The notes under the pieces are model-generated. The model worked only from the letters and a program-made list of their open reading frames with translations. It was not told where the DNA came from and did not search any database. Position numbers and translations under genes: made by a program. Below are positions 1 through 64,000 of a stretch of 64,000 nucleotides of DNA, one piece after another; position 1 is the first letter of the stretch, and the number at the start of each line of letters is the position of its first letter. This DNA is from Candidatus Uhrbacteria bacterium (lineage in GTDB: Bacteria > Patescibacteriota > Patescibacteriia > UBA9934 > GWF2-40-263), in assembly GCA_014239775.1 (NCBI GenBank), contig JAAZYG010000039.1, forward strand, positions 6,134-70,133, read 5' to 3'.

Positions 1-790
1 CTGTCACAAATAAATCACTCTCTGCAGTTGTGCTTTCGTCATATGGCTTTGCAATTCCAAAATCACCCAAGCGCGCAATCCTTGTGTCGTCTGACATGTT
101 TTGTAAGAATATATTTGATGGTTTTACATCGCGATGTACAATCCCAACCTTACGCATAGCTTCAAGTGCCATAGCAATCTCAGATGCATATTCTGCAACT
201 TCTCTTAAATCCATCAATTCATCGCCCATTATTTCTTTTGATAAATCAGGTCCGTCCACAAGTTCTGTAACCAATCCTGTTATTTTATTTCCCTCAATAT
301 CTAACTCAATCTTATCTATGGCGGTTAAAATGAAGGGATTCTGCATTTTTGCAAGCATTTTTATCTCACGATCAAAACGCTTAACAGCCCTCTGATCGTT
401 AATGTTATTATTTAATAAAAATTTAACAGCACGGACCATACCATTGTGTTGATCTTGTACTGAATATACTGATCCCATTGCACCAGAACCTATGGAATCC
501 ATAATAATATAATCTCTTCCAAACTGATCTGTTATCATTTCACCAGGTTTAATATGGTCCTCTAACCATAATTCTGAATCAGAAAATTCAATATCTGAAT
601 AACTTTCTCTTGCTATATTTGGCAATGATAGTCCATCAATATCAACAAAGTGTGTTCCGGTTTTTTGATACGGTAATTTTGGATCAGAACCATCTTGTGG
701 CTCATTAATATTTTCATCTTCCTTAATATCGAATGTGTGATAAGCTTTTGCTTCTTCTGGATTGTAAGAATGCGACTCATGTCCTAACAT
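1..790 (-). CDS. Hanks-type Ser/Thr protein kinase (partial; C-terminus beyond window start)
   Basis: Minus-strand translation starting at ATG 790 gives a G-loop GSGAMGSV, an AVKFL Lys motif, the catalytic loop HRDVKPSNILL and DFGIA. No stop before position 1. The listed + ORF 30..395 is antisense to it. Confidence 0.8.
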   Translation of the reverse strand, partial: MLGHESHSYNPEEAKAYHTFDIKEDENINEPQDGSDPKLPYQKTGTHFVDIDGLSLPNIARESYSDIEFSDSELWLEDHIKPGEMITDQFGRDYIIMDSIGSGAMGSVYSVQDQHNGMVRAVKFLLNNNINDQRAVKRFDREIKMLAKMQNPFILTAIDKIELDIEGNKITGLVTELVDGPDLSKEIMGDELMDLREVAEYASEIAMALEAMRKVGIVHRDVKPSNIFLQNMSDDTRIARLGDFGIAKPYDESTTAESDLFVT

Positions 791-797
791 AAAAAGA

Positions 798-1094
798 TTA
801 ATTAGGTTTAATAAAATCTTCCTGTATTTCCCCCTGAACCATGTTTAAAAAAATATCTGTCAATGCATTGGCACGTTCATTTGTTTTTAATTCTTCCATT
901 GCTCGCTTGTATAAATCTTCTGATTCATAAAGCAGAGCTTCTTCTATCTCCATATTATACCCTTTTTTTCGAACATGTCGCTCTAATTTTATTGCTGGAA
1001 ACTTTTTCATCATTGCATCAGTTTCCTTTGTCATTACCATCCATCTCAAATAATCCTTCTCTGCAATATTATATTTATAAATCCTAGTATACAT
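798..1094 (-). CDS. hypothetical protein (98 aa) between secA and kinase
   Basis: ORF co-oriented and tightly packed between secA stop and kinase start; no recognisable motif. Confidence 0.4.
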   Translation of the reverse strand: MYTRIYKYNIAEKDYLRWMVMTKETDAMMKKFPAIKLERHVRKKGYNMEIEEALLYESEDLYKRAMEELKTNERANALTDIFLNMVQGEIQEDFIKPN

Positions 1095-1096
1095 AA

Positions 1097-3856
1097 CTAT
1101 TTACCATGACATTTTTTGTATTTTTTTCCACTACCACAGGAACACGGATCATTGCGTCCAATTTTTGAATGTCCTGAATTATTAACAACCTTTGACCCAC
1201 TTTGACCACCATTCATTGTTTTTGCAGCACCTGACAAGACAACACCTGCACGGTTCAATAAAGATTTACTCAACTCAGCTTGAACTTTCATGTCAACTGA
1301 GTGTTTTGCATACTTAAAAAACGTATAAGTTATTTCATGATTTATTGATCCTAATAGATGCTGAAATAAGTGATATCCCTCTTTTTTATATTCAAGAAGA
1401 GGATCTCTTTGTCCATAGCCACGCAATCCAATACCTGTTCTTAATGCACGCATTGCTTCTAAATGATCAATCCATAGCATATCAACCGCACGTAGAATTA
1501 CTGCCTTTTCAATATTATACAACTCTTTCTTGTCTTGAAACAAATCAGACAGCTCATCATACCTTGCATTAATAACTGTCATTATTTTTTCTATAATATT
1601 TGTTCTACCCTGAATAACATCTTTTTTGTCTTTTGATGCGGAAATCGATATGTTATTTATCTCATTTATTTGATTTTCATTAAGTGGAATTATCGTGTTT
1701 ACTGTTTCCGTAATCTCCTTAATATTCCAATCTGGTTTTTGTTTTTCTACACCTTTTTCAAACACCTCACCTGTATGAAACAAAACAACTTGTTCTACCT
1801 CACCTTCTATAATGTCAGTTATACGTGCCCGAATTTTTTCAGGTGTATTATCAAATGTATTTAGCACCTCAGACCTCCTAGCATATACAACTTCCCTATG
1901 TTTATTTAAAACATCATCGTACTCGAGAAGGTGTTTTCTTGAATCAAAGTTATGTCCTTCAACTCTCTCTTGAGCTTTTTCAACAGAACTTGTGATCATT
2001 TTATTTTCAATAGGCATGTCATCTGGAATACCAAGCTTGTCCATCATGCCCCTAGCTCTATCAGATCCGAAAATACGCATCAACTCATCCTCCATTGATA
2101 AATAAAATTGAGTAGATCCTGGATCACCTTGCCTACCAGAACGTCCACGAAGCTGATTGTCTATTCGGCGTGATTCATGTCTTTCTGTTCCAATAACATG
2201 CAATCCTCCCAAAACCTTAACACCCTCTTCTTCATCTGGTGTACATGGATTTCCACCAAGTTTAATATCAACACCACGACCAGCCATGTTTGTTGCAAGT
2301 GTCACAGACCCTTTGCGTCCAGCCTGTGCAATAATATCAGCTTCTCTTGTATGATTTTTTGCGTTTAAAATCTCATGCTTAACACCTTCTTGTTTTAGTA
2401 ATTCGTGCAGTAATTCATTCTTTTCAACAGATGCTGTACCAACCAAAACAGGCTGACCTTTTTCAGCTTTTTCTTGTATGTCTTTAATAACTGACATTAG
2501 TTTTCCTTTTTCGCTTTTATAAACCTTATCCACACTATCTAATCTACCTATTGGTTTATTGGTTGGAATCTCCACTACATCAAGTTCATATATCTTTGAA
2601 AACTCTTCTGCCTCAGTTGCAGCAGTTCCTGTCATTCCAGACAATTTGTCATACATCCTAAATAAATTTTGAAATGTAATTGTTGCAAGTGTCTGACTCT
2701 CTCTTTTTATTTCTGTACCTTCTTTTGCCTCTATTGCCTGATGTATTCCTTCTGAAAAACGCCTACCAGGCATTAGACGACCAGTAAACTCATCAACAAT
2801 TACCACCTCATCATCTTTTACTATGTAATGAATATCTTTTTTATAATTAGCACGAGCACGCAAGGCAGTATCTGCATAACGTTGATATGTTCCTTGATCT
2901 ACTGCGTACAAATTGTCTATACCTAGAATCTGTTCAATTTTTTCAATTCCTGCATCTGTAAGCGTAGAAGCTCTCATTTTTTCATCAATGTTGAAATCCT
3001 CATTTTCATGTAATACTTTAACTATATCTGCAAATCTGTAATACAATTTATTTGACTCCTCTGCTGGTGCAGAAATAATAAGAGGAGTTCTTGCCTCATC
3101 AATTAAAATAGAATCTATCTCATCGATAATCGCATAATGTAATTCCCCCATAACCATATCTTCTTTTGATTGAGACATATTGTCTCTCAAGAAATCAAAA
3201 CCAAATTGATTATTAGTACCGTATGTTATGTCAGCTGCATATGCTTCTTTTCGTGAACATGGCTTTGCATAATCCTCTTTAGCATGAAACGATCCAGTCT
3301 GATTGCTACTTGAATCATTATCTATTTCTGCATCAGCACCTTGCTCATACTTATATGATTGATCATATACAAAACTATCGAATTGCTGGATGCAACCAAC
3401 TGTCATTCCTAGAAAATCATATATTTGCCCCATCCAAATAGCATCTCTCATTGCAAGATAGTCATTCACAGTAACCAAGTGACACCCCTTGCCTTTCAAT
3501 GCATTTAAATACAATGGAAGTGTTGATGTAAGAGTCTTACCTTCACCTGTTCTCATCTCTGCAATTCCAGATTTATGCATAACCCAACCACCCATAATTT
3601 GAACATCAAAATGTCTTTGTGCAAGTGTCCTTTTTGACGCCTCACGCACAACAGCAAATGCCTCATGTGCTATATCATCAAGAGTTTCACCTTTTTTTAA
3701 CCTATCCTTAAACTCAATAGTTTTTTGCTTTAAACCATTATTTGAAAGCTGTTCTAGTTCAGATTCCAATATATTAATCTTATCAACCTCCTTTCTAAGA
3801 TTATGCAACATCTTCTTATTTGGGTCTCCGAAAAGTAATTTCATTATCTTGCTCAT
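1097..3856 (-). CDS. secA: preprotein translocase ATPase SecA
   Basis: 919 aa with DEAD-like motor motifs (MRTGEGKTL, LIDEARTPLIIS) and a C-terminal Zn-binding CSCGSGKKYKKCHG tail. Confidence 0.95.
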   Translation of the reverse strand: MSKIMKLLFGDPNKKMLHNLRKEVDKINILESELEQLSNNGLKQKTIEFKDRLKKGETLDDIAHEAFAVVREASKRTLAQRHFDVQIMGGWVMHKSGIAEMRTGEGKTLTSTLPLYLNALKGKGCHLVTVNDYLAMRDAIWMGQIYDFLGMTVGCIQQFDSFVYDQSYKYEQGADAEIDNDSSSNQTGSFHAKEDYAKPCSRKEAYAADITYGTNNQFGFDFLRDNMSQSKEDMVMGELHYAIIDEIDSILIDEARTPLIISAPAEESNKLYYRFADIVKVLHENEDFNIDEKMRASTLTDAGIEKIEQILGIDNLYAVDQGTYQRYADTALRARANYKKDIHYIVKDDEVVIVDEFTGRLMPGRRFSEGIHQAIEAKEGTEIKRESQTLATITFQNLFRMYDKLSGMTGTAATEAEEFSKIYELDVVEIPTNKPIGRLDSVDKVYKSEKGKLMSVIKDIQEKAEKGQPVLVGTASVEKNELLHELLKQEGVKHEILNAKNHTREADIIAQAGRKGSVTLATNMAGRGVDIKLGGNPCTPDEEEGVKVLGGLHVIGTERHESRRIDNQLRGRSGRQGDPGSTQFYLSMEDELMRIFGSDRARGMMDKLGIPDDMPIENKMITSSVEKAQERVEGHNFDSRKHLLEYDDVLNKHREVVYARRSEVLNTFDNTPEKIRARITDIIEGEVEQVVLFHTGEVFEKGVEKQKPDWNIKEITETVNTIIPLNENQINEINNISISASKDKKDVIQGRTNIIEKIMTVINARYDELSDLFQDKKELYNIEKAVILRAVDMLWIDHLEAMRALRTGIGLRGYGQRDPLLEYKKEGYHLFQHLLGSINHEITYTFFKYAKHSVDMKVQAELSKSLLNRAGVVLSGAAKTMNGGQSGSKVVNNSGHSKIGRNDPCSCGSGKKYKKCHGK

Positions 3857-3879
3857 ACGGCGCCTATTATCAGTGTTTT

Positions 3880-3919
3880 TTACAAAAAAATCAATGCCGA
3901 CCCTTCTAAGGTCGGCATT
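3880..3919. terminator. bidirectional Rho-independent terminator downstream of hpf
   Basis: 10-bp perfect stem AATGCCGACC/GGTCGGCATT (3893..3919) with A7 run upstream and U-rich tract downstream. Confidence 0.55.
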
Positions 3920-3925
3920 TTGCTT

Positions 3926-4270
3926 TTATTTACCAGGTCTTTTTACTTTTTGTGACTTTTGCTTCAATTTGTCCTTATGCTCCTTTAATTGCCTTTTTGT
4001 CTGTTCTTTTACTTTGTCTATTGCAGCATATAGATCCTCCGCCTCCTCTGAAGCTATTATATTCTTACCTGGTACGTGTAAGTGCATTTCAGCACGGAAA
4101 TATGGTCCCTTAGAATGATGCTTTGTGGATTTACCGACTTCGACACGAATCTCATCGGCAGGGTCAAATTCCTCACAAAGCTTTCTTAATTGATCAACTT
4201 TTAGCTCAACATAATCATGAATAGCATCAGTTAAATCAATATTAGTACCTTTTATCGAAATTATACGCAT
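3926..4270 (-). CDS. hpf: ribosome hibernation promoting factor / RaiA family
   Basis: 114 aa; MRIISIKGTNIDLTDAIHDYVE...LYAAIDKVKEQTKRQLKEHKDK is typical of HPF/YfiA. Confidence 0.8.
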   Translation of the reverse strand: MRIISIKGTNIDLTDAIHDYVELKVDQLRKLCEEFDPADEIRVEVGKSTKHHSKGPYFRAEMHLHVPGKNIIASEEAEDLYAAIDKVKEQTKRQLKEHKDKLKQKSQKVKRPGK

Positions 4271-4281
4271 ATAAAATATAT

Positions 4282-5244
4282 TTAAAAGCCTACATACTGT
4301 ACCTCTTCTTGTAGCAATACTCCAAATTGTTTGTGCACTTTTTCCTTAACAACAGCCATTATCTGCGCCACATGATCTGCAGTAGCTTCTGATGAATTAA
4401 CAATAAAATTTCCGTGCTTAACGCTTATTTGTGCTCCGCCGATTTTAAAACCTTTTAAATCAGCTTTGTCGATGAGCCAGCCGGCCGATATTCTCCGGCT
4501 GTCTCTCATCTCAATAGGTATATCGAAAATATTACCTAAACGTTGCAACTCATCATCATCTTTAATCTCATAATTTTTAAATAAACAACCTGCAGAACCT
4601 GCATCTAAAGGCTGTGAATCTTTTCTGTGTTGTAATTTTTCATCCAGCTCTTTTAATAACTTAGATGGATTATCTTTTTTCAATCTAAATTTAGCAGATA
4701 ATACAATATCATCTGAATGCTTTATTGATGATTCTCTGTACCCAAAATTAAGATCCTCTTTCTTTAAAGTAATGACATCACCATCTCTTAATACCTCTAC
4801 TGAAATTAAATTGTCTTTTATTTCTCCGCCAAAACAACCAGCATTACCACTAACTGCTCCTCCAATAGTCCCAGGAAGTGACACGGCCCAAACAAGCCCC
4901 TTTAATCCAGCCTTTGCTGTCGTTCTAGCCAATGACGAAGATAGTACACCTGCATCTGCAATAACAATATCCTCACTTATTACTTGACTGCGCATTGCAA
5001 TCTTTATTACAACACCATTAAAACCATCATCATTAACAAGCATATTAGAACCTCCACCAAAAACAAAAACAGGTGTCTCAGTTTGTTCTGTAATATTCAA
5101 CACACTCTTTAATTCGTTTACATTTCGCACATCAACAAACCACTTAGCAGGACCGCCTATTCTGTAATTTGTGTGTTTACTCATTTGTTCATCTAACTTA
5201 AGACGTATATTGAATATTTTTTTTAACTCCTCATTTATATCCAT
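4282..5244 (-). CDS. murB: UDP-N-acetylenolpyruvoylglucosamine reductase MurB
   Basis: FAD-binding N-terminus YRIGGPAKWFV...FVFGGGSNMLV and MurB C-terminal domain; adjacent to murC. Confidence 0.85.
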   Translation of the reverse strand: MDINEELKKIFNIRLKLDEQMSKHTNYRIGGPAKWFVDVRNVNELKSVLNITEQTETPVFVFGGGSNMLVNDDGFNGVVIKIAMRSQVISEDIVIADAGVLSSSLARTTAKAGLKGLVWAVSLPGTIGGAVSGNAGCFGGEIKDNLISVEVLRDGDVITLKKEDLNFGYRESSIKHSDDIVLSAKFRLKKDNPSKLLKELDEKLQHRKDSQPLDAGSAGCLFKNYEIKDDDELQRLGNIFDIPIEMRDSRRISAGWLIDKADLKGFKIGGAQISVKHGNFIVNSSEATADHVAQIMAVVKEKVHKQFGVLLQEEVQYVGF

Positions 5245-5250
5245 ACGCTA

Positions 5251-6627
5251 TTACTTTACTAGATCACGTGCAAATTTATCAACATCACCTGCACCCATTA
5301 TGATTAAAACAGTTTGATTATCAAGTGTCTTTTCTAAATCTTTTTTAGCCTCTAGAATGTTATTTGAGTAAATAATATTCTTTTCTGCATTTATAGACCT
5401 AACTTTTTCTACTATTTGTTTCGATGAAATGTCACTTGCTTCATTTCTGCCAATCACATCATAAATTGGTAATAATAAAACTGATGCATCTATTTCAATT
5501 AAGGTGTTTACAAAATCATCGAATAATTCCTTTGTTCTTGCGTGTTGATGTGGTTGATAACACAAGACAATTTTTTTATTTTGAAATAACTCACACGCAG
5601 CACCAACTGTTTCTTTTATTGCAGTTGGATGGTGTCCATAATCCAAAACTACTTCTGAACCTTTCAACATACCTACTCGCTCAAATCTACGCCATGTACC
5701 ATTAAATCTTTTTAGGGCGTGCATACACGTCTCTGCTGTAACACCAAGCTCCATTGCAGCAGAAATAGCCGCAATTGCATTTTGTGCATTAAACATCCCA
5801 GGAACATTTAAAATTATTTCAGATAATTTTTCATCACCATTCTCTTTTCTGTATAATCCAAAAATCTGCTTTCCATCTTTCAGAACTCGGTTTTTAAAAT
5901 AATAGTCAGAATTAATTTTTACACTGTATCCAACAGACCTGTTGGATACAATCTTTTCTGAATATGAATCATCTCTATTTATAATTAACAATCCCTTACC
6001 TGTAAGTTTATCAATATATTTTTGAAACGTTTTAATCACATGATCTATTCCAGTATAAAAATCTGGATGGTCCATTTCAATATTTGTAAGCACCACCATC
6101 TCTGGTTCGATGCTCATCATGTTTGCTTTATATTCACAACCTTCTATGACTAAAAACCTTCCTCTACCAACCCTTAAATTACCGTCCTTAAACCCCGGAA
6201 CCAACGTACCCACAATAACAGTTGGATCATACCCAGCTTCTTCAAGTATCATTCCCAACATAGCTGTTGTTGTACTTTTACCATGTGTGCCAGTAACTAC
6301 TATTGTTGAATATTTTAGCGAAAGCTCTCCTATAAATTCAAAATAAGTTAAAGTTTTTATTCCTAACTGTTTTGCTTTTACAAGCTCCTCATTATCATGT
6401 GGTATAGCAGATGAATAGATAAGCAAATCAGTTACTTCTTCTATGTTTGAATCCGCATGTTTTGTATAAATTTTTATTCCACGTTTTTTTAAATCTAACA
6501 AAATATCAGTTGAACCCATGTCAGATCCTGTTACATTTTTATTATATGAAACCAACAACTTAGCAACAGCAGACATGCCAATACCGCCGATTCCGATCAT
6601 GTGAACCTTTTTATAGTTTTCCATCAT
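5251..6627 (-). CDS. murC: UDP-N-acetylmuramate--L-alanine ligase MurC
   Basis: MIGIGGIGMSAVA N-terminus, P-loop GTHGKSTTTAML, Mur ligase middle and C-terminal domains. Confidence 0.9.
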   Translation of the reverse strand: MMENYKKVHMIGIGGIGMSAVAKLLVSYNKNVTGSDMGSTDILLDLKKRGIKIYTKHADSNIEEVTDLLIYSSAIPHDNEELVKAKQLGIKTLTYFEFIGELSLKYSTIVVTGTHGKSTTTAMLGMILEEAGYDPTVIVGTLVPGFKDGNLRVGRGRFLVIEGCEYKANMMSIEPEMVVLTNIEMDHPDFYTGIDHVIKTFQKYIDKLTGKGLLIINRDDSYSEKIVSNRSVGYSVKINSDYYFKNRVLKDGKQIFGLYRKENGDEKLSEIILNVPGMFNAQNAIAAISAAMELGVTAETCMHALKRFNGTWRRFERVGMLKGSEVVLDYGHHPTAIKETVGAACELFQNKKIVLCYQPHQHARTKELFDDFVNTLIEIDASVLLLPIYDVIGRNEASDISSKQIVEKVRSINAEKNIIYSNNILEAKKDLEKTLDNQTVLIIMGAGDVDKFARDLVK

Positions 6628-6808
6628 AAATAAGAATTATATAAACTATTTTCAACAATAATAATACATTGCTATAAATAAATAAATAAATAAAAAACAG
6701 GAATCATCCTAACTATTCATATTTATTTTAGTAAACTTATAAGCATGGCTTTAAATAAGCAAAATAACAACATTAAACATCTACTTAATCTAGATATTAT
6801 CTACCTAT

Positions 6809-8110
6809 TTGTCAACCAATCAGCACTATCGTAAAATAGAAATCATTAAATTACGTAAACTCAAGAATATGTTGCTTTCTGACTTTGATCCTGAAATAAA
6901 AATTGCACTAAACAATGAATTGAAGAGGCAAGAAGAAAGTCTTGAAATGATACCATCAGAAAATTTTGTATCACAAGATATACTTACCGCACTTGGATCT
7001 GTTACAACAAACAAATACTCTGAGGGCTATCCTGGAAAAAGATACTATGGTGGTTGTGAGCACATAGACACAATAGAATCTCTTGCAATCGAACGTGCAA
7101 AATCATTATTTGATGCAGAACATGTAAACGTACAACCTCTTTCTGGCGCACCAGCAAACCTTGCTGCATATTCAGCCCTGTTAAATCCAGGTGATACTAT
7201 TATTGGAATGGACCTTTCCCACGGTGGTCATCTAACTCATGGCCACCCTGTAACTTTCATGTCAAAGATATGGAACTTTATTAGATATAAAACAACATCT
7301 GATGGTTTGATTGATTATAACCAGATCGAATCACTTGCCAAAGAACACAAGCCAAAAATGATTCTTGTTGGATATTCTGCTTATTCACGTGAAATAGACT
7401 ATAAAAGAATCAAATCAATCGCTGATGAAGTTAATGCATACACAATGGCTGACATTGCACATATTGCTGGTTTAATTGCTGCAGGAGAAATGAATAATCC
7501 CGTACCATTGTTTGACGTAGTCACAACAACAACACACAAAACCTTACGAGGTCCTCGTGGTGGAATGATAATGTGTAAGAAAGAACACAAAAAAGCAATA
7601 AATAAAGCAGTATTTCCAGGTCTTCAAGGAGGTCCACATGAAAATGTTATTACAGCAAAGGCTATTGCGTTTAAAGAAGCTGCACAACTTGAATTCAAAG
7701 ATTATGCTAAGCAAATAAAATTAAATGCAAAGATCTTGGAAAACGAACTTTCTGCAAAAAACTTTCAACTTATGTTTGGTGGTACAGACAATCATCTTCT
7801 ATTAATAGACATGGCATCAAAAAATATTACTGGCGGACAAGCAGAAACAGCGCTAAACCTTGCTGGTATTACAGTTAATAAAAATTCGATTCCTGACGAC
7901 ACTCGCTCACCAATGGATCCTTCTGGTATAAGACTTGGTACACCAGCACTTACAACACGTGGAATGAAAGAAGATGAAATGAAACAAGTAGCAGATTTTA
8001 TTAATAGAGCTATAATAAATTGGCAGAACACATCAGAACTTGAAAAAATTCTAAAAGAAGTCCATGATCTAACAAGTAAATTCCCTATTTATAAAAATCT
8101 ATCTTATTAA
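6809..8110 (+). CDS. glyA: serine hydroxymethyltransferase GlyA (true start may be internal Met near 6869)
   Basis: SHMT motifs GYPGKRYYGGCEHID and the THKTLRGPRGG PLP-lysine region. Confidence 0.9.
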   Translation: MSTNQHYRKIEIIKLRKLKNMLLSDFDPEIKIALNNELKRQEESLEMIPSENFVSQDILTALGSVTTNKYSEGYPGKRYYGGCEHIDTIESLAIERAKSLFDAEHVNVQPLSGAPANLAAYSALLNPGDTIIGMDLSHGGHLTHGHPVTFMSKIWNFIRYKTTSDGLIDYNQIESLAKEHKPKMILVGYSAYSREIDYKRIKSIADEVNAYTMADIAHIAGLIAAGEMNNPVPLFDVVTTTTHKTLRGPRGGMIMCKKEHKKAINKAVFPGLQGGPHENVITAKAIAFKEAAQLEFKDYAKQIKLNAKILENELSAKNFQLMFGGTDNHLLLIDMASKNITGGQAETALNLAGITVNKNSIPDDTRSPMDPSGIRLGTPALTTRGMKEDEMKQVADFINRAIINWQNTSELEKILKEVHDLTSKFPIYKNLSY

Positions 8111-8118
8111 ATACATAA

Positions 8119-8946
8119 ATGTCTACAATTTTAGATGGTAGCAAGCTGTCAAAAACAATTATAAAGAAAATTAAAACTAGAGTATCTAGTCTATCAAAGC
8201 AACCTGGACTCGCTGTTATTTTAGTTGGCTTAGATCCTGCATCTCATACATATGTAAACCTTAAACAAAAAGCATGTGAAGAAGTTGGAATAGCTTTTAA
8301 AAAAATAACTTATCCAAATTCTGTATCAGAAAAAACTATCATTGATAAGATTACTGAGCTAAACCATGATAAAAATACACATGGAGTATTAGTTCAACTA
8401 CCACTACCAAACCAGAATGTAGACTTAATCATCTCACATATTAATCCAAAAAAAGACGTTGATGGTTTTCATAAGGATAACCTACAAAAATTACGAGAGA
8501 ATAAACCGTCCATGGCACCAGCGGTCGCACTAGGAATAATTAAGCTAATTTGTTCCTCAGGAGTTGATCTTGTAAACAAAAAAGCTGTTATAGTATCTTC
8601 CAAATTATTTGCAGAGCCAATTGAAATATTATTAAAAGAATTAAAAGTTGACTCTTTTGTAATTAATTATAAAGAAGAAAATTTTGCTGAAAAAATAAAA
8701 ACTGCAGATATTGTAATAACTGCAATTGGAAAACCAGGACTGATCAATGAATCAATGTTAAAAAATTCTTCCATTGTAATAGATGTTGGAACAACAAAAG
8801 TGAATGGAAAAATACTTGGTGATGTAGTGATAAATCAAGACAATAACAATACTTTATTTATTACACCTGTACCTGGCGGTGTTGGTCCAATGACTGTAGC
8901 AATGCTTCTTATAAATGTTTTAAAAGCATATCAACTACAAATTTAA
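8119..8946 (+). CDS. folD: bifunctional methylenetetrahydrofolate dehydrogenase/cyclohydrolase FolD
   Basis: ILDGSKLSK...NLKQKACEEVGI N-terminus, GVLVQLPLP and TPVPGGVGPMTVAML motifs. Confidence 0.9.
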   Translation: MSTILDGSKLSKTIIKKIKTRVSSLSKQPGLAVILVGLDPASHTYVNLKQKACEEVGIAFKKITYPNSVSEKTIIDKITELNHDKNTHGVLVQLPLPNQNVDLIISHINPKKDVDGFHKDNLQKLRENKPSMAPAVALGIIKLICSSGVDLVNKKAVIVSSKLFAEPIEILLKELKVDSFVINYKEENFAEKIKTADIVITAIGKPGLINESMLKNSSIVIDVGTTKVNGKILGDVVINQDNNNTLFITPVPGGVGPMTVAMLLINVLKAYQLQI

Positions 8947-8947
8947 A

Positions 8948-9394
8948 CTATGTTTTATCCTGAAGTTTAACTTCAGTTTTTTTAGTTTGAATCTTTGATA
9001 AGTGTCTATTTCTTGCTAAATAACCTCCTAAAATTATAATTGCTGAGTTTGGTAACTGCCACATAATTCCTCTTACATTCAAAACATCCGTCCACGGATA
9101 ACCAATGGACCATTGAGAATGTATTGCATATACGACAAGTGACAACATTGGCCACACGAGTCCATGTAAGAATCTTGACTCCCAAGAATTAATACTTTTT
9201 TTGAAAAAAAAGAATGCCACAATAAAAAACCAAGATGTTGTAAAAAATGAAGCTGCGTATGTCAACATTGGATTACGTGTTAACTCCAATGCAGACCACA
9301 TTAAAACAGCAACTGGATGTAATACAAGTACCAAAACTATAAATGTTATAAGCCATCTTTTTGTAAAGTACAATTTAAGAGTATTTAGGGTCAT
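8948..9394 (-). CDS. hypothetical polytopic membrane protein (start trimmed to internal Met; listed ORF extends to 9493)
   Basis: Hydrophobic TM segments. The listed start would overlap the upstream transporter by 94 nt; the Met at 9394 removes the overlap. Confidence 0.4.
   Translation of the reverse strand: MTLNTLKLYFTKRWLITFIVLVLVLHPVAVLMWSALELTRNPMLTYAASFFTTSWFFIVAFFFFKKSINSWESRFLHGLVWPMLSLVVYAIHSQWSIGYPWTDVLNVRGIMWQLPNSAIIILGGYLARNRHLSKIQTKKTEVKLQDKT
8960..8983 (+). terminator. weak Rho-independent terminator after folD
   Basis: 6-bp stem CTGAAG/CTTCAG with 5-nt loop followed by T7. Confidence 0.35.
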
Positions 9395-9399
9395 ATAAA

Positions 9400-10656
9400 T
9401 TATTTTATCAAAGTTGAGGTTATTTCTAAAATTATTCCACCAGTAAACAACATTATAAGTAGCCAGGTTAATATGTTTGGAAAATTTAAACATTTATGCT
9501 TTTTACAAACAGGACTTTTCTTTAGTCTCCAATACGTTAGAGCAATTAATACACCCAACACACCACCAAACACCGCACCAACAAAACCTATAATATCTAT
9601 CAATTCTCTTAAACCCAATAGAAACAGTAATACTGGCACAGAAACGACTGCAAACCATGCATGATTTTGTTTAAGATTATAGTCAAATCTAAAGGTGTTT
9701 AACAGCTCAATCCCCAATATTGTATAGATTGAAAGTATTGTTAATGATCCTAAAAATGTAGCCAATACTCTAACAGAATCACCAAGTATTGGCACTAATC
9801 CCTCAAACGCAGCTTGTGTTGTATCTGCCCCAGTAACCCCAACAACTGCTGCAGAAAAAAGTATATATAAACTAACTATAAGAAACATCCCCATCATTAT
9901 AACGTGACCAATTTTATTCTCTTGTTTAACACCCAATACATCCTTTAATTCTGGCACAATACCTATTCCTGCTAAAGAAAATAATACAACACCATATGGC
10001 AAAAATGCATTTGAAAAATTTATAGTTGCATAATTTGACATATCAATATGTGGAATGCTCACTAATATCAAAAATAGGAATAATAATAACAATCCTATTA
10101 CTATGATTATTTCTGCTTTTGCTGCAAATTCTAGGCCGCGATAAATAAAAAAACTGGCGATAGATGCGATTAATAAGCTGTAAATCATTTCTCCACCTCC
10201 AAACACAGGATTTAGTAGTATGTGCGCAAATTTACCTCCAACAATAATATAAGCAACCATTGCACCCCAAACACCAGCAGATATTGCAACGATTGTTACC
10301 TTTGACCAAAAATTACCTAAATATATTTTGACATAACCAACAAGCCTGTGTCTTCCCCTTGTCTGCAACACAACTTCAGCTAACATTAGTTGTAAAAAGA
10401 GCATTAGACTGCCTATTATCAAGACCTCCATCAAACCAAGCATGAAACCAGCTTTAGAAAAAACATAAGGCAAACCAAAAATACCAACACCAACCATGCC
10501 TCCTACCATTACGCCTACAGCGCGAAAAAATTTTATATTAAAATTAGTCACAACTTTTTCCCAATTATACCACAACTCTGCCCTTGATTTGCATTTAAAT
10601 AATGTTAAGATGCCATTGGAAAAAATATGGCACAATTTGAAAAAATACCACCGCAA
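9400..10656 (-). CDS. amino acid permease-like transporter (APC-superfamily-like, about 11 TM); start uncertain
   Basis: GVMVGGMVGVGIFGLPYVFSKAGF N-terminal motif typical of aromatic/amino-acid permeases; multiple TM helices; internal Mets near 10509/10497 are alternative starts. Confidence 0.6.
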   Translation of the reverse strand: MRWYFFKLCHIFSNGILTLFKCKSRAELWYNWEKVVTNFNIKFFRAVGVMVGGMVGVGIFGLPYVFSKAGFMLGLMEVLIIGSLMLFLQLMLAEVVLQTRGRHRLVGYVKIYLGNFWSKVTIVAISAGVWGAMVAYIIVGGKFAHILLNPVFGGGEMIYSLLIASIASFFIYRGLEFAAKAEIIIVIGLLLLFLFLILVSIPHIDMSNYATINFSNAFLPYGVVLFSLAGIGIVPELKDVLGVKQENKIGHVIMMGMFLIVSLYILFSAAVVGVTGADTTQAAFEGLVPILGDSVRVLATFLGSLTILSIYTILGIELLNTFRFDYNLKQNHAWFAVVSVPVLLFLLGLRELIDIIGFVGAVFGGVLGVLIALTYWRLKKSPVCKKHKCLNFPNILTWLLIMLFTGGIILEITSTLIK

Positions 10657-12096
10657 AATCTTGAAGCTGAGCAGTCTCTGCTCGGATGTCTTTTATTAGA
10701 TCAGGACTGTATTGTTAAAGTTGCAGATAGGCTTCAGTGTGAAGATTTTTACAAAGATGCTCATCAAAAAACATATGAATCTATTTTAGAATTATTTGAA
10801 AAACGTGAGCCAATAGACATCCTATCTCTTGGAAATAAACTTGAAGAAAAGAAAATACTAAAACAAATCGGTGGTCGCGCTTATCTAGTTGAGCTATCGA
10901 ACACAGTTCCAACTTCAGCAAATGCTGTTCACTATTCAGAAATTGTTCAAAAAAAAGCAACACTAAGAAGATTGATTCAGGCTGCAGCAAAAATAACCAG
11001 CCTTGGTTATGATCAAGATTCTGACACTGACATTACATTAGATGAAGCTGAACGAGAATTATTTAAAGTGTCTGAAAAATTTAATAAAAATACTTTTGTT
11101 CCTATTAATAGCATTCTTTTTGATGCATTTGACAGAATCGATGAGCTTCATAAAGACCGTGGTAAATTAAGAGGTTTACCGTCAGGTTTTAAGGATATAG
11201 ATTCACTTTTGGCAGGTTTTCAAAAATCTGACCTTATTATTTTGGCAGCTAGGCCATCTGTTGGAAAAACATCATTGGCACTTGACATAGCACGTCTTGT
11301 GGGTGTTAATCACAATGCTCCTGTTGGTTTGTTTTCACTTGAAATGTCAAAAGAACAATTAGTTGATAGAATGATATGTGCTCAATCTGGAGTTGATTTA
11401 TGGAAAATGAGAACTGGACGACTATCTGATCAATCAGATGATTTTAAAAAGATTGGTGATGCGCTAGGTGAACTTTCAGAAGCTCCTATTTTTATAGATG
11501 ATTCTCCTCAGCTAAATATTATGCAACTTAGAACAAAGGCCAGGAGACTAAAGACAGAGCACGGACTTGGATTAATTATAATTGATTATCTTCAGCTAAT
11601 GGAGGGTCGTTCAAATAAATCATCTGACAATAGGGTACAAGAGGTATCCGAAATTTCTCGTGGGTTAAAGCAAATCGCAAAAGAACTAAATGTTCCTGTT
11701 CTGGCATTAGCACAGTTGTCACGTGCGGTTGAATCAATCAAGCCATCCATACCAAGACTGTCTCATTTAAGAGATTCTGGTTCTATTGAACAAGATGCTG
11801 ATGTAGTTATGTTTATATACAGAAAAGCTTCTGATAAAAACTATAGACCTGAGGAACTTGCTGATGAAGAAAAAAGTATAGCGGAAATTCACATTGCCAA
11901 ACACAGAAACGGACCAACTGGACTTGTTAGATTATTCTTTGAAGCAAAACGTGCATCGTTTAGAACTCTTTCGAATAAATTTTCTGTAAAACCAAAATCA
12001 GACGACTCTTTTGCACCACTTGCATCAGCTCAATCAGGACAAAATGCACCACCACCAATTGACTCAAATCCATCGTCTGTTAAACACAATACATAA
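10627..12096 (+). CDS. dnaB: replicative DNA helicase DnaB
   Basis: NLEAEQSLLGCLLLD N-terminus, Walker A GFQKSDLIILAARPSVGKTS, IIIDYLQLM, RecA-like domain. Confidence 0.9.
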   Translation: MAQFEKIPPQNLEAEQSLLGCLLLDQDCIVKVADRLQCEDFYKDAHQKTYESILELFEKREPIDILSLGNKLEEKKILKQIGGRAYLVELSNTVPTSANAVHYSEIVQKKATLRRLIQAAAKITSLGYDQDSDTDITLDEAERELFKVSEKFNKNTFVPINSILFDAFDRIDELHKDRGKLRGLPSGFKDIDSLLAGFQKSDLIILAARPSVGKTSLALDIARLVGVNHNAPVGLFSLEMSKEQLVDRMICAQSGVDLWKMRTGRLSDQSDDFKKIGDALGELSEAPIFIDDSPQLNIMQLRTKARRLKTEHGLGLIIIDYLQLMEGRSNKSSDNRVQEVSEISRGLKQIAKELNVPVLALAQLSRAVESIKPSIPRLSHLRDSGSIEQDADVVMFIYRKASDKNYRPEELADEEKSIAEIHIAKHRNGPTGLVRLFFEAKRASFRTLSNKFSVKPKSDDSFAPLASAQSGQNAPPPIDSNPSSVKHNT

Positions 12097-12135
12097 AATG
12101 TTAAACTAACTTTACCTAAATAATAAAATAATATT

Positions 12136-12444
12136 ATGTTAAATAAATATAAAAAATTTAAAGAATTAAAGAAGCAAGCTAAGACTATGGAGACAGAACT
12201 TGCAACTGTTATTTCTGAAGGAAGTGCTGCATGGAACAAAGTAAAAATCACAATAAATGGAAACCGCGACTTAATAGATGTAAAAATTGATGAATCAATG
12301 ATGTCACCTGATAACAAAGACGCCTTACAGTCAGCAATAAAAGATGCATTTAAGGATGCTACTGGTACAAAATTTCAAATGAAACTTGCAAAAAAGATGC
12401 AAGAAATGGGTGGTCTTGATGCACTCAAAAATCTTGGTGGTTAA
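12136..12444 (+). CDS. ybaB: nucleoid-associated protein YbaB/EbfC
   Basis: 102 aa; KITINGNRDLIDVKIDESMM...ALQSAIKDAFKDA motif; immediately upstream of recR as in the conserved ybaB-recR pair. Confidence 0.8.
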   Translation: MLNKYKKFKELKKQAKTMETELATVISEGSAAWNKVKITINGNRDLIDVKIDESMMSPDNKDALQSAIKDAFKDATGTKFQMKLAKKMQEMGGLDALKNLGG

Positions 12445-12449
12445 TTGTT

Positions 12450-13052
12450 ATGCGCAGATTTCCAGAACCAATTTCTAATTTAGTTGCTGCATTTTCTGCA
12501 CTTCCTGGTGTTGGACCGAAAACTGCTTTACGATACGTATACTATTTATTAAAACAACCAAAAAGTGATTTGCACACAATGGCAAACTCATTAAGAATAT
12601 TGTGTGAAAAAATTAACACTTGCGATCAATGTTATACATATACTGAAGATGATCGTTGTCCAATATGTATAGATTCTCAGAGAAATGATTCTATACTCTG
12701 TGTTGTTGAGGAGTCACGCGACATATCCACAATTGAGGCAACTGGTAAATACACTGGAAAATATTTAGTGCTTGGTGGAACACTAAATCCCATTGAAGGA
12801 ATGACTCCAGATGTAATCAGAATAAAAGAATTATACAATAAACTAGAACAAGAAAATGACATTACAGAAGTTATACTTGCACTATCACCAACTGTGTATG
12901 GTGAAACAACAATTCTCTATATATCAAAATATCTAAAAGATAGACAAATGAAGGTAAGTAGACTTGCAAGAGGACTTCCCGTTGGTGCAACAATAGAGTT
13001 TGCAGATGAAGTCACATTAGGAGATGCACTTAGTAGTAGAAAACAAATCTAA
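12450..13052 (+). CDS. recR: recombination protein RecR
   Basis: HhH motif LPGVGPKTALRY, C4 zinc finger CDQCYTY...CPIC, Toprim domain. Confidence 0.9.
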   Translation: MRRFPEPISNLVAAFSALPGVGPKTALRYVYYLLKQPKSDLHTMANSLRILCEKINTCDQCYTYTEDDRCPICIDSQRNDSILCVVEESRDISTIEATGKYTGKYLVLGGTLNPIEGMTPDVIRIKELYNKLEQENDITEVILALSPTVYGETTILYISKYLKDRQMKVSRLARGLPVGATIEFADEVTLGDALSSRKQI

Positions 13053-13085
13053 TAAAAAAACACCGTTTTATACGGTGATTTTATT
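13051..13085. terminator. bidirectional terminator between recR(+) and rplU(-)
   Basis: A7-CACCGT-tttat-ACGGTG-attttatt; hairpin overlaps rplU stop codon. Confidence 0.5.
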
Positions 13086-13388
13086 GATTTGAATTTTTGT
13101 AAATGGTTGTCTGTGCCCAACGTTTCTTCTGTATCTTGATTTTGATTTATACTTGATTACTGAAACCTTCTTTGCACGACCATGTTCTGTGATTACGGCA
13201 CTGATTTTTGCACCGTCAATAATTGGTGTGCCGATTTTTACATCACTTCCTTCTTCATCTGAAATAAGCATTGCATCAAATTCTAATTTTGACCCAACTT
13301 CAGACTCAATTTTTTCTACTGTAAGAACTTTTCCTTCACTTACAATATATTGTTTGCCTCCTGTTTTAATTACTGCAATTGTTTTCAT
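13068..13388 (-). CDS. rplU: 50S ribosomal protein L21
   Basis: MKTIAVIKTGGKQYIVSEGKVLTVEKI is canonical for L21; no rpmA (L27) follows. Confidence 0.9.
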   Translation of the reverse strand: MKTIAVIKTGGKQYIVSEGKVLTVEKIESEVGSKLEFDAMLISDEEGSDVKIGTPIIDGAKISAVITEHGRAKKVSVIKYKSKSRYRRNVGHRQPFTKIQINKITV

Positions 13389-13473
13389 ACTTTTATACTG
13401 CGGCTCCGTTTTAATAAAGAATTACTTTACTATAGTGTGCCTGCGAATAAATGATTAATATAACGGCAAAATC

Positions 13474-13923
13474 TTACTGTTTTTTGCCCACAATGTCAAG
13501 CATATCTCCTACTTTTAAATTATTCTTCTTAATAAATCCAGCATTAACCTCTAAAACACTATTTACTGGATATTGAGGTGAATATGAGTTGTCAGGATAG
13601 CTCTCAGGTACTAATTCTGATGAAAGATCAACTATTTTATTATCACTTATCCAAATTATATCTATTGACATAAGCATATCCTTCATCCAAAAGTTAGGAA
13701 TTAACTTCGTGTTAAAAATAAACAACATGCCCTCATTTACACCAAGAGTTGTCCTGCCTGATAAACCTTTTTTCTGCTCATCTATGCTTTCTGCAACTTG
13801 AATAATTACGACCTTTCCATTTGGTAATATTACTTTTGATCCATCATGTTTATTATGCAACAAAAAAACTACCGCCAATATTATGATGATTGCTGCAATT
13901 ATTGTGTACTTAACAGTTTTCAT
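13474..13923 (-). CDS. DUF192-family protein with N-terminal signal anchor
   Basis: GLSGRT...GMLFIF...MKDMLMSIDIIWI...VLEVNAG matches the DUF192 (COG1430) pattern. Confidence 0.6.
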   Translation of the reverse strand: MKTVKYTIIAAIIIILAVVFLLHNKHDGSKVILPNGKVVIIQVAESIDEQKKGLSGRTTLGVNEGMLFIFNTKLIPNFWMKDMLMSIDIIWISDNKIVDLSSELVPESYPDNSYSPQYPVNSVLEVNAGFIKKNNLKVGDMLDIVGKKQ

Positions 13924-14956
13924 GTTTTCTTTCTTTTGCTACTAAACTTGATGCTGCTAGTAACATTATAAGGGAAAGCAGTATCAACGCCAGTGCTTTA
14001 TCTCTACTTTGTAAAAACAGCGCACTGGCACCAAACATAGTTGCTATCAAAACATATATCAAAACAATTTGTCTCTGTCCCCAACCAATATCAAAAAATC
14101 TGTGATGTAGATGTTTCCTGTCAGCTTTTATAATTTGTTTTATTCCACCCTTCTTAAATCTACGAATCATGATCCAAACAACATCTAATAAAGGTATTCC
14201 TAGTACAAGTAGAGCTGTTGCCAATTTACCACCTGAAATAACTGCCAATGTTCCCAATAAAAATCCAACCAATGTACTGCCTCCTTCACCCAAAAATATA
14301 CTTGCTGGATGAAAATTCCAAAATAAAAAACCCAAAAATGCACCCAACACAATTACACCAAGTAATGCTACATCGCTTTGATAATAAGCCACAGTTAAAG
14401 AAAGTAGAGTGATCATTAGCACACCAACCGATGACACTGATGTCGCAAGGCCATCAAGTCCATCCAAGAATTTTGTTGTATACATAACAATCATCAACCA
14501 AATAAAAACTATTAAATCTGACTGCCACCATTCTAAAATTATTATTCCACCAAATGGATTAGATAGTTTGTCTATCTCAACTCCAAAAAGTATAACTATT
14601 ATCGTGGCTAAAAGTGGTGAGATTATTGAATGCATTGCCTTAATCTCAAACCTGTCATCTATATAACCACCGATCATCAACAAAAGACCACCTAACATAA
14701 TACCTATGTAGTGTCTGTGTGTAATCATCCCTTCTGTTAGAATCGATGTATTTGTAAGAGCTAATATTAACACTAAACTAAATGCTATATATATTGCCAA
14801 TCCCCCTAATCGTGCCGTTGTACACGTGTGTATGTTTCTTGATTTTGATGGCTTATCTACTGCACCACACTTAATTGCAAAACGTTTAACAAAAACCGTA
14901 CAAATAAAAGAAACCAAAAAAGCCATCATCCCCCATAGTATCAGTGTTTGAATCAT
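13910..14956 (-). CDS. polyprenyl-phosphate N-acetylhexosamine-1-phosphate transferase, MraY/WecA family (GT4)
   Basis: 10-11 TM protein with IDDRFEIKAMHSIISP and DGLDGLA motifs of the MraY/WecA superfamily. Confidence 0.65.
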   Translation of the reverse strand: MIQTLILWGMMAFLVSFICTVFVKRFAIKCGAVDKPSKSRNIHTCTTARLGGLAIYIAFSLVLILALTNTSILTEGMITHRHYIGIMLGGLLLMIGGYIDDRFEIKAMHSIISPLLATIIVILFGVEIDKLSNPFGGIIILEWWQSDLIVFIWLMIVMYTTKFLDGLDGLATSVSSVGVLMITLLSLTVAYYQSDVALLGVIVLGAFLGFLFWNFHPASIFLGEGGSTLVGFLLGTLAVISGGKLATALLVLGIPLLDVVWIMIRRFKKGGIKQIIKADRKHLHHRFFDIGWGQRQIVLIYVLIATMFGASALFLQSRDKALALILLSLIMLLAASSLVAKERKHENC

Positions 14957-17583
14957 ATTTCTGTTGCTCTTTCTATCCTTGTTCCGTTAATATCAATAAT
15001 TATTTTATCTCGTCTCTTTACATCTTCCTCAAGTAAAACCTTTGCCAATGAATTATCTACCTTTTCCTGTATTACACGTCTTAGTGGACGTGCACCAAAC
15101 TTTGGATCATAACCTTCCTTAGCAAGACTTTGAATCATTTCCTCAGAAATATCAAACTCAATCCCTTTATCTAATAATCTTTGTTTTACTTGCTCTATCA
15201 TAAGACCTGTAATCTTAACAACATCTTCTTGACTCAATGGTTTAAACACAATCACTCCGTCAAAACGATTAAGCATTTCTGGACTATATATTGTCTTTAA
15301 TTTTTCTTCTATTAAAGTTGTTCTTATTAATGAAATATCCTCATTCCTTTTAACAGCCTCCTGTATATACTCTGATCCTGCATTTGATGTTGCAACTAAT
15401 ATTGTGTTCGTAAAATCAATAATACGACCACTATTATCAGTCAACCTTCCGTCATCAAACACCTGCAAGAATAAGTTCATTATTTGAGGTGACGCTTTTT
15501 CAAACTCATCTAACAAAACAATTGTGAACGGATTTTGACGCACTGCCTCTGTTAACAAACCACCCTCTGTGGACCCCATCATTCCAATCAGTCTTTGTAT
15601 ACTTGAGACCTCCTGAAATTCTGACATATCCAATCTAACCATTGCATCGTCGTCACCAAAATAAACTGATGCTATTGTTTTTGTAAGCTCTGTCTTACCA
15701 ACACCTGTTGGGCCCATAAATAAAAACGTTGCGATTGGTCTGTTCTTAGATTGCAGATTGGTCCTTGCACGCCTCAAAGCAGATGCAACAGCGCTAACAG
15801 CTTCAGACTGCCCAATTACACGCTCATGCATCTTATCCTCTAGGTTTAGCAACTTATACTTCTCTTCCTCCTTAAGACTTGTTAGAGGAATATTTGTTTT
15901 TTCAGATATAATTTGTGCAACATCTTGATCTGTTATTAGCGAAGACTCGCCTTTTGTATTTTTTACAAACTGTGCAGCTTCTCTTGCTACATCAATTGCT
16001 TTTTTAGGTAAGTAGTCCTCATGCATATACCTATCAGTAAGACTCACGGCACTTTCAACTGCCTTGTATGAAAAAGTTACACCTTGTTCATACTCTATTC
16101 CACCAATTTTTGATTCCAAAATATGTATTGATAAATTAGTTTCTGGCTCTTGTATATCCACCTTTTGAAAAATGCGTGACAGCACTGACCTTTCTACTTG
16201 ATTAGCATAAGCTCTTGGATTGGTTGTAGCAATTGCAAATGTTCCACTTCTTGAAAGAAAATCTACAAAGCTTGTCGCTAAGTTTACTGTCCCGTCAGAC
16301 ATTCCAGCCATCTGTTCTATGTCTGTTACTGCAAGAATTATATTTCCAGATTTTGCAACCTCATTTAATGCACGTAAAAGCCTTTCTTGAGCCATTGAAG
16401 GATCCACACCTGATAAAAGGTGTGGTACAGATAATCGTACCAACCTCTTATCCTTTAAGACCTCCGGTACATTTTCTTCAACCATCAACTGAGCAATACC
16501 GTGTAAAATTGTTTTCTTTCCAACACCGTCTGAACCAACCAATACAGCACTTTGTCTTCCACCCTCAATTATCCTAAAGATCTGTTTCACCTCTTTCTCA
16601 CGCCCAACCATAAGAGGTAACCTACCATTTACACCCATTGTTGTAAGATCTTCTGAAAACGCATCTAACAAAGGAGTTGCAACTGATGTCATTGATCTGT
16701 TCATTGGACCCGTTGGTTTGAAGGCTGCAGCCTTTCTAAAATCTGTATACCTTTCACGCATTTTTTCGTGTATACGAACCCATTCAATCATATTTGCAAA
16801 TTGGTCCTTTGTTATTCCCTGATCAAAAAACAGCTCTTGAATAAATTCATCTGATTTAAATGCTTCATAAAAAAACTCAAGCGCATTTATCACACCTCGC
16901 TTTTGCTTATACGCGTTAATAAATGACCTAAGTAATATGCTTTTTGACTCTTCGGATAATTGTGTTTCAGGGCCTATTTGCCTACTAGACAATCTGCGTC
17001 CTATTGGGTCCTTAATTGCATCAATAGAAATACTAAGTCTTGATAAAACAGCACCTATATTACTATCATCAAAAGTTCCAATAAATATATGTATAGGTTC
17101 TATTTCTTGATGACCAAATTTTTTTGCTAATTCAAAAGCCGCATCTAATGCACCCGTTGAATTCTCATCAAAAAAATCAACTATATTTATAGCATCTTTA
17201 GTTGTTTGCAACTCTTCAATAGACGGATTAGAAAAATCCTCTGAATAACCAGGTATCCTCTTTTTTTTCTTTGCTTCTTTGTATTTATGTTGAAAAATAA
17301 ATGCACCAAATAATAGTGATATGGAAAAACACAACACACCAAACGATGGTGCTAACCAAAATTTTAAGGTAGCAACACCCACCAAATCTTCTTTTAAAAC
17401 AACAAATACAATTGATGTTATAAAAAACATTATTGATAATAAATAACCTGATCCAATCATTATTCTGGATGCTTGTTTTTTGTCATTTCTTTTTGCAATT
17501 GATTCCTCACTTATTTGAGGATTGATTACATATATTTTTGACTCTATCGAAACTGCTTTTTGCATATTAAAAAATAAAGCCAA
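14953..17583 (-). CDS. ClpC/ClpB-type double-ring AAA+ ATPase with two N-terminal transmembrane helices
   Basis: Residues about 45-100 are hydrophobic; a Clp_N-like repeat follows, then D1 Walker A GSDGVGKKT and D2 Walker A GPTGVGKTELTK plus sensor/arginine-finger regions typical of Clp/Hsp100. Confidence 0.8.
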   Translation of the reverse strand: MALFFNMQKAVSIESKIYVINPQISEESIAKRNDKKQASRIMIGSGYLLSIMFFITSIVFVVLKEDLVGVATLKFWLAPSFGVLCFSISLLFGAFIFQHKYKEAKKKKRIPGYSEDFSNPSIEELQTTKDAINIVDFFDENSTGALDAAFELAKKFGHQEIEPIHIFIGTFDDSNIGAVLSRLSISIDAIKDPIGRRLSSRQIGPETQLSEESKSILLRSFINAYKQKRGVINALEFFYEAFKSDEFIQELFFDQGITKDQFANMIEWVRIHEKMRERYTDFRKAAAFKPTGPMNRSMTSVATPLLDAFSEDLTTMGVNGRLPLMVGREKEVKQIFRIIEGGRQSAVLVGSDGVGKKTILHGIAQLMVEENVPEVLKDKRLVRLSVPHLLSGVDPSMAQERLLRALNEVAKSGNIILAVTDIEQMAGMSDGTVNLATSFVDFLSRSGTFAIATTNPRAYANQVERSVLSRIFQKVDIQEPETNLSIHILESKIGGIEYEQGVTFSYKAVESAVSLTDRYMHEDYLPKKAIDVAREAAQFVKNTKGESSLITDQDVAQIISEKTNIPLTSLKEEEKYKLLNLEDKMHERVIGQSEAVSAVASALRRARTNLQSKNRPIATFLFMGPTGVGKTELTKTIASVYFGDDDAMVRLDMSEFQEVSSIQRLIGMMGSTEGGLLTEAVRQNPFTIVLLDEFEKASPQIMNLFLQVFDDGRLTDNSGRIIDFTNTILVATSNAGSEYIQEAVKRNEDISLIRTTLIEEKLKTIYSPEMLNRFDGVIVFKPLSQEDVVKITGLMIEQVKQRLLDKGIEFDISEEMIQSLAKEGYDPKFGARPLRRVIQEKVDNSLAKVLLEEDVKRRDKIIIDINGTRIERATEI

Positions 17584-17944
17584 ACGTATTATTTAGCAAC
17601 AAGAAAGCTACTATTGGCAAGAATATTAAATAAATAAAAAAAGCTACTACTATTAGTAGTGACAATAATATAACCCCCATACTCTGAACAAGTATCATGA
17701 ACAATCTAACAAAAAAACTAATAATTTTTCCGCTTATTGTTGTCTCACCATACATTGGCACAAATAAGTTTTTAATCCATATTCGTAGACCAAAAAAATC
17801 TACCATGTTAGAAATTGAATTCTTTGTCATTGATAAAGCTAATACCAGTCCACTTGTATACCACCAAATAGGCATCATCAATAATTCCTTTCCTGATTGA
17901 ATTAATGCTGTGGATAATATATGTACAGAAATCTTCTTTGTCAT
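17567..17944 (-). CDS. hypothetical small membrane protein (125 aa)
   Basis: Hydrophobic ORF overlapping clp-like gene start by 17 nt. Confidence 0.4.
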   Translation of the reverse strand: MTKKISVHILSTALIQSGKELLMMPIWWYTSGLVLALSMTKNSISNMVDFFGLRIWIKNLFVPMYGETTISGKIISFFVRLFMILVQSMGVILLSLLIVVAFFIYLIFLPIVAFLLLNNTFGFIF

Positions 17945-17983
17945 ATAAATACATTATACAACATCAAAGCATTTGAATGAATT

Positions 17984-20147
<2,164 letters not shown>

Positions 20148-22055
20148 TTATTCGTCTTTCTTTTCTTTGAAATCTGCATCTATTGGCTCGTCTTCAGACG
20201 TTTCTTTTGCATCTGCACCATCAGTATTTTTTTCATTCTCTTGATTCTCTTTCTTTTCTGCCTCGTACATCTTTGCACCAACTTTTTGCGCTGAATCAGA
20301 AAGCTCATCAGCAGCTTTTTTTATAGCTTCATGATCATCACCGTCCTTAACAGCTTTTAATGCCTCTATTTTATCTTCTACACCTTTTCTTTCTTCTTCA
20401 GTTATTTTATCACCTGCATCTTTTAGCATCTTTTCAGATGTGTATATCATTGTATCTGCCAAATTTTTATGCTCTGCTTGTTCTTTCTTTTGTTTATCCT
20501 CAGCCGCATGTTCCTCAGCATCTTTTTTCATTTTTTCCACCTCTTCCTCTGAAAGACCTGTTGAACCTTGAATTGTTATTTTTTGAGTTGTACCTGACGC
20601 CTTGTCTGTAGCAGAAACATTGAATAAACCATTTGCATCAATATCAAATTTAACTTCTATTTGTGGAATACCACGTTGTGCTGGAGGAATGCCTGATAAT
20701 ATAAATCGTCCTAATGTTTTATTTCCTTCTGAAATCTCACGTTCACCTTGAAGTACATGAATTTCAACAGTTGTTTGATTATCGGCAGCAGTTGAAAATA
20801 TTTGAGATTTGCTTGCTGGTATTGTTGTATTTTTTTCAATTAATTTTGTCATTACACCACCTAATGTTTCAATACCTAATGACAAAGGAGTGACATCTAA
20901 CAATAATACATCTTTTACATCTCCTTGAAACACACCAGCCTGAACTGCAGCACCCATTGCCACAACCTCATCTGGATTCATGCTTACATTTGGTTTCTTA
21001 CCAAAAAATTCTTCAACAGACTTTTGAACTAACGGCATTCGTGTCATTCCACCAACCATTATAATCTCCTCAATATCACCTTTTTCAAAACCAGCATCTT
21101 TTAATGCAGCCTTAAGTGGAATTAAAGTTTTTTGCACTAAGTCATAACACAGCTCCTCAAGTTTTGAACGTGTAAGAGAAAGCACTAAATGCTTAGGACC
21201 GTTTGCGTCCGATGTTATAAACGGTTGATTAATCTCTGTTTGCTGTGCAGTAGACAGCTCTACTTTTGCCTTTTCTGCAGCATCTTTTACTCTTTGTAAA
21301 GTAAGTGGGTCACCGGCAAGATTAATACCTTCTTGCTTTTTAAATTCATCTAAAATCCAATCAATAATCACCCTATCAAAATCATCTCCACCCAAATGAG
21401 TGTCTCCGTTTGTAGAACGAACTTCTACTGTATCTTCAGACACCTCAAGAACTGAAACATCAAATGTTCCACCACCTAAATCATACACCACGATCTGCTG
21501 ACCTGCTTTTTTATCAAAACCATATGCCAAAGCAGCAGCTGTAGGTTCATTAATTACACGACGCACTTTTAGACCTGCAATTTCTCCAGCTGTTTTTGTT
21601 GCTGCACGCTGCGCGTCATCAAAATATGCAGGTACAGTAATAACAGCTTCTTCAATAGTTTCACCTAGTCTTTCTTCTGCATCAGCCTTTAGTTTTTGTA
21701 GTATCATTGCAGATACTTCTTCTGGTGTATGTTCTTTACCAGCCATTTTTACAGCAACACCATTACCTTTTTGAACAATCTCGTACGGCATTATCTTCTT
21801 GTCATTTATAATTTCCTTATCATCCCAACGTCGTCCAATAAGACGCTTGATTGAAAATAATGTATCTGTTGGATTTGTCACAGCTTGACGTTTTGCAGGA
21901 AGACCAACAAGACGTTCTCCATTTTTATTTACAGCAACCACTGATGGTGTTGTACGTACTCCTTCTTTATTTTCTAAAACCTTTGGTTGACCACCCTCAA
22001 TTACTGACATACATGAATTGGTTGTACCTAGGTCGATTCCTAATATCTTTGACAT
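20148..22055 (-). CDS. dnaK: chaperone DnaK (Hsp70)
   Basis: [27 protein letters not shown] motifs; 635 aa. Confidence 0.95.
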
Positions 22056-22060
22056 AATTT

Positions 22061-22537
22061 TTATTTTTGTATTTTCTTATTATTTATTATGACCTTTGCT
22101 GGTCTTATTATTTTTTCATTTATTTTCCACCCAATTTGTTTTACCTCAAGTATCTTTCCATCATCAGAAGACTCATCAACTGACTCACCAACAGCCTCAT
22201 GAAGATTCTCATCAAATTCTTGATCTTGTAATCCAAATGATTCTACACCCATGTCTGATAACATATTTTCCAATTGTGTCTTAATGTGCTCGACACCCTG
22301 TAACCACATCTCTATATTTTTATCTACTTTCTCTGGCTTATACTTTATTGCTTGATCGAAGTTATCTATAATTGGAATAAGTTCATGGACTGTACCCTCT
22401 TTAATATTTACTCTCATCACCTCCTTCTCTCTAAGCAAATCTTTTTTTAAATTATCATAATCTGCAAGAGCCCTCTTCCATCCGTTCAAGCTTTCAATGC
22501 ATTTTTCACATTCTGTTTTTTTATTTTCTTCAGTCAT
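22061..22537 (-). CDS. grpE: nucleotide exchange factor GrpE
   Basis: 158 aa; position in hrcA-grpE-dnaK-dnaJ operon; coiled-coil N-terminus and C-terminal beta domain. Confidence 0.8.
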
Positions 22538-23234
22538 ACATTTTATTAATAATATCTTTTGCTGAATCTACAAGTGCGAGATTTTTTACATAATCCATTC
22601 GTAGTGGACCAACAATTCCAAGTAATCCTTTTTGGTTGTTCTTATATTTACACTGCACAACTATTGTTGCCATTTGTTCTCCGAACGGATTTGATGAACC
22701 TATGTATACTGTAGGAGTGTCTGTTGCGAGTTCGAACAACTGTTCGGTCATATCATCAAATCTACCAACAACATCTGACAATTCTCTTACAAGTTCTAAA
22801 TTATAAAAATCTGGCTTATGAAATAAATTTGAAACGCCAGCATAATAACTCCAATATGGATTGAAGGCAACAACGGCCGTCTCACCAGACATCTCTACCA
22901 TTTTTTTTGCAAGAGTCTTTAAAGTTAATCTAAAATCATCTGATTGTTTTATATGACTTTTTATTGAAGCATTTCTTGTAGGACTTTTATCTTTTTCTGT
23001 AATATTTTTTAAATAATACAGATACCCTTTTTCTGTTGGTATACGCCCAGCAGATGTGTGAGGCTGCCTAATATATCCACCTCTTTCAAGTATAGACATT
23101 TCATTTCTTACTGTTGCAGCAGAAACACTTAAATTAAATTTTTCAACTAAATACTTAGAACCCACAGTTTCTGCAGTTTTTATATAATCCTCTACAATGA
23201 GGCGTAGTATTAATTCTGTTCTTTGTTGCAACAT
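22530..23234 (-). CDS. hrcA: heat-inducible transcription repressor HrcA (short form; ATG at 23234 with GGAG RBS preferred over listed GTG at 23243)
   Basis: N-terminal winged HTH LQQRTELILRLIVEDYIKTAETVGSKYL...SAATVRNEMS is the HrcA signature; CIRCE lies immediately upstream. Confidence 0.8.
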   Translation of the reverse strand: MLQQRTELILRLIVEDYIKTAETVGSKYLVEKFNLSVSAATVRNEMSILERGGYIRQPHTSAGRIPTEKGYLYYLKNITEKDKSPTRNASIKSHIKQSDDFRLTLKTLAKKMVEMSGETAVVAFNPYWSYYAGVSNLFHKPDFYNLELVRELSDVVGRFDDMTEQLFELATDTPTVYIGSSNPFGEQMATIVVQCKYKNNQKGLLGIVGPLRMDYVKNLALVDSAKDIINKMYD

Positions 23235-23236
23235 AA

Positions 23237-23263
23237 TTAGCACTCCATATTATAGAGTGCTAA
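23237..23263. promoter_or_regulatory. CIRCE operator (HrcA binding site)
   Basis: Perfect inverted repeat TTAGCACTC-N9-GAGTGCTAA directly upstream of hrcA; spacer carries the -10 hexamer. Confidence 0.85.
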
Positions 23264-23276
23264 TTTGTATTGTCAA
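23249..23276 (-). promoter_or_regulatory. sigma70-like promoter of heat-shock operon (TTGACA-16-TATAAT) overlapping CIRCE
   Basis: Minus strand reads TTGACAatacaaattagcactcTATAATatggagtgctaattATG. Confidence 0.5.
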
Positions 23277-23295
23277 GACTAAATTGTTTTTTTGC

Positions 23296-25059
23296 TTAAT
23301 TTGAACTGTTTAATGCTGCTGTTCTGGCATTATTCTCTTGATTTTTTATAAGTAATGCTTTCTTTTTCTCTGTATTTTTATATACTTTTAAGGCCTCCTT
23401 CTGTCTTGATTCTGCATTTTTTTTATCTTGTATTCTCTGTTTATAAATCTTGTTAACCACGTCAACCGGTAATGATTCAGAATAACCATCAGAACCATCC
23501 CAACTAATTAAGGTAACCACTCCGTCCTCAATGGTTGCGACTGTCATTTTGATCTCCTTTCCGCTTCTTGTTTTTATTGGCAATATATCATCTAATTTTA
23601 CAAGAGTATCTGACTGAATTTCTTCTAGTTTTATTCTATCTACTTGCTGATGTATTGACCCCTCGTTTTGATTGGGTACATCTAAGGATACGAAATACTT
23701 TTCATTTTGTGGAATATAATGACTAATCTTCCAATCTAAAGATGAGCCTTCAACTTTTACACTATCACCTTCTTTGTGCCTTAGTGGGAGTTCTGATGAA
23801 ATAATTTCACTTGTGACACGTGAAATCCAATAATCGTGATTTGATAGTTTACCTTCTAACTGATTGAGTTTTATTTGTTCTTCTACAGACTCAGCTCCTG
23901 CAAGTTTCATATCAATGATCATGCTCTCAATTTGTTTATATGACTTTTCCCACTGCTGAATATCAGATTCTGAGTATTGTGTAGTCTCTGGCACGTTATC
24001 ATTTTCATGTGATCTCATCATGTTTGGACCACGTTCTTTTACATTGTATACAATTGCAGCAATATCATCGCCCTTTGATCTTTGATTATTATCCTTGCCT
24101 CCCATAGAAATGTTTAACGCAGCCTCCTGTAAAGCTTTTTCAGCTGTACGGTCTGATCCATTTTGAAACATTATTTTTTTTATATCATCTTCAAGCATTT
24201 GATCATGAATTCCATCAGACGTTAATATCAATCTATCTCCTGGCATTACATCAAATTTCTGGATATTTGCATCAGAAGCACCTTCTTGTGCACCAACAGA
24301 TTTGGTTATAATGTTCCTGTAATTGTAATACATCCTTAAATCATCTGGAACTTCATCTATTCCCACAGCCTGGTCAACAAGTTTTGCATCTTCTTTTGAA
24401 ATATTGCCTTTACGTAATGCTTCGGTTACAAAACTATCATCTGCTGTGATTTGTAAGATTTCTTTACCTCTCATGACATAAATTCTACTGTCACCTACAT
24501 TTGTAATATAAAAACGCTGAGCACCGTTTGGCAACTCTACCAATTTACCTACAGAAGCAGTGGTTGCTGAATCATCACGAATCAATCCAGATTCCTTCAA
24601 TCTATCTGCAGAGGTTTTAATTTTTCTATCAGCTTCTGTCAAAGCTTTTTTTAATTGTGCCTCAGCAAGCTTGTCTATATATAAAATTTTTTGTTCATGA
24701 GACAATTTATCATTATCACCTATTGCCTTAATTTGATCATCAAGTTTTTGACCAACCTCTTCTTGAACAGATATACCTAACTCTCGTGACGCAAGCCAAC
24801 CTGCATTTGAAGATACTCCGTCAGCAACTAAAAATAAACCTCTATCGGGATCATTTACTTTTACATCTTCACATCTATCCTTTCTTTCTCTTGATCCAGA
24901 CTTTCTTAAACCTAACTCAGGTTGCTCACCAACATTTGTAGTTTTTTCTCTAAATTCTTGATCAATTTTATTAAACTCATCATCTAAAGATTTTGGTTTT
25001 TCAATTTGTCTTTCTCGTGACTGTTCCATATTAACTTTATTATAACAAAAACCGTCCAA
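23296..25059 (-). CDS. PP2C-family Ser/Thr phosphatase with about 240-aa C-terminal domain of unknown function
   Basis: PP2C motifs LFLVADGVSS, ITNVGDSRIYV, LILTSDGIHD, KGDDIAAIV in residues about 60-345; C-terminal region has no recognisable motif. Confidence 0.7.
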   Translation of the reverse strand: MDGFCYNKVNMEQSRERQIEKPKSLDDEFNKIDQEFREKTTNVGEQPELGLRKSGSRERKDRCEDVKVNDPDRGLFLVADGVSSNAGWLASRELGISVQEEVGQKLDDQIKAIGDNDKLSHEQKILYIDKLAEAQLKKALTEADRKIKTSADRLKESGLIRDDSATTASVGKLVELPNGAQRFYITNVGDSRIYVMRGKEILQITADDSFVTEALRKGNISKEDAKLVDQAVGIDEVPDDLRMYYNYRNIITKSVGAQEGASDANIQKFDVMPGDRLILTSDGIHDQMLEDDIKKIMFQNGSDRTAEKALQEAALNISMGGKDNNQRSKGDDIAAIVYNVKERGPNMMRSHENDNVPETTQYSESDIQQWEKSYKQIESMIIDMKLAGAESVEEQIKLNQLEGKLSNHDYWISRVTSEIISSELPLRHKEGDSVKVEGSSLDWKISHYIPQNEKYFVSLDVPNQNEGSIHQQVDRIKLEEIQSDTLVKLDDILPIKTRSGKEIKMTVATIEDGVVTLISWDGSDGYSESLPVDVVNKIYKQRIQDKKNAESRQKEALKVYKNTEKKKALLIKNQENNARTAALNSSN

Positions 25060-25067
25060 AAATACTT

Positions 25068-25493
25068 TTAAGACGGTATAAGAATTGGGCTAATGTGTTT
25101 TGGGTATACTTCAGATACAGAGATTTGCATATAATGCTGATCGTTGGCACACAAAAATACTCCTCTTTCATAAATATTTGGCCCTTCATCCCCTCTTACA
25201 TATTGAATAAAATCTCTACACGTAAGACCCACGACACCGTCTGTTAAACTTATGACATCTTGAATAAATGTCATGTAAGATCCAGATTCATCAACAAATA
25301 CAATTACAACAGACTTAAACCACTCTAATTGCATATCTTTAACTTCAATGACCAACTCGTCTTTTAATCCCTCCATAACCCCAAGATTTCTAACCACGAA
25401 ACCACGATGAGTAACAATTCTATCAAACATCATTTGATTAAATTTATCACTCTCGTTCATCCTAACAACTGTTGCTGTATTTTTTGTATTCAT
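25068..25493 (-). CDS. hypothetical protein (141 aa)
   Basis: ORF tightly downstream of PP2C gene; no motif recognised. Confidence 0.4.
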   Translation of the reverse strand: MNTKNTATVVRMNESDKFNQMMFDRIVTHRGFVVRNLGVMEGLKDELVIEVKDMQLEWFKSVVIVFVDESGSYMTFIQDVISLTDGVVGLTCRDFIQYVRGDEGPNIYERGVFLCANDQHYMQISVSEVYPKHISPILIPS

Positions 25494-25541
25494 TTACACC
25501 TCCTTGGCAACAAAAAACATTAAATAAAATAAGCACTTTTG

Positions 25542-27263
25542 TCAAGCCTTTATACCATTTTCAATAATCGCCTCTCTAATTTCTTTACTTACAGATACCC
25601 ATGATCTTTTATTGGTCTTACTATTATCTAAAATTTCTGAAAACTTGCGGCCACTTAAAACAGTTGGAACTATTACATAAGTCGCACCTAATTTATAGCA
25701 AATATCTGCTTCAGCCTGAGTGTGTACAGACACAATTACAGTACCTTTATATTTTCTTGATTTTAGAAAACTTAACAAGGAACTACTTATTACAACATCA
25801 GGAATTGTTGAAATAACAAGACTGGCCTTGTCTGCCTTAACCTCCTCTAAAAAAACCTCATCTCCTGCATCACCATAAAGGTTTGGTTCACCAACCTCTG
25901 ACAACTGCCTAACTGTTTGAGGATCAAAATCAACTATAATATATGATTTTTTCATTTTCTTTATCGTATCCAAAAGCACCCTTCCGGCCCTATGAAAACC
26001 AAACAATATTATCTTTGTAGCTTTTCTTTCCTTAACTATTTCAATGTCCAATACATTTGCTGGCTCCATCCACCTAAACACAGGTTTTAGCTTCTCATAA
26101 ATATTTTCATTTTTATCTATCAGGTATGAACTTATAGCTATTGTAAATATTCCAACCGCTGTTGCTAGTGCAAGAATTTCATCACTTAAATGACCGGTTG
26201 CTATTCCAGCAGCAATTACTATGAATGAAAATTCAGAAATCTGTGCAACAGTTGTACCAGCCAAAAAACCTGTTCTTGGATGATATCCCAATGATCTCAT
26301 AATGAACATTACAATTAATGGATTACCTATCAGAATAAATGCACTAAATATAATCGTAGGTATAAGCATTGCAGTAAAATTATCCAACCCAAGTCTAGTA
26401 CCTAAGACTATAAAAAATATTATTAGGAAAAAATCCCTCAATGGTCTGACACGTGAGTTTATTTCTTGTTGAAATATTGATCCTGACAATGTAATTCCAG
26501 CAATTAGTGCTCCGAGCTCTATTCCAAAACCAAACGACACTAATATACCTGCAATAAAAAAACACCATGCAACAGAGAATATAAATAATAACTCTTGTGA
26601 TCTTGCGGCATAAGCCAACATCCTTGGTAAGATTTTTACAGATATTAACCATAACAATGGAACTATCAGAAAAGCTTTTACTATTGCTCCTATAAAAATC
26701 TGCTCGAGTGGCGCACCTGAACCAACCGCACTTAATCCAAGCAAAATAAGCATGGCCACAAAGTCTTGAACTAATAAAAAACCAACACTAATACGTCCAT
26801 ATAAGGTATCCAGGTCCTCTTTATCCATTAATAACTTAATAATTATAATGGTGCTTGAAAATGCAAATGCGACTGCAATATAAATACTTGTAATAGCATC
26901 AAACCCCATTGTTAACCCTATTAAAAACCCTGACACTGATGTAAACAACACCTGCCCCACACCTGTTGCAAATGCTATTCCACCAACATCCTTAACAGAA
27001 CGCCAATTTAAACCAAGTCCAACTGTAAATAACAAAAAAGCCATACCAATTTGTGACATGACTTCAAAAATTTCTGGATTTTTTGCCAAAGCTAAAACAC
27101 TCGGCCCAACAATGACCCCAGTAATTATATAAGCAATGATTAGCGGCTGCCTAAATCTGTAAACCAACAATGAAAATGCTGCTGCAATAATCAATACAAT
27201 TCCTATTTCAAAAAAAAGTTCCTCCACTGGCATTAATAAATTATAACACAGTTTAATTGACAA
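25542..27263 (-). CDS. monovalent cation:proton antiporter (CPA2/KefB-like) with C-terminal RCK/TrkA-N domain
   Basis: About 12 TM N-terminal domain followed by a Rossmann-like segment KIILFGFHRAGRVLLDTI and a regulatory domain. Confidence 0.7.
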   Translation of the reverse strand: MSIKLCYNLLMPVEELFFEIGIVLIIAAAFSLLVYRFRQPLIIAYIITGVIVGPSVLALAKNPEIFEVMSQIGMAFLLFTVGLGLNWRSVKDVGGIAFATGVGQVLFTSVSGFLIGLTMGFDAITSIYIAVAFAFSSTIIIIKLLMDKEDLDTLYGRISVGFLLVQDFVAMLILLGLSAVGSGAPLEQIFIGAIVKAFLIVPLLWLISVKILPRMLAYAARSQELLFIFSVAWCFFIAGILVSFGFGIELGALIAGITLSGSIFQQEINSRVRPLRDFFLIIFFIVLGTRLGLDNFTAMLIPTIIFSAFILIGNPLIVMFIMRSLGYHPRTGFLAGTTVAQISEFSFIVIAAGIATGHLSDEILALATAVGIFTIAISSYLIDKNENIYEKLKPVFRWMEPANVLDIEIVKERKATKIILFGFHRAGRVLLDTIKKMKKSYIIVDFDPQTVRQLSEVGEPNLYGDAGDEVFLEEVKADKASLVISTIPDVVISSSLLSFLKSRKYKGTVIVSVHTQAEADICYKLGATYVIVPTVLSGRKFSEILDNSKTNKRSWVSVSKEIREAIIENGIKA

Positions 27264-27301
27264 TTATCAACAAGACTTTTAATATTTAAAAGCTAATATT
27301 C

Positions 27302-27751
27302 ATGGAGGTGCTTATAATGAGTCAACGAAGTAGAATTCTGGCAACACTACCCATTTCAGGCTCAGTTGTTCTTTATGTCGATAACAGTGAACCGCTGAAG
27401 GATTCAAACTATGACATGTATAATGGATGGTTTGAAAGTGGAGATATTGTTTTTGAGAACGTATCTGCACACATTGCACTGCGTCTTGTTGAACAGATAT
27501 TGAATCCGGAAGGAAAAATTCCTGACATGACTGAGGATTTTGGGTCTTTTATAACACCAGTATATTGGTATTGTATTGATAACGATTGGTTTGTTGTTGG
27601 TCTTGAAAATATAGCAATGAGAAGTAATGAGAACATGGTTGTTATTGAGTATGCTGGTCAAGAGATTACAAAAAATCTAACAATTAACCAAGTTTTTCAA
27701 CGACTTTCCTCTAGACTAAATAGGATTTATAATATTATACCTATTTCATAA
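27302..27751 (+). CDS. hypothetical protein (149 aa)
   Basis: Isolated + strand ORF with downstream hairpin+T7; no motif. Confidence 0.4.
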   Translation: MEVLIMSQRSRILATLPISGSVVLYVDNSEPLKDSNYDMYNGWFESGDIVFENVSAHIALRLVEQILNPEGKIPDMTEDFGSFITPVYWYCIDNDWFVVGLENIAMRSNENMVVIEYAGQEITKNLTINQVFQRLSSRLNRIYNIIPIS

Positions 27752-27801
27752 CTGACACCTTAATTTAAGGGGTCTTTTTTTATACAAAAATACCTCCATT
27801 A

Positions 27802-28293
27802 TTACATGGAGGGAGTGTGGCCAAACATTTCTAATGCACCATCTTCATCGTCTTTATAAAGATCGAAAGGAATCTGCGAAGTTCTTATTATTGTGTTGAA
27901 ATCTGAGAAATTAGACCCATGCCTGTTTCCAAGCTCTTTTCTATGCCATTTGTATAAATGATAGTAACTGCCACGTTGTATGGCGTAACTAAGATAACCA
28001 TTTCTGTCACGCATGATCCAAATACGAATAAACGCACGATCATTATAAAACGTAAGTCTCGCTCTACCCTCCAAACTTACATAGCCAGTATCTATAAAAA
28101 TCGTATCTTCTACCGGCAAACACATGTCATAATCGTCCTCAAGAAGATACATTGGGTCTGTTACATCACACCTAATCAATATGTGATAGCCGTTATGTGT
28201 ATTTGTGCTATCACCAAGCTCTTGAATGTCTAGTGCAATAAGACGCTCACCTGTCTCATAATTGTATGTAGCGATCTTGTAATCGCAGGCCAT
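27802..28293 (-). CDS. hypothetical protein (163 aa), higher-GC segment
   Basis: ORF; no motif; local GC above window average. Confidence 0.4.
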   Translation of the reverse strand: MACDYKIATYNYETGERLIALDIQELGDSTNTHNGYHILIRCDVTDPMYLLEDDYDMCLPVEDTIFIDTGYVSLEGRARLTFYNDRAFIRIWIMRDRNGYLSYAIQRGSYYHLYKWHRKELGNRHGSNFSDFNTIIRTSQIPFDLYKDDEDGALEMFGHTPSM

Positions 28294-28370
28294 TCTTTTC
28301 TCCTGAGATATAGTTAATAGGACGCTATAGTATATTTACGCTACCTATAAGCATGTCTTTTGTCAATATA

Positions 28371-28400
28371 AATAAAAAGACTGATGTTTAAACATCAGTC
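28371..28400 (-). terminator. Rho-independent terminator downstream of cNMP-binding gene
   Basis: Perfect 22-nt palindrome GACTGATGTTTAAACATCAGTC followed on minus strand by T5. Confidence 0.55.
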
Positions 28401-28423
28401 AGAAATACATAATTTAGAATACT

Positions 28424-28912
28424 CTAAACATCCATTATGGCACCATACCTCTTTGCAAATTGAACAGCAGGCTTCAATGAATGCAAGTACTCATTACTGT
28501 CACGTAAATATCCATGAGCGATCTTCAACAACCTCTCAAGAATAATCATATACAACTCTGGAGATGTTTTCTTTAGTCCTGTGATTGTACTATACGGCAC
28601 ACACAAAACCCTTACACCACCAATACCTGCCATACATGTTGCAGTTCTGTTTGCACCACTAATACCATAGGACATCTCCCCAATAACAACACCGGCGCCA
28701 ATATCCTTGAGTTTAGTGACGCCCCTTGCACCGCTTTTAATCACCTGTGCAACGCCGTCAACAATGATATAGAGAGAATCTGCAGTATCCTCATCCTTGA
28801 TAAACAGATCTCCCCTGTCAAAATTTAGATATTCTGATCCCCCAATAATCAAAGCTTGCTGCTCTTGTGTCAGGTTACTAAACAAGAAAGTACCTTCCAG
28901 ATCGATGTGCAT
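28424..28912 (-). CDS. stand-alone cyclic-nucleotide-binding (CAP/Crp-effector-type) domain protein
   Basis: 162 aa; FLFSNLTQEQQALI...GDLFIKDEDTADSLYIIVDGVAQV...IGEMSY matches the cNMP-binding beta-roll; no DNA-binding HTH. Confidence 0.6.
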   Translation of the reverse strand: MHIDLEGTFLFSNLTQEQQALIIGGSEYLNFDRGDLFIKDEDTADSLYIIVDGVAQVIKSGARGVTKLKDIGAGVVIGEMSYGISGANRTATCMAGIGGVRVLCVPYSTITGLKKTSPELYMIILERLLKIAHGYLRDSNEYLHSLKPAVQFAKRYGAIMDV

Positions 28913-29017
28913 CCGATCTCCATCTGTAGATTATTAATATGTACTGAACAATGTGTTCTAAATGATGTTATCTCTAGAAGATGTATAAGTCAATATATAT
29001 CACTTTTATACTTTATA

Positions 29018-29046
29018 TTGACTAAAGAGTCTGTGCATCGTATTAT
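29018..29046 (+). promoter_or_regulatory. candidate sigma70-like promoter for tRNA-Glu (TTGACT-17-TATTAT)
   Basis: Hexamers with 17-nt spacer about 40 nt upstream of the tRNA 5' end. Confidence 0.35.
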
Positions 29047-29086
29047 ATTGCCGCTACACATTTTCCTGCACTAGCCATTTAATTAT

Positions 29087-29161
29087 GGCCCCATCGTCTA
29101 ACGGCTAGGACGCCAGGTTCTCATCCTGGAAATCGGGGTTCGATTCCCCGTGGGGTCACCA
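29087..29161 (+). tRNA. tRNA-Glu (anticodon CUC), CCA encoded
   Basis: Cloverleaf: acceptor GGCCCCA/TGGGGTC, D-arm GTCTAACGGCTAGGAC, anticodon stem CCAGG/CCTGG with loop TTCTCAT, T-arm GGGGTTCGATTCCCC, discriminator A + CCA. Confidence 0.85.
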
Positions 29162-29199
29162 ACTAAAACGCTCACCGCAAGGTGGGCGTTTTAGTTGGT
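29158..29199 (+). other. 19-bp stem / GCAA-loop hairpin starting inside tRNA 3' end
   Basis: ACCAACTAAAACGCTCACC-GCAA-GGTGGGCGTTTTAGTTGGT; 18 Watson-Crick + 1 G·U pair; followed by A9. Confidence 0.6.
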
Positions 29200-29200
29200 G

Positions 29201-29240
29201 TAAAAAAAAATCGGAGAAATGAGTAGCCACTTCTCCGATT
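29201..29240 (-). terminator. Rho-independent terminator of minus-strand CHAP/holin-like operon
   Basis: 10-bp stem AATCGGAGAA/TTCTCCGATT followed on minus strand by T8-9. Confidence 0.55.
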
Positions 29241-29288
29241 AAGGATTTTGTTTGAGCCTGTCTAACTATAGGCTATGTATTGTTACGA

Positions 29289-29552
29289 TCATTCAAATCG
29301 GCTATTCAATTTCTCAATGCGATCGTTTTCTTCTTGAATTGCAGCGTCACGCCTGGCACGATATGCTGGATCAAGCTTGGCTCGAACTTGGTCGACCATG
29401 ATCCCCAGAAGAAATACAGCAGCAAAGAAGACAGGTACCACAAACATTAAGAGAGTAAGTAGCACTACATCATCACCACTATAACTATCACCACCAGCCA
29501 AGGCTGTAGATGACACAAGCATCACACTGAATACTCCAAAAATTCTATTCAC
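29289..29552 (-). CDS. small membrane protein with highly charged C-terminal tail (holin-like topology)
   Basis: 87 aa; two hydrophobic segments then DQVRAKLDPAYRARRDAAIQEENDRIEKL; overlaps CHAP gene by 4 nt. Confidence 0.4.
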   Translation of the reverse strand: MNRIFGVFSVMLVSSTALAGGDSYSGDDVVLLTLLMFVVPVFFAAVFLLGIMVDQVRAKLDPAYRARRDAAIQEENDRIEKLNSRFE

Positions 29553-30157
29553 TCCTCTTTCTCCTGTGGCCGTGACCAGCCTGCTATAGGTTGTAAATAA
29601 GAACCTCGTTCAACAAAATACGTGTTATTTATATTGTTTATATTTAGTCTATCAGACCAAATATACCTTTTAAACACCAAATACCTTGTTGATACAATGT
29701 TCTGTTGAACAATAGAAATATATCCCTGTAACAAATCAACTTTTGTAATCAAGGCAACATGACCAACAGACCCATCATTGTCACCTCCATCAAAAATCAA
29801 AATGTCATATTTTTGTGGTGACACAGAAGAACCGTTAGGGTAAGCAATTAACCCTTTGGTTTTTGCATTCCAAAAATATGAATCTGCATGTCCTGTTTTT
29901 GTCATATTTCTATGACCCATTTGGCCATATGCTCGGTTGATCAACTCAACACATTGAAATTCAAGTCCGTATTTTCCGCGATGATTTGCACCATTTGCAG
30001 AATAAATTGGCCATCCTTCAAATCGCCCAAGCTGTGTCCCATGTTTAGGCAATCGGATTAAGCTCCAACCAACTGACAACATATGACGTGTGTAGCCTAT
30101 ACACAGAATGATTGTGACCATCAAAATGAAAACGAATAAAAACTTATACCTTTTCAT
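29549..30157 (-). CDS. CHAP-domain peptidoglycan amidase/peptidase with N-terminal signal anchor
   Basis: NGANHRGKYGLEFQCVELINRAY (catalytic Cys), YDILIFDGG, GHVALITKV (catalytic His): the CHAP pattern. Confidence 0.7.
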   Translation of the reverse strand: MKRYKFLFVFILMVTIILCIGYTRHMLSVGWSLIRLPKHGTQLGRFEGWPIYSANGANHRGKYGLEFQCVELINRAYGQMGHRNMTKTGHADSYFWNAKTKGLIAYPNGSSVSPQKYDILIFDGGDNDGSVGHVALITKVDLLQGYISIVQQNIVSTRYLVFKRYIWSDRLNINNINNTYFVERGSYLQPIAGWSRPQEKEE

Positions 30158-31142
30158 TTGCCTCTTCCTTCAAAAAAACTGGATACATGTCATAACCATT
30201 TCTGAAATAATACAGAAATGTTTTTTCAATTAATGCATCCGTTTTTTTAAAAATAGGGAAAATGCTTTTGGGTAAAAACCTTGGTTTACTAGGAAATACC
30301 AAGAACATTTTCATCATATCGTAGGACATGATATTTTGTTTAAAATCTAGGTGTCTTTCAGTTAAAGGTAAACGTAATTCAACAGCTTCAAGATAGTCGT
30401 AATTAGGAGGAGCAGAACGAGATTTTTTGTGAACCTCAGTAATCCATACTGGATTTAAATCCCCTTCTTCGAACAGCTCTTCAAACGTTTCATACCGCAA
30501 AGGATCTGACCCGTCATTGTTGTGCATAAAATGCAAAGCCTTGCCTCTAATAATTAAGACAACGTGAGAATTAATATCTGGCCCTTCAGCCTGAATCTTT
30601 TCCCAATAACTTGTCTTTTCCCAAAGCAAGCCTACAACATATATTTTGTCACGACTAAAAGAATAGTGCACAACAGTGTTAACGAGTGTTTCTTTTACCT
30701 CTTGGCTTATAACACCGTCTTCATTATATCTATCAGATGCATCCCACAAAGTTGAAAGTTTGCGATTGTTTGATACACAACTTTCACATAATTTGTGAGA
30801 CCTCAATTCCCATGCACTAGCATGAACCAAATTTACACCAGTAAACAAACTGATGTACTTGGTTACCGCAGCTGAACACAAATCATTATCATATTCCCAC
30901 CACGGCAAAATTCTGGGTATCCGTCCACTGCGCTCCATTTGATTAATCAAAGCGGAACGATCCTCAAGATCAAATTTATTTACCATTGACCAAAAGGTTA
31001 ATTCCTCAGAACGAGCAGCAGATCTTACCTTAGGATAATTGACATAACACCAAATAAGAACAATCATCATCACAAATGTGACAATCATGAAAGGAACGAT
31101 GGCACGAAGAGCAATGTATCTAGCTTTTGCCAGTAATCGCAT
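30144..31142 (-). CDS. hypothetical membrane-anchored protein (332 aa), first gene of the CHAP operon
   Basis: N-terminal TM; conserved-looking Cys (DNDLCSAAV) and His (SHVVLIIRG) could indicate a papain-like fold, but unproven. Confidence 0.4.
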   Translation of the reverse strand: MRLLAKARYIALRAIVPFMIVTFVMMIVLIWCYVNYPKVRSAARSEELTFWSMVNKFDLEDRSALINQMERSGRIPRILPWWEYDNDLCSAAVTKYISLFTGVNLVHASAWELRSHKLCESCVSNNRKLSTLWDASDRYNEDGVISQEVKETLVNTVVHYSFSRDKIYVVGLLWEKTSYWEKIQAEGPDINSHVVLIIRGKALHFMHNNDGSDPLRYETFEELFEEGDLNPVWITEVHKKSRSAPPNYDYLEAVELRLPLTERHLDFKQNIMSYDMMKMFLVFPSKPRFLPKSIFPIFKKTDALIEKTFLYYFRNGYDMYPVFLKEEANEKV

Positions 31143-31328
31143 TTCACCTCCTTGTAAAGAAAATATTTATCGTGCTGTTTTTGCTTACTACTTATAAACA
31201 AGCAAAAGAAACAAGATAAATAAAAAGTGCATCATAAAATAAGACGTCTTAATTTAGCATAAAAAAGGCCTTTTGTCAATAACTTTATGTGATAAACTGA
31301 TAAAATCAAACATAAAAAATATTTCTAT

Positions 31329-31880
31329 ATGGATCAGGAATTTGAAACAAGAATTTTAAACATCAATAAAACAGAAATCATAAGGAAATTGGAAAAACTA
31401 GGAGCAAAAAAAATAAAAAATGTTTTGCAAAAAAGAAAAACATTTGATTATCCAGATCGTAGACTAGAAGATGATCGTGCTTGGATTCGCTTAAGAGATA
31501 ATGGGGATGGTAAAGTAACTTTAGCTTACAAATGCCACCAACTAGATAACACTGGAGGAGTGCCAGATTGTGCAGAAGTTGAATTTGATGTTCCAGATTT
31601 AAATAAGCCAGAACAGTTTTTGTTGTTGCTTGGTTTAAAAAGAAAATCCTATCAAGAAACAAAACGTACTCGTTATCAAATTAATGATCTACAATTCGAT
31701 ATTGATGAGTGGCCAATGATAAACCCATTTGTTGAAATAGAGGGATCTTCAAAAGAACGAGTTGAAGAAGGTGTAAAAATGCTGGGACACACTATGGAAG
31801 ACACGTTTCAAGGTCATGCTGGAGATATTTATGAAAAAGAAGGCATAGATTGGAGGTCAATGAAAAATATTGTTTTTTAA
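31329..31880 (+). CDS. CYTH-domain protein (CyaB-like class IV adenylyl cyclase / triphosphate tunnel metalloenzyme)
   Basis: N-terminal ExExR/K (EFETRIL), IRLRDNGDGKVTLAYK, EVEFDV, RTRYQINDLQFDIDEWP...FVEIEG follow the CYTH pattern. Confidence 0.65.
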   Translation: MDQEFETRILNINKTEIIRKLEKLGAKKIKNVLQKRKTFDYPDRRLEDDRAWIRLRDNGDGKVTLAYKCHQLDNTGGVPDCAEVEFDVPDLNKPEQFLLLLGLKRKSYQETKRTRYQINDLQFDIDEWPMINPFVEIEGSSKERVEEGVKMLGHTMEDTFQGHAGDIYEKEGIDWRSMKNIVF

Positions 31881-31921
31881 TATTACAAAAAAGATTTAAA
31901 TTTATATCCACTATATAATAC

Positions 31922-31948
31922 AAAACTCGCAGACCTCCGCGAGTTTTT
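31922..31948. terminator. bidirectional terminator between convergent genes
   Basis: Stem AAAACTCGC/GCGAGTTTT with 8-nt loop, A-run before and T-run after. Confidence 0.5.
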
Positions 31949-31957
31949 AATTCAGAT

Positions 31958-32863
31958 TTATTGAACCGAATTTGGTGTTTTGTGAAGCTCTGGATCAATT
32001 GTACGTTTAAAACAGGTTCGTCCAGCACCATGTGTCCAGTCACCTGTAAGTTGTCTACCAAATTCATCATAGTCAAACTCCTGTTTACGATCCTTTTGCC
32101 AATCAGGTGTTGGTTGACCAAAGGTTGCACAAAGCTCGAACACAAGGTCGCCTTTTACTGTATATTCATATAATACGTTTGTTTCAGGATCAATAGGTAC
32201 TTCAAATCCAGTTAGAGAGTCTGCCATGTCTGCAAGTTCTTTTGGCAACACATCCTTCTGATTCCAATACCTTACAGCTTGATTTTGAATGCTTTGCAGA
32301 TCACCAACCCGTTCTGTGTCAAGATTTTGTTGCCTTGCATTTCCAGGAGTTCCAACAAAATAAAATCCAGCAATGATTCCAGTAAGCAAAACAAATACGC
32401 TGGCCACAGCCATAAGCCGAAGCTCTTTCTTACCTTCGTTTGGTTTTCGCTTTAATTCCCAGAATTCATAACCAAGTGCCGCCGCCGCAACTAATAGAAT
32501 AGAAAGGACCTTTAGAATAAATCGTGATGTTATTTCTCCACCCAGAAAGTAGTTAATAAGTACTATTAAATCGATTATGATCGTTAAGGATGCAACAAAG
32601 ATTGTTAGGTATGTAAGCCACTTACGAACCCAAAGGTCAACTTTTTCTGGATACTTACTTAGATCCTTCACAATGTATCGAGATAGTATCAAGAACACTG
32701 GCCAAACAACTATCAAAGATGCGATTGAATTTCTCATTGAGTCGTATGGGTTCTGCCATATGTACTGACCAATATCTGGAAATTGAACTCCAATAATGTC
32801 CCACAGCAATGATATGAAGTGAACAACTCCTATATAAAGCACTATAAAAACGAGAAGGTACAC
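31958..32863 (-). CDS. hypothetical membrane protein (301 aa; about 5 TM + C-terminal soluble domain)
   Basis: Hydrophobic N-terminal half; no motif. Confidence 0.45.
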   Translation of the reverse strand: MYLLVFIVLYIGVVHFISLLWDIIGVQFPDIGQYIWQNPYDSMRNSIASLIVVWPVFLILSRYIVKDLSKYPEKVDLWVRKWLTYLTIFVASLTIIIDLIVLINYFLGGEITSRFILKVLSILLVAAAALGYEFWELKRKPNEGKKELRLMAVASVFVLLTGIIAGFYFVGTPGNARQQNLDTERVGDLQSIQNQAVRYWNQKDVLPKELADMADSLTGFEVPIDPETNVLYEYTVKGDLVFELCATFGQPTPDWQKDRKQEFDYDEFGRQLTGDWTHGAGRTCFKRTIDPELHKTPNSVQ

Positions 32864-33081
32864 AAATACATCCTTTGCTACGGAGGGTTTTGAATTTTTG
32901 ACATATGAGATTATTTTAATCTAAAACAAAAAAGAAAGAAAGGTTGATTTTTATATAATATAAATGTTTAGTTAATCTTTCTACTAGTTTTTTATATTAC
33001 AGCACATACAACATAATCATTACCTGCAATGTAGATGTGTTTGTTTTGTGATAAAATATTTACTGTCCTAACATTAATCTT

Positions 33082-33459
33082 GTGCGTAGAAGAAGATATA
33101 ATAAACACACATCACCTTATGTGACTGGAATAGTAATCTGGTTTATTTTATTTAGTATTATATTATCACCCCTTTATTATTACCTGACTTTTCCATTAAC
33201 AATCTTGATTTTGTTGTCCATAAACCTAGCCACTTTTTTGCTTTACGGATTAGACAAATTACTTGCATCAATAAACACTCAACGTATTCCAGAAAAAATT
33301 CTATTTGCAACAGCGCTTTTTGGTGGATCAGCAGGAGCACTTTCAGGAATGTACCTATTTAGACACAAGACTCGTAAAACATCTTTTCAACTCATACTTG
33401 CATTGCTAATATTAGTTCAAATTGTTTTTGTAATAAAAATTTTTGAAATAAACCTATAA
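33082..33459 (+). CDS. DUF1294-family membrane protein (start possibly at 33119)
   Basis: RIPEKILFATALFGGSAGALSGMYLFRHKTRK matches DUF1294 signature. Confidence 0.6.
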   Translation: MRRRRYNKHTSPYVTGIVIWFILFSIILSPLYYYLTFPLTILILLSINLATFLLYGLDKLLASINTQRIPEKILFATALFGGSAGALSGMYLFRHKTRKTSFQLILALLILVQIVFVIKIFEINL

Positions 33460-33484
33460 AAAAATAGACATTTTGTCTATTTTT

Positions 33485-34294
33485 TTACTCCCCTATTTCT
33501 ATGTGGTCACCTATATTTAGATCGTGTCTTTTTCGTGCACTTCCAGTTCTTGCACCCTGCACAACTATCTCTATAAATCTATGACTACCATACCCAGAGC
33601 TACCAACAATTAATGCAGTTTGATTGTCTTTTACATCTTTTAACTGACGAGTACATACTGCTTCAAATTGATTATCAACATTTATATTTATTTTTCGCAC
33701 TTCACCTGGTACAAACTTTATATCTTTTTCAGTTAGTGTCGTTTTTGCATTTCCAAAAGAATCAATCCACCATATTGCAGACCTTACATCTTGCACCTCA
33801 TCTATACTTAAAGATTCAGATGGCACATCCCCTTTGTCCCAAATAATTTTTGCAAGTCGAGGAAGATAATTCAAACTTCTAAATTGAGTACTTGCTGCCT
33901 CTAGCACAGCTGAATCAGAGTACCCACCAAATTTTAAAACAGTTGGTATATCAGTTACATTAATCTTATCTATAAGTCCAAGTTTTTTTAAAAGACCAAA
34001 AGACACTCCATCTATTGTTCCTACAATAAGTTTTTTACCGATCCAGCAATAACCAAATGGTGATCCATTTTCCCATTTCTTTGCATGACCTGATCTGGGT
34101 GCAACGTTTACTGCAATTACACCTGGTGCATCATCTGACACATCGAGGATGTCTAATAAATTTCCAGAAGCCTCTAAATCTGTTTCTGCTCCAATAAAGC
34201 TAACATGCATTTTGGGAAACAAATGAGCATATCTTGTCTCCTGTCTTGTGCGTGCATTATCATCACGGCAGTCAGTTATAATAGTTACAAACAT
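33485..34294 (-). CDS. DUF62 / SAM hydroxide adenosyltransferase-like protein
   Basis: C-terminal GSSGYGSHRFIEIVVQGARTGSARKRHDLNIGDHIEI resembles the DUF62 C-terminal barrel (GSSG...IEI...GD.IEI); N-terminus TDCRDDNA weaker match. Confidence 0.45.
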   Translation of the reverse strand: MFVTIITDCRDDNARTRQETRYAHLFPKMHVSFIGAETDLEASGNLLDILDVSDDAPGVIAVNVAPRSGHAKKWENGSPFGYCWIGKKLIVGTIDGVSFGLLKKLGLIDKINVTDIPTVLKFGGYSDSAVLEAASTQFRSLNYLPRLAKIIWDKGDVPSESLSIDEVQDVRSAIWWIDSFGNAKTTLTEKDIKFVPGEVRKININVDNQFEAVCTRQLKDVKDNQTALIVGSSGYGSHRFIEIVVQGARTGSARKRHDLNIGDHIEIGE

Positions 34295-34368
34295 AGAACG
34301 CTAGACTAGCAGTAATCTTACTTTTAATAAAGTAATCAAAAAACACCCTGATCAACAAGATGTTTTTA

Positions 34369-35406
34369 TTACATTTTAGCAATTGTTTTTTTAACTTTAT
34401 CAATCTGTGTTTTATCAAAATTTGCTGTAGCTAATTTTGCCATTTCATCTATCATTTTTAACCCCTCATCATAATGATTTTTTACAGGTCCATCATGGTT
34501 TACATTTCCACGAATTGTATTATGTAGATCATTAAAATATGGCTGACCTGTTTGTGCCTCAACCATTACACCATGTGTTGGACTTAAAATAACATACCCT
34601 TTTTCAGAAGCTGCTATATACGTTTCCTTTAATTTTCCATAAATTTCATCAAGCTGTGATTGCTCTTGAATATCATATGGCATCATGCCTTCAAACCATG
34701 TATCCAATAAATCATAACCTTCTACATATTGCTCTAAACTAGAGCCTTTTTGACCATCATAAACCGTACCGTAATTTTCTGGAATCCCAGGTATTCCCTC
34801 GAGGTCTTTGAGTGCTTGTTCATTACTGTATAAATAATCAACAAGAACACTTTTCTTTTCACCAGAACTGTCAAAAACAGACAACCTTGGATCAGGCTGA
34901 GACCTATCTTCATGCTTGTTCCACTGAAACTCATTAGACGAATCAGTTATTACATATCTTTTATCAGCAAGATGGAATGCCTTTTCTACAACAAAACTTT
35001 CTTCACCACTTTGTTTATCTTTTACTTTTAGCTTGTATAAAAAACCATGCATGCCTCTAGATAATATTTCTCTATCACCAACTAAATCATAACCTTTTTG
35101 ATCTAATGAATCTTTAACTGACTCAATACTTGCAACTCCATCTGGTATCTTCTCTCCTTCTACTGTAGTTCTTAATTCAACAACCTCAGAAGATTGTTCT
35201 ACATTAAAATCACCGACTTCATTGGTTGGTTTGTTTTCTTTTCTCAATGCACGCTCTTCCGCATTTGGAAAAGGAATGATTTTTCCAACTTCTTCTCCTG
35301 GCATAAAATAATTATTAAATATTATATTAAGGATAAAACTTGAGAATAAAAAAAGCAAGTACACAATATACTTGCTAAGCGTAGCCTTTTGCGAACAACT
35401 GATCAA
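34369..35406 (-). CDS. hypothetical secreted/membrane-anchored protein (345 aa)
   Basis: N-terminal hydrophobic segment; faint kinase-like spacing (GMHGFLYKLKV...VVEKAF...H.T.RGNVNHDG) not reliable. Confidence 0.4.
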   Translation of the reverse strand: MISCSQKATLSKYIVYLLFLFSSFILNIIFNNYFMPGEEVGKIIPFPNAEERALRKENKPTNEVGDFNVEQSSEVVELRTTVEGEKIPDGVASIESVKDSLDQKGYDLVGDREILSRGMHGFLYKLKVKDKQSGEESFVVEKAFHLADKRYVITDSSNEFQWNKHEDRSQPDPRLSVFDSSGEKKSVLVDYLYSNEQALKDLEGIPGIPENYGTVYDGQKGSSLEQYVEGYDLLDTWFEGMMPYDIQEQSQLDEIYGKLKETYIAASEKGYVILSPTHGVMVEAQTGQPYFNDLHNTIRGNVNHDGPVKNHYDEGLKMIDEMAKLATANFDKTQIDKVKKTIAKM

Positions 35407-35710
35407 TGGATGTCAAAATACGACGCTGGTTCTGTGAACCCATAATTCGCGACACCTCTTCACCGTTATGCATGAAAATGGTTGTCGGAATACTTCTTAC
35501 ACCAAAATCATTGGACAGCTTAGGCGAATCATCTACCATTACTTTTCGAATGGTTATTTTAGTCTCCAAATCTGGCATCATGCTTTCCACAACCTTTGAC
35601 AACTGCTTACATGGTCCGCACCATACAGCTGAAAAAATAATCATGGCAAGCCCATCTTTTTCAACAATCTCTTTTTGAAAATTGGTTTCGTCTACAACAT
35701 CAATGGCCAT
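35375..35710 (-). CDS. trxA: thioredoxin
   Basis: 111 aa with WCGPCK active site. Confidence 0.85.
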   Translation of the reverse strand: MAIDVVDETNFQKEIVEKDGLAMIIFSAVWCGPCKQLSKVVESMMPDLETKITIRKVMVDDSPKLSNDFGVRSIPTTIFMHNGEEVSRIMGSQNQRRILTSIDQLFAKGYA

Positions 35711-36044
35711 CTTATACCACCTCCTTTAAATTGTTTGGGTTTGTTCTTTGTGAACAAGAAACGTTATCCTAAAAATAACATCTTGTCAAGATACTATGAT
35801 TTAATTGTAATATATTCTTAAACTTATTAAGTAAAATTTAATATTTAGATATTATAATATAATTTCATACCCATCTTTACTTATCTTATTTTTTAGTACT
35901 TTTCTCTACATTTTTTTTATTTGTATAATTTTTTCCAGCACTCTCATTGTTTTCTCAAGAAAAACCTATATGCAACTATCTATTGATTTGAAAATACACA
36001 TATTATTACAATAGTCTTTACAAAAATATAAATCTGAACTAAGT

Positions 36045-36076
36045 TAGTAGATCTCTATATATACAGAGATCTACTA
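36045..36076. promoter_or_regulatory. 32-bp palindromic candidate operator upstream of 36108 gene
   Basis: TAGTAGATCTCT-atatatac-AGAGATCTACTA; 12-bp perfect arms; 32 nt upstream of ATG, 21 nt upstream of the AAGGAG RBS. Confidence 0.4.
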
Positions 36077-36107
36077 TTTTAGTTGTACTTTATACCAAGG
36101 AGATTAG

Positions 36108-36857
36108 ATGCGTTCATTTATAATGTTTATCTCTGTCTCATATATAATTTTTGTGCAGTTTGGTTGTGCATCAAACACCCCACCTACTGTAACTATGATT
36201 ATACACAATGACACAATAGAAACACCGAATCTAATTTCACCTAAACCAGATTCGCAGACTTCTTTTTTTGATGGATTACAACCTCCAGATACATACACTG
36301 ATCAGAGTGATCCAAACTGCTCGCCATTTACAGTTATTGATTCTCAGGGGACTCACATACAGGTAGATAGTTACCTTAAATTTAGTCTAAATCCTGATTC
36401 ACCTAATGGGGAAATAACCTATGGTAATCAAACAGTTTTTGTTCTAGATTCAAATGCACTATGTGGAGATATTGTTATTAGTTCAATTTATTTTCGCATG
36501 GTTGGAAATTCTGGTCCAGATGATTGTAATGAGTGGTTGAAGTATGTGCCAAATGAAATTACAGTTACTCATTACAATTCACAAGATTGTACATTAATTA
36601 ATAGTGGTTGTAGTGCAAATCAAACAGAACTGTATTGGCAATGCATATTCACTGATGAACAAGTTGTTGTTACAAAAGATCAGATACTTACAATGCATGT
36701 AAATATCAATGTAACAGATCTACTTGTGTCAGACTCACCTTTTAGATTTGATGTGGTTCCTTTTTATTCATGGTATGAGATCAATGATCCAGATGCATAT
36801 CCAAATAAAATGGTTGCGGATGTAATATTTGGTCACACACTTAATATTGATAAATAA
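36108..36857 (+). CDS. Cys-rich secreted protein / possible lipoprotein (249 aa)
   Basis: Signal peptide ending FVQFGCAS, 10 Cys, N-glyco-like NxT/S sites irrelevant; AAGGAG RBS. Confidence 0.5.
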   Translation: MRSFIMFISVSYIIFVQFGCASNTPPTVTMIIHNDTIETPNLISPKPDSQTSFFDGLQPPDTYTDQSDPNCSPFTVIDSQGTHIQVDSYLKFSLNPDSPNGEITYGNQTVFVLDSNALCGDIVISSIYFRMVGNSGPDDCNEWLKYVPNEITVTHYNSQDCTLINSGCSANQTELYWQCIFTDEQVVVTKDQILTMHVNINVTDLLVSDSPFRFDVVPFYSWYEINDPDAYPNKMVADVIFGHTLNIDK

Positions 36858-36943
36858 AAGTTGTGAACATATTGACTAAGACTTTGATGTGATATAATCT
36901 TTCGCATCTTATTTAAAATAGATTTTATAAAAGGAGTTTCTGA

Positions 36944-37150
36944 ATGAACCGTGCGGATGAGCAGAGGTCTTGCTGTAAATCCACAAAACAGCAGTTCCCT
37001 AATCAACCAAAAGATGGGGTACGTCATGTGGATCTTATCTCTTACAAAGAAACCAACGATAGACATGCTGTGCTTTTTGATACGTGCAGCACAAATACTC
37101 GTGGAGGATTCTCGGAATTCGACACACATAGAAATAATGACTTAATTTAA
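36944..37150 (+). CDS. small Cys-containing hypothetical protein (68 aa)
   Basis: AAGGAG RBS 8 nt upstream of ATG; terminator immediately downstream; competing antisense ORF 36833..37129 lacks signals. Confidence 0.35.
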   Translation: MNRADEQRSCCKSTKQQFPNQPKDGVRHVDLISYKETNDRHAVLFDTCSTNTRGGFSEFDTHRNNDLI

Positions 37151-37167
37151 AAATAGTCAAAATACTT

Positions 37168-37195
37168 AACACTCATTACTTTGAGTGTTTTTTTG
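37168..37195 (+). terminator. Rho-independent terminator
   Basis: Stem AACACTCA/TGAGTGTT + T6. Confidence 0.6.
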
Positions 37196-37562
37196 TTAAA
37201 AAAATTATATATAGCGATACTATAATTATTACTATTTCAAAATGAATTAACACTTTAGACATCTCAACTGGTGAGGTTGGAAATATTTTTAGCAAATCCA
37301 AAACCATAAGCAGAAAGTACAACCAGGCAGAAATATGCGCCATTTGTATTCCTTTTTCTTTATCCTTATCAATAATCATTAAAGCATATATACCAATAAG
37401 TATTACTAATACTATTAATAAATTAAAACCCCAATATGAAAATACACTCATGTGATCAAAAGTTCTATTTTCAATAATCCACCATGGATTAAGGGATATT
37501 AATAAAATAAAGTTTATAATCGAAAATGTTTTTATTATTTTTATTCTTTTAATTATGTTCAT
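37176..37562 (-). CDS. hypothetical small membrane protein (128 aa, 4 TM)
   Basis: Hydrophobic ORF. Confidence 0.4.
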   Translation of the reverse strand: MNIIKRIKIIKTFSIINFILLISLNPWWIIENRTFDHMSVFSYWGFNLLIVLVILIGIYALMIIDKDKEKGIQMAHISAWLYFLLMVLDLLKIFPTSPVEMSKVLIHFEIVIIIVSLYIIFLTKKHSK

Positions 37563-37614
37563 ACGTTATAAATTATACCAAATAAAAAACAGTTGAAACT
37601 AATCAACTGTTAAG

Positions 37615-38913
37615 TTATCTGTTTTTCCAGATAATTTGATCTCGTTCTGGACCAATTCCGATTGCATCCACTGGAATACCTGTGTGTAATTCGATTTCAT
37701 TCAGGTAGGCCCTGGACTCGATAGGTAAATCTTCAAATAATTTTGTTTTTGTGATGTCATCACTCCAACCTGGAACTTTTAAATACTGTGGCACAGCTGA
37801 TGCAACAGACATTCCAGTCAGTGTCTTTTCTGCACTGATATTCGCATAACCATCACACATCTGAAGATTTTTAAATCCAGAAAGCACATCAAGCTTGGTC
37901 ACAATCAGATCAGTGATTCCACCCATCCTGCATGCATATGACAATGCATGCATATCAATCCAACCACACCGACGAGGTCGGCCAGTGGTTGTTCCGAATT
38001 CCTTTCCTTGCGTACGCAACCTTTCTCCAACTCCATTGTTCAATTCGGTAGGAAAAGGACCAGAACCTACACGTGTAGAGTATGCTTTTGCAACACCGAT
38101 TACACGATCAAACTTGAATACACCAAATGTAGATGAAACACCCGCTGCGGTGCAACAAGATGAAGTTGTGTAAGGACGAAAACCATGCATTGTATCTAGT
38201 AGTATGCCTTGTGCTCCTTCAAATAGTACATTACTACCTAATTGAATAGCATTGTGCACATAACCCCTAGTGTCTCCAAGATTAGGGACAATAGAATCTG
38301 CATACTTCATACACCAATCAACAGTCTGATCAAGTGACATTGGATCAATCTCAATATTTAAATCAGAAAGATCCACCTTACAATTATCAACTCCTAGATG
38401 TTTTGCAATTGCACAAAGCTCATCAAAATATCCAGATTGTGTTAAAGCTTCTTGTACCAAGCGTTTGTTTGTCAGATCATTAAGCCTTACACCCCGACGC
38501 AGCCAAAAATCACCGTATGCAGGCCCAATACCACGCTTTGTAGTTCCAATTGCAATTTTGCCGGCTGCAACTTCACGACCTGCGTCAAGTGCCCTATGCA
38601 TTGGAATTACAACTGGAGTTGAATGATCCAACAAAACAGTTGATCCATATTTTTTTGCTAGTTCAAGCTCACTTGAACCAACAGCTAAATCGAATACAAC
38701 ACCAGGACCCACAATATTAACAACACCTTCGCGAATGATTCCACTTGGACAAATGTGTATTGCTTCTTTTTTGCCATCAACTACAATTGTATGACCAGCA
38801 TTTCCACCTCCATTAAAGCGAACCACAATATCTGAATTCTCAGATATTGTATCCACGATCTTTCCTTTGCCATCATCACCCCATTGGGCACCGAGAACTA
38901 TTTGCACACTCAT
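37615..38913 (-). CDS. purA: adenylosuccinate synthetase PurA
   Basis: QWGDDGKGKIVD P-loop, GTTKRGIGPAY, TTGRPRRCGW motifs; AAGGAGG RBS. Confidence 0.9.
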   Translation of the reverse strand: MSVQIVLGAQWGDDGKGKIVDTISENSDIVVRFNGGGNAGHTIVVDGKKEAIHICPSGIIREGVVNIVGPGVVFDLAVGSSELELAKKYGSTVLLDHSTPVVIPMHRALDAGREVAAGKIAIGTTKRGIGPAYGDFWLRRGVRLNDLTNKRLVQEALTQSGYFDELCAIAKHLGVDNCKVDLSDLNIEIDPMSLDQTVDWCMKYADSIVPNLGDTRGYVHNAIQLGSNVLFEGAQGILLDTMHGFRPYTTSSCCTAAGVSSTFGVFKFDRVIGVAKAYSTRVGSGPFPTELNNGVGERLRTQGKEFGTTTGRPRRCGWIDMHALSYACRMGGITDLIVTKLDVLSGFKNLQMCDGYANISAEKTLTGMSVASAVPQYLKVPGWSDDITKTKLFEDLPIESRAYLNEIELHTGIPVDAIGIGPERDQIIWKNR

Positions 38914-39000
38914 GGAAACCTCCTTGTGAATGCGTATAAATTATTAAAGGTCCAGCACAAATTTACTCCTCCTAAAGCTTTTGTCAATATGCTTATCCTC

Positions 39001-39032
39001 AATAAAATAAAAAAGGCCTTAGATGGCCTTTT
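39001..39032 (-). terminator. Rho-independent terminator
   Basis: AAAAGGCC-ttagat-GGCCTTTT followed on minus strand by T-rich tract. Confidence 0.55.
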
Positions 39033-39052
39033 AAGTTAATTATAGATGTAGT

Positions 39053-39496
39053 TTAGAGGCGAGAAATACCAAGTGCAAAACGTACTCGTCCTAAAATACA
39101 CTCAATATAGAATTGTTGATTCCTTTCAAAACCCCTTGCAATACCATCTGAAATTGTAATTAAAAACACTTCAGTACATCCTAAAATTTGTATTCCCAAT
39201 TGCTCTTTTATAGGATAACGTCCTTTCTTTGACAGACACCAATAAAGAATTTTGACATCACCCTTATTAAGTCCTGTGATCAATAATCCATCTGGCTCCA
39301 GTGTGCTATATATAAAGTCTGAAACTTTTTGTTTTTGAAAACCACGATGGCTTATTATTTCCCATGCTTCACAAATGTGCTCTTTTGCGTAGAGATCACC
39401 TGCTATAAGCTTACTTTTTAGAATAAGTAAAGCGATAAGCGAAAACACAGTAAGCGGAAGTCCAATTAAAATTATATCTTCTGGCGTCAAATTCAA
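39053..39496 (-). CDS. hypothetical protein with N-terminal TM (147 aa)
   Basis: ORF; no motif. Confidence 0.4.
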   Translation of the reverse strand: MNLTPEDIILIGLPLTVFSLIALLILKSKLIAGDLYAKEHICEAWEIISHRGFQKQKVSDFIYSTLEPDGLLITGLNKGDVKILYWCLSKKGRYPIKEQLGIQILGCTEVFLITISDGIARGFERNQQFYIECILGRVRFALGISRL

Positions 39497-39553
39497 TTCT
39501 CCTTACCAGGGAACAAATAAAAATACTACTTTAAGACCCTTCTGTCAATAGTT

Positions 39554-40837
39554 TTAATCCAACCATTTATCTGATTGCCTTACTAGCAACTCACCAGCCC
39601 TCAAAGGCTGTGCCATTAAATCCTTTGTGACTTTTTCCATTCTGGAACTTTGAGATCCTTTAACTAAAAGTATATCTCCTTTTTTAACCTTAGAATCCAA
39701 CCATCTTCCAGCGTCTACTGAATTATTAAAATGTTCTGTTTTTGATTCATCAAAACCCGCATCTAATGCACCTCTTTGCATGTCTCTTGTTTTTTCACCA
39801 ACTGTAACAAGTATGTCAGCACCAACTTCTGCAATTTTCATTCCAATCATTCTGTGCTCATCTTCAGTATATCTGCCCAATTCTGCCATTTCACCAAATA
39901 CAACAATCCTTCTTTGTTCGTCCTGTAAACTAAATGAACTTAGTACTTCTAATGCTTCTGCCATTGATGCAGGTGCGGCATTGTAGGATGAATCAATAAT
40001 TAAACTACCTTTTATGCCAGCAATGGCATTCATGCGTCCTGGCTCTTGTTCTATACAACTTACACCAGAAACAATCTCTTCATCACTCAACCCAAGATGC
40101 TTTGCAATTGCAACTGCAGCTACAACCGATCTTGCAACAGCCTTACCAAGCATATTCACAAGTTCAAATTGCAACACGTCCCCATCTTGAGTTCTTGTTG
40201 TCATGTTTATGTTTGAAAAATTCTCACCGGGTTCAAAAGAAAAATCTTCTCTTGTGGAGATACTAAAATCTGAAGCTATCACGTCTGAAGATTCAGAAAA
40301 ACCATATTTTAAAACCTTTGCTTTTGCATGCTCAATTAATCCACGTACCCTTGTATCATCTCCATTTATTACAACCAACCCGTCCTCATATACACATTCG
40401 AGAAGTTGAGCTTTTTCTTCAGCTAACTGTTCTACTGTTTGAAAATTTTCAACATGAACAGGAGATATACCTGTAAGCACCCCTATGTTCGGCCGTACAA
40501 TGTCACACAAATACTTCATATCACCTGGATGATCAATTCCATACTCTAATACATAAACCTGTGGAATGTTTTTTGGTGTAGATAATAATATTTTAAGCCA
40601 ACCAAGTATGGATTTTCCAGGTGAGCGCTGTCCAAGAATTGTTAATGGAACACCGAACTCGTTATTGTAGTTATCAATATTTTTAGCAACTGAGTATTTT
40701 TTTGACAATAATGCAGCAATTGCATTTCTAGTTGATGTTTTACCAATCGAACCTGTTACACCAATTATTATTGGTTTATGCTCCTCAATTAATTGATGAG
40801 CTTTTTTTGCTAATTGTTTTTGTATAAATGCTTTCAT
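39554..40837 (-). CDS. murF: UDP-MurNAc-tripeptide--D-Ala-D-Ala ligase MurF (Mur ligase family)
   Basis: P-loop GVTGSIGKTST and NYNNEFGVPLTIL (MurF-type N[LY]NNxIGVPLT motif); downstream of ftsI. Confidence 0.7.
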   Translation of the reverse strand: MKAFIQKQLAKKAHQLIEEHKPIIIGVTGSIGKTSTRNAIAALLSKKYSVAKNIDNYNNEFGVPLTILGQRSPGKSILGWLKILLSTPKNIPQVYVLEYGIDHPGDMKYLCDIVRPNIGVLTGISPVHVENFQTVEQLAEEKAQLLECVYEDGLVVINGDDTRVRGLIEHAKAKVLKYGFSESSDVIASDFSISTREDFSFEPGENFSNINMTTRTQDGDVLQFELVNMLGKAVARSVVAAVAIAKHLGLSDEEIVSGVSCIEQEPGRMNAIAGIKGSLIIDSSYNAAPASMAEALEVLSSFSLQDEQRRIVVFGEMAELGRYTEDEHRMIGMKIAEVGADILVTVGEKTRDMQRGALDAGFDESKTEHFNNSVDAGRWLDSKVKKGDILLVKGSQSSRMEKVTKDLMAQPLRAGELLVRQSDKWLD

Positions 40838-40838
40838 A

Positions 40839-42608
40839 TTATTCTACTTGTCTTACTGGTGGAACTTCAAAATACTGTAACAGAAACTCCGCAATTTTCC
40901 CAAATAATGGAGCAGCTGTTGACTCTGCCCACATTACTGATTTTGGATTATCTATTCTGACCACCATTGCAAATTTAGGATCTTCAACTGGACCAAAACC
41001 TGCAAATGATCCAATTGTTGAGTCTTCACTATAACCAATCCCATCTGTCTTTGCCACCTGTGCTGTACCTGTTTTACCACCAATGTAATATCCATCTACC
41101 CCAGCCCTTTTACCGTGACCGTGCTCAATAACAGAAACAAGCATTGCGGAAAGTGTATGTGCGGTTTTCTCATCAATTACCTGTGTTATGTCAACAGAAG
41201 GTCTTGTTTCTATTGTTTCATCTGAATAAATTATCTCATCAATGATTTGTGGCTTCTTTAATACACCTCCATTGGCAATTGCAGCATATGCCATTGCAAT
41301 TTGTAGCGGTGTTGTTGTTATTCCCTGACCAAACGAAGCTGTTGCTGCATAAATCTCTGAACCTATATCAAGTGAACTTATGTTACCTGCAACTTCTGTA
41401 TCTAACTCAATACCCGTTATCTGACCAAAACCAAATCTCTTAATATACTCTATAAATTTTTCCATGCCTGTTTGGCGCATAGAAAAAATCATTCCTGTGT
41501 TAATCGAGTCCTCCAGAACCTGTGTCATATCTACTTCACCATACACCTTACCTTCTGCGTTTCCAATTGGCTTGTGCCAACCATCTACCATAGACGATCC
41601 AGTGTCCTCAAATTTTGTTTTTGGTGTAACGTTTCCAGAATCCAATGCAGCAGCCATTGTGATCGATTTAAAAATAGATCCTGGCTCATATGCTAAAAAT
41701 ATTGCTGGATTATTAAATTGATTTATATTTTCAACTTTTGAATAATTATTTTGATCAAAATCAGGCACACCACACATTGCCATAACTCTACCTGTTGCTG
41801 GCTCAATTATAACCACACTCCCACCGTCTGCATCATATTCATTAACAGCCTCTTTTAACAGAGAGCACGTCATAAACTGTAATGTTCGATCTATTGTTAA
41901 CACTATTTTTGCTCCATCCTTCGCCTTCTGAACTGACCTGTCTGCAACAGCAATCAGCCTACCTGATATATCATTTTTAGAATTAATAAAGCCATATTTT
42001 CCAGCAAGCACATCTTCAAAATATCCTTCGATTCCATACTTGCCAGATTTATTTCCGTCATTATCCGAGCCAATAAAACCAACAATATGACCTCCCAGAG
42101 ATGCATCTGGATATATTCGTGCTGCCTCTCTAATAAATTCAATACCTTCTAAATCATGTTCTAATATTTTTCTTAAAATCTTTTCAGTTACACCTTTTTC
42201 AAGTGGCTCATACGGATCATTGGGTCTATCCAACCTTTTTATTAATTCTTCTTTTTTTTTATCATCATATTTAAATACCTCACTAAATACATTGGCTGTT
42301 TTTTCAACATCCTTAATGTGCTTTGGTTCTGCATATATAAATGACAAACGTTGATTTGTTGCAAGAGGAACCAATGCCTCATCCTTATAATCATGCATGT
42401 AAATAGACCCTCTAACTGGAATTAACTCCTTAAACATCTCGTGCTGAGAAGATGCTAGATCCTTATAAAAACTATAATCTAGTATTTGCAAAGAAAATAA
42501 CTTTAAAATAATTAATCCTGCAAAAATAATTATTAAGTATTTAAAAATCTCAAGACGAATATCTATTTTTAGATTTGATTTTGATTTCCATTTTTTTGAC
42601 CTTGCCAT
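40839..42608 (-). CDS. ftsI: penicillin-binding protein (class B transpeptidase, FtsI/PBP2-like)
   Basis: N-terminal TM, SxxK (GSIFKSIT), SxN, KTGTA (GGKTGTAQ) motifs. Confidence 0.85.
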   Translation of the reverse strand: MARSKKWKSKSNLKIDIRLEIFKYLIIIFAGLIILKLFSLQILDYSFYKDLASSQHEMFKELIPVRGSIYMHDYKDEALVPLATNQRLSFIYAEPKHIKDVEKTANVFSEVFKYDDKKKEELIKRLDRPNDPYEPLEKGVTEKILRKILEHDLEGIEFIREAARIYPDASLGGHIVGFIGSDNDGNKSGKYGIEGYFEDVLAGKYGFINSKNDISGRLIAVADRSVQKAKDGAKIVLTIDRTLQFMTCSLLKEAVNEYDADGGSVVIIEPATGRVMAMCGVPDFDQNNYSKVENINQFNNPAIFLAYEPGSIFKSITMAAALDSGNVTPKTKFEDTGSSMVDGWHKPIGNAEGKVYGEVDMTQVLEDSINTGMIFSMRQTGMEKFIEYIKRFGFGQITGIELDTEVAGNISSLDIGSEIYAATASFGQGITTTPLQIAMAYAAIANGGVLKKPQIIDEIIYSDETIETRPSVDITQVIDEKTAHTLSAMLVSVIEHGHGKRAGVDGYYIGGKTGTAQVAKTDGIGYSEDSTIGSFAGFGPVEDPKFAMVVRIDNPKSVMWAESTAAPLFGKIAEFLLQYFEVPPVRQVE

Positions 42609-42613
42609 AATGC

Positions 42614-43801
42614 TTATAAACCGAACCCAAATAATGATCCGTTGCCGTTTGGATTTAATGATTTATTTACCTCAACACCATCCATAACCCCATCACCATC
42701 TGTATCTGGGTTATCTGGGTTTGTTCCATAGAATTTTTCTAATATATCACTTAAACCATCTTTATCTCTATCATTATTTACCTCAATGGTTTGTCTGGGT
42801 AACTTAGCTGTAATTGTGCTTTCTGAAACAATATTTTTAGAACCATGAATTTTAGATCTTGATAATCCTAAAAGAGATTCTCTGTGTTTGCTTAATATGT
42901 CCTTAAAATAAACACTTTGTTTTACTTTGTATGCACCTATCTGTTTATTGAAATCTGAAAACTCTATTTTGTTATCCATTGAAATAAACAGGTCTGAATC
43001 CTCATCTATTACACCGCCAATAACATGAACTCTATATAGCAGATGATCCTTTATACCGATCCAAAATTTGATCTTAAATTTCGATAATTTCTCAGACAAT
43101 AATTTAATTTCAACGCGCTCTGTATCACTTGGTTCTCTGCTATATTTTACTCGTATTACATCTAGTAAAAAAGTGTACAGTGCATCTCTATCAAACCGTA
43201 CATCAATGGGTCTTGTATTTACTCCATTAACCAGCTCTGTAATATTGTTAAATGATGATAGAAATATGTCTGAATTACGTAACATCTCACGTAATTCTAA
43301 AACAAAAGCGTCACTCAATTCTCCATCTGTTAAAAAAGTTTTAATTGGGAAATCTGCTCCGACAATAATATTACCCCACCCAGACAATTCCCCATAATCA
43401 AACTCAACCCACTGATCATCCGTTAATTTTACACCAAGAATTTCTGGCACTGGTTTTTCATACCTTAAATATGTCTGATTATTTACATAATGAACCTCCC
43501 CTTTTAAATCATTAAAATCTTGTCCTGCTAATAATTTTACTAATCGAAACCTTGTCTTATAGTTCATTCCATTTTCACTACTTAAATCAACTCCTCCGTT
43601 AGCATACAAAGTGGTACTTTTTTCATTTTTAGACCAAGCAAACCCAGACGAGTGTGAAAATGTGTTTATTTCAGACATCTTTTGCAGCATTAAAAACACC
43701 TCTCTTTCAGGAGTAAATTTTGTCATTACAATATAAGTTGCAAATGTGATCGACATTAAAACACAAACACTTATCAAAATAAAAATGAGGGATTTTTTCA
43801 T
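42614..43801 (-). CDS. hypothetical secreted protein with C-terminal Asp-rich Ca-binding (thrombospondin type 3-like) repeats
   Basis: N-terminal signal anchor; C-terminus DRDKDGLSD...NPDNPDTDGDGVMDGVE. Confidence 0.5.
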   Translation of the reverse strand: MKKSLIFILISVCVLMSITFATYIVMTKFTPEREVFLMLQKMSEINTFSHSSGFAWSKNEKSTTLYANGGVDLSSENGMNYKTRFRLVKLLAGQDFNDLKGEVHYVNNQTYLRYEKPVPEILGVKLTDDQWVEFDYGELSGWGNIIVGADFPIKTFLTDGELSDAFVLELREMLRNSDIFLSSFNNITELVNGVNTRPIDVRFDRDALYTFLLDVIRVKYSREPSDTERVEIKLLSEKLSKFKIKFWIGIKDHLLYRVHVIGGVIDEDSDLFISMDNKIEFSDFNKQIGAYKVKQSVYFKDILSKHRESLLGLSRSKIHGSKNIVSESTITAKLPRQTIEVNNDRDKDGLSDILEKFYGTNPDNPDTDGDGVMDGVEVNKSLNPNGNGSLFGFGL

Positions 43802-43838
43802 ACCCTCATTTTATAGCTTTTTGATAACTTATCAAATA

Positions 43839-44279
43839 CTAAACTGTTGTTAAGTCATCTTCTGAAACAGTTTTTCCAATATATTGATAAACCTCGCCGG
43901 TATTTTCATTTGTAATAATACGTATAGTATCTCCATCTTGCGACTGATAGTCTGAAAATAAATATCTATCCCCTTCATCTTCCTCAGGATTACCAATTAT
44001 TTCAGTTATTTTACCTGCATCCTCGTAACTAAACTCGTACTCTTTAGCCTGATACAATATCACATCAGACGGCTCTATTTCTTCCTCAATTTTATGGAAT
44101 AAAACCAACTCTTCTTCATCTGGTGCAACAGCAAACATTACATCTCCATCATCATACATCCAATACAAAACAGCACCATTATCTAATGTTATCTCAGCAC
44201 GTCCCATGTATCTAAATGGTTCATTAAATACACTTATTGATTTTGATAAATCAATTTCTAATAAATCTTTAATATCCAT
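43839..44279 (-). CDS. hypothetical acidic protein (146 aa)
   Basis: ORF; very acidic; no motif. Confidence 0.4.
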   Translation of the reverse strand: MDIKDLLEIDLSKSISVFNEPFRYMGRAEITLDNGAVLYWMYDDGDVMFAVAPDEEELVLFHKIEEEIEPSDVILYQAKEYEFSYEDAGKITEIIGNPEEDEGDRYLFSDYQSQDGDTIRIITNENTGEVYQYIGKTVSEDDLTTV

Positions 44280-44444
44280 AAACTAATTTTAATGGAGTTT
44301 TCCTCTTTTGTTTAACAGCGAGATTATAACGATTCATAATAAAAAAGTAAATTATTTTTTATCTAGTTTGTATTTACTTAGAATTTTTATTAAATATCAT
44401 AATTGAATAATATATTGTTTTTTTGCTAATATTAGCCAAAAGGG

Positions 44445-44473
44445 TTGACATTTAGTAAAAAACATGCTATATT
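44445..44473 (+). promoter_or_regulatory. strong sigma70-like promoter (TTGACA-17-TATATT)
   Basis: Consensus -35 with 17-nt spacer; about 110-nt leader to the ATG at 44583. Confidence 0.45.
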
Positions 44474-44582
44474 ATTGCACTGTCCACGCGCAGTGGGTCA
44501 GGTAGGTACACACATTCTTATTTTGAGAATAAACAACAAACAAGCTACGTGCCTAGCTTACAATTTAGAAGGAGTGGTAACA

Positions 44583-45224
44583 ATGCCTCTACATAGGACT
44601 ACTGTAATTGATCGGCTTTGCAAACGCGAAGCACTCATGTTTGAGCATGAGAATCCACCACAAAAATCTGGGAATGACCCGATTGTTGTTAGAGCTTATG
44701 AACTTCAACGGTTTACAAATGTTGTAATCGAAGTTCCAAACAGCTCCGAAATCAACACCGTTGAAACCGCAGGTCCTGCTGGTGAATATGTGCACACCTC
44801 CATCAATGGAGTTGATGTACATTTTCGAAAGGGTATGAAGGTTGTTCCAGGCGAAGTCACTGTTGGAGACATCGTCATTTATGTGAAAACATGGGAACCA
44901 AAGACGTCTGATAAGAGTAGAAACGTGCATCGTAATTACAGTCTCTGCATCAACGTAGAGACTGTAAGTAACAACAATGAGCCTGAGCAACGCTTGTATA
45001 TAAGTGATACTGCCGCTCGGACCTACAAACGACGATTCATGGATCTTTCCGGACCTGAAAGGTACTGCCACCTCTCAAAGGATCGCAGTCGCAATCAGGA
45101 CGTTCAAGTTCTTCCACTCAACAAGCCTACTCGACTTGTTGATACAACTACGACTCAATCTCGTGAGTCCAATCCTCAGCACACACAAATGGCTTATGCC
45201 ATGCGTGAAGCTGGTCTTGTTTAG
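44583..45224 (+). CDS. hypothetical protein (213 aa) in locally higher-GC segment; start set at ATG with AAGGAG RBS
   Basis: Listed ORF begins at TTG 44445, which coincides with the -35 box; ATG 44583 has an RBS 8 nt upstream; no motif recognised. Confidence 0.5.
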   Translation: MPLHRTTVIDRLCKREALMFEHENPPQKSGNDPIVVRAYELQRFTNVVIEVPNSSEINTVETAGPAGEYVHTSINGVDVHFRKGMKVVPGEVTVGDIVIYVKTWEPKTSDKSRNVHRNYSLCINVETVSNNNEPEQRLYISDTAARTYKRRFMDLSGPERYCHLSKDRSRNQDVQVLPLNKPTRLVDTTTTQSRESNPQHTQMAYAMREAGLV

Positions 45225-45291
45225 ACCAAATCACCTCAATTGAGGTTCTATAGCGTCGGAGAAAAACCATCTGGTTTAGTACCCGGCGCTA

Positions 45292-45819
45292 TTATTTTTT
45301 TATATATAAATATATATCTGCTCTACCCACTTCTTTGTCTATTTTTTCTGGCTCCCAATTTGGAAGCGGCCAAACATATGAAACAACCTTTGAGCCCGCT
45401 GTTAATTCTTTATGTAGCTTTTCTGATATTTTTTCATAGGCCTCTGGCATTAGAAACATATAAACTGCATTATAATCAAAATAATTTATTTTAAATAAGT
45501 TTCCATAATGAACCTTAAATTTTTTACCATTTGTAAAAATTGTTTTTGATTTTGCAAAAAAAAAGTGCAATAAAGATAGTTCAATGCCATTAATATTTGC
45601 TTCTGTGTTTTTAGATAAATACTTCGACAATCTTGCTGTACCACATCCAAGTTCAATAAACTTGTCATTTGATTGTAAATCTAGTAGCTTATAAATTCTT
45701 TGCTTATCTTTGTTCCATGTTGGTACCCATGGAGCAGCAGAATGTGCTGCATAGGCTGCACTTATAAGTAAAAGCAAAGATATAGCTATAATTATTTCCA
45801 TACACCAACAGGATACCAC
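45292..45819 (-). CDS. membrane-anchored small class I SAM-dependent methyltransferase (paralog A)
   Basis: N-terminal TM, motif I ELGCGTARL; paralogous to 51605..52138. Confidence 0.55.
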   Translation of the reverse strand: MVSCWCMEIIIAISLLLLISAAYAAHSAAPWVPTWNKDKQRIYKLLDLQSNDKFIELGCGTARLSKYLSKNTEANINGIELSLLHFFFAKSKTIFTNGKKFKVHYGNLFKINYFDYNAVYMFLMPEAYEKISEKLHKELTAGSKVVSYVWPLPNWEPEKIDKEVGRADIYLYIKK

Positions 45820-45848
45820 CTATTAAATATTTCTGTTATTATCACAGC

Positions 45849-46958
45849 ATGATTGCAATCATTCGATACAATGAAATAGCACTTAAGGGAAGAAACAGAG
45901 CTTGGTTTGAGGACAAGCTTATTTTGAATATAAAAAAATCCTTTAGTAATTCTGAGATTAAGGTAAAAAAGAAATATGGAAGAGTGCTAGTTGTATTTTC
46001 AAAGGATCAGATTGATGATATAAAAAAAACACTATCACGTACATTTGGAATTGAAAGCTTTTCTTTTGGAATACTTTCAAAATCAAACTTTGATAATATT
46101 ACAAAAAATGTAGTTGATCTTGTAAAACACAACCCAAATCAATGGAATACGTTTAGAGTAACCACAAAAAGACAAGACAAACAATTTCCAATTAAATCAA
46201 ATACATTGAACGAAAAAATTGGCGGTTGTATACTTGATACATTTACTCAGAAAAAAGTTGATCTAACCAACTTTGATTTAAACATACGAATTGAAGTTAC
46301 ACATCACGAAACGTACATAACAACCGAACACCACAAAGGTCCAGGGGGTCTACCTGTAGGTGTAAGTGGAAAATATGTATGTATGCTTTCTGGTGGTATA
46401 GACTCACCTGTTGCTGCATGGCACATGGCAAAAAGAGGTTGTGATGTTCACTTTATACATTTCCACAGCCTTCCGTATACTGACCGTGCATCTACTCAAA
46501 AAGTTAATGAACTTGCTGAAATATTATCAACATGGGGCTTGAATACCAAAGTTTCTCAAACTCCATTTGCTGAGACACAAAAGGAAATTGTTAAAAAAAC
46601 AAACTCGTCTTACAGAATAATATTATACAGAAGACACATGATGCGCCTTGCTGAGGTATATGCAAGAAAAATAGGTGCGCAAGCAATCATTACAGGCGAA
46701 AGTCTTGGTCAGGTTGCAAGTCAAACAATTGAAAACATTACAGTTATAGAGGATGCTGTTTCGATACCAATTCTTAGACCATTAATTGGATTTGATAAGA
46801 ATGAAATTATTGAAATTGCTAAAAAAATTGGCACCTTTGAAACATCTATACTTCCACATGAGGACTGCTGTTCTTTGTTCATGCCAAAGAACCCTATAAT
46901 AAGATCTACATTAAATGAAGTAAAAAAAGAAGAAGAAAATTTAGACTTAAAAATCTAG
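45849..46958 (+). CDS. thiI: tRNA 4-thiouridine synthase / sulfurtransferase ThiI
   Basis: THUMP N-terminus, PP-loop CMLSGGIDSPVAAW. Confidence 0.85.
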   Translation: MIAIIRYNEIALKGRNRAWFEDKLILNIKKSFSNSEIKVKKKYGRVLVVFSKDQIDDIKKTLSRTFGIESFSFGILSKSNFDNITKNVVDLVKHNPNQWNTFRVTTKRQDKQFPIKSNTLNEKIGGCILDTFTQKKVDLTNFDLNIRIEVTHHETYITTEHHKGPGGLPVGVSGKYVCMLSGGIDSPVAAWHMAKRGCDVHFIHFHSLPYTDRASTQKVNELAEILSTWGLNTKVSQTPFAETQKEIVKKTNSSYRIILYRRHMMRLAEVYARKIGAQAIITGESLGQVASQTIENITVIEDAVSIPILRPLIGFDKNEIIEIAKKIGTFETSILPHEDCCSLFMPKNPIIRSTLNEVKKEEENLDLKI

Positions 46959-47519
46959 ACCTTCTCTAGCTTTTACTCCTGAATAAAAATAATGTTTTTT
47001 TAAGCACATCTCTGTAATTAAATTTGCTTTGTTTAAAAATTCATTTGGAGCATTACGACCGGTTAAAATAAGTTCGGTCGTTTTTGGTTTGTTATCTATA
47101 AGATTTAGAACAGCCTGTACAGAAACTATACCAAGTGCAGCTGAAGAATTTATCTCATCCATAACAATCAAATCATATTTTTCTGTGAACATTTTCTCAA
47201 TGTATAAAAGTCCTTTTTTGCCTTCTTTTTTATCTATTTCTTTTATTGAAAAATCAAAAGCGTTTGTAATTGGATGAATCCTATCTCTTCCAGTTACGTA
47301 ATACTTTATGTCTATTTCATCAAAGATTTTTCTTTCTGAATAATGCACATCCCCACCTTTGTCAAAATATACAAATCCAACTTTTCTGCCTGCAGCATGG
47401 GCTCTAAGCAAGGTTCCTATTGCACTTGTGGTCTTCCCTTTTCCATCACCTGTAAACACTTGAATCAAACCAAATCCCTCATGACCTCTTACGCTTTCAT
47501 CGAATTTTTGTTCTGGCAT
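46947..47519 (-). CDS. cobO: cob(I)alamin/cob(I)yrinic acid a,c-diamide adenosyltransferase (CobO/BtuR family)
   Basis: VFTGDGKGKTTSAIGTLLRAHAAGRKVGFVYFDKGG P-loop region typical of CobA/CobO. Confidence 0.75.
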   Translation of the reverse strand: MPEQKFDESVRGHEGFGLIQVFTGDGKGKTTSAIGTLLRAHAAGRKVGFVYFDKGGDVHYSERKIFDEIDIKYYVTGRDRIHPITNAFDFSIKEIDKKEGKKGLLYIEKMFTEKYDLIVMDEINSSAALGIVSVQAVLNLIDNKPKTTELILTGRNAPNEFLNKANLITEMCLKKHYFYSGVKAREGLDF

Positions 47520-47520
47520 A

Positions 47521-47559
47521 TGTAATATAAAACTAAAGTGAGGGCTTGCACCCTCACTT
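47521..47559 (-). terminator. Rho-independent terminator after nrdJ
   Basis: Stem AAGTGAGGG/CCCTCACTT with 6-nt loop followed on minus strand by TAGTTTTATATT. Confidence 0.5.
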
Positions 47560-47579
47560 ACAAAATAGATAAAATCTTT

Positions 47580-50500
47580 TTAACTACACCCGCTTGTCGC
47601 ACCACAATTTAAACATTTATAACAAGCTGCATTTCTAACCATTATAGACCCGCACGTATCACATGCTGGTGCATCTGAATGATTATCAAATGTCTGTGTA
47701 TGTGCAGTCTCTACACCATTAATTTCTTTAGTATTTTCAAATAGCTGTTTTTGTGAACTAATGTCTTTATTTTCAACTAATTCTTTTACATCTGAGTCTG
47801 CAACATACGACACCGCATCTTCTTCAGATACATTTATACCAACTGACAACTGGGCTTCTTTTGGTAAAAATTTAATAGCCAACCATCTAAATATGTAATC
47901 CGTTATAGACTTTGCAATTCGTATTTGTGGATTATTTGTATAACCAGATGGTTCAAATCGCATATGAACAAACTTATTTACCAACACATTTAATGGTACA
48001 CCGTACTGTAAACCAATTGAAATAGAAGTTGCAAAGCTATCCATTAGACCACTAATTACAGACCCTTCTTTTGCCATTGTTACAAATATTTCACCCGGTG
48101 TTCCGTCGTCGTATAAACCAACTGTTATATACCCCTTATGATTACCTACTGCAAATTTATGAGTAACAGCACGTCTCTCATCTGATAACCTACGCCTTTT
48201 TAGCGTCCTTTCTGCTGATACATTTTTTTGTGTAACTTCTTTTGAGTCTGTGTTTTGTTTCTTTGCATCTTGTTCTTTTGATGTTGTAAGAGCCTGCTGC
48301 CTCTTTGACCCATCTCTATAAACAGCAATTGCCTTTAGTCCTAATTTCCAACCCTGCATATACACCTCCTCTATATCTTCACGTGTAGCTGTATTTGGAA
48401 GATTTACAGTCTTTGAGATCGCACCTGATATAAACGGTTGCACAGCTGCCATCATTTTAATATGTCCCATGTAACCAATTGACCTCTCGCCATTTGCTGG
48501 TTTAAACGCACAATCAAATACAGCTAGATGTTCATCTTTTATATGTGGTGCCTTTTCAATTGTGTCGTTAGATTCAATGTATTTTAAAATATCTTGAATC
48601 TGATTTTCAGAATAATCTAATTTTTGTAAGGCTTCTGGAACTGTGTTATTTACTATCTTTAACATTCCACCACCCACAAGCCACTTATACTTAACAAGTG
48701 CTATGTCTGGCTCAACCCCCGTTGTGTCACAGTCCATAAAGAATGCAATGGTTCCTGTTGGTGCCAAAACAGAGATCTGTGCATTCCTTAATCCAAACTT
48801 ACTACCATGCTCTACAACATTATCCCAAGCCTTACGAGACTCAGTAATAAGATCCTGCTCTACACCTTGTGGCTGCAATGTATATGATGCATCTCTGTGC
48901 ATCTTCATTACATCCATACATGGTTCCTCATTCATTTTAAATCCAGCAAATGGTCCAATTTTTTCTGCTATCTTCGCGGATTGATAATATGCATGCCCAC
49001 TCTGAAGAGCGCTTATGGCAGCAGCTAAATTACGACCTTCGTCTGAATCATATGCCAAACCTGAACTCATGAGTAATGCACCTAGATTTGCATAGCCAAT
49101 ACCTAACGGACGATAATCTAGACTATTTTGTTCAATTGCAGGAGTTGGATAGGTTGCACTTCCAACAATAATTTCCATTGCTGTAATAATAATCTCATTA
49201 GCCTTCTTAAATGACTCTACATCAAACACCTCCTTTCCATTAACTTCTTTTCTGTACTTCATCAGATTTAATGATGCTAGATTACAAGCGCTGTCATTTA
49301 AAAACATGTATTCAGAGCATGGATTTGAAGCATAAATACGATCTGTGTTTTTACATGTATGCCACTTGTTTATTGTTGTGTCATATTGAATTCCCGGGTC
49401 ACCACATTGCCATGTTGCATCAGACATCATTCCCATCAAATCCTTTGCTTTCCATTTTTGCACTACTTCTCCTGTTGTAATCGCATGAGTATTCCAATCT
49501 CCATCACTTTCAACAGCTTGCATGAAATCATCTGTTACTCTCACAGAATTATTTGCATTTTGAAAATAAATTGAACTATATGCTGGTCCCTCAATAGATC
49601 CATCATACCCCGCATCCATTAATGCCCATGCTTTTTTTTCTTCCTCTACTTTACATGTAATAAAATCATCAATATCTGGATGATCGATGTCTAATATAAC
49701 CATTTTTGCTGCACGACGTGTTTTTCCACCACTCTTTATAACTCCAGCAAATGCATCTAATCCTTTCATGAATGAAACTGGGCCTGAAGCTTTTCCATTA
49801 CTTCCACCAAGATACTCATGTTTAGAACGTATTTTAGATAAATTAGATCCAGCCCCTGAACCACCTTTAAATAAAGTACCCTCTGTTACACATAGATTTA
49901 AAATTGACTTCATGTCGTCCTGGACTGAATTAATAAAACACGCTGAACATTGCTGTGGCCTTGATGTTCCAACATTAAACCAAACAGGAGAATTGAATGC
50001 TGCCATTTGATTTACCAAAATATGATGCAATTCGTCATCAAAAACCTGAGCGTCCTTCTCGGTTTGAAAGTACCCTTCCGTTCGACCCCAATTAGAAATA
50101 GTTTTAGCAACCCTTCCTACCAACTGTTTTACTGATGTCTCTCTATCTTCTTTACCTACTGTTCCATAAAAATATTTTGCAACAACAATATTTGTGGCAG
50201 TTTGAGACCACGACTTTGGAATCTCAACATTTTTTTGCTCAAATACAGCTTTCCCTTTCATGTCTGTAATAGTTGCGTCCCTTAGCTCCCATTCTATTTC
50301 ATCAAATGGATGAAGCTCTGCTTTTGTAAAATATCTTTCAACAGAAATACCCTGACCATATTTATGCTTAACATATTCTTCTGCTTTGTTTTTATCGTAC
50401 TGAATATAAATTTTTGAAACATGCATTAAATTATTATTAATGAACGTTAAATTAACAGCTTCTCTTATATCTGCATATGTTGGCACACTGTGTCCATCAA

Positions 50501-50741
50501 ACTTCTTAGTTAAATTCTGTATTACATATGATGTAATCTTCTTTTCTAGAATCTTATCTCTAATACCAGAAGCAACTAATGTATTAGATACTGAATTTTT
50601 TAATTTTATAGGATCAAAATCTACCTGTTCGCCAGAATGCTTTGTCAGTTTTTTAACAGAAGTCATAAATTCCCAAATTACATCTGACACCTTGGATTCA
50701 TTAACTACTTTATTGGGCACACTTGAATTTACATCAGACAT
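47580..50741 (-). CDS. nrdJ: class II (adenosylcobalamin-dependent) ribonucleotide reductase NrdJ with N-terminal ATP-cone and C-terminal Zn ribbon
   Basis: ATP-cone-like N-terminus, active-site region SNPCSEY...NLASLNL, C-terminal CDTCGS...CYKCLNCG; 1053 aa. Confidence 0.85.
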   Translation of the reverse strand: MSDVNSSVPNKVVNESKVSDVIWEFMTSVKKLTKHSGEQVDFDPIKLKNSVSNTLVASGIRDKILEKKITSYVIQNLTKKFDGHSVPTYADIREAVNLTFINNNLMHVSKIYIQYDKNKAEEYVKHKYGQGISVERYFTKAELHPFDEIEWELRDATITDMKGKAVFEQKNVEIPKSWSQTATNIVVAKYFYGTVGKEDRETSVKQLVGRVAKTISNWGRTEGYFQTEKDAQVFDDELHHILVNQMAAFNSPVWFNVGTSRPQQCSACFINSVQDDMKSILNLCVTEGTLFKGGSGAGSNLSKIRSKHEYLGGSNGKASGPVSFMKGLDAFAGVIKSGGKTRRAAKMVILDIDHPDIDDFITCKVEEEKKAWALMDAGYDGSIEGPAYSSIYFQNANNSVRVTDDFMQAVESDGDWNTHAITTGEVVQKWKAKDLMGMMSDATWQCGDPGIQYDTTINKWHTCKNTDRIYASNPCSEYMFLNDSACNLASLNLMKYRKEVNGKEVFDVESFKKANEIIITAMEIIVGSATYPTPAIEQNSLDYRPLGIGYANLGALLMSSGLAYDSDEGRNLAAAISALQSGHAYYQSAKIAEKIGPFAGFKMNEEPCMDVMKMHRDASYTLQPQGVEQDLITESRKAWDNVVEHGSKFGLRNAQISVLAPTGTIAFFMDCDTTGVEPDIALVKYKWLVGGGMLKIVNNTVPEALQKLDYSENQIQDILKYIESNDTIEKAPHIKDEHLAVFDCAFKPANGERSIGYMGHIKMMAAVQPFISGAISKTVNLPNTATREDIEEVYMQGWKLGLKAIAVYRDGSKRQQALTTSKEQDAKKQNTDSKEVTQKNVSAERTLKRRRLSDERRAVTHKFAVGNHKGYITVGLYDDGTPGEIFVTMAKEGSVISGLMDSFATSISIGLQYGVPLNVLVNKFVHMRFEPSGYTNNPQIRIAKSITDYIFRWLAIKFLPKEAQLSVGINVSEEDAVSYVADSDVKELVENKDISSQKQLFENTKEINGVETAHTQTFDNHSDAPACDTCGSIMVRNAACYKCLNCGATSGCS

Positions 50742-50879
50742 AGGTAGAAATTTTAAATATTGATTTATTGTCTATTTTAGATTTTATTTTGAGACTAAAA
50801 AACAATCCTTTTGGGATTATCCTGTATTAGTTTCCTCACATTCTTGTGTTTAACTTCTAAGATATCCTAGTTCCCACAT

Positions 50880-50897
50880 ACCACTATATGTAGTGGT
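50880..50897. promoter_or_regulatory. NrdR-box-like palindrome 1 upstream of nrdJ
   Basis: ACCACTATATGTAGTGGT (14/16 palindromic core), resembles the NrdR box consensus acaCwAtATaTwGtgt. Confidence 0.45.
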
Positions 50898-50912
50898 ATG
50901 ACTCTATTTTAG

Positions 50913-50930
50913 ACCACTATATGTAGTGTG
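50913..50930. promoter_or_regulatory. NrdR-box-like palindrome 2 upstream of nrdJ
   Basis: ACCACTATATGTAGTGTG, 33 bp (about 3 helical turns) from box 1. Confidence 0.45.
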
Positions 50931-50979
50931 TCAAAATCTTGGTTATCCACACCATAAAACACATATTATACCCAGCACA

Positions 50980-51558
50980 TCAAAAACCCATTGTTAAATT
51001 TATTATTGCTTTATCCTCTTTGTTTAGCTCAAAATTAACATCTATAGCCTTTCTGTTCCCCAACCTATCCTCATAAGCCAATGCTTTATACTTTAAACCA
51101 TACTCATATATATCTTTTGTTACTTTTACATCCTGCAAGCAATAATCTTTAATTTTTTGTATCTCTCCTTGCTTCCACCATTCAACAGCTTGTAAACCAT
51201 GCCCTGATTTACGTGTTCCTATTGATGCAGCGGCCACATCATCGAGTTTAAGTCTAAAACCTAGAAATTTATGTATTTCTTCCAAAATATCTAAATTTGT
51301 AAATTTTAAAAAATCACCACTATAGTAGTTGTTCATTACAGGTAGATCAAAACCCTTTGTATTATATCCAATGATTCTGTCAGACTTTTCAAGCCTTGGC
51401 CACAATGAATTTAGCTCATTCTCCTCAAACACCTCATAAGTTTTAGTTTCATAAAAATAGCATCCTATGACTGATATCTTTAATTTTGAATGTATGTAGC
51501 CACCAACCTCTTGAAAAGTATTTTGTGTTTCGATATCCAATACAACTTCTTTTGACAT
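50980..51558 (-). CDS. DEDDy-type 3'-5' exonuclease (DnaQ/RNase D-like fold)
   Basis: Exo I VLDIETQN, Exo II IIGYNTKGFDLPVM, Exo III YCLQDVKVTKDIY. Confidence 0.5.
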   Translation of the reverse strand: MSKEVVLDIETQNTFQEVGGYIHSKLKISVIGCYFYETKTYEVFEENELNSLWPRLEKSDRIIGYNTKGFDLPVMNNYYSGDFLKFTNLDILEEIHKFLGFRLKLDDVAAASIGTRKSGHGLQAVEWWKQGEIQKIKDYCLQDVKVTKDIYEYGLKYKALAYEDRLGNRKAIDVNFELNKEDKAIINLTMGF

Positions 51559-51604
51559 AGACGTAAATTATAACACAAATATATTTAAAATCTCTTTTGA
51601 GAAT

Positions 51605-52138
51605 TTATGGTATTTGATATAAATATATTATATCATCACAAATGATATCTTTTTTTATAAATGTGAGTTTTTTAAATTGAAATACCCTAGAAACAACCCT
51701 TGTACCACTTGAGTAATTTTGAATTAATAGTGGTTCTAGTTTAGCATTTACAGAATCAAATAAGTACACAGCAATTACGTCAGCATATGGATGATGTGTT
51801 TTAAACATGTCTCCACAAATAAAAACAATACGATCATTGCGTCGTATTATTTTTTTTATATATGACATTACTACCAACAGAAATCTAGCCTCTATTCCAA
51901 TACCATGTGCTCTAAATTTTGTTGTTGCACAAAACAATAACGAACCAGTCCCTGAACCAAAATCCACAACTGTTTCTCCTGGCCTTACATTTGCAATCTC
52001 ACACATTTTTTCAGCAATTTTGTTTGATGTACGCACCCACGGAACACCAACAATTCCCATAACAATATAATACAAAATTGTCAGTAGTGAAATTATCATC
52101 AACCCTATTGCAATAAACGCAAACCAAACAGACAACAT
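51605..52138 (-). CDS. membrane-anchored small class I SAM-dependent methyltransferase (paralog B)
   Basis: N-terminal TM, motif I VVDFGSGTGSL; colinear similarity to 45292..45819. Confidence 0.55.
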   Translation of the reverse strand: MLSVWFAFIAIGLMIISLLTILYYIVMGIVGVPWVRTSNKIAEKMCEIANVRPGETVVDFGSGTGSLLFCATTKFRAHGIGIEARFLLVVMSYIKKIIRRNDRIVFICGDMFKTHHPYADVIAVYLFDSVNAKLEPLLIQNYSSGTRVVSRVFQFKKLTFIKKDIICDDIIYLYQIP

Positions 52139-52143
52139 ACTAG

Positions 52144-53187
52144 CTATTCAGCAAATGCGCTCTTTGCCACATTCCACAAACGATCATCACCGTTCTCCTT
52201 TAGTAAATACCACCATTCTGCGCCCCAAAGATATGCTTCTGATAATCTTGCTTTTCTAGCAAAATCTAAATTATTCTCAAACTTCTCCACATCAAATGCA
52301 TCATACCACTCAAGTATTGGTCTGTTCTCAATAGGTTCAGGGAACCACGGCTCAGCTTGCAATTCAGAAACTATTACACGAGACACATAATCCTTAACTA
52401 ATTGAGCTCTTAAATAATAAAACTCTGGTGATATTGGGTACATAAAATGACCAAAAAAATCATTCCAGGTTTGCCTATACATTGAAAGACCAAGTATATC
52501 GGCTTGTTTTGCCGCATCTTTCCACGGTCCCAATTCACCGCTAACAGTAACTTGTATTGGCTTGTTATCAAGTTCTCGTACAATCGACACTCTTTCATTG
52601 AACTGTTCCATTGTTACCTGTTCTTCACATTCACCAAAAGGAAAGAATGGTTCATTTTCTACTTGCCATCTGTCTACAGAAACTGAGTTACGATACCTCT
52701 TTACTGTTTCTCCTATAAAATTCATTGTATGTTTGTGCTGCTCTTCTGAGTTGAATTTTTTAACCCAATCTGGCACAAAACACTCTGGCCATCTTGGTAC
52801 TTTTGCACCAACTACCATTGTTAAATTAACATCATTTTTATTAGATTGGTCCACCAACCAATCATATGTCGACCAATCGTAAATTCCTTCTTCTGTTTCT
52901 ACCTCAGACCAATAAACTGGAAGTCGCACATATTTTACATTCAAATCATCGAGTAGAGTTTTGTAAACTTTTTTATCATCTAATCCCAATCCTTTACTGT
53001 AAACTGTTGAGAAAGTAATACCGTATTTTGTTTTTACATCTTCAGGTATGTCACTTAGCCACATGTTTGCATATACAAACACAAAACTTGTTGCAATGAG
53101 TAGCAACACAAATGCCCATATGTGTGAATGTTTTTTATGAAGTGACATTAAATTTCCTCTCGTTTTTCTCTTAAAAATCCTAACCAA
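52144..53187 (-). CDS. secreted glycoside hydrolase-like TIM-barrel protein (clan GH-A-like)
   Basis: N-terminal TM/signal; RLPVYWSEVE...GIYDW and WQVENEP (acid/base-like NEP motif), later SELQAEPW. Confidence 0.45.
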   Translation of the reverse strand: MVRIFKRKTRGNLMSLHKKHSHIWAFVLLLIATSFVFVYANMWLSDIPEDVKTKYGITFSTVYSKGLGLDDKKVYKTLLDDLNVKYVRLPVYWSEVETEEGIYDWSTYDWLVDQSNKNDVNLTMVVGAKVPRWPECFVPDWVKKFNSEEQHKHTMNFIGETVKRYRNSVSVDRWQVENEPFFPFGECEEQVTMEQFNERVSIVRELDNKPIQVTVSGELGPWKDAAKQADILGLSMYRQTWNDFFGHFMYPISPEFYYLRAQLVKDYVSRVIVSELQAEPWFPEPIENRPILEWYDAFDVEKFENNLDFARKARLSEAYLWGAEWWYLLKENGDDRLWNVAKSAFAE

Positions 53188-54743
53188 CTTTCTATTATAT
53201 CAATCGCCGCCTTAAATGGTGCCTCGATTATAAAATCGAAGAAAAATAAAAATATATTTACTCTAGGTGCCCTCATTGCAACCCATCTACCAGCTCTTAC
53301 TATTGGTAAGAATAACACATCTGCTAAAACTCCGAGAAATCCAGTTGTTGGATCAAAGACCATTAATTCTCTTCTTGTGTTCCTGATTCTTAAACCAAAG
53401 TATGCAACTAATGACAAGAAGAATATAAAAAAGAATGTTGATAAAGCATTAAAACCAAAAGATCCTAGACTGTTTGATATAAATAATACAACACCTGCAA
53501 ACACACCTACATACAATAAATTAAAAACCATCCATAAGGGACCTTTTACCCAAGGACGTTTTCTCTTAAATATAAGTGAAAAATCATCTCTCAATCCCAA
53601 CAATGAATGAATCTCCTCTGTAATTTTTGATGTGTTCTGACTTTTAGGTATACGCACACTTAACCCTACAACAGCTAAAAGTAATGGTGGAAAAAATACA
53701 TTTATTGCTAAAGGTAAGTACTCAACTGTTTGTAATACAAAAACCTCATATGGATATTCTACCAGAAATACAAGAATACTTTTTGTTAACAATAAAAAAA
53801 CCATTGCACGAACTACGGTTCGCATTATTTTAGTTCTGAACAGTGAATATTTTTCGTTTGTTGCGGCACTAATAGCTGAATCAAGCACTGATGTATCTTT
53901 ACTGTTAACAGCCTGAGTAAATGCCTCCGGATTATCTTGTGCTATTTCAGACAAGATTCTAAACACAACAGCATGACGTCTCACAAACCTAAACACCGCA
54001 TCTTGAGACTTGTGTCCTATCTGTTCTTCTACTGAAGCTATAACTTTTTTTAGATTTAGAGCTATTTCGTTTACTACATCATCTTTTGAGTTTGCTGTTC
54101 TCCATTTTGGATAATATAAGGTCAACATTCTATATCTAAGGGTTGCTATATTAGATTTTAAAACTGCCCTATGTACTGCAATATACATCTGTAAATCCTG
54201 ATCAGCCTCATCCACCACCTTCGTACGCCACTCAGTACGTTTTTTTAATTCCTGATATGCATAACTGGCCAGTGCCTCATCTATACAAGGTGGTCCTAAT
54301 ACATACTCTATTTCTGTAGAAAGCACATCAAGCAGCCACTTGTAGTTATCATGACTCTCTTTTACATCTTCATGTAATCCTCCAAACATTCTTTTGTATT
54401 TTTGTAAAATATCAGCAACCTTATCCACCATTTCTGAAGGTACTTTGTTATTTTCTAAATAACGAGCCCATATCAATTCCTTTATTAACTTTGCTGATAA
54501 TTTCTTTGCATCAGTTTCTGCAAGACGTCTTTTTAGGATTCTTCTAATAGCATTGCGCCTTAAAAGATGCTCTTCATCATATTCGAGAGTATTTCTTATT
54601 GTCTCATAAACAGAAGCTGCTGCTGAAACCGTCTCTGAAACATTTATTACATCTTCATTTTTTTCCTCGCTCACCTTTTCGTTACGCATCGATACTATCG
54701 TACTCAAAAGATGCTGAAGAGCTTTATCCATAATATTAAACAA
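53148..54743 (-). CDS. hypothetical protein with soluble N-terminal half and about 5 C-terminal TM helices (531 aa)
   Basis: ORF overlapped 8 nt by upstream GT gene and 40 nt with downstream gene; no motif. Confidence 0.45.
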   Translation of the reverse strand: MFNIMDKALQHLLSTIVSMRNEKVSEEKNEDVINVSETVSAAASVYETIRNTLEYDEEHLLRRNAIRRILKRRLAETDAKKLSAKLIKELIWARYLENNKVPSEMVDKVADILQKYKRMFGGLHEDVKESHDNYKWLLDVLSTEIEYVLGPPCIDEALASYAYQELKKRTEWRTKVVDEADQDLQMYIAVHRAVLKSNIATLRYRMLTLYYPKWRTANSKDDVVNEIALNLKKVIASVEEQIGHKSQDAVFRFVRRHAVVFRILSEIAQDNPEAFTQAVNSKDTSVLDSAISAATNEKYSLFRTKIMRTVVRAMVFLLLTKSILVFLVEYPYEVFVLQTVEYLPLAINVFFPPLLLAVVGLSVRIPKSQNTSKITEEIHSLLGLRDDFSLIFKRKRPWVKGPLWMVFNLLYVGVFAGVVLFISNSLGSFGFNALSTFFFIFFLSLVAYFGLRIRNTRRELMVFDPTTGFLGVLADVLFLPIVRAGRWVAMRAPRVNIFLFFFDFIIEAPFKAAIDIIESWLGFLREKREEI

Positions 54744-56088
54744 TTAACGGCAGGGGTTCTACTTCGCTTTTACGCCCCAAAACAAGATCCTCTATTCTGT
54801 ATGTGCCGTGTGTTGGTGCTTCTATATAACCATTCCAGGCCATTCTTGCAACCCCCCCAGACTGAATCCAGTCAAAAAGCCATTCATCAGTGTATAACGC
54901 ATCGTTTTGTGGCACTCCTCCACCAACGTACTGTAACCATATACGGTTAAAATCCTCCTGTGAACCAATTGGAGGTGCCATAACAACAGCAATTCCCAAA
55001 CCTGTGTAAAACGATAATTCACTTGGTTTTGTCCATAATATATCTGTTGTTTTTAATATCTCATTAAATCCTGAAAAATAGTCCGCTCGTGAATTAAACT
55101 CTGGAACAACAACCCATTTGCCCAATTCTTTTTTTAGTCCAGCTTCCTTAACAGCATTTCTATAATATTTTACAGCGTCTTTTCTAACACCAGCAATTAA
55201 ATTTAATCTTATTTTATGTTGACCTATCTTAGATTTTAAACTTTTTAAAATTTTAACTCCCAAAGCACGCTGTGCACCTGCACCACCAACAGTATATGTA
55301 AGTGTTAATGGATGGGATGCTTTTCCTACAGCACACCTTTTTGCACCCAATTCAGTTTTTAATGTTTTTTTATACCGATCCATAAAAATACCGTTTGGAT
55401 CTAAGTTGCAAATTCTATTTATTAATAAATCCTTTAACACACCTGAGTTTACTCCACCAATCAATTCTTTTGGCAAAGGAAAACCTGTTAAATAAATATT
55501 CTCATCTCTAACTCCATATAATTTCAATCGCTCTGCACACCTTCCATTTGCAGCAAGATACTTTATTCTGCTCTTGTGTGGATTTAGCGGTGCCCATGCC
55601 CTTGAAATATCCGCATCTGTTGTAACTAACCATATGTCACCTGGATAATTAAAGTAATCTGCGAAAAAGGCTGGAATAAAAAATGTTGTAACAAAGGGAA
55701 TGGGATTTTCACTTAGCTTTTCTATCAAGTGCTTTCCTAGATTTTTCTTAATAATTAATCGATATATTTGTTTTAATTGCATGTTTGGTTTAGACAAATC
55801 TCTTTTTGGATAAAACTTTGCAATCTGCTGAAAACGATCCATTGCTTCAAACATAAAATCACCCAATACAGGAATTGGTTTCATCCTTGAAATTGTTTCA
55901 TATATCTCCCTACTTTCTTTCCATGTTTCTCTATCTTCTTTTGGAATTCCTTCATAATCATTTGCAGACAAAACTTCTCCAGAAAATAGATCTTTTAATG
56001 CATAAGCTGCTCGACTGTGTCCATAGCCCATATTTACATCTACAACCCAAGCCTGCTTTTTTTTATTAGATACGTGTGTATGTTTCAT
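54736..56088 (-). CDS. GT-B fold glycosyltransferase (MGDG synthase / MurG-like, GT28-like)
   Basis: N-terminal VVDVNMGYGHSRAAYAL (GGGH-like), C-terminal MAPPIGSQEDFN resembling GT28 C-terminal motif. Confidence 0.45.
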   Translation of the reverse strand: MKHTHVSNKKKQAWVVDVNMGYGHSRAAYALKDLFSGEVLSANDYEGIPKEDRETWKESREIYETISRMKPIPVLGDFMFEAMDRFQQIAKFYPKRDLSKPNMQLKQIYRLIIKKNLGKHLIEKLSENPIPFVTTFFIPAFFADYFNYPGDIWLVTTDADISRAWAPLNPHKSRIKYLAANGRCAERLKLYGVRDENIYLTGFPLPKELIGGVNSGVLKDLLINRICNLDPNGIFMDRYKKTLKTELGAKRCAVGKASHPLTLTYTVGGAGAQRALGVKILKSLKSKIGQHKIRLNLIAGVRKDAVKYYRNAVKEAGLKKELGKWVVVPEFNSRADYFSGFNEILKTTDILWTKPSELSFYTGLGIAVVMAPPIGSQEDFNRIWLQYVGGGVPQNDALYTDEWLFDWIQSGGVARMAWNGYIEAPTHGTYRIEDLVLGRKSEVEPLPLIV

Positions 56089-56091
56089 ATA

Positions 56092-56832
56092 TTAAAAAAA
56101 TGTACGTTCTTCTGATTTTTGAATAATTTTATAAGCTTCTTTTGCGGTATCTACAACAGTAAACAACTTCATATCTTTTTTACTAATCGTTGCGTATTTT
56201 TTTATTTGTGTCTTGCTTGTCCATTCAAATAGAGATCCCCAAAAATCCTCTCCAACACAAATTACTGGAATTGGTTTCATTTTTTCAGTTTGTATAAGTG
56301 TGATTATTTCAAAAAATTCATCTAATGTACCAAAACCACCTGGGAAATATACATATGCTTGAGCTGATGCAGCAAGCATTACTTTTCTTGTAAAGAAATA
56401 ATGAAATCCACGTCCTCGTGTGGCATATTCGTTCATTCTTTGTTCAAAAGGTAGCTGTATATTAAGACCAATAGATGGTGCACCCACTTTTGTAGCTCCT
56501 TTATTTGCTCCTTCCATGATTCCAGGTCCACCCCCTGTTATTACAGTATAACCCCCTTTTCCAAGTAAAGCCCCTAATTTTTCTGCCTCTTTGTACCATT
56601 TTTCTTCTGGCTTAAATCTTGCAGATCCAAATATTGTTACTTCATTAGTTGATTCTGACAAAAACTGAAATCCTTCAACAAATTCAGACATGATTCTAAA
56701 AATTCTCCATGTTATCTCATGCATGTGTGTAGGTTCTGTTTTTTTATTTAATTCAGATGATGCTTGAGGCAAACGACACACTTCACCTTTTTTAAATTTA
56801 CTATTTTTCTTATTTATTTTTTTAACTGACAT
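56092..56832 (-). CDS. LOG-family protein (TIGR00730 Rossmann-fold nucleotide phosphoribohydrolase)
   Basis: VTIFGSAR, GGYTVITGGGPGIMEGANKGA, PGGFGTLDEFFE motifs. Confidence 0.8.
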   Translation of the reverse strand: MSVKKINKKNSKFKKGEVCRLPQASSELNKKTEPTHMHEITWRIFRIMSEFVEGFQFLSESTNEVTIFGSARFKPEEKWYKEAEKLGALLGKGGYTVITGGGPGIMEGANKGATKVGAPSIGLNIQLPFEQRMNEYATRGRGFHYFFTRKVMLAASAQAYVYFPGGFGTLDEFFEIITLIQTEKMKPIPVICVGEDFWGSLFEWTSKTQIKKYATISKKDMKLFTVVDTAKEAYKIIQKSEERTFF

Positions 56833-56852
56833 ATTTGATAGTCTAACATATT

Positions 56853-57383
56853 TTACACTAAATAACTGCGTAACTCTTTTTTATATTGTTGATAATCTGG
56901 ACAAAACTTAAGAACATTATTCCAAAATAATTTTGAATGATTCATATGGTCTATGTGTGCCAATTCATGTATTACGATATATTCACACAATTCTACTGGT
57001 AACAATGACAACTTATAGTTAAAGCTCAAACATCCTGACAATGAACAACTTCCCCATTGTGCTTTATATTTTTTAATTCTGATTGTTTTTATTTTATTGT
57101 AGTAATCTGGATACTTAGCCAATATCTTGTTTACTAATAACCTTGTATTTTCTTGCACAACCTCAAATGGAACACCTTGATGTGATAAGTGTGTCTTATT
57201 TTTATTACATTCTAGTTTTTTAACCCTTTTTTCTATGAGTTTTATATTCTCTCTAACAAAACTATCAATATGTTTTTGTGAAGGTGTATTTTTAATAGGA
57301 ACCACCAACTCACATCTTCCATCCCAATAAACAACTAAACTCATCCTCTGTGCTCTTTTACTTTTTCTCATTTTATACTCCAT
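56853..57383 (-). CDS. DUF45/YgjP-family zinc metallohydrolase
   Basis: HELAHIDHMNHSKLFW HExxH-type motif at C-terminus as in YgjP. Confidence 0.7.
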   Translation of the reverse strand: MEYKMRKSKRAQRMSLVVYWDGRCELVVPIKNTPSQKHIDSFVRENIKLIEKRVKKLECNKNKTHLSHQGVPFEVVQENTRLLVNKILAKYPDYYNKIKTIRIKKYKAQWGSCSLSGCLSFNYKLSLLPVELCEYIVIHELAHIDHMNHSKLFWNNVLKFCPDYQQYKKELRSYLV

Positions 57384-57452
57384 AATAATTTATATTTTAA
57401 CATAAAAAAACCCGACAAAGTATGTCGAGTTTATATTTCTTGTAAACTTAGT

Positions 57453-57893
57453 TTAGTTTACAAAGTGATGTGCTGCGTCAACCATTCCACGACCAATAAG
57501 ACGCTGAAAGATTTTGTGACGTAGCTGAACACCATTAACGGAAACACTTCTTTTCCAAGGTAGCTTATATTTTTTGCCCACTTGGATTTTTGTAGAAAGA
57601 TTACTTGCAATTCGTTCAATCATTTGCTCAAAATGATCATGTTTATTACCGAGATCAACTCGCACAGTAGTTGCCAAACCAACCATCTGCAACATAAGAT
57701 CACAATTCAGACCATCTGATTCCATTTTGGAAACAGCACTGCTAAACAACATGAACATCATATGATCAGTATCCTGACCAGAATTAACCCCATTATAAAT
57801 CTGATCAATCCGATTTCGAAATCTAATATTGTTATCGGCTACCCCTTCTTGTTGATCAACTTCCTGAAGCATCAATTGACGCACACCCATCAC
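57453..57893 (-). CDS. hypothetical protein (146 aa), locally higher GC
   Basis: ORF only. Confidence 0.35.
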   Translation of the reverse strand: MMGVRQLMLQEVDQQEGVADNNIRFRNRIDQIYNGVNSGQDTDHMMFMLFSSAVSKMESDGLNCDLMLQMVGLATTVRVDLGNKHDHFEQMIERIASNLSTKIQVGKKYKLPWKRSVSVNGVQLRHKIFQRLIGRGMVDAAHHFVN

Positions 57894-58052
57894 ATCTCCT
57901 ATCGAGTATTGCCGACCAATTATTTGGCGACAATAAAGATACTATATAAACAGATATAAACTGTCAATAAATACACTACTATCACACATGATTGTAGCAC
58001 TAGACAAAAAACACTAATTCAGATACAATCCTGACGTTAATAATATAGAAAT

Positions 58053-58295
58053 ATGGCTAAAAGTTGCATTGTTACAGGAAAGAAAACCACAACAGGTTTT
58101 AACGTCTCTCACTCAAAACAAAAAACTAAGCGTAAATTAAAAGCAAATTTGCATAAAAAGCGCTTACTTAATCCAGCTACTGGTAAAATTGTTACGGTAA
58201 CAATTTCAAGTAGAGGACTGAGAACATTGAAAAAATGGGATAGAGAAGGTAAAACTTACAATCTTGCACAATTAAAGAAAAAAGTTGGGGTATAA
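58053..58295 (+). CDS. rpmB: 50S ribosomal protein L28
   Basis: MAKSCIVTGKKTTTGFNVSHSKQKTKRKLKANL is canonical for L28. Confidence 0.85.
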   Translation: MAKSCIVTGKKTTTGFNVSHSKQKTKRKLKANLHKKRLLNPATGKIVTVTISSRGLRTLKKWDREGKTYNLAQLKKKVGV

Positions 58296-58296
58296 A

Positions 58297-58327
58297 TAAA
58301 ACACGGTTTAACACCGTGTTTTATTAT
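58297..58327. terminator. bidirectional terminator between rpmB(+) and hflX(-)
   Basis: AAA-AACACGGT-ttaac-ACCGTGTT-TTATT. Confidence 0.6.
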
Positions 58328-59424
58328 TATAAATCTTCAATTTTTAATACAATCTTCTCTAAACCCTTTTTATTTAAGGCTGATATCCATACATGTTCTA
58401 CTTCTTCTAATCTTCTATTAATTTCATCACGTGTCAATTTAGATACTTGATCCATTTTATTTAATACCAGAAGCCGTGGTTTGCTCTTAACTTTTAGTTT
58501 GCCTAATATTGAATCTACAACCTTTAGGTTCTTGTAAAAATGAATATCTGATGCATCTGCAACATGTAAGAGCATGTCTGCATCTACCATTTCTGACAAT
58601 GTTGATGAAAATGCATTTATTAAGCTTGGAGGTAGTTCTTTTATAAACCCAATAGTATCTGAGACTAATATGGTTTCTTTTTTATTAGGAAGATATAAAT
58701 TACCAACCCTGGTATCTAGAGTTGCAAATAATTCATCTGCAACATACTCATCCCTACCAGTCATTGCATTTAGAAGAGTTGTTTTACCTGCATTTGTATA
58801 CCCAACAATTGATACAGTTTTAAGGTTCTTTCGCTTTCTTGAAATTCTCTGTAATTCTCTGCCTTTTTGGTACTTCTCTAGTTTCTTTTTAATCCTTCTT
58901 TCTTTTTCCTTTAAATGTCTTTTCATTCTTTCCACATTAGTCTCACCTATACCAACAGTGCCGATACCACCAGCCTGACGAGAAAGCTCCATTCCCATAC
59001 CAAATATTCTAGGTCCCATATGACGTACTGATGCGAGTTCTATTTCTAAACGAGCCTCTGTTGTTTTTGCATGCTTAGAAAATATCTTAAGTATTAAATC
59101 AATTCTGTCCCATACTTCAATTTTGTATTTTCGTAGAGATTCTGACACTTCGTAAATTTGTCTTGGTTTTAATTGTGCATTTATTATAACTAATGATGCA
59201 CCTAATTCTTTTCCTTCAATTCCAATCTCATCTACTTTACCTGTACCAATATATGTTCTTGGGTGTGGATGAAATCTTTTTTGCCATTTTTTTACCACAA
59301 CTAAACCACCATAAGTCTCAACAAGCTCCTTAAGTTCTACCATACGATCTAAAGCATGCTCAGATGTCATGCGAGGTTCAATTAAATCTATCAAGATTAT
59401 TTTTTGTTGCTTTAAATCGCTCAT
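58327..59424 (-). CDS. hflX: GTPase HflX
   Basis: HflX N-domain then G1 VSIVGYTNAGKTTLLN, DTIGF, NKMD. Confidence 0.85.
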   Translation of the reverse strand: MSDLKQQKIILIDLIEPRMTSEHALDRMVELKELVETYGGLVVVKKWQKRFHPHPRTYIGTGKVDEIGIEGKELGASLVIINAQLKPRQIYEVSESLRKYKIEVWDRIDLILKIFSKHAKTTEARLEIELASVRHMGPRIFGMGMELSRQAGGIGTVGIGETNVERMKRHLKEKERRIKKKLEKYQKGRELQRISRKRKNLKTVSIVGYTNAGKTTLLNAMTGRDEYVADELFATLDTRVGNLYLPNKKETILVSDTIGFIKELPPSLINAFSSTLSEMVDADMLLHVADASDIHFYKNLKVVDSILGKLKVKSKPRLLVLNKMDQVSKLTRDEINRRLEEVEHVWISALNKKGLEKIVLKIEDL

Positions 59425-59492
59425 AGCTTAATAATATTATAATTAAAAACCCGTCCAATAAGACGGGTTTTCCTTTCAATTTAATCTAATTC

Positions 59493-59774
59493 CTAAAGAA
59501 CAGCATCCTTTGCTGCTTTTGCAACACGGAATTTTACTACCGTCTTTGCTGGAATGCTGATTTGCTCACCAGTCATTGGATTTCGTCCCATGCGTGCTGC
59601 ACGGTCCTTTCTAACCAATTTACCTAAGCCTGGTAAAGGAAACTCACCATTTTGCACAACCTCTCTATAAGAAAGTTCTACGAACTTATCCCATAGCTCA
59701 GTTGCGTCTTTTTTAGAAAGTCCTGTCATTTCAGCCAATGTATTCATGAATTGGCTTTTCGTCATTTTTGCCAT
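59493..59774 (-). CDS. hup: DNA-binding protein HU
   Basis: 93 aa; GEFPLPGLGKL...RMGRNPMTGEQISIPAKTVVKFR arm motif. Confidence 0.85.
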   Translation of the reverse strand: MAKMTKSQFMNTLAEMTGLSKKDATELWDKFVELSYREVVQNGEFPLPGLGKLVRKDRAARMGRNPMTGEQISIPAKTVVKFRVAKAAKDAVL

Positions 59775-59837
59775 ATGTGTGGAAAACTTAATTTTTACTG
59801 GATTATCTTAACATAAGCTTTCTTTTTTGGGAATAAC

Positions 59838-60215
59838 CTACTTTACATCCGAAGCAAACCACTTATTTGCATCTTGCATGTCTTTTGCAACCATTGTTTC
59901 CATGATCTCTTCTCCTGGATAAGGAATAAGATCTCTCAACTTCTTAAATATCTCTACACGAAGATGTTTTCCTGCAAGCTCTTTATTTTCTCCAAGTAAA
60001 TGTACTTCCATTTTAAGATTGTGCCCAGTGCGACCATCATTTATACAAACAAGGGAAGGATATTTTTTTCCATCATAATTTGTCTCCCCTAGATATACTC
60101 CGAGAGCTGGAATTATAAGACCTTCTTCTATTGCAATGTTTGCTGTAGGACATCCTAGACCTGAGGCTATACCCTCACCTATTTCTACCCTACCGCAAAA
60201 CGTTAATGGTTGCAT
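59838..60215 (-). CDS. riboflavin kinase (stand-alone flavokinase domain)
   Basis: GEGIASGLGCPTANI and later HLL...G..LRVEI pattern of RibF C-terminal/RibR flavokinase domain. Confidence 0.65.
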   Translation of the reverse strand: MQPLTFCGRVEIGEGIASGLGCPTANIAIEEGLIIPALGVYLGETNYDGKKYPSLVCINDGRTGHNLKMEVHLLGENKELAGKHLRVEIFKKLRDLIPYPGEEIMETMVAKDMQDANKWFASDVK

Positions 60216-60285
60216 ACTAATTAAAATAATACTCCTAAATTCAAGTTATCAGAAACTCAAAATAATACAAGGAAAAAACTTTAAA

Positions 60286-60849
60286 CTAAGACTCTTTTAT
60301 AAATTCTAACGCCCTTTTAAACACTGGAACCATATCCTTGTAGCTAATTCTCTTTAAAACCTGTGAAGCAACAACCCACTGAACAGCCTTTACGTGTTGC
60401 TCTATATCAGCATAAAGCTTTGCATCTTTGTTGGTTTCAAATAAAAAATAATGTATATCTTTATGTATCAACGCACCAGACTTATTAAATCGATCATTAA
60501 ACCATATATCAATTTTACCAAGTGGCTCTAGTAGTCTTATCTCTTGAAGTCCCATCTCCTCCAATGTTTCTCTTGCTGCTGTCTCTTCTATTTCTTCACC
60601 TTTTTCTACATGACCTTTTGGGAACGTCCATTTATCATAGGAATCTTGTATCATAGCAAAATAATAACGCTTGCCTAACCGTTTAAACACAACACCCCCT
60701 GCAGACACTTCTTTAATAGTCTTTTTTGATGGTGTAGTTTTTTTATTTTTCTTCACTTTCGCCTGTGATTTCCTCTGATTTGTCTTCTGGTTCTTCGTAT
60801 GTACCGAGGATGATTGCGACTGCGGTGTCTTTTTGTGGATCTTTGCCAT
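60286..60849 (-). CDS. Nudix hydrolase with Lys-rich N-terminal extension (start uncertain; overlaps ctpA 3' end by 107 nt)
   Basis: Nudix box GHVEKGEEIEETAARETLEEMGL; only Met preceding the conserved beta-strand is the listed start. Confidence 0.65.
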   Translation of the reverse strand: MAKIHKKTPQSQSSSVHTKNQKTNQRKSQAKVKKNKKTTPSKKTIKEVSAGGVVFKRLGKRYYFAMIQDSYDKWTFPKGHVEKGEEIEETAARETLEEMGLQEIRLLEPLGKIDIWFNDRFNKSGALIHKDIHYFLFETNKDAKLYADIEQHVKAVQWVVASQVLKRISYKDMVPVFKRALEFIKES

Positions 60850-62026
60850 CTTTAAACTCTTCTAATGAATAAGCTATTTCTATATCAGGTGATACACCTT
60901 CTTCGTTAATAGACCTGCCATTTGGAGTATACCACTCTGCAGTTGTTATTTTAACAGCAGACCCGTCTTTTAATCTACGATATTCCTGAACTGAACCCTT
61001 TCCAAATGTCTGTGTCCCCACAAGTGTTGCAAGTTTATAATCCTGCAATGCACCTGCTACTATCTCTGAGCCTGAGGCACTTCCACCATTAATAAGTACA
61101 ACCGTCTTCGTATCCACCAACTGCGATGATTTTACACCTTTAAATGTTTTTGCTTTGTCTTTTGCTCTTTCTATTACAACTGCATCATACCCAATCCACG
61201 CTGATGCCATATCAATTGCTGATGTTAGAAGTCCTCCTGGATTACTTCTTAAATCTAAAATCACACCTGATACATTTGATGATAAGGCCTCTTGAATTGC
61301 CTCATTGAATAATTGATTAGTATCCTGATTAAATGTAGAAACAGAGATATGTATTATTTTATTTTCATCAATCTCCCATTTTACAGAATCTATTACAATA
61401 TCATCTCGTACAACAGGAACAATTATGACAGAGCCTAATCCATTTTTACTAATACCCAATTCAACAGTCGAACCTTTTTCTCCCCTAATTTTTGTCACAG
61501 CCTCTTCTATTGTCATACCCATCGTTTCAAACTCATCAATTGAAACGATCCAATCCCCAGGTTGAAGACCGGCCTTTTGTGCTGGAGAATTATCAAGTGG
61601 TGCTATTATCTGCAACTTATCATCCTTCAACCCTATCTCAGCACCAATACCCTGAAAAGTACCCTCTAAACTAGACATGAACATATTTGCTTCTTCTGGA
61701 TCAAAAAATACAGAGTAAGGATCATTAAGTCCTGATAATAAACCTTTCATAGAACCGAAATACAAATCCTTGTCAGAAACAGGTTGTTTATAAAAAGATT
61801 CTTTTGCAAAATTCCATACATTCCAAAATTGATCAAATGCAACATCTTCTTGTAAATGCACTGGGACTTTCTTGCCAACAACACGTCCTTCACCATCAGG
61901 AACAGTTGCAATTTCAACACTCCTTCCACCAATAAAATAACCCATAAAAAACGCTAATGTGATAAGCATTAGCCCAAGGAGAGTCAAACTTGTCTTTGAC
62001 ACTGATTGTTTGTGTATTTGTCGCAT
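60743..62026 (-). CDS. ctpA: C-terminal processing (tail-specific) peptidase, S41 family, with PDZ domain
   Basis: N-terminal TM, PDZ GLQPGDWIVSID, S41 catalytic LINGGSASGSEIVAGALQD...GKGSVQ. Confidence 0.85.
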   Translation of the reverse strand: MRQIHKQSVSKTSLTLLGLMLITLAFFMGYFIGGRSVEIATVPDGEGRVVGKKVPVHLQEDVAFDQFWNVWNFAKESFYKQPVSDKDLYFGSMKGLLSGLNDPYSVFFDPEEANMFMSSLEGTFQGIGAEIGLKDDKLQIIAPLDNSPAQKAGLQPGDWIVSIDEFETMGMTIEEAVTKIRGEKGSTVELGISKNGLGSVIIVPVVRDDIVIDSVKWEIDENKIIHISVSTFNQDTNQLFNEAIQEALSSNVSGVILDLRSNPGGLLTSAIDMASAWIGYDAVVIERAKDKAKTFKGVKSSQLVDTKTVVLINGGSASGSEIVAGALQDYKLATLVGTQTFGKGSVQEYRRLKDGSAVKITTAEWYTPNGRSINEEGVSPDIEIAYSLEEFKDGKDPQKDTAVAIILGTYEEPEDKSEEITGESEEK

Positions 62027-62089
62027 AATTTCAATATAGAATACCTGTATTTACCCTTCACGTCAAAACCGGTAACATAGATTCTATAT

Positions 62090-63406
62090 ATGATAAAACA
62101 CTGGAGACCACTGTTATTTACCCTTTTTTTTGTTGGTTTTTTTATCACAGCACCCATTGTTGTGTTACACACTGCTGGATATAGATATAATTTTTTAATT
62201 AATAAAGTAGTGAAAACTGGGGTTATTTCTTTGTCATCTTATCCAAAAGGTGCGGATATTTATATTGATAACAAACTACAAAACAAACAAACACCTCTTG
62301 TTATAGACAACCTTATTCCTGGAGAACATACTGTTAAAGTTGTAAAAGATGACTATACTACATGGCAAAAAACATTAGAGGTAGTAAGTAATGAAACCAC
62401 TTTTGCATCAAATATTGTCCTATTTTTAAATACAGATACAAAAAAAATAAATCAACAACAAACACTTGTATCAAAATTTAATTCAAAAGGTGATATTGCA
62501 TATATAAAACAAAATGAAAAAATAATTGAATTATGGATCAAATTGTTAAATAAGCCTGAAAAATTGATTCTGAGAAACACATACACAATACAACAAACAC
62601 CAGAAATTCAGTGGTCACCAGATGGAAAACATATTTTTTTCTTTATAGATAATCAAAAAACAGCAACAATCATTCAAACTAAAACTAATGATATTAAGGA
62701 AGTGCCGTTCGATAAACAAACAAGATTTGTTTGGGATATAAATTCAGAAAATTTTTATACAATTAAAAATAATATAATAACTTATAATCTGCTGAGTAAT
62801 AAACCTACTACACTTAATTTTACAGCAGATAATATTACTTCCTATAAGGACTCCTTCATAGGAATTCAGTCTTCAAATAATCACACAACCGTATCTGTAA
62901 TAGACAGTAGTGGTCTTTCCTCTATAATTACATATCTAGACATAGGTGATTACTCATTTATTGATTCTCCTGACCAATATATAATGCTAAAAAATAATTC
63001 TGCTCATAAAATTATTTTAATTGATCCAAATAATAAAAAAAATCCAATATCTCTTACTGCTAATTCTGTCACATGGGATTGGAACCATGACTACAGTAAG
63101 TTATTGTTTAGTGATGGATTAGATATAACAATTTATGATATAAATAATAATTATTTTGAAACTGTAACCAGATTAAGTACTGATATAATAAAACTTAGCT
63201 GGTATCCATATGGTAACTCTATAATATTTCAAACCAAATTAGGAGTAACTACGCTTGAAATTGATGATAGAGACATGCAAAATGAAAATAAACTTTTTGA
63301 TTATACTGTTGATGATTACTGGATTGATAAAGAGGGTAAAAATATTTACATCATAAAATCAACCGATCAAACCACTGAATTTTTGATGAGAAACCTACAA
63401 AAATAA
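62090..63406 (+). CDS. secreted PEGA-domain protein with WD40/TolB-like beta-propeller-like C-terminal region
   Basis: N-terminal TM; PEGA motif YPKGADIYIDNKLQNKQTPLVIDNLIPGEHTVKV; repeated SWSPDGKHIFF-like blades. Confidence 0.5.
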   Translation: MIKHWRPLLFTLFFVGFFITAPIVVLHTAGYRYNFLINKVVKTGVISLSSYPKGADIYIDNKLQNKQTPLVIDNLIPGEHTVKVVKDDYTTWQKTLEVVSNETTFASNIVLFLNTDTKKINQQQTLVSKFNSKGDIAYIKQNEKIIELWIKLLNKPEKLILRNTYTIQQTPEIQWSPDGKHIFFFIDNQKTATIIQTKTNDIKEVPFDKQTRFVWDINSENFYTIKNNIITYNLLSNKPTTLNFTADNITSYKDSFIGIQSSNNHTTVSVIDSSGLSSIITYLDIGDYSFIDSPDQYIMLKNNSAHKIILIDPNNKKNPISLTANSVTWDWNHDYSKLLFSDGLDITIYDINNNYFETVTRLSTDIIKLSWYPYGNSIIFQTKLGVTTLEIDDRDMQNENKLFDYTVDDYWIDKEGKNIYIIKSTDQTTEFLMRNLQK

Positions 63407-63445
63407 AGGATAAAATCCTTTATTTTACTTATAAAATTTATCTAC

Positions 63446-64000
63446 CTATAACTCAACTACACTATTGTCACCAACAATTAATCGATGTCCTGTTTTTGGA
63501 TGTGAGAATTTATGATCAGTGATTTTGGCGTTTATACCTATTAAGCTACCTGCTATTCTACTGTCAGTATGAATAGAAGAGCCGCTAAAAATAATCGAAT
63601 GTTCAACTTCCGAATCTTTAATAGATACATTGTCACCTATTGCTGTATACGGCCCTATATAAGAAGACTCAATCAAACAATTTTCACCTATAACTACAGG
63701 ACCTCTTATAAGAGTATCTTTATTGATTTTTGTACCTTTACCAACACCCACCAAACCTTCTAACTGCGCATTTTTTGATACATCGCCCTCTATTGAAAAA
63801 TGGTCTCTTTGTAGATCATCCATTATTAATGCATTGCCCTCTATTAAGGCATCTGGTGTACCTGTATCTTTCCACCAACCAGTAATTTCCTCATGGCCAA
63901 CTTTCCCATTTCTTATATACCAAGTTATTATGTCAGTAATTTCATACTCTCCTCGTTCAGAAGGTTCCATTGTTTTAAATGCATCAAAAAAATTTTCATT
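63446..64000 (-). CDS. sugar-phosphate nucleotidyltransferase (C-terminal part incl. left-handed beta-helix); N-terminus beyond window end
   Basis: GEYEITD motif typical of G1P nucleotidyltransferases near listed start, hexapeptide repeats downstream; ORF open to window edge. Confidence 0.5.
   Translation of the reverse strand, partial: NENFFDAFKTMEPSERGEYEITDIITWYIRNGKVGHEEITGWWKDTGTPDALIEGNALIMDDLQRDHFSIEGDVSKNAQLEGLVGVGKGTKINKDTLIRGPVVIGENCLIESSYIGPYTAIGDNVSIKDSEVEHSIIFSGSSIHTDSRIAGSLIGINAKITDHKFSHPKTGHRLIVGDNSVVEL

What the first reader, a model, noticed from the sequence alone, without database searches (positions are those of the whole stretch)
14953..17944. Membrane-anchored ClpC/ClpB-type Hsp100 ATPase co-transcribed with a small membrane protein
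The 876-aa protein has complete D1 and D2 AAA+ modules and a Clp_N-like repeat, preceded by about 100 residues containing two predicted TM helices. Canonical ClpB/ClpC are soluble.

Its start overlaps a 125-aa polytopic membrane protein. The operon continues into an MraY/WecA-type transferase and a DUF192 protein.

A membrane-tethered unfoldase/disaggregase may act on envelope or secretion substrates, or it may be a lineage-specific replacement for FtsH-like quality control.
Basis: partly seen in the sequence, partly recalled or inferred. Interest (0 to 1): 0.5.

Follow-up and report, generated by a model that had tools for sequence, protein, structure and literature searches.

The report
Membrane-anchored Hsp100 with small partner protein
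This is a real, previously undescribed branch of the ClpB/ClpC (Hsp100) ATPase family from tiny uncultivated bacteria: it is anchored in the membrane, always paired with a small unknown membrane protein, and has lost the parts that let its relatives thread, disaggregate or degrade proteins, so it probably works differently.

Summary
A two-ring Hsp100 gene lies on the minus strand at 14953-17565. Its likely start is the ATG at 17565 (870 aa), not the TTG at 17583. It begins with a conserved beta-hairpin and a two-helix membrane hairpin, both ends cytoplasmic.

This N-terminus is conserved in about 290 homologues, all from Patescibacteria (Uhr-, Magasanik-, Falkow-, Buchananbacteria). The "true start is downstream" refutation therefore fails.

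It is not a ClpB, ClpC or ClpA:
- It has no M-domain and no ClpP-binding loop.
- The D1 ring is catalytically degenerate in 287/287 members.
- The D2 pore-loop tyrosine is deleted in about 87% of members, while the D2 ATPase motifs are invariant.

A 125-aa protein (17567-17944) with no Pfam or PDB relative precedes it in 78/79 species loci, usually translationally coupled. A WecA-like glycosyltransferase follows in 66/70, and DUF192 follows that in 44/60. One MAG fuses the Clp to the transferase. Here the module lies downstream of a CIRCE-controlled hrcA-grpE-dnaK-dnaJ operon.

Best reading (about 0.4): a non-proteolytic, D2-driven, membrane-bound two-protein AAA+ machine acting on envelope-biogenesis membrane proteins. 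I found no paper describing it. New variant of a known kind; function untested.

The parts
17567..17944 (-). Small partner protein, 125 aa. Motifs: PIWWYTxG, W.KN(L/I)FVPMYG and GRxISFFVR. Helical N-terminal part followed by one long C-terminal hydrophobic helix.
   Evidence: ORF. No Pfam or NCBIfam hit. 63 homologues, all Patescibacteria. Invariant residues W27 W28 Y29 G32 F61 V62 P63 M64 G66 S76 R80. AF2 pLDDT 92.9. No PDB fold match. Hydropathy and charge profile. Found in 300 GTDB species genomes.
14953..17565 (-). Membrane-anchored Hsp100 paralogue, 870 aa from ATG 17565. The mechanical ORF from TTG 17583 would give 876 aa.
17458..17565 (-). N-terminal cytoplasmic segment (aa 1-36): a conserved beta-hairpin (consensus G..I....Y.W.E..D...I..R.AR) and a basic stretch before TM1.
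   Evidence: Conservation. AF2 strands 3-7 and 10-13. Net charge +2.3.
17290..17457 (-). Transmembrane hairpin: TM1 aa 37-58, short acidic outer loop aa 59-72, TM2 aa 73-92.
   Evidence: Hydropathy in the window protein and its homologues. AF2 helices 20-58 and 75-100. Positive-inside analysis.
16720..17166 (-). Clp_N-type N-domain (aa 134-282), divergent from canonical N-domains.
   Evidence: Pfam Clp_N E=1.8e-7 for one repeat. Eight AF2 helices. phmmer with aa 1-300 finds only 219 clusters among 1.84 billion representatives. In the full-length hits this region starts roughly 70-190 residues into the protein.
16663..16719 (-). Family-specific conserved linker KPTGPMNRSMTSVATPLLD (aa 283-301). 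It is a 19-aa insertion relative to canonical Hsp100.
   Evidence: Invariant K283, T293, T297, L300, D301. Seen as an insertion in the comparison with in-genome paralogues. Low pLDDT at 286-293. Unexplained.
15931..16662 (-). D1 AAA+ module (aa 302-545), catalytically degenerate. Walker A is GSDGVGKKT. The Walker B 'DE' is replaced by 'TD'. There is no pore-loop aromatic residue, and the M-domain is absent at its usual insertion point.
14956..15930 (-). D2 AAA+ module plus D2-small domain (aa 546-870). Walker A GPTGVGKT, Walker B LLDEFEKA, Arg finger NRFD and sensor-2 GARPLRR are all intact. The pore loop is shortened to GMMGSTEGG (canonical GAPPGYVGYEEGG). There is no ClpP-binding loop.
13910..14956 (-). 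WecA-like polyprenyl-phosphate sugar-1-phosphate transferase (Glycos_transf_4, 348 aa). Its start overlaps the Clp stop by 4 nt (ATGA).
   Evidence: Pfam PF00953 E=1.9e-28. NCBIfam WecA 113 bits against MraY 54 bits, both below cut-off. Downstream of the Clp in 66/70 species loci. The 4-nt overlap occurs in 41/67 loci. One natural Clp-GT4 fusion.
13474..13923 (-). DUF192 protein (149 aa) with an N-terminal hydrophobic segment. Overlaps the end of the GT4 gene by 14 nt.
   Evidence: Pfam PF02643 E=9.4e-26. Follows GT4 in 44/60 species loci.
17984..23243 (-). Upstream genes on the same strand with very short spacers: hrcA (22530-23243), grpE (22061-22537), dnaK (20148-22055), dnaJ (19080-20147), tgt (17984-19075).
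   Evidence: The same order is seen in L003 and L004.
23237..23276 (-). Perfect CIRCE operator (23237-23263) overlapping a perfect sigma-70 consensus promoter (23276-23249). This is a possible heat-shock promoter for the whole gene string.
13061..13077 (-). First terminator-like hairpin plus T-run that lies outside coding sequence downstream of the module, after the L21 gene.

Best explanation
The locus encodes a two-protein, membrane-embedded AAA+ machine specific to a subset of Patescibacteria.

The large subunit is a class-I Hsp100. An N-in/C-in transmembrane hairpin places its N-domain/D1 face against the cytoplasmic side of the membrane. D1 is a conserved but non-hydrolysing ring, probably for assembly and nucleotide binding. 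D2 is the only motor.

The small subunit is made in step with it by translational coupling. It is a tail-anchored helical protein that I infer binds the Clp as an obligate cofactor or adaptor.

The family lacks the M-domain, the ClpP-docking loop and, in most members, both aromatic pore loops. I therefore infer that it is neither a DnaK-coupled disaggregase nor a protease partner, and that it does not rely on canonical tyrosine-paddle threading. Instead, D2 ATP hydrolysis would drive remodelling, assembly or regulation of membrane proteins. The best candidate client is the co-translated WecA-like glycosyltransferase that starts a surface-glycan pathway. In this organism, expression probably runs from the HrcA/CIRCE heat-shock promoter.

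Shown: architecture, motif states, topology signal, conservation and gene linkage.
Inferred: physical complex, hexamer formation, client identity, non-threading mechanism and heat induction.
For: - Architecture and fold.
- TM hairpin conserved across the family, with positive-inside charges.
- Comparison with canonical paralogues in the same genomes shows a loss of the M-domain, the IGF loop, both pore-loop aromatics and the D1 Walker-B Glu that is specific to this family.
- In 287 members, D1 has no Walker-B Glu in any sequence. D2 Walker A/B, Arg finger and sensor 2 are essentially invariant. D2 pore-loop Tyr/Phe is present in only 36/287.
- D1 is still strongly conserved (mean column identity 0.72).
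- The partner gene lies immediately upstream in 78/79 GTDB species loci and in all distant loci examined. These include loci without the GT4 (L088, L089).
- Stop/start spacing is within -8..+6 nt in 71/81 loci.
- GT4 lies downstream in 66/70 loci, with an ATGA overlap in 41/67.
- The module keeps the order partner, Clp, GT4 in otherwise different neighbourhoods (L005, L006).
- One fusion protein joins the Clp to a GT4 that has lost exactly its first TM helix, as cytoplasmic continuity requires.
- A perfect CIRCE and promoter lie upstream, with no intergenic terminator before 13077.
Against: - No experiment exists, and no multimer model could be run, so the Clp-partner complex and any contact with GT4 are inferred from gene linkage only.
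- The GT4 linkage is lineage-limited: it is absent next to the deep-branching members L088 and L089. It could reflect inherited synteny.
- The Clp-GT4 fusion occurs in one MAG only.
- About 13% of members keep a D2 pore-loop Tyr/Phe, so threading may be ancestral and perhaps still used.
- The window protein has Met-Met in the shortened loop, which might still grip substrate.
- Co-transcription from the CIRCE promoter is inferred from spacing, not shown.
Confidence: 0.4

Rival explanations
1. It is a membrane-protein dislocase or unfoldase for quality control, an analogue of FtsH or Msp1. It would pull damaged or mislocalised membrane proteins out of the bilayer through the D1-D2 channel and release them in the cytoplasm.
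For: The geometry fits: a TM hairpin N-terminal to the N-domain and D1 puts the substrate-entry face against the membrane. In this window it sits in a heat-shock gene string behind CIRCE. Some deep-branching members keep GAPPG(Y/F)xG in D2. Some carry a DnaJ-like zinc finger at the N-terminus.
Against: Aromatic pore-loop residues are absent from D1 in all members and from D2 in about 87% of 287 members, including this protein. The loop is variable in length and sequence, which indicates relaxed constraint. D1 is not a motor. There is no protease domain or docking loop. The partner is conserved whether or not the pore-loop Tyr is present.
Confidence: 0.25
2. It is an export or translocation motor. 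The hexamer's 12 TM helices, plus 6 from the partner, would form a conduit aligned with the AAA+ channel. ATP hydrolysis would push a polymer or protein across the membrane, in the way HSP101 works on the EXP2 pore in PTEX.
For: The TM hairpin and the partner's TM helix are conserved. The module is linked to surface-glycan genes. A DUF192 protein with an N-terminal hydrophobic segment lies downstream.
Against: Pore loops are missing. TM sequences are poorly conserved (column identity 0.30-0.44). In Hsp100 rings substrate enters at the D1 face, which here faces the membrane, so the direction would be inward, not outward. No secretion components are adjacent.
Confidence: 0.08
3. It is an ordinary soluble ClpC/ClpB whose start codon was called too far upstream. 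The hydrophobic region would then not be translated.
For: The mechanical ORF starts at a TTG, and there is no clear Shine-Dalgarno sequence before the ATG.
Against: The N-terminal 130 residues are conserved as protein in about 290 homologues, with a recognisable motif, two hydrophobic helices and positive-inside flanks. There is no in-frame ATG between residue 52 and about residue 259 of the 876-aa translation (read from the translation). The start abuts the upstream stop in the pattern typical of translational coupling in 71/81 loci. The rest of the protein is also non-canonical.
Confidence: 0.02
4. It is a decaying paralogue with no ATP-dependent function, a pseudo-enzyme on its way out.
For: Many canonical elements have been lost.
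Against: The D2 catalytic motifs are invariant in 287 sequences. D1 and D2 show 0.72-0.79 mean column identity across sequences that are 45-59% identical overall. The gene is retained with its partner in 300 species genomes of organisms with very small genomes.
Confidence: 0.03

Closest known systems
ClpB / Hsp104 disaggregases
   Same: Two tandem AAA+ modules, a Clp_N-type N-domain and a D2-small domain. D2 has no ClpP loop and is the same length as Thermus ClpB in that region. The best NCBIfam hit is ClpB (538 bits).
   Different: The score is far below the ClpB cut-off (1232). There is no M-domain, so no known route to DnaK coupling. D1 is catalytically dead, the pore-loop tyrosines are missing, and the protein is membrane-anchored.
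ClpC / ClpA (ClpP-coupled unfoldases)
   Same: Highest sequence and structure similarity overall (S. aureus ClpC, 430 bits; Foldseek TM-score about 0.83). Like ClpA, it has no M-domain between D1 and D2.
   Different: A 7-residue deletion removes the ClpP-binding (I/L/V)G(F/L) loop. There is no UVR or short M-domain, D1 is degenerate, and there are TM helices. The ClpA model scores 456 bits against a cut-off of 993.
FtsH
   Same: An AAA+ ring held at the cytoplasmic face of the membrane by two N-terminal TM helices. FtsH is a heat-shock-linked membrane quality-control factor (established knowledge).
   Different: FtsH has one classic-clade AAA module with an aromatic pore loop and a fused M41 zinc protease. 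None of these is present here. Not homologous beyond the AAA+ fold.
Torsin ATPases with LAP1/LULL1
   Same: Related to Clp/Hsp100, membrane-associated through an N-terminal hydrophobic segment, lacking aromatic pore loops, and working with small transmembrane cofactors. The mechanism is thought to be non-threading (PMC5425593).
   Different: Torsins are single-ring, eukaryotic and luminal. They lack their own arginine finger, which the cofactor supplies. Here the D2 arginine finger is essentially invariant (285/287), the partner has no AAA-like fold, and there are two rings. The resemblance is an analogy, not membership.
HSP101 of the Plasmodium PTEX translocon
   Same: A ClpB-type Hsp100 operating at a membrane together with membrane-protein partners (PMC6550532 abstract).
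   Different: HSP101 is not itself membrane-anchored and docks on the EXP2 pore; that it keeps pore-loop tyrosines and an M-domain is from general knowledge of PTEX, not checked here.

Membership tests
Clp/Hsp100 class I (two-ring) superfamily | Two tandem AAA+ modules, with an AAA lid after D1 and a ClpB_D2-small domain after D2 | tested here: met
   Pfam AAA_lid_9, AAA_2 (1.6e-48) and ClpB_D2-small (1.8e-24). The AF2 model superposes on ClpC/ClpB protomers with TM-score about 0.83 and rmsd about 4 A.
Clp/Hsp100 class I (two-ring) superfamily | Clp_N-type N-terminal domain | tested here: met
   Pfam Clp_N E=1.8e-7 for one repeat. AF2 gives eight helices at 134-282. The domain is divergent: phmmer with aa 1-300 finds only 219 clusters, and in the full-length hits this region starts roughly 70-190 residues into the protein, as in this family.
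ClpB | Score above the curated equivalog cut-off (TIGR03346) | tested here: not met
   538 bits against a cut-off of 1232.
ClpB | Coiled-coil middle domain of about 120 aa inserted in the D1 small subdomain | tested here: not met
   The alignment jumps from Thermus ClpB residue 393 to 512. There is a gap of roughly 110-120 columns against in-genome canonical paralogues.
ClpB | Pore-loop tyrosines in D1 (KYRG) and D2 (GYVG) | tested here: not met
   The D1 aromatic position is deleted or non-aromatic in 287/287 members. The D2 Tyr is deleted here, and Tyr/Phe is present in only 36/287.
ClpB | Both nucleotide-binding domains carry the Walker-B Asp-Glu pair | tested here: not met
   In D1 'DE' is 'TD' here, and no member has Glu at the catalytic position (D 162, N 90 of 287). 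D2 is intact.
ClpC / ClpA / ClpE (ClpP partners) | ClpP-docking (I/L/V)-G-(F/L) loop in D2 | tested here: not met
   There is a 7-residue deletion opposite S. aureus ClpC 'RFAGFGG'. The in-genome paralogue has 'QYSIGFSD' where this family has nothing.
ClpC / ClpA / ClpE (ClpP partners) | Score above the curated cut-off (ClpA TIGR02639) | tested here: not met
   456 bits against 993.
ClpC / ClpA / ClpE (ClpP partners) | A clpP gene in the genome | not testable with these tools
   No clpP was seen among the roughly 40 window ORFs scanned against Pfam or NCBIfam; about 15 smaller ORFs of 100-260 aa were not scanned. The rest of the genome is not available.
ClpV (TssH) | Score above cut-off, and a type VI secretion gene context | tested here: not met
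   408 bits against 885. No T6SS genes appear in any of the neighbourhoods examined.
FtsH | Single classic AAA module fused to an M41 metalloprotease | tested here: not met
   No Peptidase_M41 or FtsH hit. Only the two-TM N-terminal anchor is analogous.
Torsin | Single Clp-D2-like ring lacking its own arginine finger, which a cofactor supplies | tested here: not met
   There are two rings, and the D2 Arg finger (NRFD) is present in 285/287 members. The shared traits, namely no aromatic pore loop, a membrane anchor and a TM cofactor, are analogies.
Anti-phage defence AAA+ systems (PADLOC) | Full-length match to a defence-system model | tested here: not met
   There are only partial matches of the D2 domain to DolB and PDC-M37B, and no hit for the partner or DUF192. 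The context is housekeeping genes.

The most novel reading that the evidence does not exclude
This would be a bacterial counterpart of the Torsin principle: a membrane-embedded Hsp100 that has given up substrate threading. It would have a pseudo-ATPase D1 ring, an active D2 ring and no pore-loop paddles. It would act as an ATP-driven switch together with an obligate tail-anchored cofactor of a new fold. Its role would be to control or assemble the enzyme that initiates a surface-glycan pathway (WecA-like GT4) in Patescibacteria. That would make it a new kind of envelope-biogenesis regulator and a new working mode for Hsp100 proteins.
Probability: 0.25. Interest if true: 0.8.

Novelty: new variant of a known kind. 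Interest (0 to 1): 0.6.

Why it matters
Hsp100 proteins are textbook soluble threading machines. Each known class is defined by what it couples to: ClpP through the IGF loop, DnaK through the M-domain, or T6SS sheaths through the N-domain.

This family keeps the two-ring scaffold and a fully conserved D2 motor. It has dropped every known coupling element and most pore loops. It has gained a membrane anchor and an obligate partner of unknown fold.

If the complex is real, it offers three things. It is a natural experiment on what an Hsp100 ring can do without threading. It gives a handle on envelope biogenesis in Patescibacteria, whose surfaces mediate their episymbiotic life. It also assigns a context to an orphan protein family of about 300 species and to DUF192.

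For annotation, these genes are currently labelled 'ATP-dependent Clp protease ATP-binding subunit ClpC'. That label implies a proteolytic role, which the sequence does not support.

Tried and rejected
- Misannotated start: rejected on conservation of the N-terminus.
- Membership in ClpB, ClpA, ClpG, ClpK or ClpV: every curated NCBIfam cut-off is missed by a factor of at least 2.
- Defence system: PADLOC gives only generic D2 matches.
- Known family for the 125-aa partner: nothing found. This covers Pfam on 28 members at E<=1, NCBIfam, PADLOC and Foldseek against the PDB (best E=3.6). The afdb50 library was unavailable.
- Recurrent Clp-GT4 fusions: a search with the fused protein P0205 found no second fusion among the 120 best hits. 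The fusion is therefore a singleton and weak evidence.
- Heat-shock linkage as a general property: rejected. The pair lies next to dnaK only in the Uhrbacteria-like loci. Elsewhere it follows mraZ-rsmH or a canonical Hsp100.
- GT4 as the true MraY: not supported by profile scores. I could not check whether another MraY exists in the genome.
- Internal promoter in the 39-nt tgt/partner spacer: there is a perfect TATAAT, but no acceptable -35 or extended -10, so nothing is claimed.
- Source record of the window protein: the exact-sequence look-up found nothing on record and the cluster look-up gave no names.
- Literature: six full-text searches found no paper on a membrane-anchored Hsp100 or on this partner family. 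Reading the CPR protein-family paper also found nothing.

Full report
**What is in the sequence**

On the minus strand, an ORF runs from 17583 (TTG) to 14953 (876 aa). A 125-aa ORF occupies 17944-17567. The DNA reads ...TTT TTT TAA T ATG CAA..., so an ATG at 17565 follows the upstream TAA by one nucleotide. The 870-aa product from that ATG is found in the protein collection at 100% identity, with NCBI as its source. Its first residues align with the N-termini of homologues (MQKAVSIESKIYVI against MSKGVIIDNKAYVL and similar). I take 17565 as the start, so the two genes abut rather than overlap.

Pfam finds one Clp_N repeat, AAA_lid_9, AAA_2 and ClpB_D2-small. NCBIfam's best models are ClpB (538 bits, cut-off 1232), ClpA (456 / 993), ClpG, ClpK and ClpV, all far below their cut-offs. 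An AlphaFold2 model built on 62 family sequences has pLDDT 85.6 and pTM 0.70. Its D1-D2 body superposes on ClpC and ClpB hexamer protomers with TM-score about 0.83 and rmsd about 4 A. It is a genuine two-ring Hsp100.

**The membrane anchor is real**

Kyte-Doolittle scanning gives two hydrophobic helices, at aa 37-58 and 73-92. The same pair appears in nearly all 114 full-length homologues of 45-59% identity.

I ran an exhaustive phmmer search of aa 1-300 against 1.84 billion cluster representatives. It found only 219 clusters. Of the 83 full-length hits, 82 have at least one predicted TM helix in the first 230 residues. In those full-length hits the N-domain starts roughly 70-190 residues into the protein.

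Family-wide net charge is +2.3 in the 15 residues before TM1, -1.0 in the loop and +2.6 after TM2. By the positive-inside rule this is an N-in/C-in hairpin with the ATPase in the cytoplasm. AF2 adds a beta-hairpin at residues 3-13 and long helices at 20-58 and 75-100.

Canonical Hsp100 paralogues encoded next to the module in some related genomes begin directly with the N-domain.

**It is not a ClpB, ClpC or ClpA**

I used residue-level alignments to S. aureus ClpC and Thermus ClpB. I also compared three genomes that carry both a canonical paralogue and the membrane type. The membrane type differs in five ways:

- **No M-domain.** About 120 residues are missing at the ClpB insertion point.
- **No ClpP loop.** There is a 7-residue deletion exactly where ClpC has its ClpP-binding loop. 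The in-genome paralogue has QYSIGFSD at that site.
- **Altered D1 Walker A.** It reads GSDGVGKKT.
- **Altered D1 Walker B and pore loop.** Canonical Asp-Glu is Thr-Asp, and the D1 pore loop has no aromatic residue.
- **Shortened D2 pore loop.** It reads G-MMGSTEGG where canonical proteins have GAPPGYVGYEEGG.

In 287 family members aligned to a canonical paralogue:

| Element | State in the family |
|---|---|
| D1 Walker-B catalytic position | Asp 162, Asn 90, never Glu |
| D1 Walker-B Asp position | scattered over E/S/T/D/P/N |
| D1 Walker-A Thr/Ser | 130/287 |
| D1 pore-loop aromatic residue | absent in all |
| Second D1 arginine finger | 16/287 |
| D2 Walker A, Walker B, Arg finger, sensor 2 | invariant or nearly so |
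| D2 pore-loop Tyr/Phe | 36/287; the loop is 6-8 residues in most members instead of 12 |

D1 is nevertheless strongly conserved (mean column identity 0.72). It is maintained for something other than hydrolysis.

A 19-residue insertion between the N-domain and D1 (KPTGPMNRSMTSVATPLLD) is among the most conserved stretches. AF2 models it with low confidence. I have no explanation for it.

**The partner protein**

The 125-aa protein has no Pfam, NCBIfam or PADLOC match, and no PDB fold match. It has 63 homologues in the large protein collection. It has relatives in 300 of 185,579 GTDB species genomes. These are labelled Uhrbacteria, Magasanikbacteria, Falkowbacteria or Patescibacteria, plus some evidently mislabelled MAGs.

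Invariant residues cluster in the N-terminal two-thirds: W27 W28 Y29 G32, F61 V62 P63 M64 G66, S76 and R80. AF2 (pLDDT 92.9) gives four short helices, a loop carrying NLFVPMYG, and one long helix at 70-124. Only residues of about 91-120 are uncharged and strongly hydrophobic. I read this as a cytoplasmic or interfacial domain with a single C-terminal membrane helix, not a polytopic protein.

**Gene linkage**

In 80 GTDB species loci fetched through the partner:

- The membrane-type Clp follows immediately in 78 of 79 assessable cases.
- GT4 lies downstream in 66 of 70, and directly adjacent in 56.
- DUF192 follows GT4 in 44 of 60.
- tgt lies upstream in 40 of 63.

Partner-stop to Clp-start spacing is +1 nt in 29 loci and -4 (ATGA) in 19. 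It falls within -8..+6 in 71 of 81. The Clp-stop/GT4-start overlap is ATGA in 41 of 67, as in this window.

The order partner, Clp, GT4 persists where the surroundings differ. It follows mraZ-rsmH in L006. In L005 and L007 it lies next to a divergent canonical Hsp100.

Two deep-branching members that keep the D2 Tyr (L088, L089) still have a partner homologue directly upstream but no adjacent GT4. The invariant core is therefore the pair, and the GT4 link is broad but not universal.

One MAG encodes a 1231-aa fusion of the Clp to GT4. GT4's first TM helix is replaced by the Clp C-terminus. This is what topology requires if the Clp C-terminus and GT4's first loop are both cytoplasmic. The fusion is a singleton, so it counts only as supporting evidence.

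The GT4 scores better against WecA than against MraY (113 vs 54 bits, both below cut-off).

**Local expression context**

Upstream on the same strand, with spacers of only a few nucleotides (39 nt before the partner gene), lie tgt, dnaJ, dnaK, grpE and hrcA. A perfect CIRCE element (23237-23263) overlaps the -10 of a perfect consensus promoter (23276-23249).

The first terminator-like site outside coding sequence is at 13077-13061, after the L21 gene. Read-through from the HrcA-controlled promoter into the module is plausible but not shown. This context is lineage-specific.

**How it most likely works**

Shown:
- a membrane-anchored two-ring Hsp100 scaffold;
- an intact D2 ATPase and a degenerate but conserved D1;
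- absence of the M-domain, the ClpP loop and (mostly) the aromatic pore loops;
- an always-present, translationally coupled partner, and frequent coupling to a WecA-like transferase.

Inferred:
- the Clp forms a hexamer whose N-domain/D1 face lies against the membrane;
- the partner is a stoichiometric cofactor or adaptor;
- D2 hydrolysis drives remodelling, assembly or regulation of membrane proteins rather than canonical threading;
- the co-translated transferase is the best candidate client.

The nearest functional analogy is the Torsin/LAP1 system. Torsins are Clp-related, membrane-associated, lack aromatic pore loops and depend on TM cofactors (PMC5425593). This is an analogy only, because the arginine-finger logic and the ring number differ.

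The main rival is a threading dislocase for membrane-protein quality control. The geometry, the heat-shock context and the pore-loop Tyr retained in a minority of members all favour it. The loss and variability of the pore loops in the majority argue against it.

**Novelty**

Six full-text literature searches and a reading of the CPR protein-family paper found no description of a membrane-anchored Hsp100 or of the partner family. Public annotations call these proteins 'ClpC' or 'AAA family ATPase'.

I rate it a new variant of a known kind. It belongs to a well-known superfamily, but it has a new architecture, a new partner and probably a different mode of action. Function remains untested, and the organisms are uncultivated.

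Noticed in passing
window 23237-23276: A perfect CIRCE operator (TTAGCACTC-N9-GAGTGCTAA, no mismatches) overlaps the -10 of a perfect TTGACA-16-TATAAT promoter in front of hrcA-grpE-dnaK-dnaJ. This is a textbook HrcA arrangement in a Patescibacteria genome.
   Followed up: partly
L005 2652-5297 (-); also L007 3550-6186 (-), L080, L081, L086: The canonical Hsp100 paralogue encoded divergently next to the module in Falkowbacteria-like genomes combines a ClpB-length M-domain with an IGF-type loop (QYSIGFSD) in D2. This mixes ClpB and ClpC hallmarks.
   Followed up: partly
L090 4240-7935 (protein P0205): A single MAG encodes a 1231-aa in-frame fusion of the membrane-anchored Clp with the WecA-like GT4. 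The GT4's first TM helix is missing. No second fusion was found in the protein collection.
   Followed up: yes
L005 10079-11701: The GT4 downstream of the Clp is fused to a QueH domain (PF02677). In Uhrbacteria-like loci tgt sits just upstream of the module (40/63 loci). Queuosine-pathway genes therefore flank the module on both sides in different lineages.
   Followed up: no
proteins P0209 and P0226 (distant family members): Some distant members carry two DnaJ-like CxxCxGxG zinc-finger motifs ahead of the N-terminal hairpin and TM helices. This hints that the cytoplasmic N-terminus may be a client- or partner-binding element.
   Followed up: no
window 16663-16719 (aa 283-301 of the Clp): The linker KPTGPMNRSMTSVATPLLD is a 19-aa insertion relative to canonical Hsp100. 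It has several invariant residues but low AF2 confidence. Its role is unknown.
   Followed up: partly
window 30144-31142, 34369-35406, 52144-53187, 53148-54743 (all minus strand): Four sizeable ORFs (332, 345, 347 and 531 aa) have no Pfam match at E<=1e-5.
   Followed up: no
window 23296-25059 (-): A 587-aa protein with a PP2C-type Ser/Thr phosphatase domain lies directly upstream of hrcA. A PP2C gene occupies the same position in L004.
   Followed up: no
window 1-64000: GC content is low (about 34%) and GC skew is negative in every 2-kb window across the whole stretch. Most genes are on the minus strand and only one tRNA (Glu-CTC, 29087-29161) is present. This is consistent with one replichore arm of a small Patescibacteria genome.
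   Followed up: no

Follow-up and report, generated by a model that had tools for sequence, protein, structure and literature searches.

The stretch of DNA analysed here (64 kb, hereafter the window), from Candidatus Uhrbacteria, carries on its minus strand three successive open reading frames coding for proteins of 332 aa (gene 1, 30144-31142), 202 aa (gene 2, 29549-30157) and 87 aa (gene 3, 29289-29552). Genes 1 and 2 overlap by 14 nt and genes 2 and 3 by 4 nt, gene 3 starting with a GTG codon that overlaps the stop of gene 2 and having GGAGAAAGAGGAG immediately upstream. A consensus scan revealed a promoter-like site at 31251-31279 on the minus strand (TTGACA, 17 nt, TG-TAAATT; 10 of 12 matches plus the TG extension), and the 27-nt stretch at 31255-31281 displays 93% identity with the region immediately upstream of the homologous operon in the related locus L004; judging from its sequence, this site is probably active for the operon. 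At the other end, a terminator scan located an intrinsic terminator at 29202-29240 on the minus strand (14 pairs, then a T-run), and direct reading of the sequence places the hairpin itself at 29240-29209 with T9 next to it. Beside the operon but outside it lies, on the plus strand, tRNA-Glu with anticodon CTC (29087-29161; ARAGORN, and Rfam with 60.5 bits), which together with its own hairpin further downstream occupies 29087-29198. This tRNA is identical in 75 of 75 positions to the tRNA in L004, where the downstream hairpin is conserved as well. The tRNA gene, the overlapping three-gene layout and the hairpin with T9 had all been described in a sequence-only reading of this DNA and are present as described, and the trio is one chromosomal operon with a promoter-like site, overlapping genes and an intrinsic terminator. 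On the other side of the tRNA, two minus-strand genes (27802-28912) code for a 163-aa protein and for a 162-aa stand-alone cNMP-binding protein (Pfam cNMP_binding, E = 2.6e-10); their GC3 values of 0.36 and 0.39 are raised as in the operon, neither gene adjoins the operon in any related locus, and viral and metagenome scans gave no relatives of the 163-aa protein.

The 332-aa protein had been noted as carrying a possible Cys/His pair. It has no match in Pfam, PHROG or NCBIfam, its profile has none among PDB sequences, and in these same collections no sequence profile places it among NlpC/P60 (C40) proteins. Its homologues form 22 clusters at 90% identity and are about 45% identical, and those bearing an organism name are all from Uhrbacteria or Patescibacteria. 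Throughout the family, including relatives in which the protein is part of a fusion, Cys89 and Asn191-Ser192-His193 are invariant and at least 90% of the sequences have His204, so that the suspected pair is borne out by Cys89 and His193. In the AF2 model (pLDDT 87.6) a helix begins at Cys89, and His193 and His204 lie on adjacent strands. The best reading of this model is that the protein represents an unannotated family with an NlpC/P60-like papain fold and a Cys-His-His triad. In comparison with the C40 endopeptidases MepS/Spr, LytE and CwlO, it lacks a sequence-level match in Pfam or NCBIfam, is about twice the size of the C40 domain, with additional helical and strand elements, and is predicted to be anchored in the membrane by a long N-terminal helix.

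For the 202-aa protein, the earlier assignment to the CHAP domain with a catalytic Cys and His was confirmed: residues 62-153 match Pfam PF05257 with 44 bits (cut-off 26; E = 3.3e-11), and Cys69, His133 and Gln152-Asn153 are invariant among 23 sequences. These catalytic residues align with the Cys, GHVA and EQN motifs of glutathionylspermidine (Gsp) amidase. When the profile was compared with PDB sequences, the top match was Gsp amidase from E. coli (E = 2.9e-13), and no endolysin was found with a score below 0.01. The AF2 model (pLDDT 89.4) likewise has its nearest structural relatives in glutathionylspermidine and trypanothione amidases and is far nearer to Gsp amidase than to endolysins. 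By structure and by sequence, the closest neighbour is the Gsp amidase domain, and the closest known systems include the one in E. coli GspSA (PDB 3A2Z, 3A30, 2IO7) and trypanothione synthetase-amidase (2VPM). In GspSA, an amide between a glycine carbonyl and an amine is attacked via an acyl-enzyme. Whereas such amidases are cytoplasmic and fused to or paired with a synthetase, the 202-aa protein possesses an N-terminal TM helix and no Gsp/trypanothione synthetase (ATP-grasp) domain, and none was found among the window genes scanned. Its predicted outward orientation would put it where no glutathionylspermidine is expected, and its operon partners are a second peptidase and an exported mini-protein. 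From the predicted orientation, the missing synthetase and the operon partners, its substrate probably differs from that of Gsp amidase.

The 87-aa protein had been described as a two-TM protein of holin-like topology, which was not confirmed. Its first hydrophobic segment shows the features of a Sec-type signal peptide (residues 1-19, ending in ALA|GG, an AxA|GG site), followed by GGDSYSGDD, one TM helix and a 34-residue charged tail. In several homologues the uncharged core of the first segment is only 5-9 residues long, below membrane-spanning length, and one homologue is devoid of the TM helix. Neither a PHROG family nor a holin family was matched. On sequence features, the protein thus looks like a mini-protein with a predicted cleaved Sec signal peptide and a single TM helix. 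Downstream of the CHAP gene, related loci contain 1-3 tandem small ORFs of the same layout, and of 28 ORFs matching the motif, 21 fall within the 2.8% of positions just downstream of that gene. Two features persist in all mini-proteins while the remaining sequence varies: the AxA|(G/D/S)G junction and a Gly/Asp/Tyr ectodomain, often with Cys.

The trio recurs in every checkable related Uhrbacteria locus, and no fewer than 13 other Uhrbacteria genomes carry it, in differing housekeeping neighbourhoods with flanking genes for ribosomal proteins, aminoacyl-tRNA synthetases and the like; its position is different in every genome. The genes for the 332-aa and CHAP proteins are adjacent and in unchanged order in 17 of 17 related loci, and in distant relatives from Kuenenbacteria and Magasanikbacteria both peptidases are fused into a single protein with one TM helix, then the 332-like domain and then a CHAP domain of the same subtype. 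Adjacency in all 17 loci together with these fusions links the two peptidases functionally. The DnaK encoded in the window is 78-84% identical to Uhrbacteria DnaK, indicating that the host and the operon relatives share one lineage. Known relatives in the collections are either fragments at 99-100% identity or relatives at about 45%, with no genomes in between.

According to the sequence-only reading, the segment around tRNA-Glu is richer in GC (about 40-45%) than the rest. A rise does exist, the segment 27800-31150 reaching 38.3% as compared with 34.4% for the window and being the maximum among all 3351-bp windows, but its size had been overestimated, and individual genes lie between 36.4% and 43.2%. 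GC3 is 0.305-0.393 in the five genes spanning 27802-31142, the mean for the window being 0.247 (sd 0.053), and such a run arises in 0.1-0.7% of gene-order permutations. Tetranucleotide deviation places the segment in the top 5-6% of windows, and it is not the most deviant region. These five genes might have been acquired horizontally from a GC-richer relative as a non-phage islet, an account of origin alone that would go with each of the proposed functions. The improbability of the run by chance (P ~0.001-0.007) would fit such an acquisition, as would the origin of all known operon relatives from genomes of 41-65% GC, the differing position of the operon in each genome, and a tRNA lying within about 700 bp downstream of it in 3 of about 13 distinct loci. 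However, in 13 of 14 host genomes the GC content of the operon exceeds that of the surrounding DNA, and it follows the GC of the host (r = 0.88), so the raised GC looks like a trait of the gene family, not a local island signal. Moreover, all homologues are only about 45% identical and no recent donor is therefore visible, neither a mobility gene nor an att repeat was found, and further genes of high GC3, a thioredoxin gene among them, occur in the window. Although the elevated GC3 of the operon relative to its neighbours in most hosts could reflect transfer, acquisition of this five-gene block as an islet appears very unlikely.

The combination of lysis-like genes with a tRNA had also led to the suggestion of a prophage remnant, a degenerate holin and endolysin cassette integrated at tRNA-Glu. 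The trio does resemble holin and endolysin pairs, including pinholin and SAR-endolysin, in joining a signal-anchored CHAP enzyme to a small membrane protein whose hydrophobic segments precede a charged tail, and it is compact, within one overlapping operon, as phage lysis cassettes are. It lies where the 3' end of the tRNA points, GC3 is raised locally, and weak similarity links the CHAP protein to PHROG endolysin families (E = 1e-7 to 1e-2). Against this, no integrase is present among the genes of the 64-kb window, and a search of the 64 kb that allowed up to 3 mismatches found the final 23-27 nt of the tRNA nowhere else; the short repeats detected were at chance level only. The caveats attached to the original suggestion, that no integrase or att repeat was visible and that the segment might lack mobility altogether, were justified. 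No phage genes lie near the operon, as the flanking genes have no PHROG matches and the neighbours code for a Na+/H+ exchanger, a PP2C phosphatase, a cNMP-binding protein, a CYTH protein, a DUF5671 protein, DnaK, PurA and Mur proteins. The window also encodes SecA, MurB, Mur ligases, an MraY-like protein and a PBP transpeptidase, as well as DnaB, ClpB and ribonucleotide reductase, and is core chromosome. Neither the 50,697 phage records searched (tblastn) nor IMG/VR contain a relative of the 332-aa protein, a peptidase additional to those of lysis cassettes. In the same phage records the sole match of the CHAP protein is a misfiled Salmonella Gsp synthetase/amidase, and in IMG/VR it has domain-level matches only, at about 30% identity. 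Its structural proximity to Gsp amidase sets it apart from endolysins, and the predicted cleavable signal peptide of the small protein, which has no holin match, sets that protein apart from holins. The GC excess is family-wide, and a bacterial lineage has retained the trio as an operon of its chromosomes, in the housekeeping contexts of many genomes, with fusion in others. The prophage explanation has thereby been largely refuted and is now hardly tenable.

Both peptidases have Lys/Arg-rich N-termini ahead of their TM helix, in agreement with the signal-anchor topology proposed before. These N-termini, together with the Sec-type signal peptides on the co-operonic small proteins, suggest that both enzymes are probably outward-facing and membrane-anchored. 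We modestly favour the interpretation that the operon codes for a membrane-tethered two-enzyme amidase/peptidase module of the envelope (peptidoglycan) together with a small partner or substrate. The overlapping genes would be translationally coupled. Two of their products would be distinct papain-fold cysteine hydrolases, each fixed through an N-terminal signal-anchor helix at the outer side of the cytoplasmic membrane: gene 1 would supply an NlpC/P60-like enzyme with Cys-His-His, hitherto unannotated, and gene 2 a CHAP enzyme of glutathionylspermidine-amidase type. The product of gene 3 would be exported via its cleavable Sec signal peptide and would stay as a single-pass membrane protein with a new Gly-Gly N-terminus followed by a short acidic Tyr-rich stretch. 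It might be a partner that positions or regulates the enzymes, or else their substrate; the occurrence of 1-3 tandem small ORFs and of a homologue without a TM helix fits a substrate better than a fixed subunit.

Two-domain or membrane-partnered hydrolases are known from LysK-type CHAP and amidase lysins and from PcsB/FtsEX, CwlO/FtsEX, LytH/ActH and SagB/SpdC. As in these systems, two hydrolytic activities would be combined on one substrate, the peptidases of the present operon being fused in sister lineages, and, as with membrane-partnered autolysins, they are predicted to be tethered to the membrane beside a small membrane protein. Homology to FtsEX, ActH or SpdC is absent, however; the small protein is a Gly-rich mini-protein of 45-105 aa bearing a signal peptide, a kind of partner which to our knowledge has not been described for these systems. 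Nor did a Pfam scan reveal SH3b, LysM or another domain that binds the cell wall. The modelled folds suggest peptidoglycan as the substrate; the nearest CHAP relatives, which speaks against an envelope module, cleave a glycine-polyamine amide and not peptidoglycan. The small size of the family, the variable position of the operon and its GC3 above that of neighbours in most hosts also count against it.

The same predicted outward orientation would suit surface-tethered hydrolases directed at another organism, opening the wall of an organism to which the cell is attached or harvesting peptides from it; attack on a host cell wall had been raised as an alternative in the sequence-only reading. 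Cultivated Patescibacteria are described as episymbionts in the abstract of PMC12206443, a lifestyle consistent with such a role, and the family is patchy and lineage-restricted, as an interaction trait would be. Yet short linkers tie the enzymes to the membrane of the producer, and it is hard to picture how they would reach another wall through their own. Since, in addition, no gene for a secretion system, pilus or adhesin adjoins the operon in any locus and nothing resembling an immunity gene is seen, unless the mini-protein serves as one, a host-directed role seems rather unlikely.

Alternatively, the Gly-rich mini-proteins might be the true substrates of the peptidase pair, the Gly-Gly or the ectodomain being trimmed after removal of the signal peptide, or attached through transpeptidation either to the wall or to another molecule. 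The junction and ectodomain kept in every mini-protein amid otherwise variable sequence, the tandem copies, which are common for precursor peptides, and the Kuenenbacteria homologue, a soluble 19-residue peptide (GGGGGYDPGGCGCNISATE), would all accord with processing, as would the glycine-directed acyl-enzyme chemistry of GspSA-type relatives and the presence of C39 double-glycine peptidases among the fold neighbours. This support is purely circumstantial, however; conservation of AxA|GG is partly explained by the signal-peptidase site alone, the mini-protein of the window lacks the Cys found in many homologues, and we know of no system in which a peptidase pair is combined with a Gly-rich mini-protein substrate. 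Processing or anchoring of the mini-proteins as the main function is therefore considered unlikely.

Returning to the favoured envelope module, the hydrolase pair would jointly target peptide or amide bonds in the envelope. Genes for peptidoglycan synthesis in the window indicate that the organism has a sacculus to remodel, and the most likely targets would be stem-peptide or cross-link bonds of its own peptidoglycan, in growth and division. The family is small, with 12 representatives at E below 1e-10 among 1.84 billion proteins, and more than 120 clusters of Uhrbacteria-like DnaK compare with 22 clusters of the operon family (90% identity), which suggests that the operon fulfils an accessory function rather than universal housekeeping.

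The three minus-strand genes beside the tRNA-Glu gene form one operon, which we regard as a twin-peptidase envelope operon that is restricted to one lineage and includes a conserved mini-protein. Gene 1, a 332-aa ORF (30144-31142), gene 2, a 202-aa CHAP ORF (29549-30157), and gene 3, an 87-aa ORF (29289-29552), overlap by 14 nt and 4 nt, the last having its GTG start within the stop region of gene 2 and GGAGAAAGAGGAG just 5' of it. On the same strand the operon is preceded by a predicted promoter-like site at 31279..31251 (TTGACA, 17 nt, TG-TAAATT) and followed, at 29240..29202, by a 14-pair hairpin with T9 after it. All three genes converge on tRNA-Glu(CTC) (29087-29161, plus strand), which was found with ARAGORN and Rfam and is the sole tRNA of the 64-kb window. 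The gene anatomy reported by the sequence-only reading, namely the tRNA, three overlapping minus-strand ORFs and a hairpin with T9, is therefore real, and its observation as a whole is partly confirmed. In L004, a related locus carrying a homologous operon, a stretch upstream of that operon (7924-7950) matches window positions 31255-31281 with 93% identity across 27 nt; since the window stretch also resembles L004 5884-5914 upstream of another gene, it may be a strong promoter consensus typical of the lineage. The tRNA-Glu(CTC) recurs in L004 with 75 of 75 positions identical and a conserved downstream hairpin (window 29087-29198, L004 10539-10647), and there it comes after the operon, at a distance of about 100-650 bp and on the operon's own strand, whereas in the window tRNA and operon are convergent. 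In the related locus L008 a tRNA-Lys and a tRNA-Arg (3500-3720) come after the operon, and a tRNA is found close downstream of it in 3 of about 13 distinct loci.

Gene 2 encodes a CHAP-family protein of 202 aa (Pfam CHAP, 44 bits at a cut-off of 26), which belongs to the structural subgroup of the glutathionylspermidine (Gsp) amidases. Residues C69, H133 and Q152-N153 are invariant across 23 homologues, and the family profile retrieved the Gsp amidase domain from E. coli with E = 2.9e-13 and no endolysin below 0.01. NCBIfam likewise points to Gsp amidase. PHROG endolysin families were matched weakly, and CHAP domains of endolysins and autolysins score at most 9.5; the closest relatives of the 202-aa protein are not lysins. 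When 50,697 phage records were searched with tblastn, the sole match was a misfiled Salmonella record, at a gene for Gsp synthetase/amidase. In this protein and in all homologues a Lys/Arg-rich stretch at the N-terminus is followed by one TM helix, which by the positive-inside rule would place the CHAP domain outside the membrane. In contrast to the Gsp amidases, the protein is predicted to lack their defining cytoplasmic location and has no synthetase partner.

For the 332-aa protein no match was obtained in Pfam, NCBIfam or PHROGs, and a sequence profile search of the PDB gave only noise such as thyroxine-binding globulin. Its 22 homologues share about 45% identity with it, and all those with a named organism are from Uhrbacteria or Patescibacteria; when 1.84 billion representatives were searched exhaustively with a profile, only 12 sequences were retrieved at E < 1e-10 and 32 at E < 1e-3. 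Even in the most distant relatives C89, A110-W111, N125, N191-S192-H193 and W233 are invariant, and H204 is retained in at least 90% of the sequences. In an AF2 model (pLDDT 87.6, pTM 0.85) a TM helix and stalk make up the N-terminal helix 2-54, Cys89 opens the helix 89-101, His193 lies in the strand 192-198 and His204 in the strand 201-205; a C39 peptidase domain is among the fold neighbors. At the level of fold, not of sequence, we read the protein as a putative new and divergent NlpC/P60-like cysteine peptidase with a Cys-His-His triad, predicted to work like the NlpC/P60 enzymes yet standing outside that family by sequence. The operon is predicted to encode two different papain-fold cysteine hydrolases, each with intact catalytic residues and an N-terminal anchor, and it defines an unannotated putative peptidase family for which there is no Pfam model.

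The third product is, by its sequence features, a Gly-rich mini-protein predicted to be exported. Downstream (3') of the CHAP gene all related loci checked except L017 carry one to three small ORFs in tandem (43-105 aa), nearly all with the same layout: the short N-terminus is positive and leads into a hydrophobic core, and an AxA-type site comes immediately before (G/D/S)G, the junctions reading, for example, ALA-GG, AMA-GG, AFA-GG, AYA-GG or VFA-DGG. A segment of 6-20 residues follows in which Gly, Asp and Tyr are abundant and Cys is often present, and after it one TM helix and a short, usually basic tail. A scan for this pattern over 310 kb gave 28 ORFs, 21 of them within the 2.8% of strand positions that lie just 3' of a CHAP gene; the remaining seven have no TM helix and look spurious. 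The 87-aa protein had been described as a two-TM protein with a charged tail and holin-like topology, and this description is not confirmed, as its first segment is signal-peptide-like by comparison with homologues and no holin or other family was matched in Pfam, PHROG or NCBIfam. In several of the mini-protein ORFs the first hydrophobic core has just 5-9 residues, too few to span a membrane, and so it probably behaves as a Sec signal peptide and not as the first TM helix of a holin. A C39-type double-glycine leader was considered and rejected, since the N-terminal segment has the hydrophobic make-up and the AxA site of a classical Sec signal and shows no acidic amphipathic GG-leader pattern; a lipoprotein signal was rejected likewise, no lipobox being found at the end of the signal peptide. 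Several relatives carry two or three tandem paralogues (L004 9577-10052, L008 2821-3404, L012 9565-10033, L016 9487-9896, L010 9436-9797), compared with the single copy in the window.

In all 17 related loci, drawn from metagenomes and GTDB species genomes, the genes for the 332-like and the CHAP protein adjoin in the same order. The more distant profile matches (456-566 aa) are single proteins with one N-terminal TM helix, a 332-like domain and then a CHAP domain, in which Cys89 and His193 are retained, as is His204 in most, and in which the CHAP domain carries the same motifs (YGLE(F/Y)QCVE, GHVA, QQN, GW(S/A)R). Two of these fusions are from named organisms, Candidatus Kuenenbacteria (NQT50195.1) and Candidatus Magasanikbacteria (MCX6780720.1), and both lie amid housekeeping genes; source names, seen for the fused proteins only, are 'CHAP domain-containing protein' or 'surface antigen'. 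A 43-aa ORF comes after the Kuenenbacteria gene, reading MKKRHVLFFSVLFAVMMLAGTVNA before and GGGGGYDPGGCGCNISATE after the junction; it is the same kind of mini-protein without the TM helix, and its peptide is GGGGGYDPGGCGC. One group of Patescibacteria has kept the trio, in separate or fused form, and the fusion argues strongly that both enzymes work jointly and on one side of the membrane. Some fusion proteins (P0076, P0077, P0082 and P0089) carry an extra conserved C-terminal module of 60-70 residues with the motif …R(T/S)xGANLEATFACNxW…H(K/R)(V/I)YPxQV(Y/F)x(V/I)CGW, without a Pfam match in the three scanned (P0076, P0077 and P0082); in P0084 and P0085 this module seems to take the place of most of the CHAP domain. 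A CHAP homologue of 246 aa, P0047, has an insertion between TM helix and CHAP domain that holds the …LSALDDEVCAAAVVN… motif of the 332-like domain and looks like a truncated fusion.

The proposal that the locus is a prophage remnant, with a holin and endolysin cassette at tRNA-Glu, is not supported, and we consider it extremely improbable. The last 23-27 nt of tRNA-Glu did not recur in the window with up to 3 mismatches allowed, direct repeats in the part of the window from 24 to 36 kb were short AT-rich pairs at chance level, none of the genes flanking the operon matched PHROGs, and the setting is that of a core chromosome. A 16-nt AT-rich direct repeat, CAA(T/G)ATAAATAAAAAG, with 15 of 16 positions identical (28364-28379 and 31212-31227), does bracket the cNMP gene, the tRNA and the operon; it is probably due to chance, as 13 similar repeat pairs occur in 12 kb. 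The trio resembles a phage lysis cassette only superficially, and for genome scans the lesson is that a CHAP gene and a small membrane protein beside a tRNA are insufficient for calling a prophage remnant.

Neighbors of the operon in the window encode a Na+/H+ exchanger with a TrkA-N domain, a PP2C phosphatase, a cNMP-binding protein, and CYTH, DUF5671, DUF1294 and SAM-hydroxide-adenosyltransferase-like proteins. Farther out lie thioredoxin, PurA, HrcA and DnaK, and outermost are SecA, MurB, two Mur ligases, an MraY-like transferase and a class B PBP, together with DnaB, ClpB, TGT, ThiI, a class II ribonucleotide reductase and HflX. This gene content is that of the core chromosome of a bacterium that makes peptidoglycan. 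Among the DnaK matches listed (77-84% identity), all organism-named ones are from Candidatus Uhrbacteria or the 'Patescibacteria group', and the lineage of the bacterium was assigned on this basis. Of the window's 61 proteins, the 19 nearby ones included, none is encoded next to the operon in the 17 related loci, where the neighborhoods consist of housekeeping genes (rpsP, rpsF-ssb-rpsR, EF-P, methyltransferase, glutamate synthase, Xer-like recombinase). PADLOC identified no defence system, and the TM helix of the 332-aa protein gave a PycTM match below threshold. The stand-alone 162-aa cyclic-nucleotide-binding protein (28424-28912, minus strand) has sensor domains of Pycsar/TIR effectors as best PADLOC matches (E = 7e-11), a similarity generic to cNMP domains. 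The protein lacks an effector domain, and no nearby cyclase was identified. In a 587-aa protein (23296-25059, minus strand) a weak PP2C/SpoIIE phosphatase domain occupies the first 340 residues, with the long C-terminal half unmatched. The match of a 149-aa protein (27302-27751, plus strand) to the SAPI 'mobile pathogenicity island' family (E = 0.027) was treated as noise at 14.5 bits against a cut-off of 25, and relatives of a 163-aa neighbor were absent from the viral and JGI metagenome scans.

The raised GC content reported for the segment 27800-31150 is a real maximum for any window of equal length (38.3%, against 34.4% for the whole window), with a size of about 4 points above the mean instead of the 7-12 estimated by eye. 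GC3 of the five genes at 27802-31142 is 0.305-0.393 (mean over 61 ORFs 0.247, sd 0.053), and such a five-gene run occurs in 0.1-0.7% of gene-order permutations and likewise at four-fold degenerate sites, whereas the tetranucleotide deviation is within the top 5-6% of windows and is exceeded at about 18-19 kb and at 38 kb. An old horizontally acquired islet, a reading that concerns origin only, could leave such a signal; we hold it very doubtful. In 13 of 14 genomes the homologous operon exceeds its flanks in GC content and at the same time follows the GC content of the host (r = 0.88), its GC3 is above that of flanking genes by 0.1-0.25 in at least six related loci (L001, L006, L007, L008, L009 and L015), and as the homologues are only about 45% identical, recent transfer cannot account for the shared excess. 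We record the excess as a family trait without explanation so far and not as evidence of an island in the window; this excess at synonymous sites might stem from the level of expression, from a feature of the mRNA or from transfer that took place repeatedly. The highest-GC ORF of the window lies elsewhere (44445-45224, plus strand; 43.5%, GC3 0.37, no Pfam match), overlapped by a 160-aa antisense ORF (44589-45071) at a local GC peak of 0.409.

That the operon as a whole is an envelope-hydrolase module is highly likely. The catalytic domains of both enzymes would face the wall and would cut two different envelope amide bonds, and the mini-protein may be their partner or regulator. CwlO, LytE and PcsB are membrane-controlled autolysins of the NlpC/P60 and CHAP types, and by analogy with their pattern the most economical target would be the bacterium's own peptidoglycan, in stem peptides or cross-links, during growth or division; for this own-wall version we see about an even chance. 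In its logic the trio is like two-domain lysins and membrane-partnered autolysins. Against this function stand the sparseness of the operon family relative to the number of Uhrbacteria lineages seen via DnaK and the different location of the operon between genomes. A host-directed tool for opening walls, the other option raised by the sequence-only reading, or for scavenging, seems unlikely. Two further points against the proposed function are that the CHAP domain is nearest to enzymes cleaving a glycine-polyamine amide and that the copy number of the mini-protein gene varies, which would fit a substrate. A system that processes or ligates the mini-proteins is, in our judgment, rather improbable, as is the wider proposal of an undescribed three-part surface system in Uhrbacteria, Kuenenbacteria and Magasanikbacteria in which the two peptidases would act on the exported Gly-rich mini-proteins as their substrates. 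Under that proposal signal-peptide cleavage would bare an N-terminal Gly-Gly, the CHAP enzyme of Gsp-amidase type would provide acyl-enzyme chemistry on a glycine-linked amide, and the mini-proteins would serve as transpeptidation acceptors linking membrane to wall, in the manner of sortase or Lpp attachment, or else as precursors of small secreted Cys-containing peptides.

Literature searches on CHAP or peptidoglycan hydrolases in Patescibacteria or Uhrbacteria yielded nothing relevant to a module of this kind. Patescibacteria have tiny genomes, and to our knowledge the way they construct, remodel and use their cell walls is largely unknown. Returning to the envelope-hydrolase module, it would comprise a CHAP enzyme of Gsp-amidase type predicted to have been relocated to the cell surface, and gene order and fusion tie both enzymes to a family of Gly-rich mini-proteins predicted to be exported. 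In this uncultivated lineage the operon offers a concrete, testable candidate for a system that remodels the envelope or interacts with a host.
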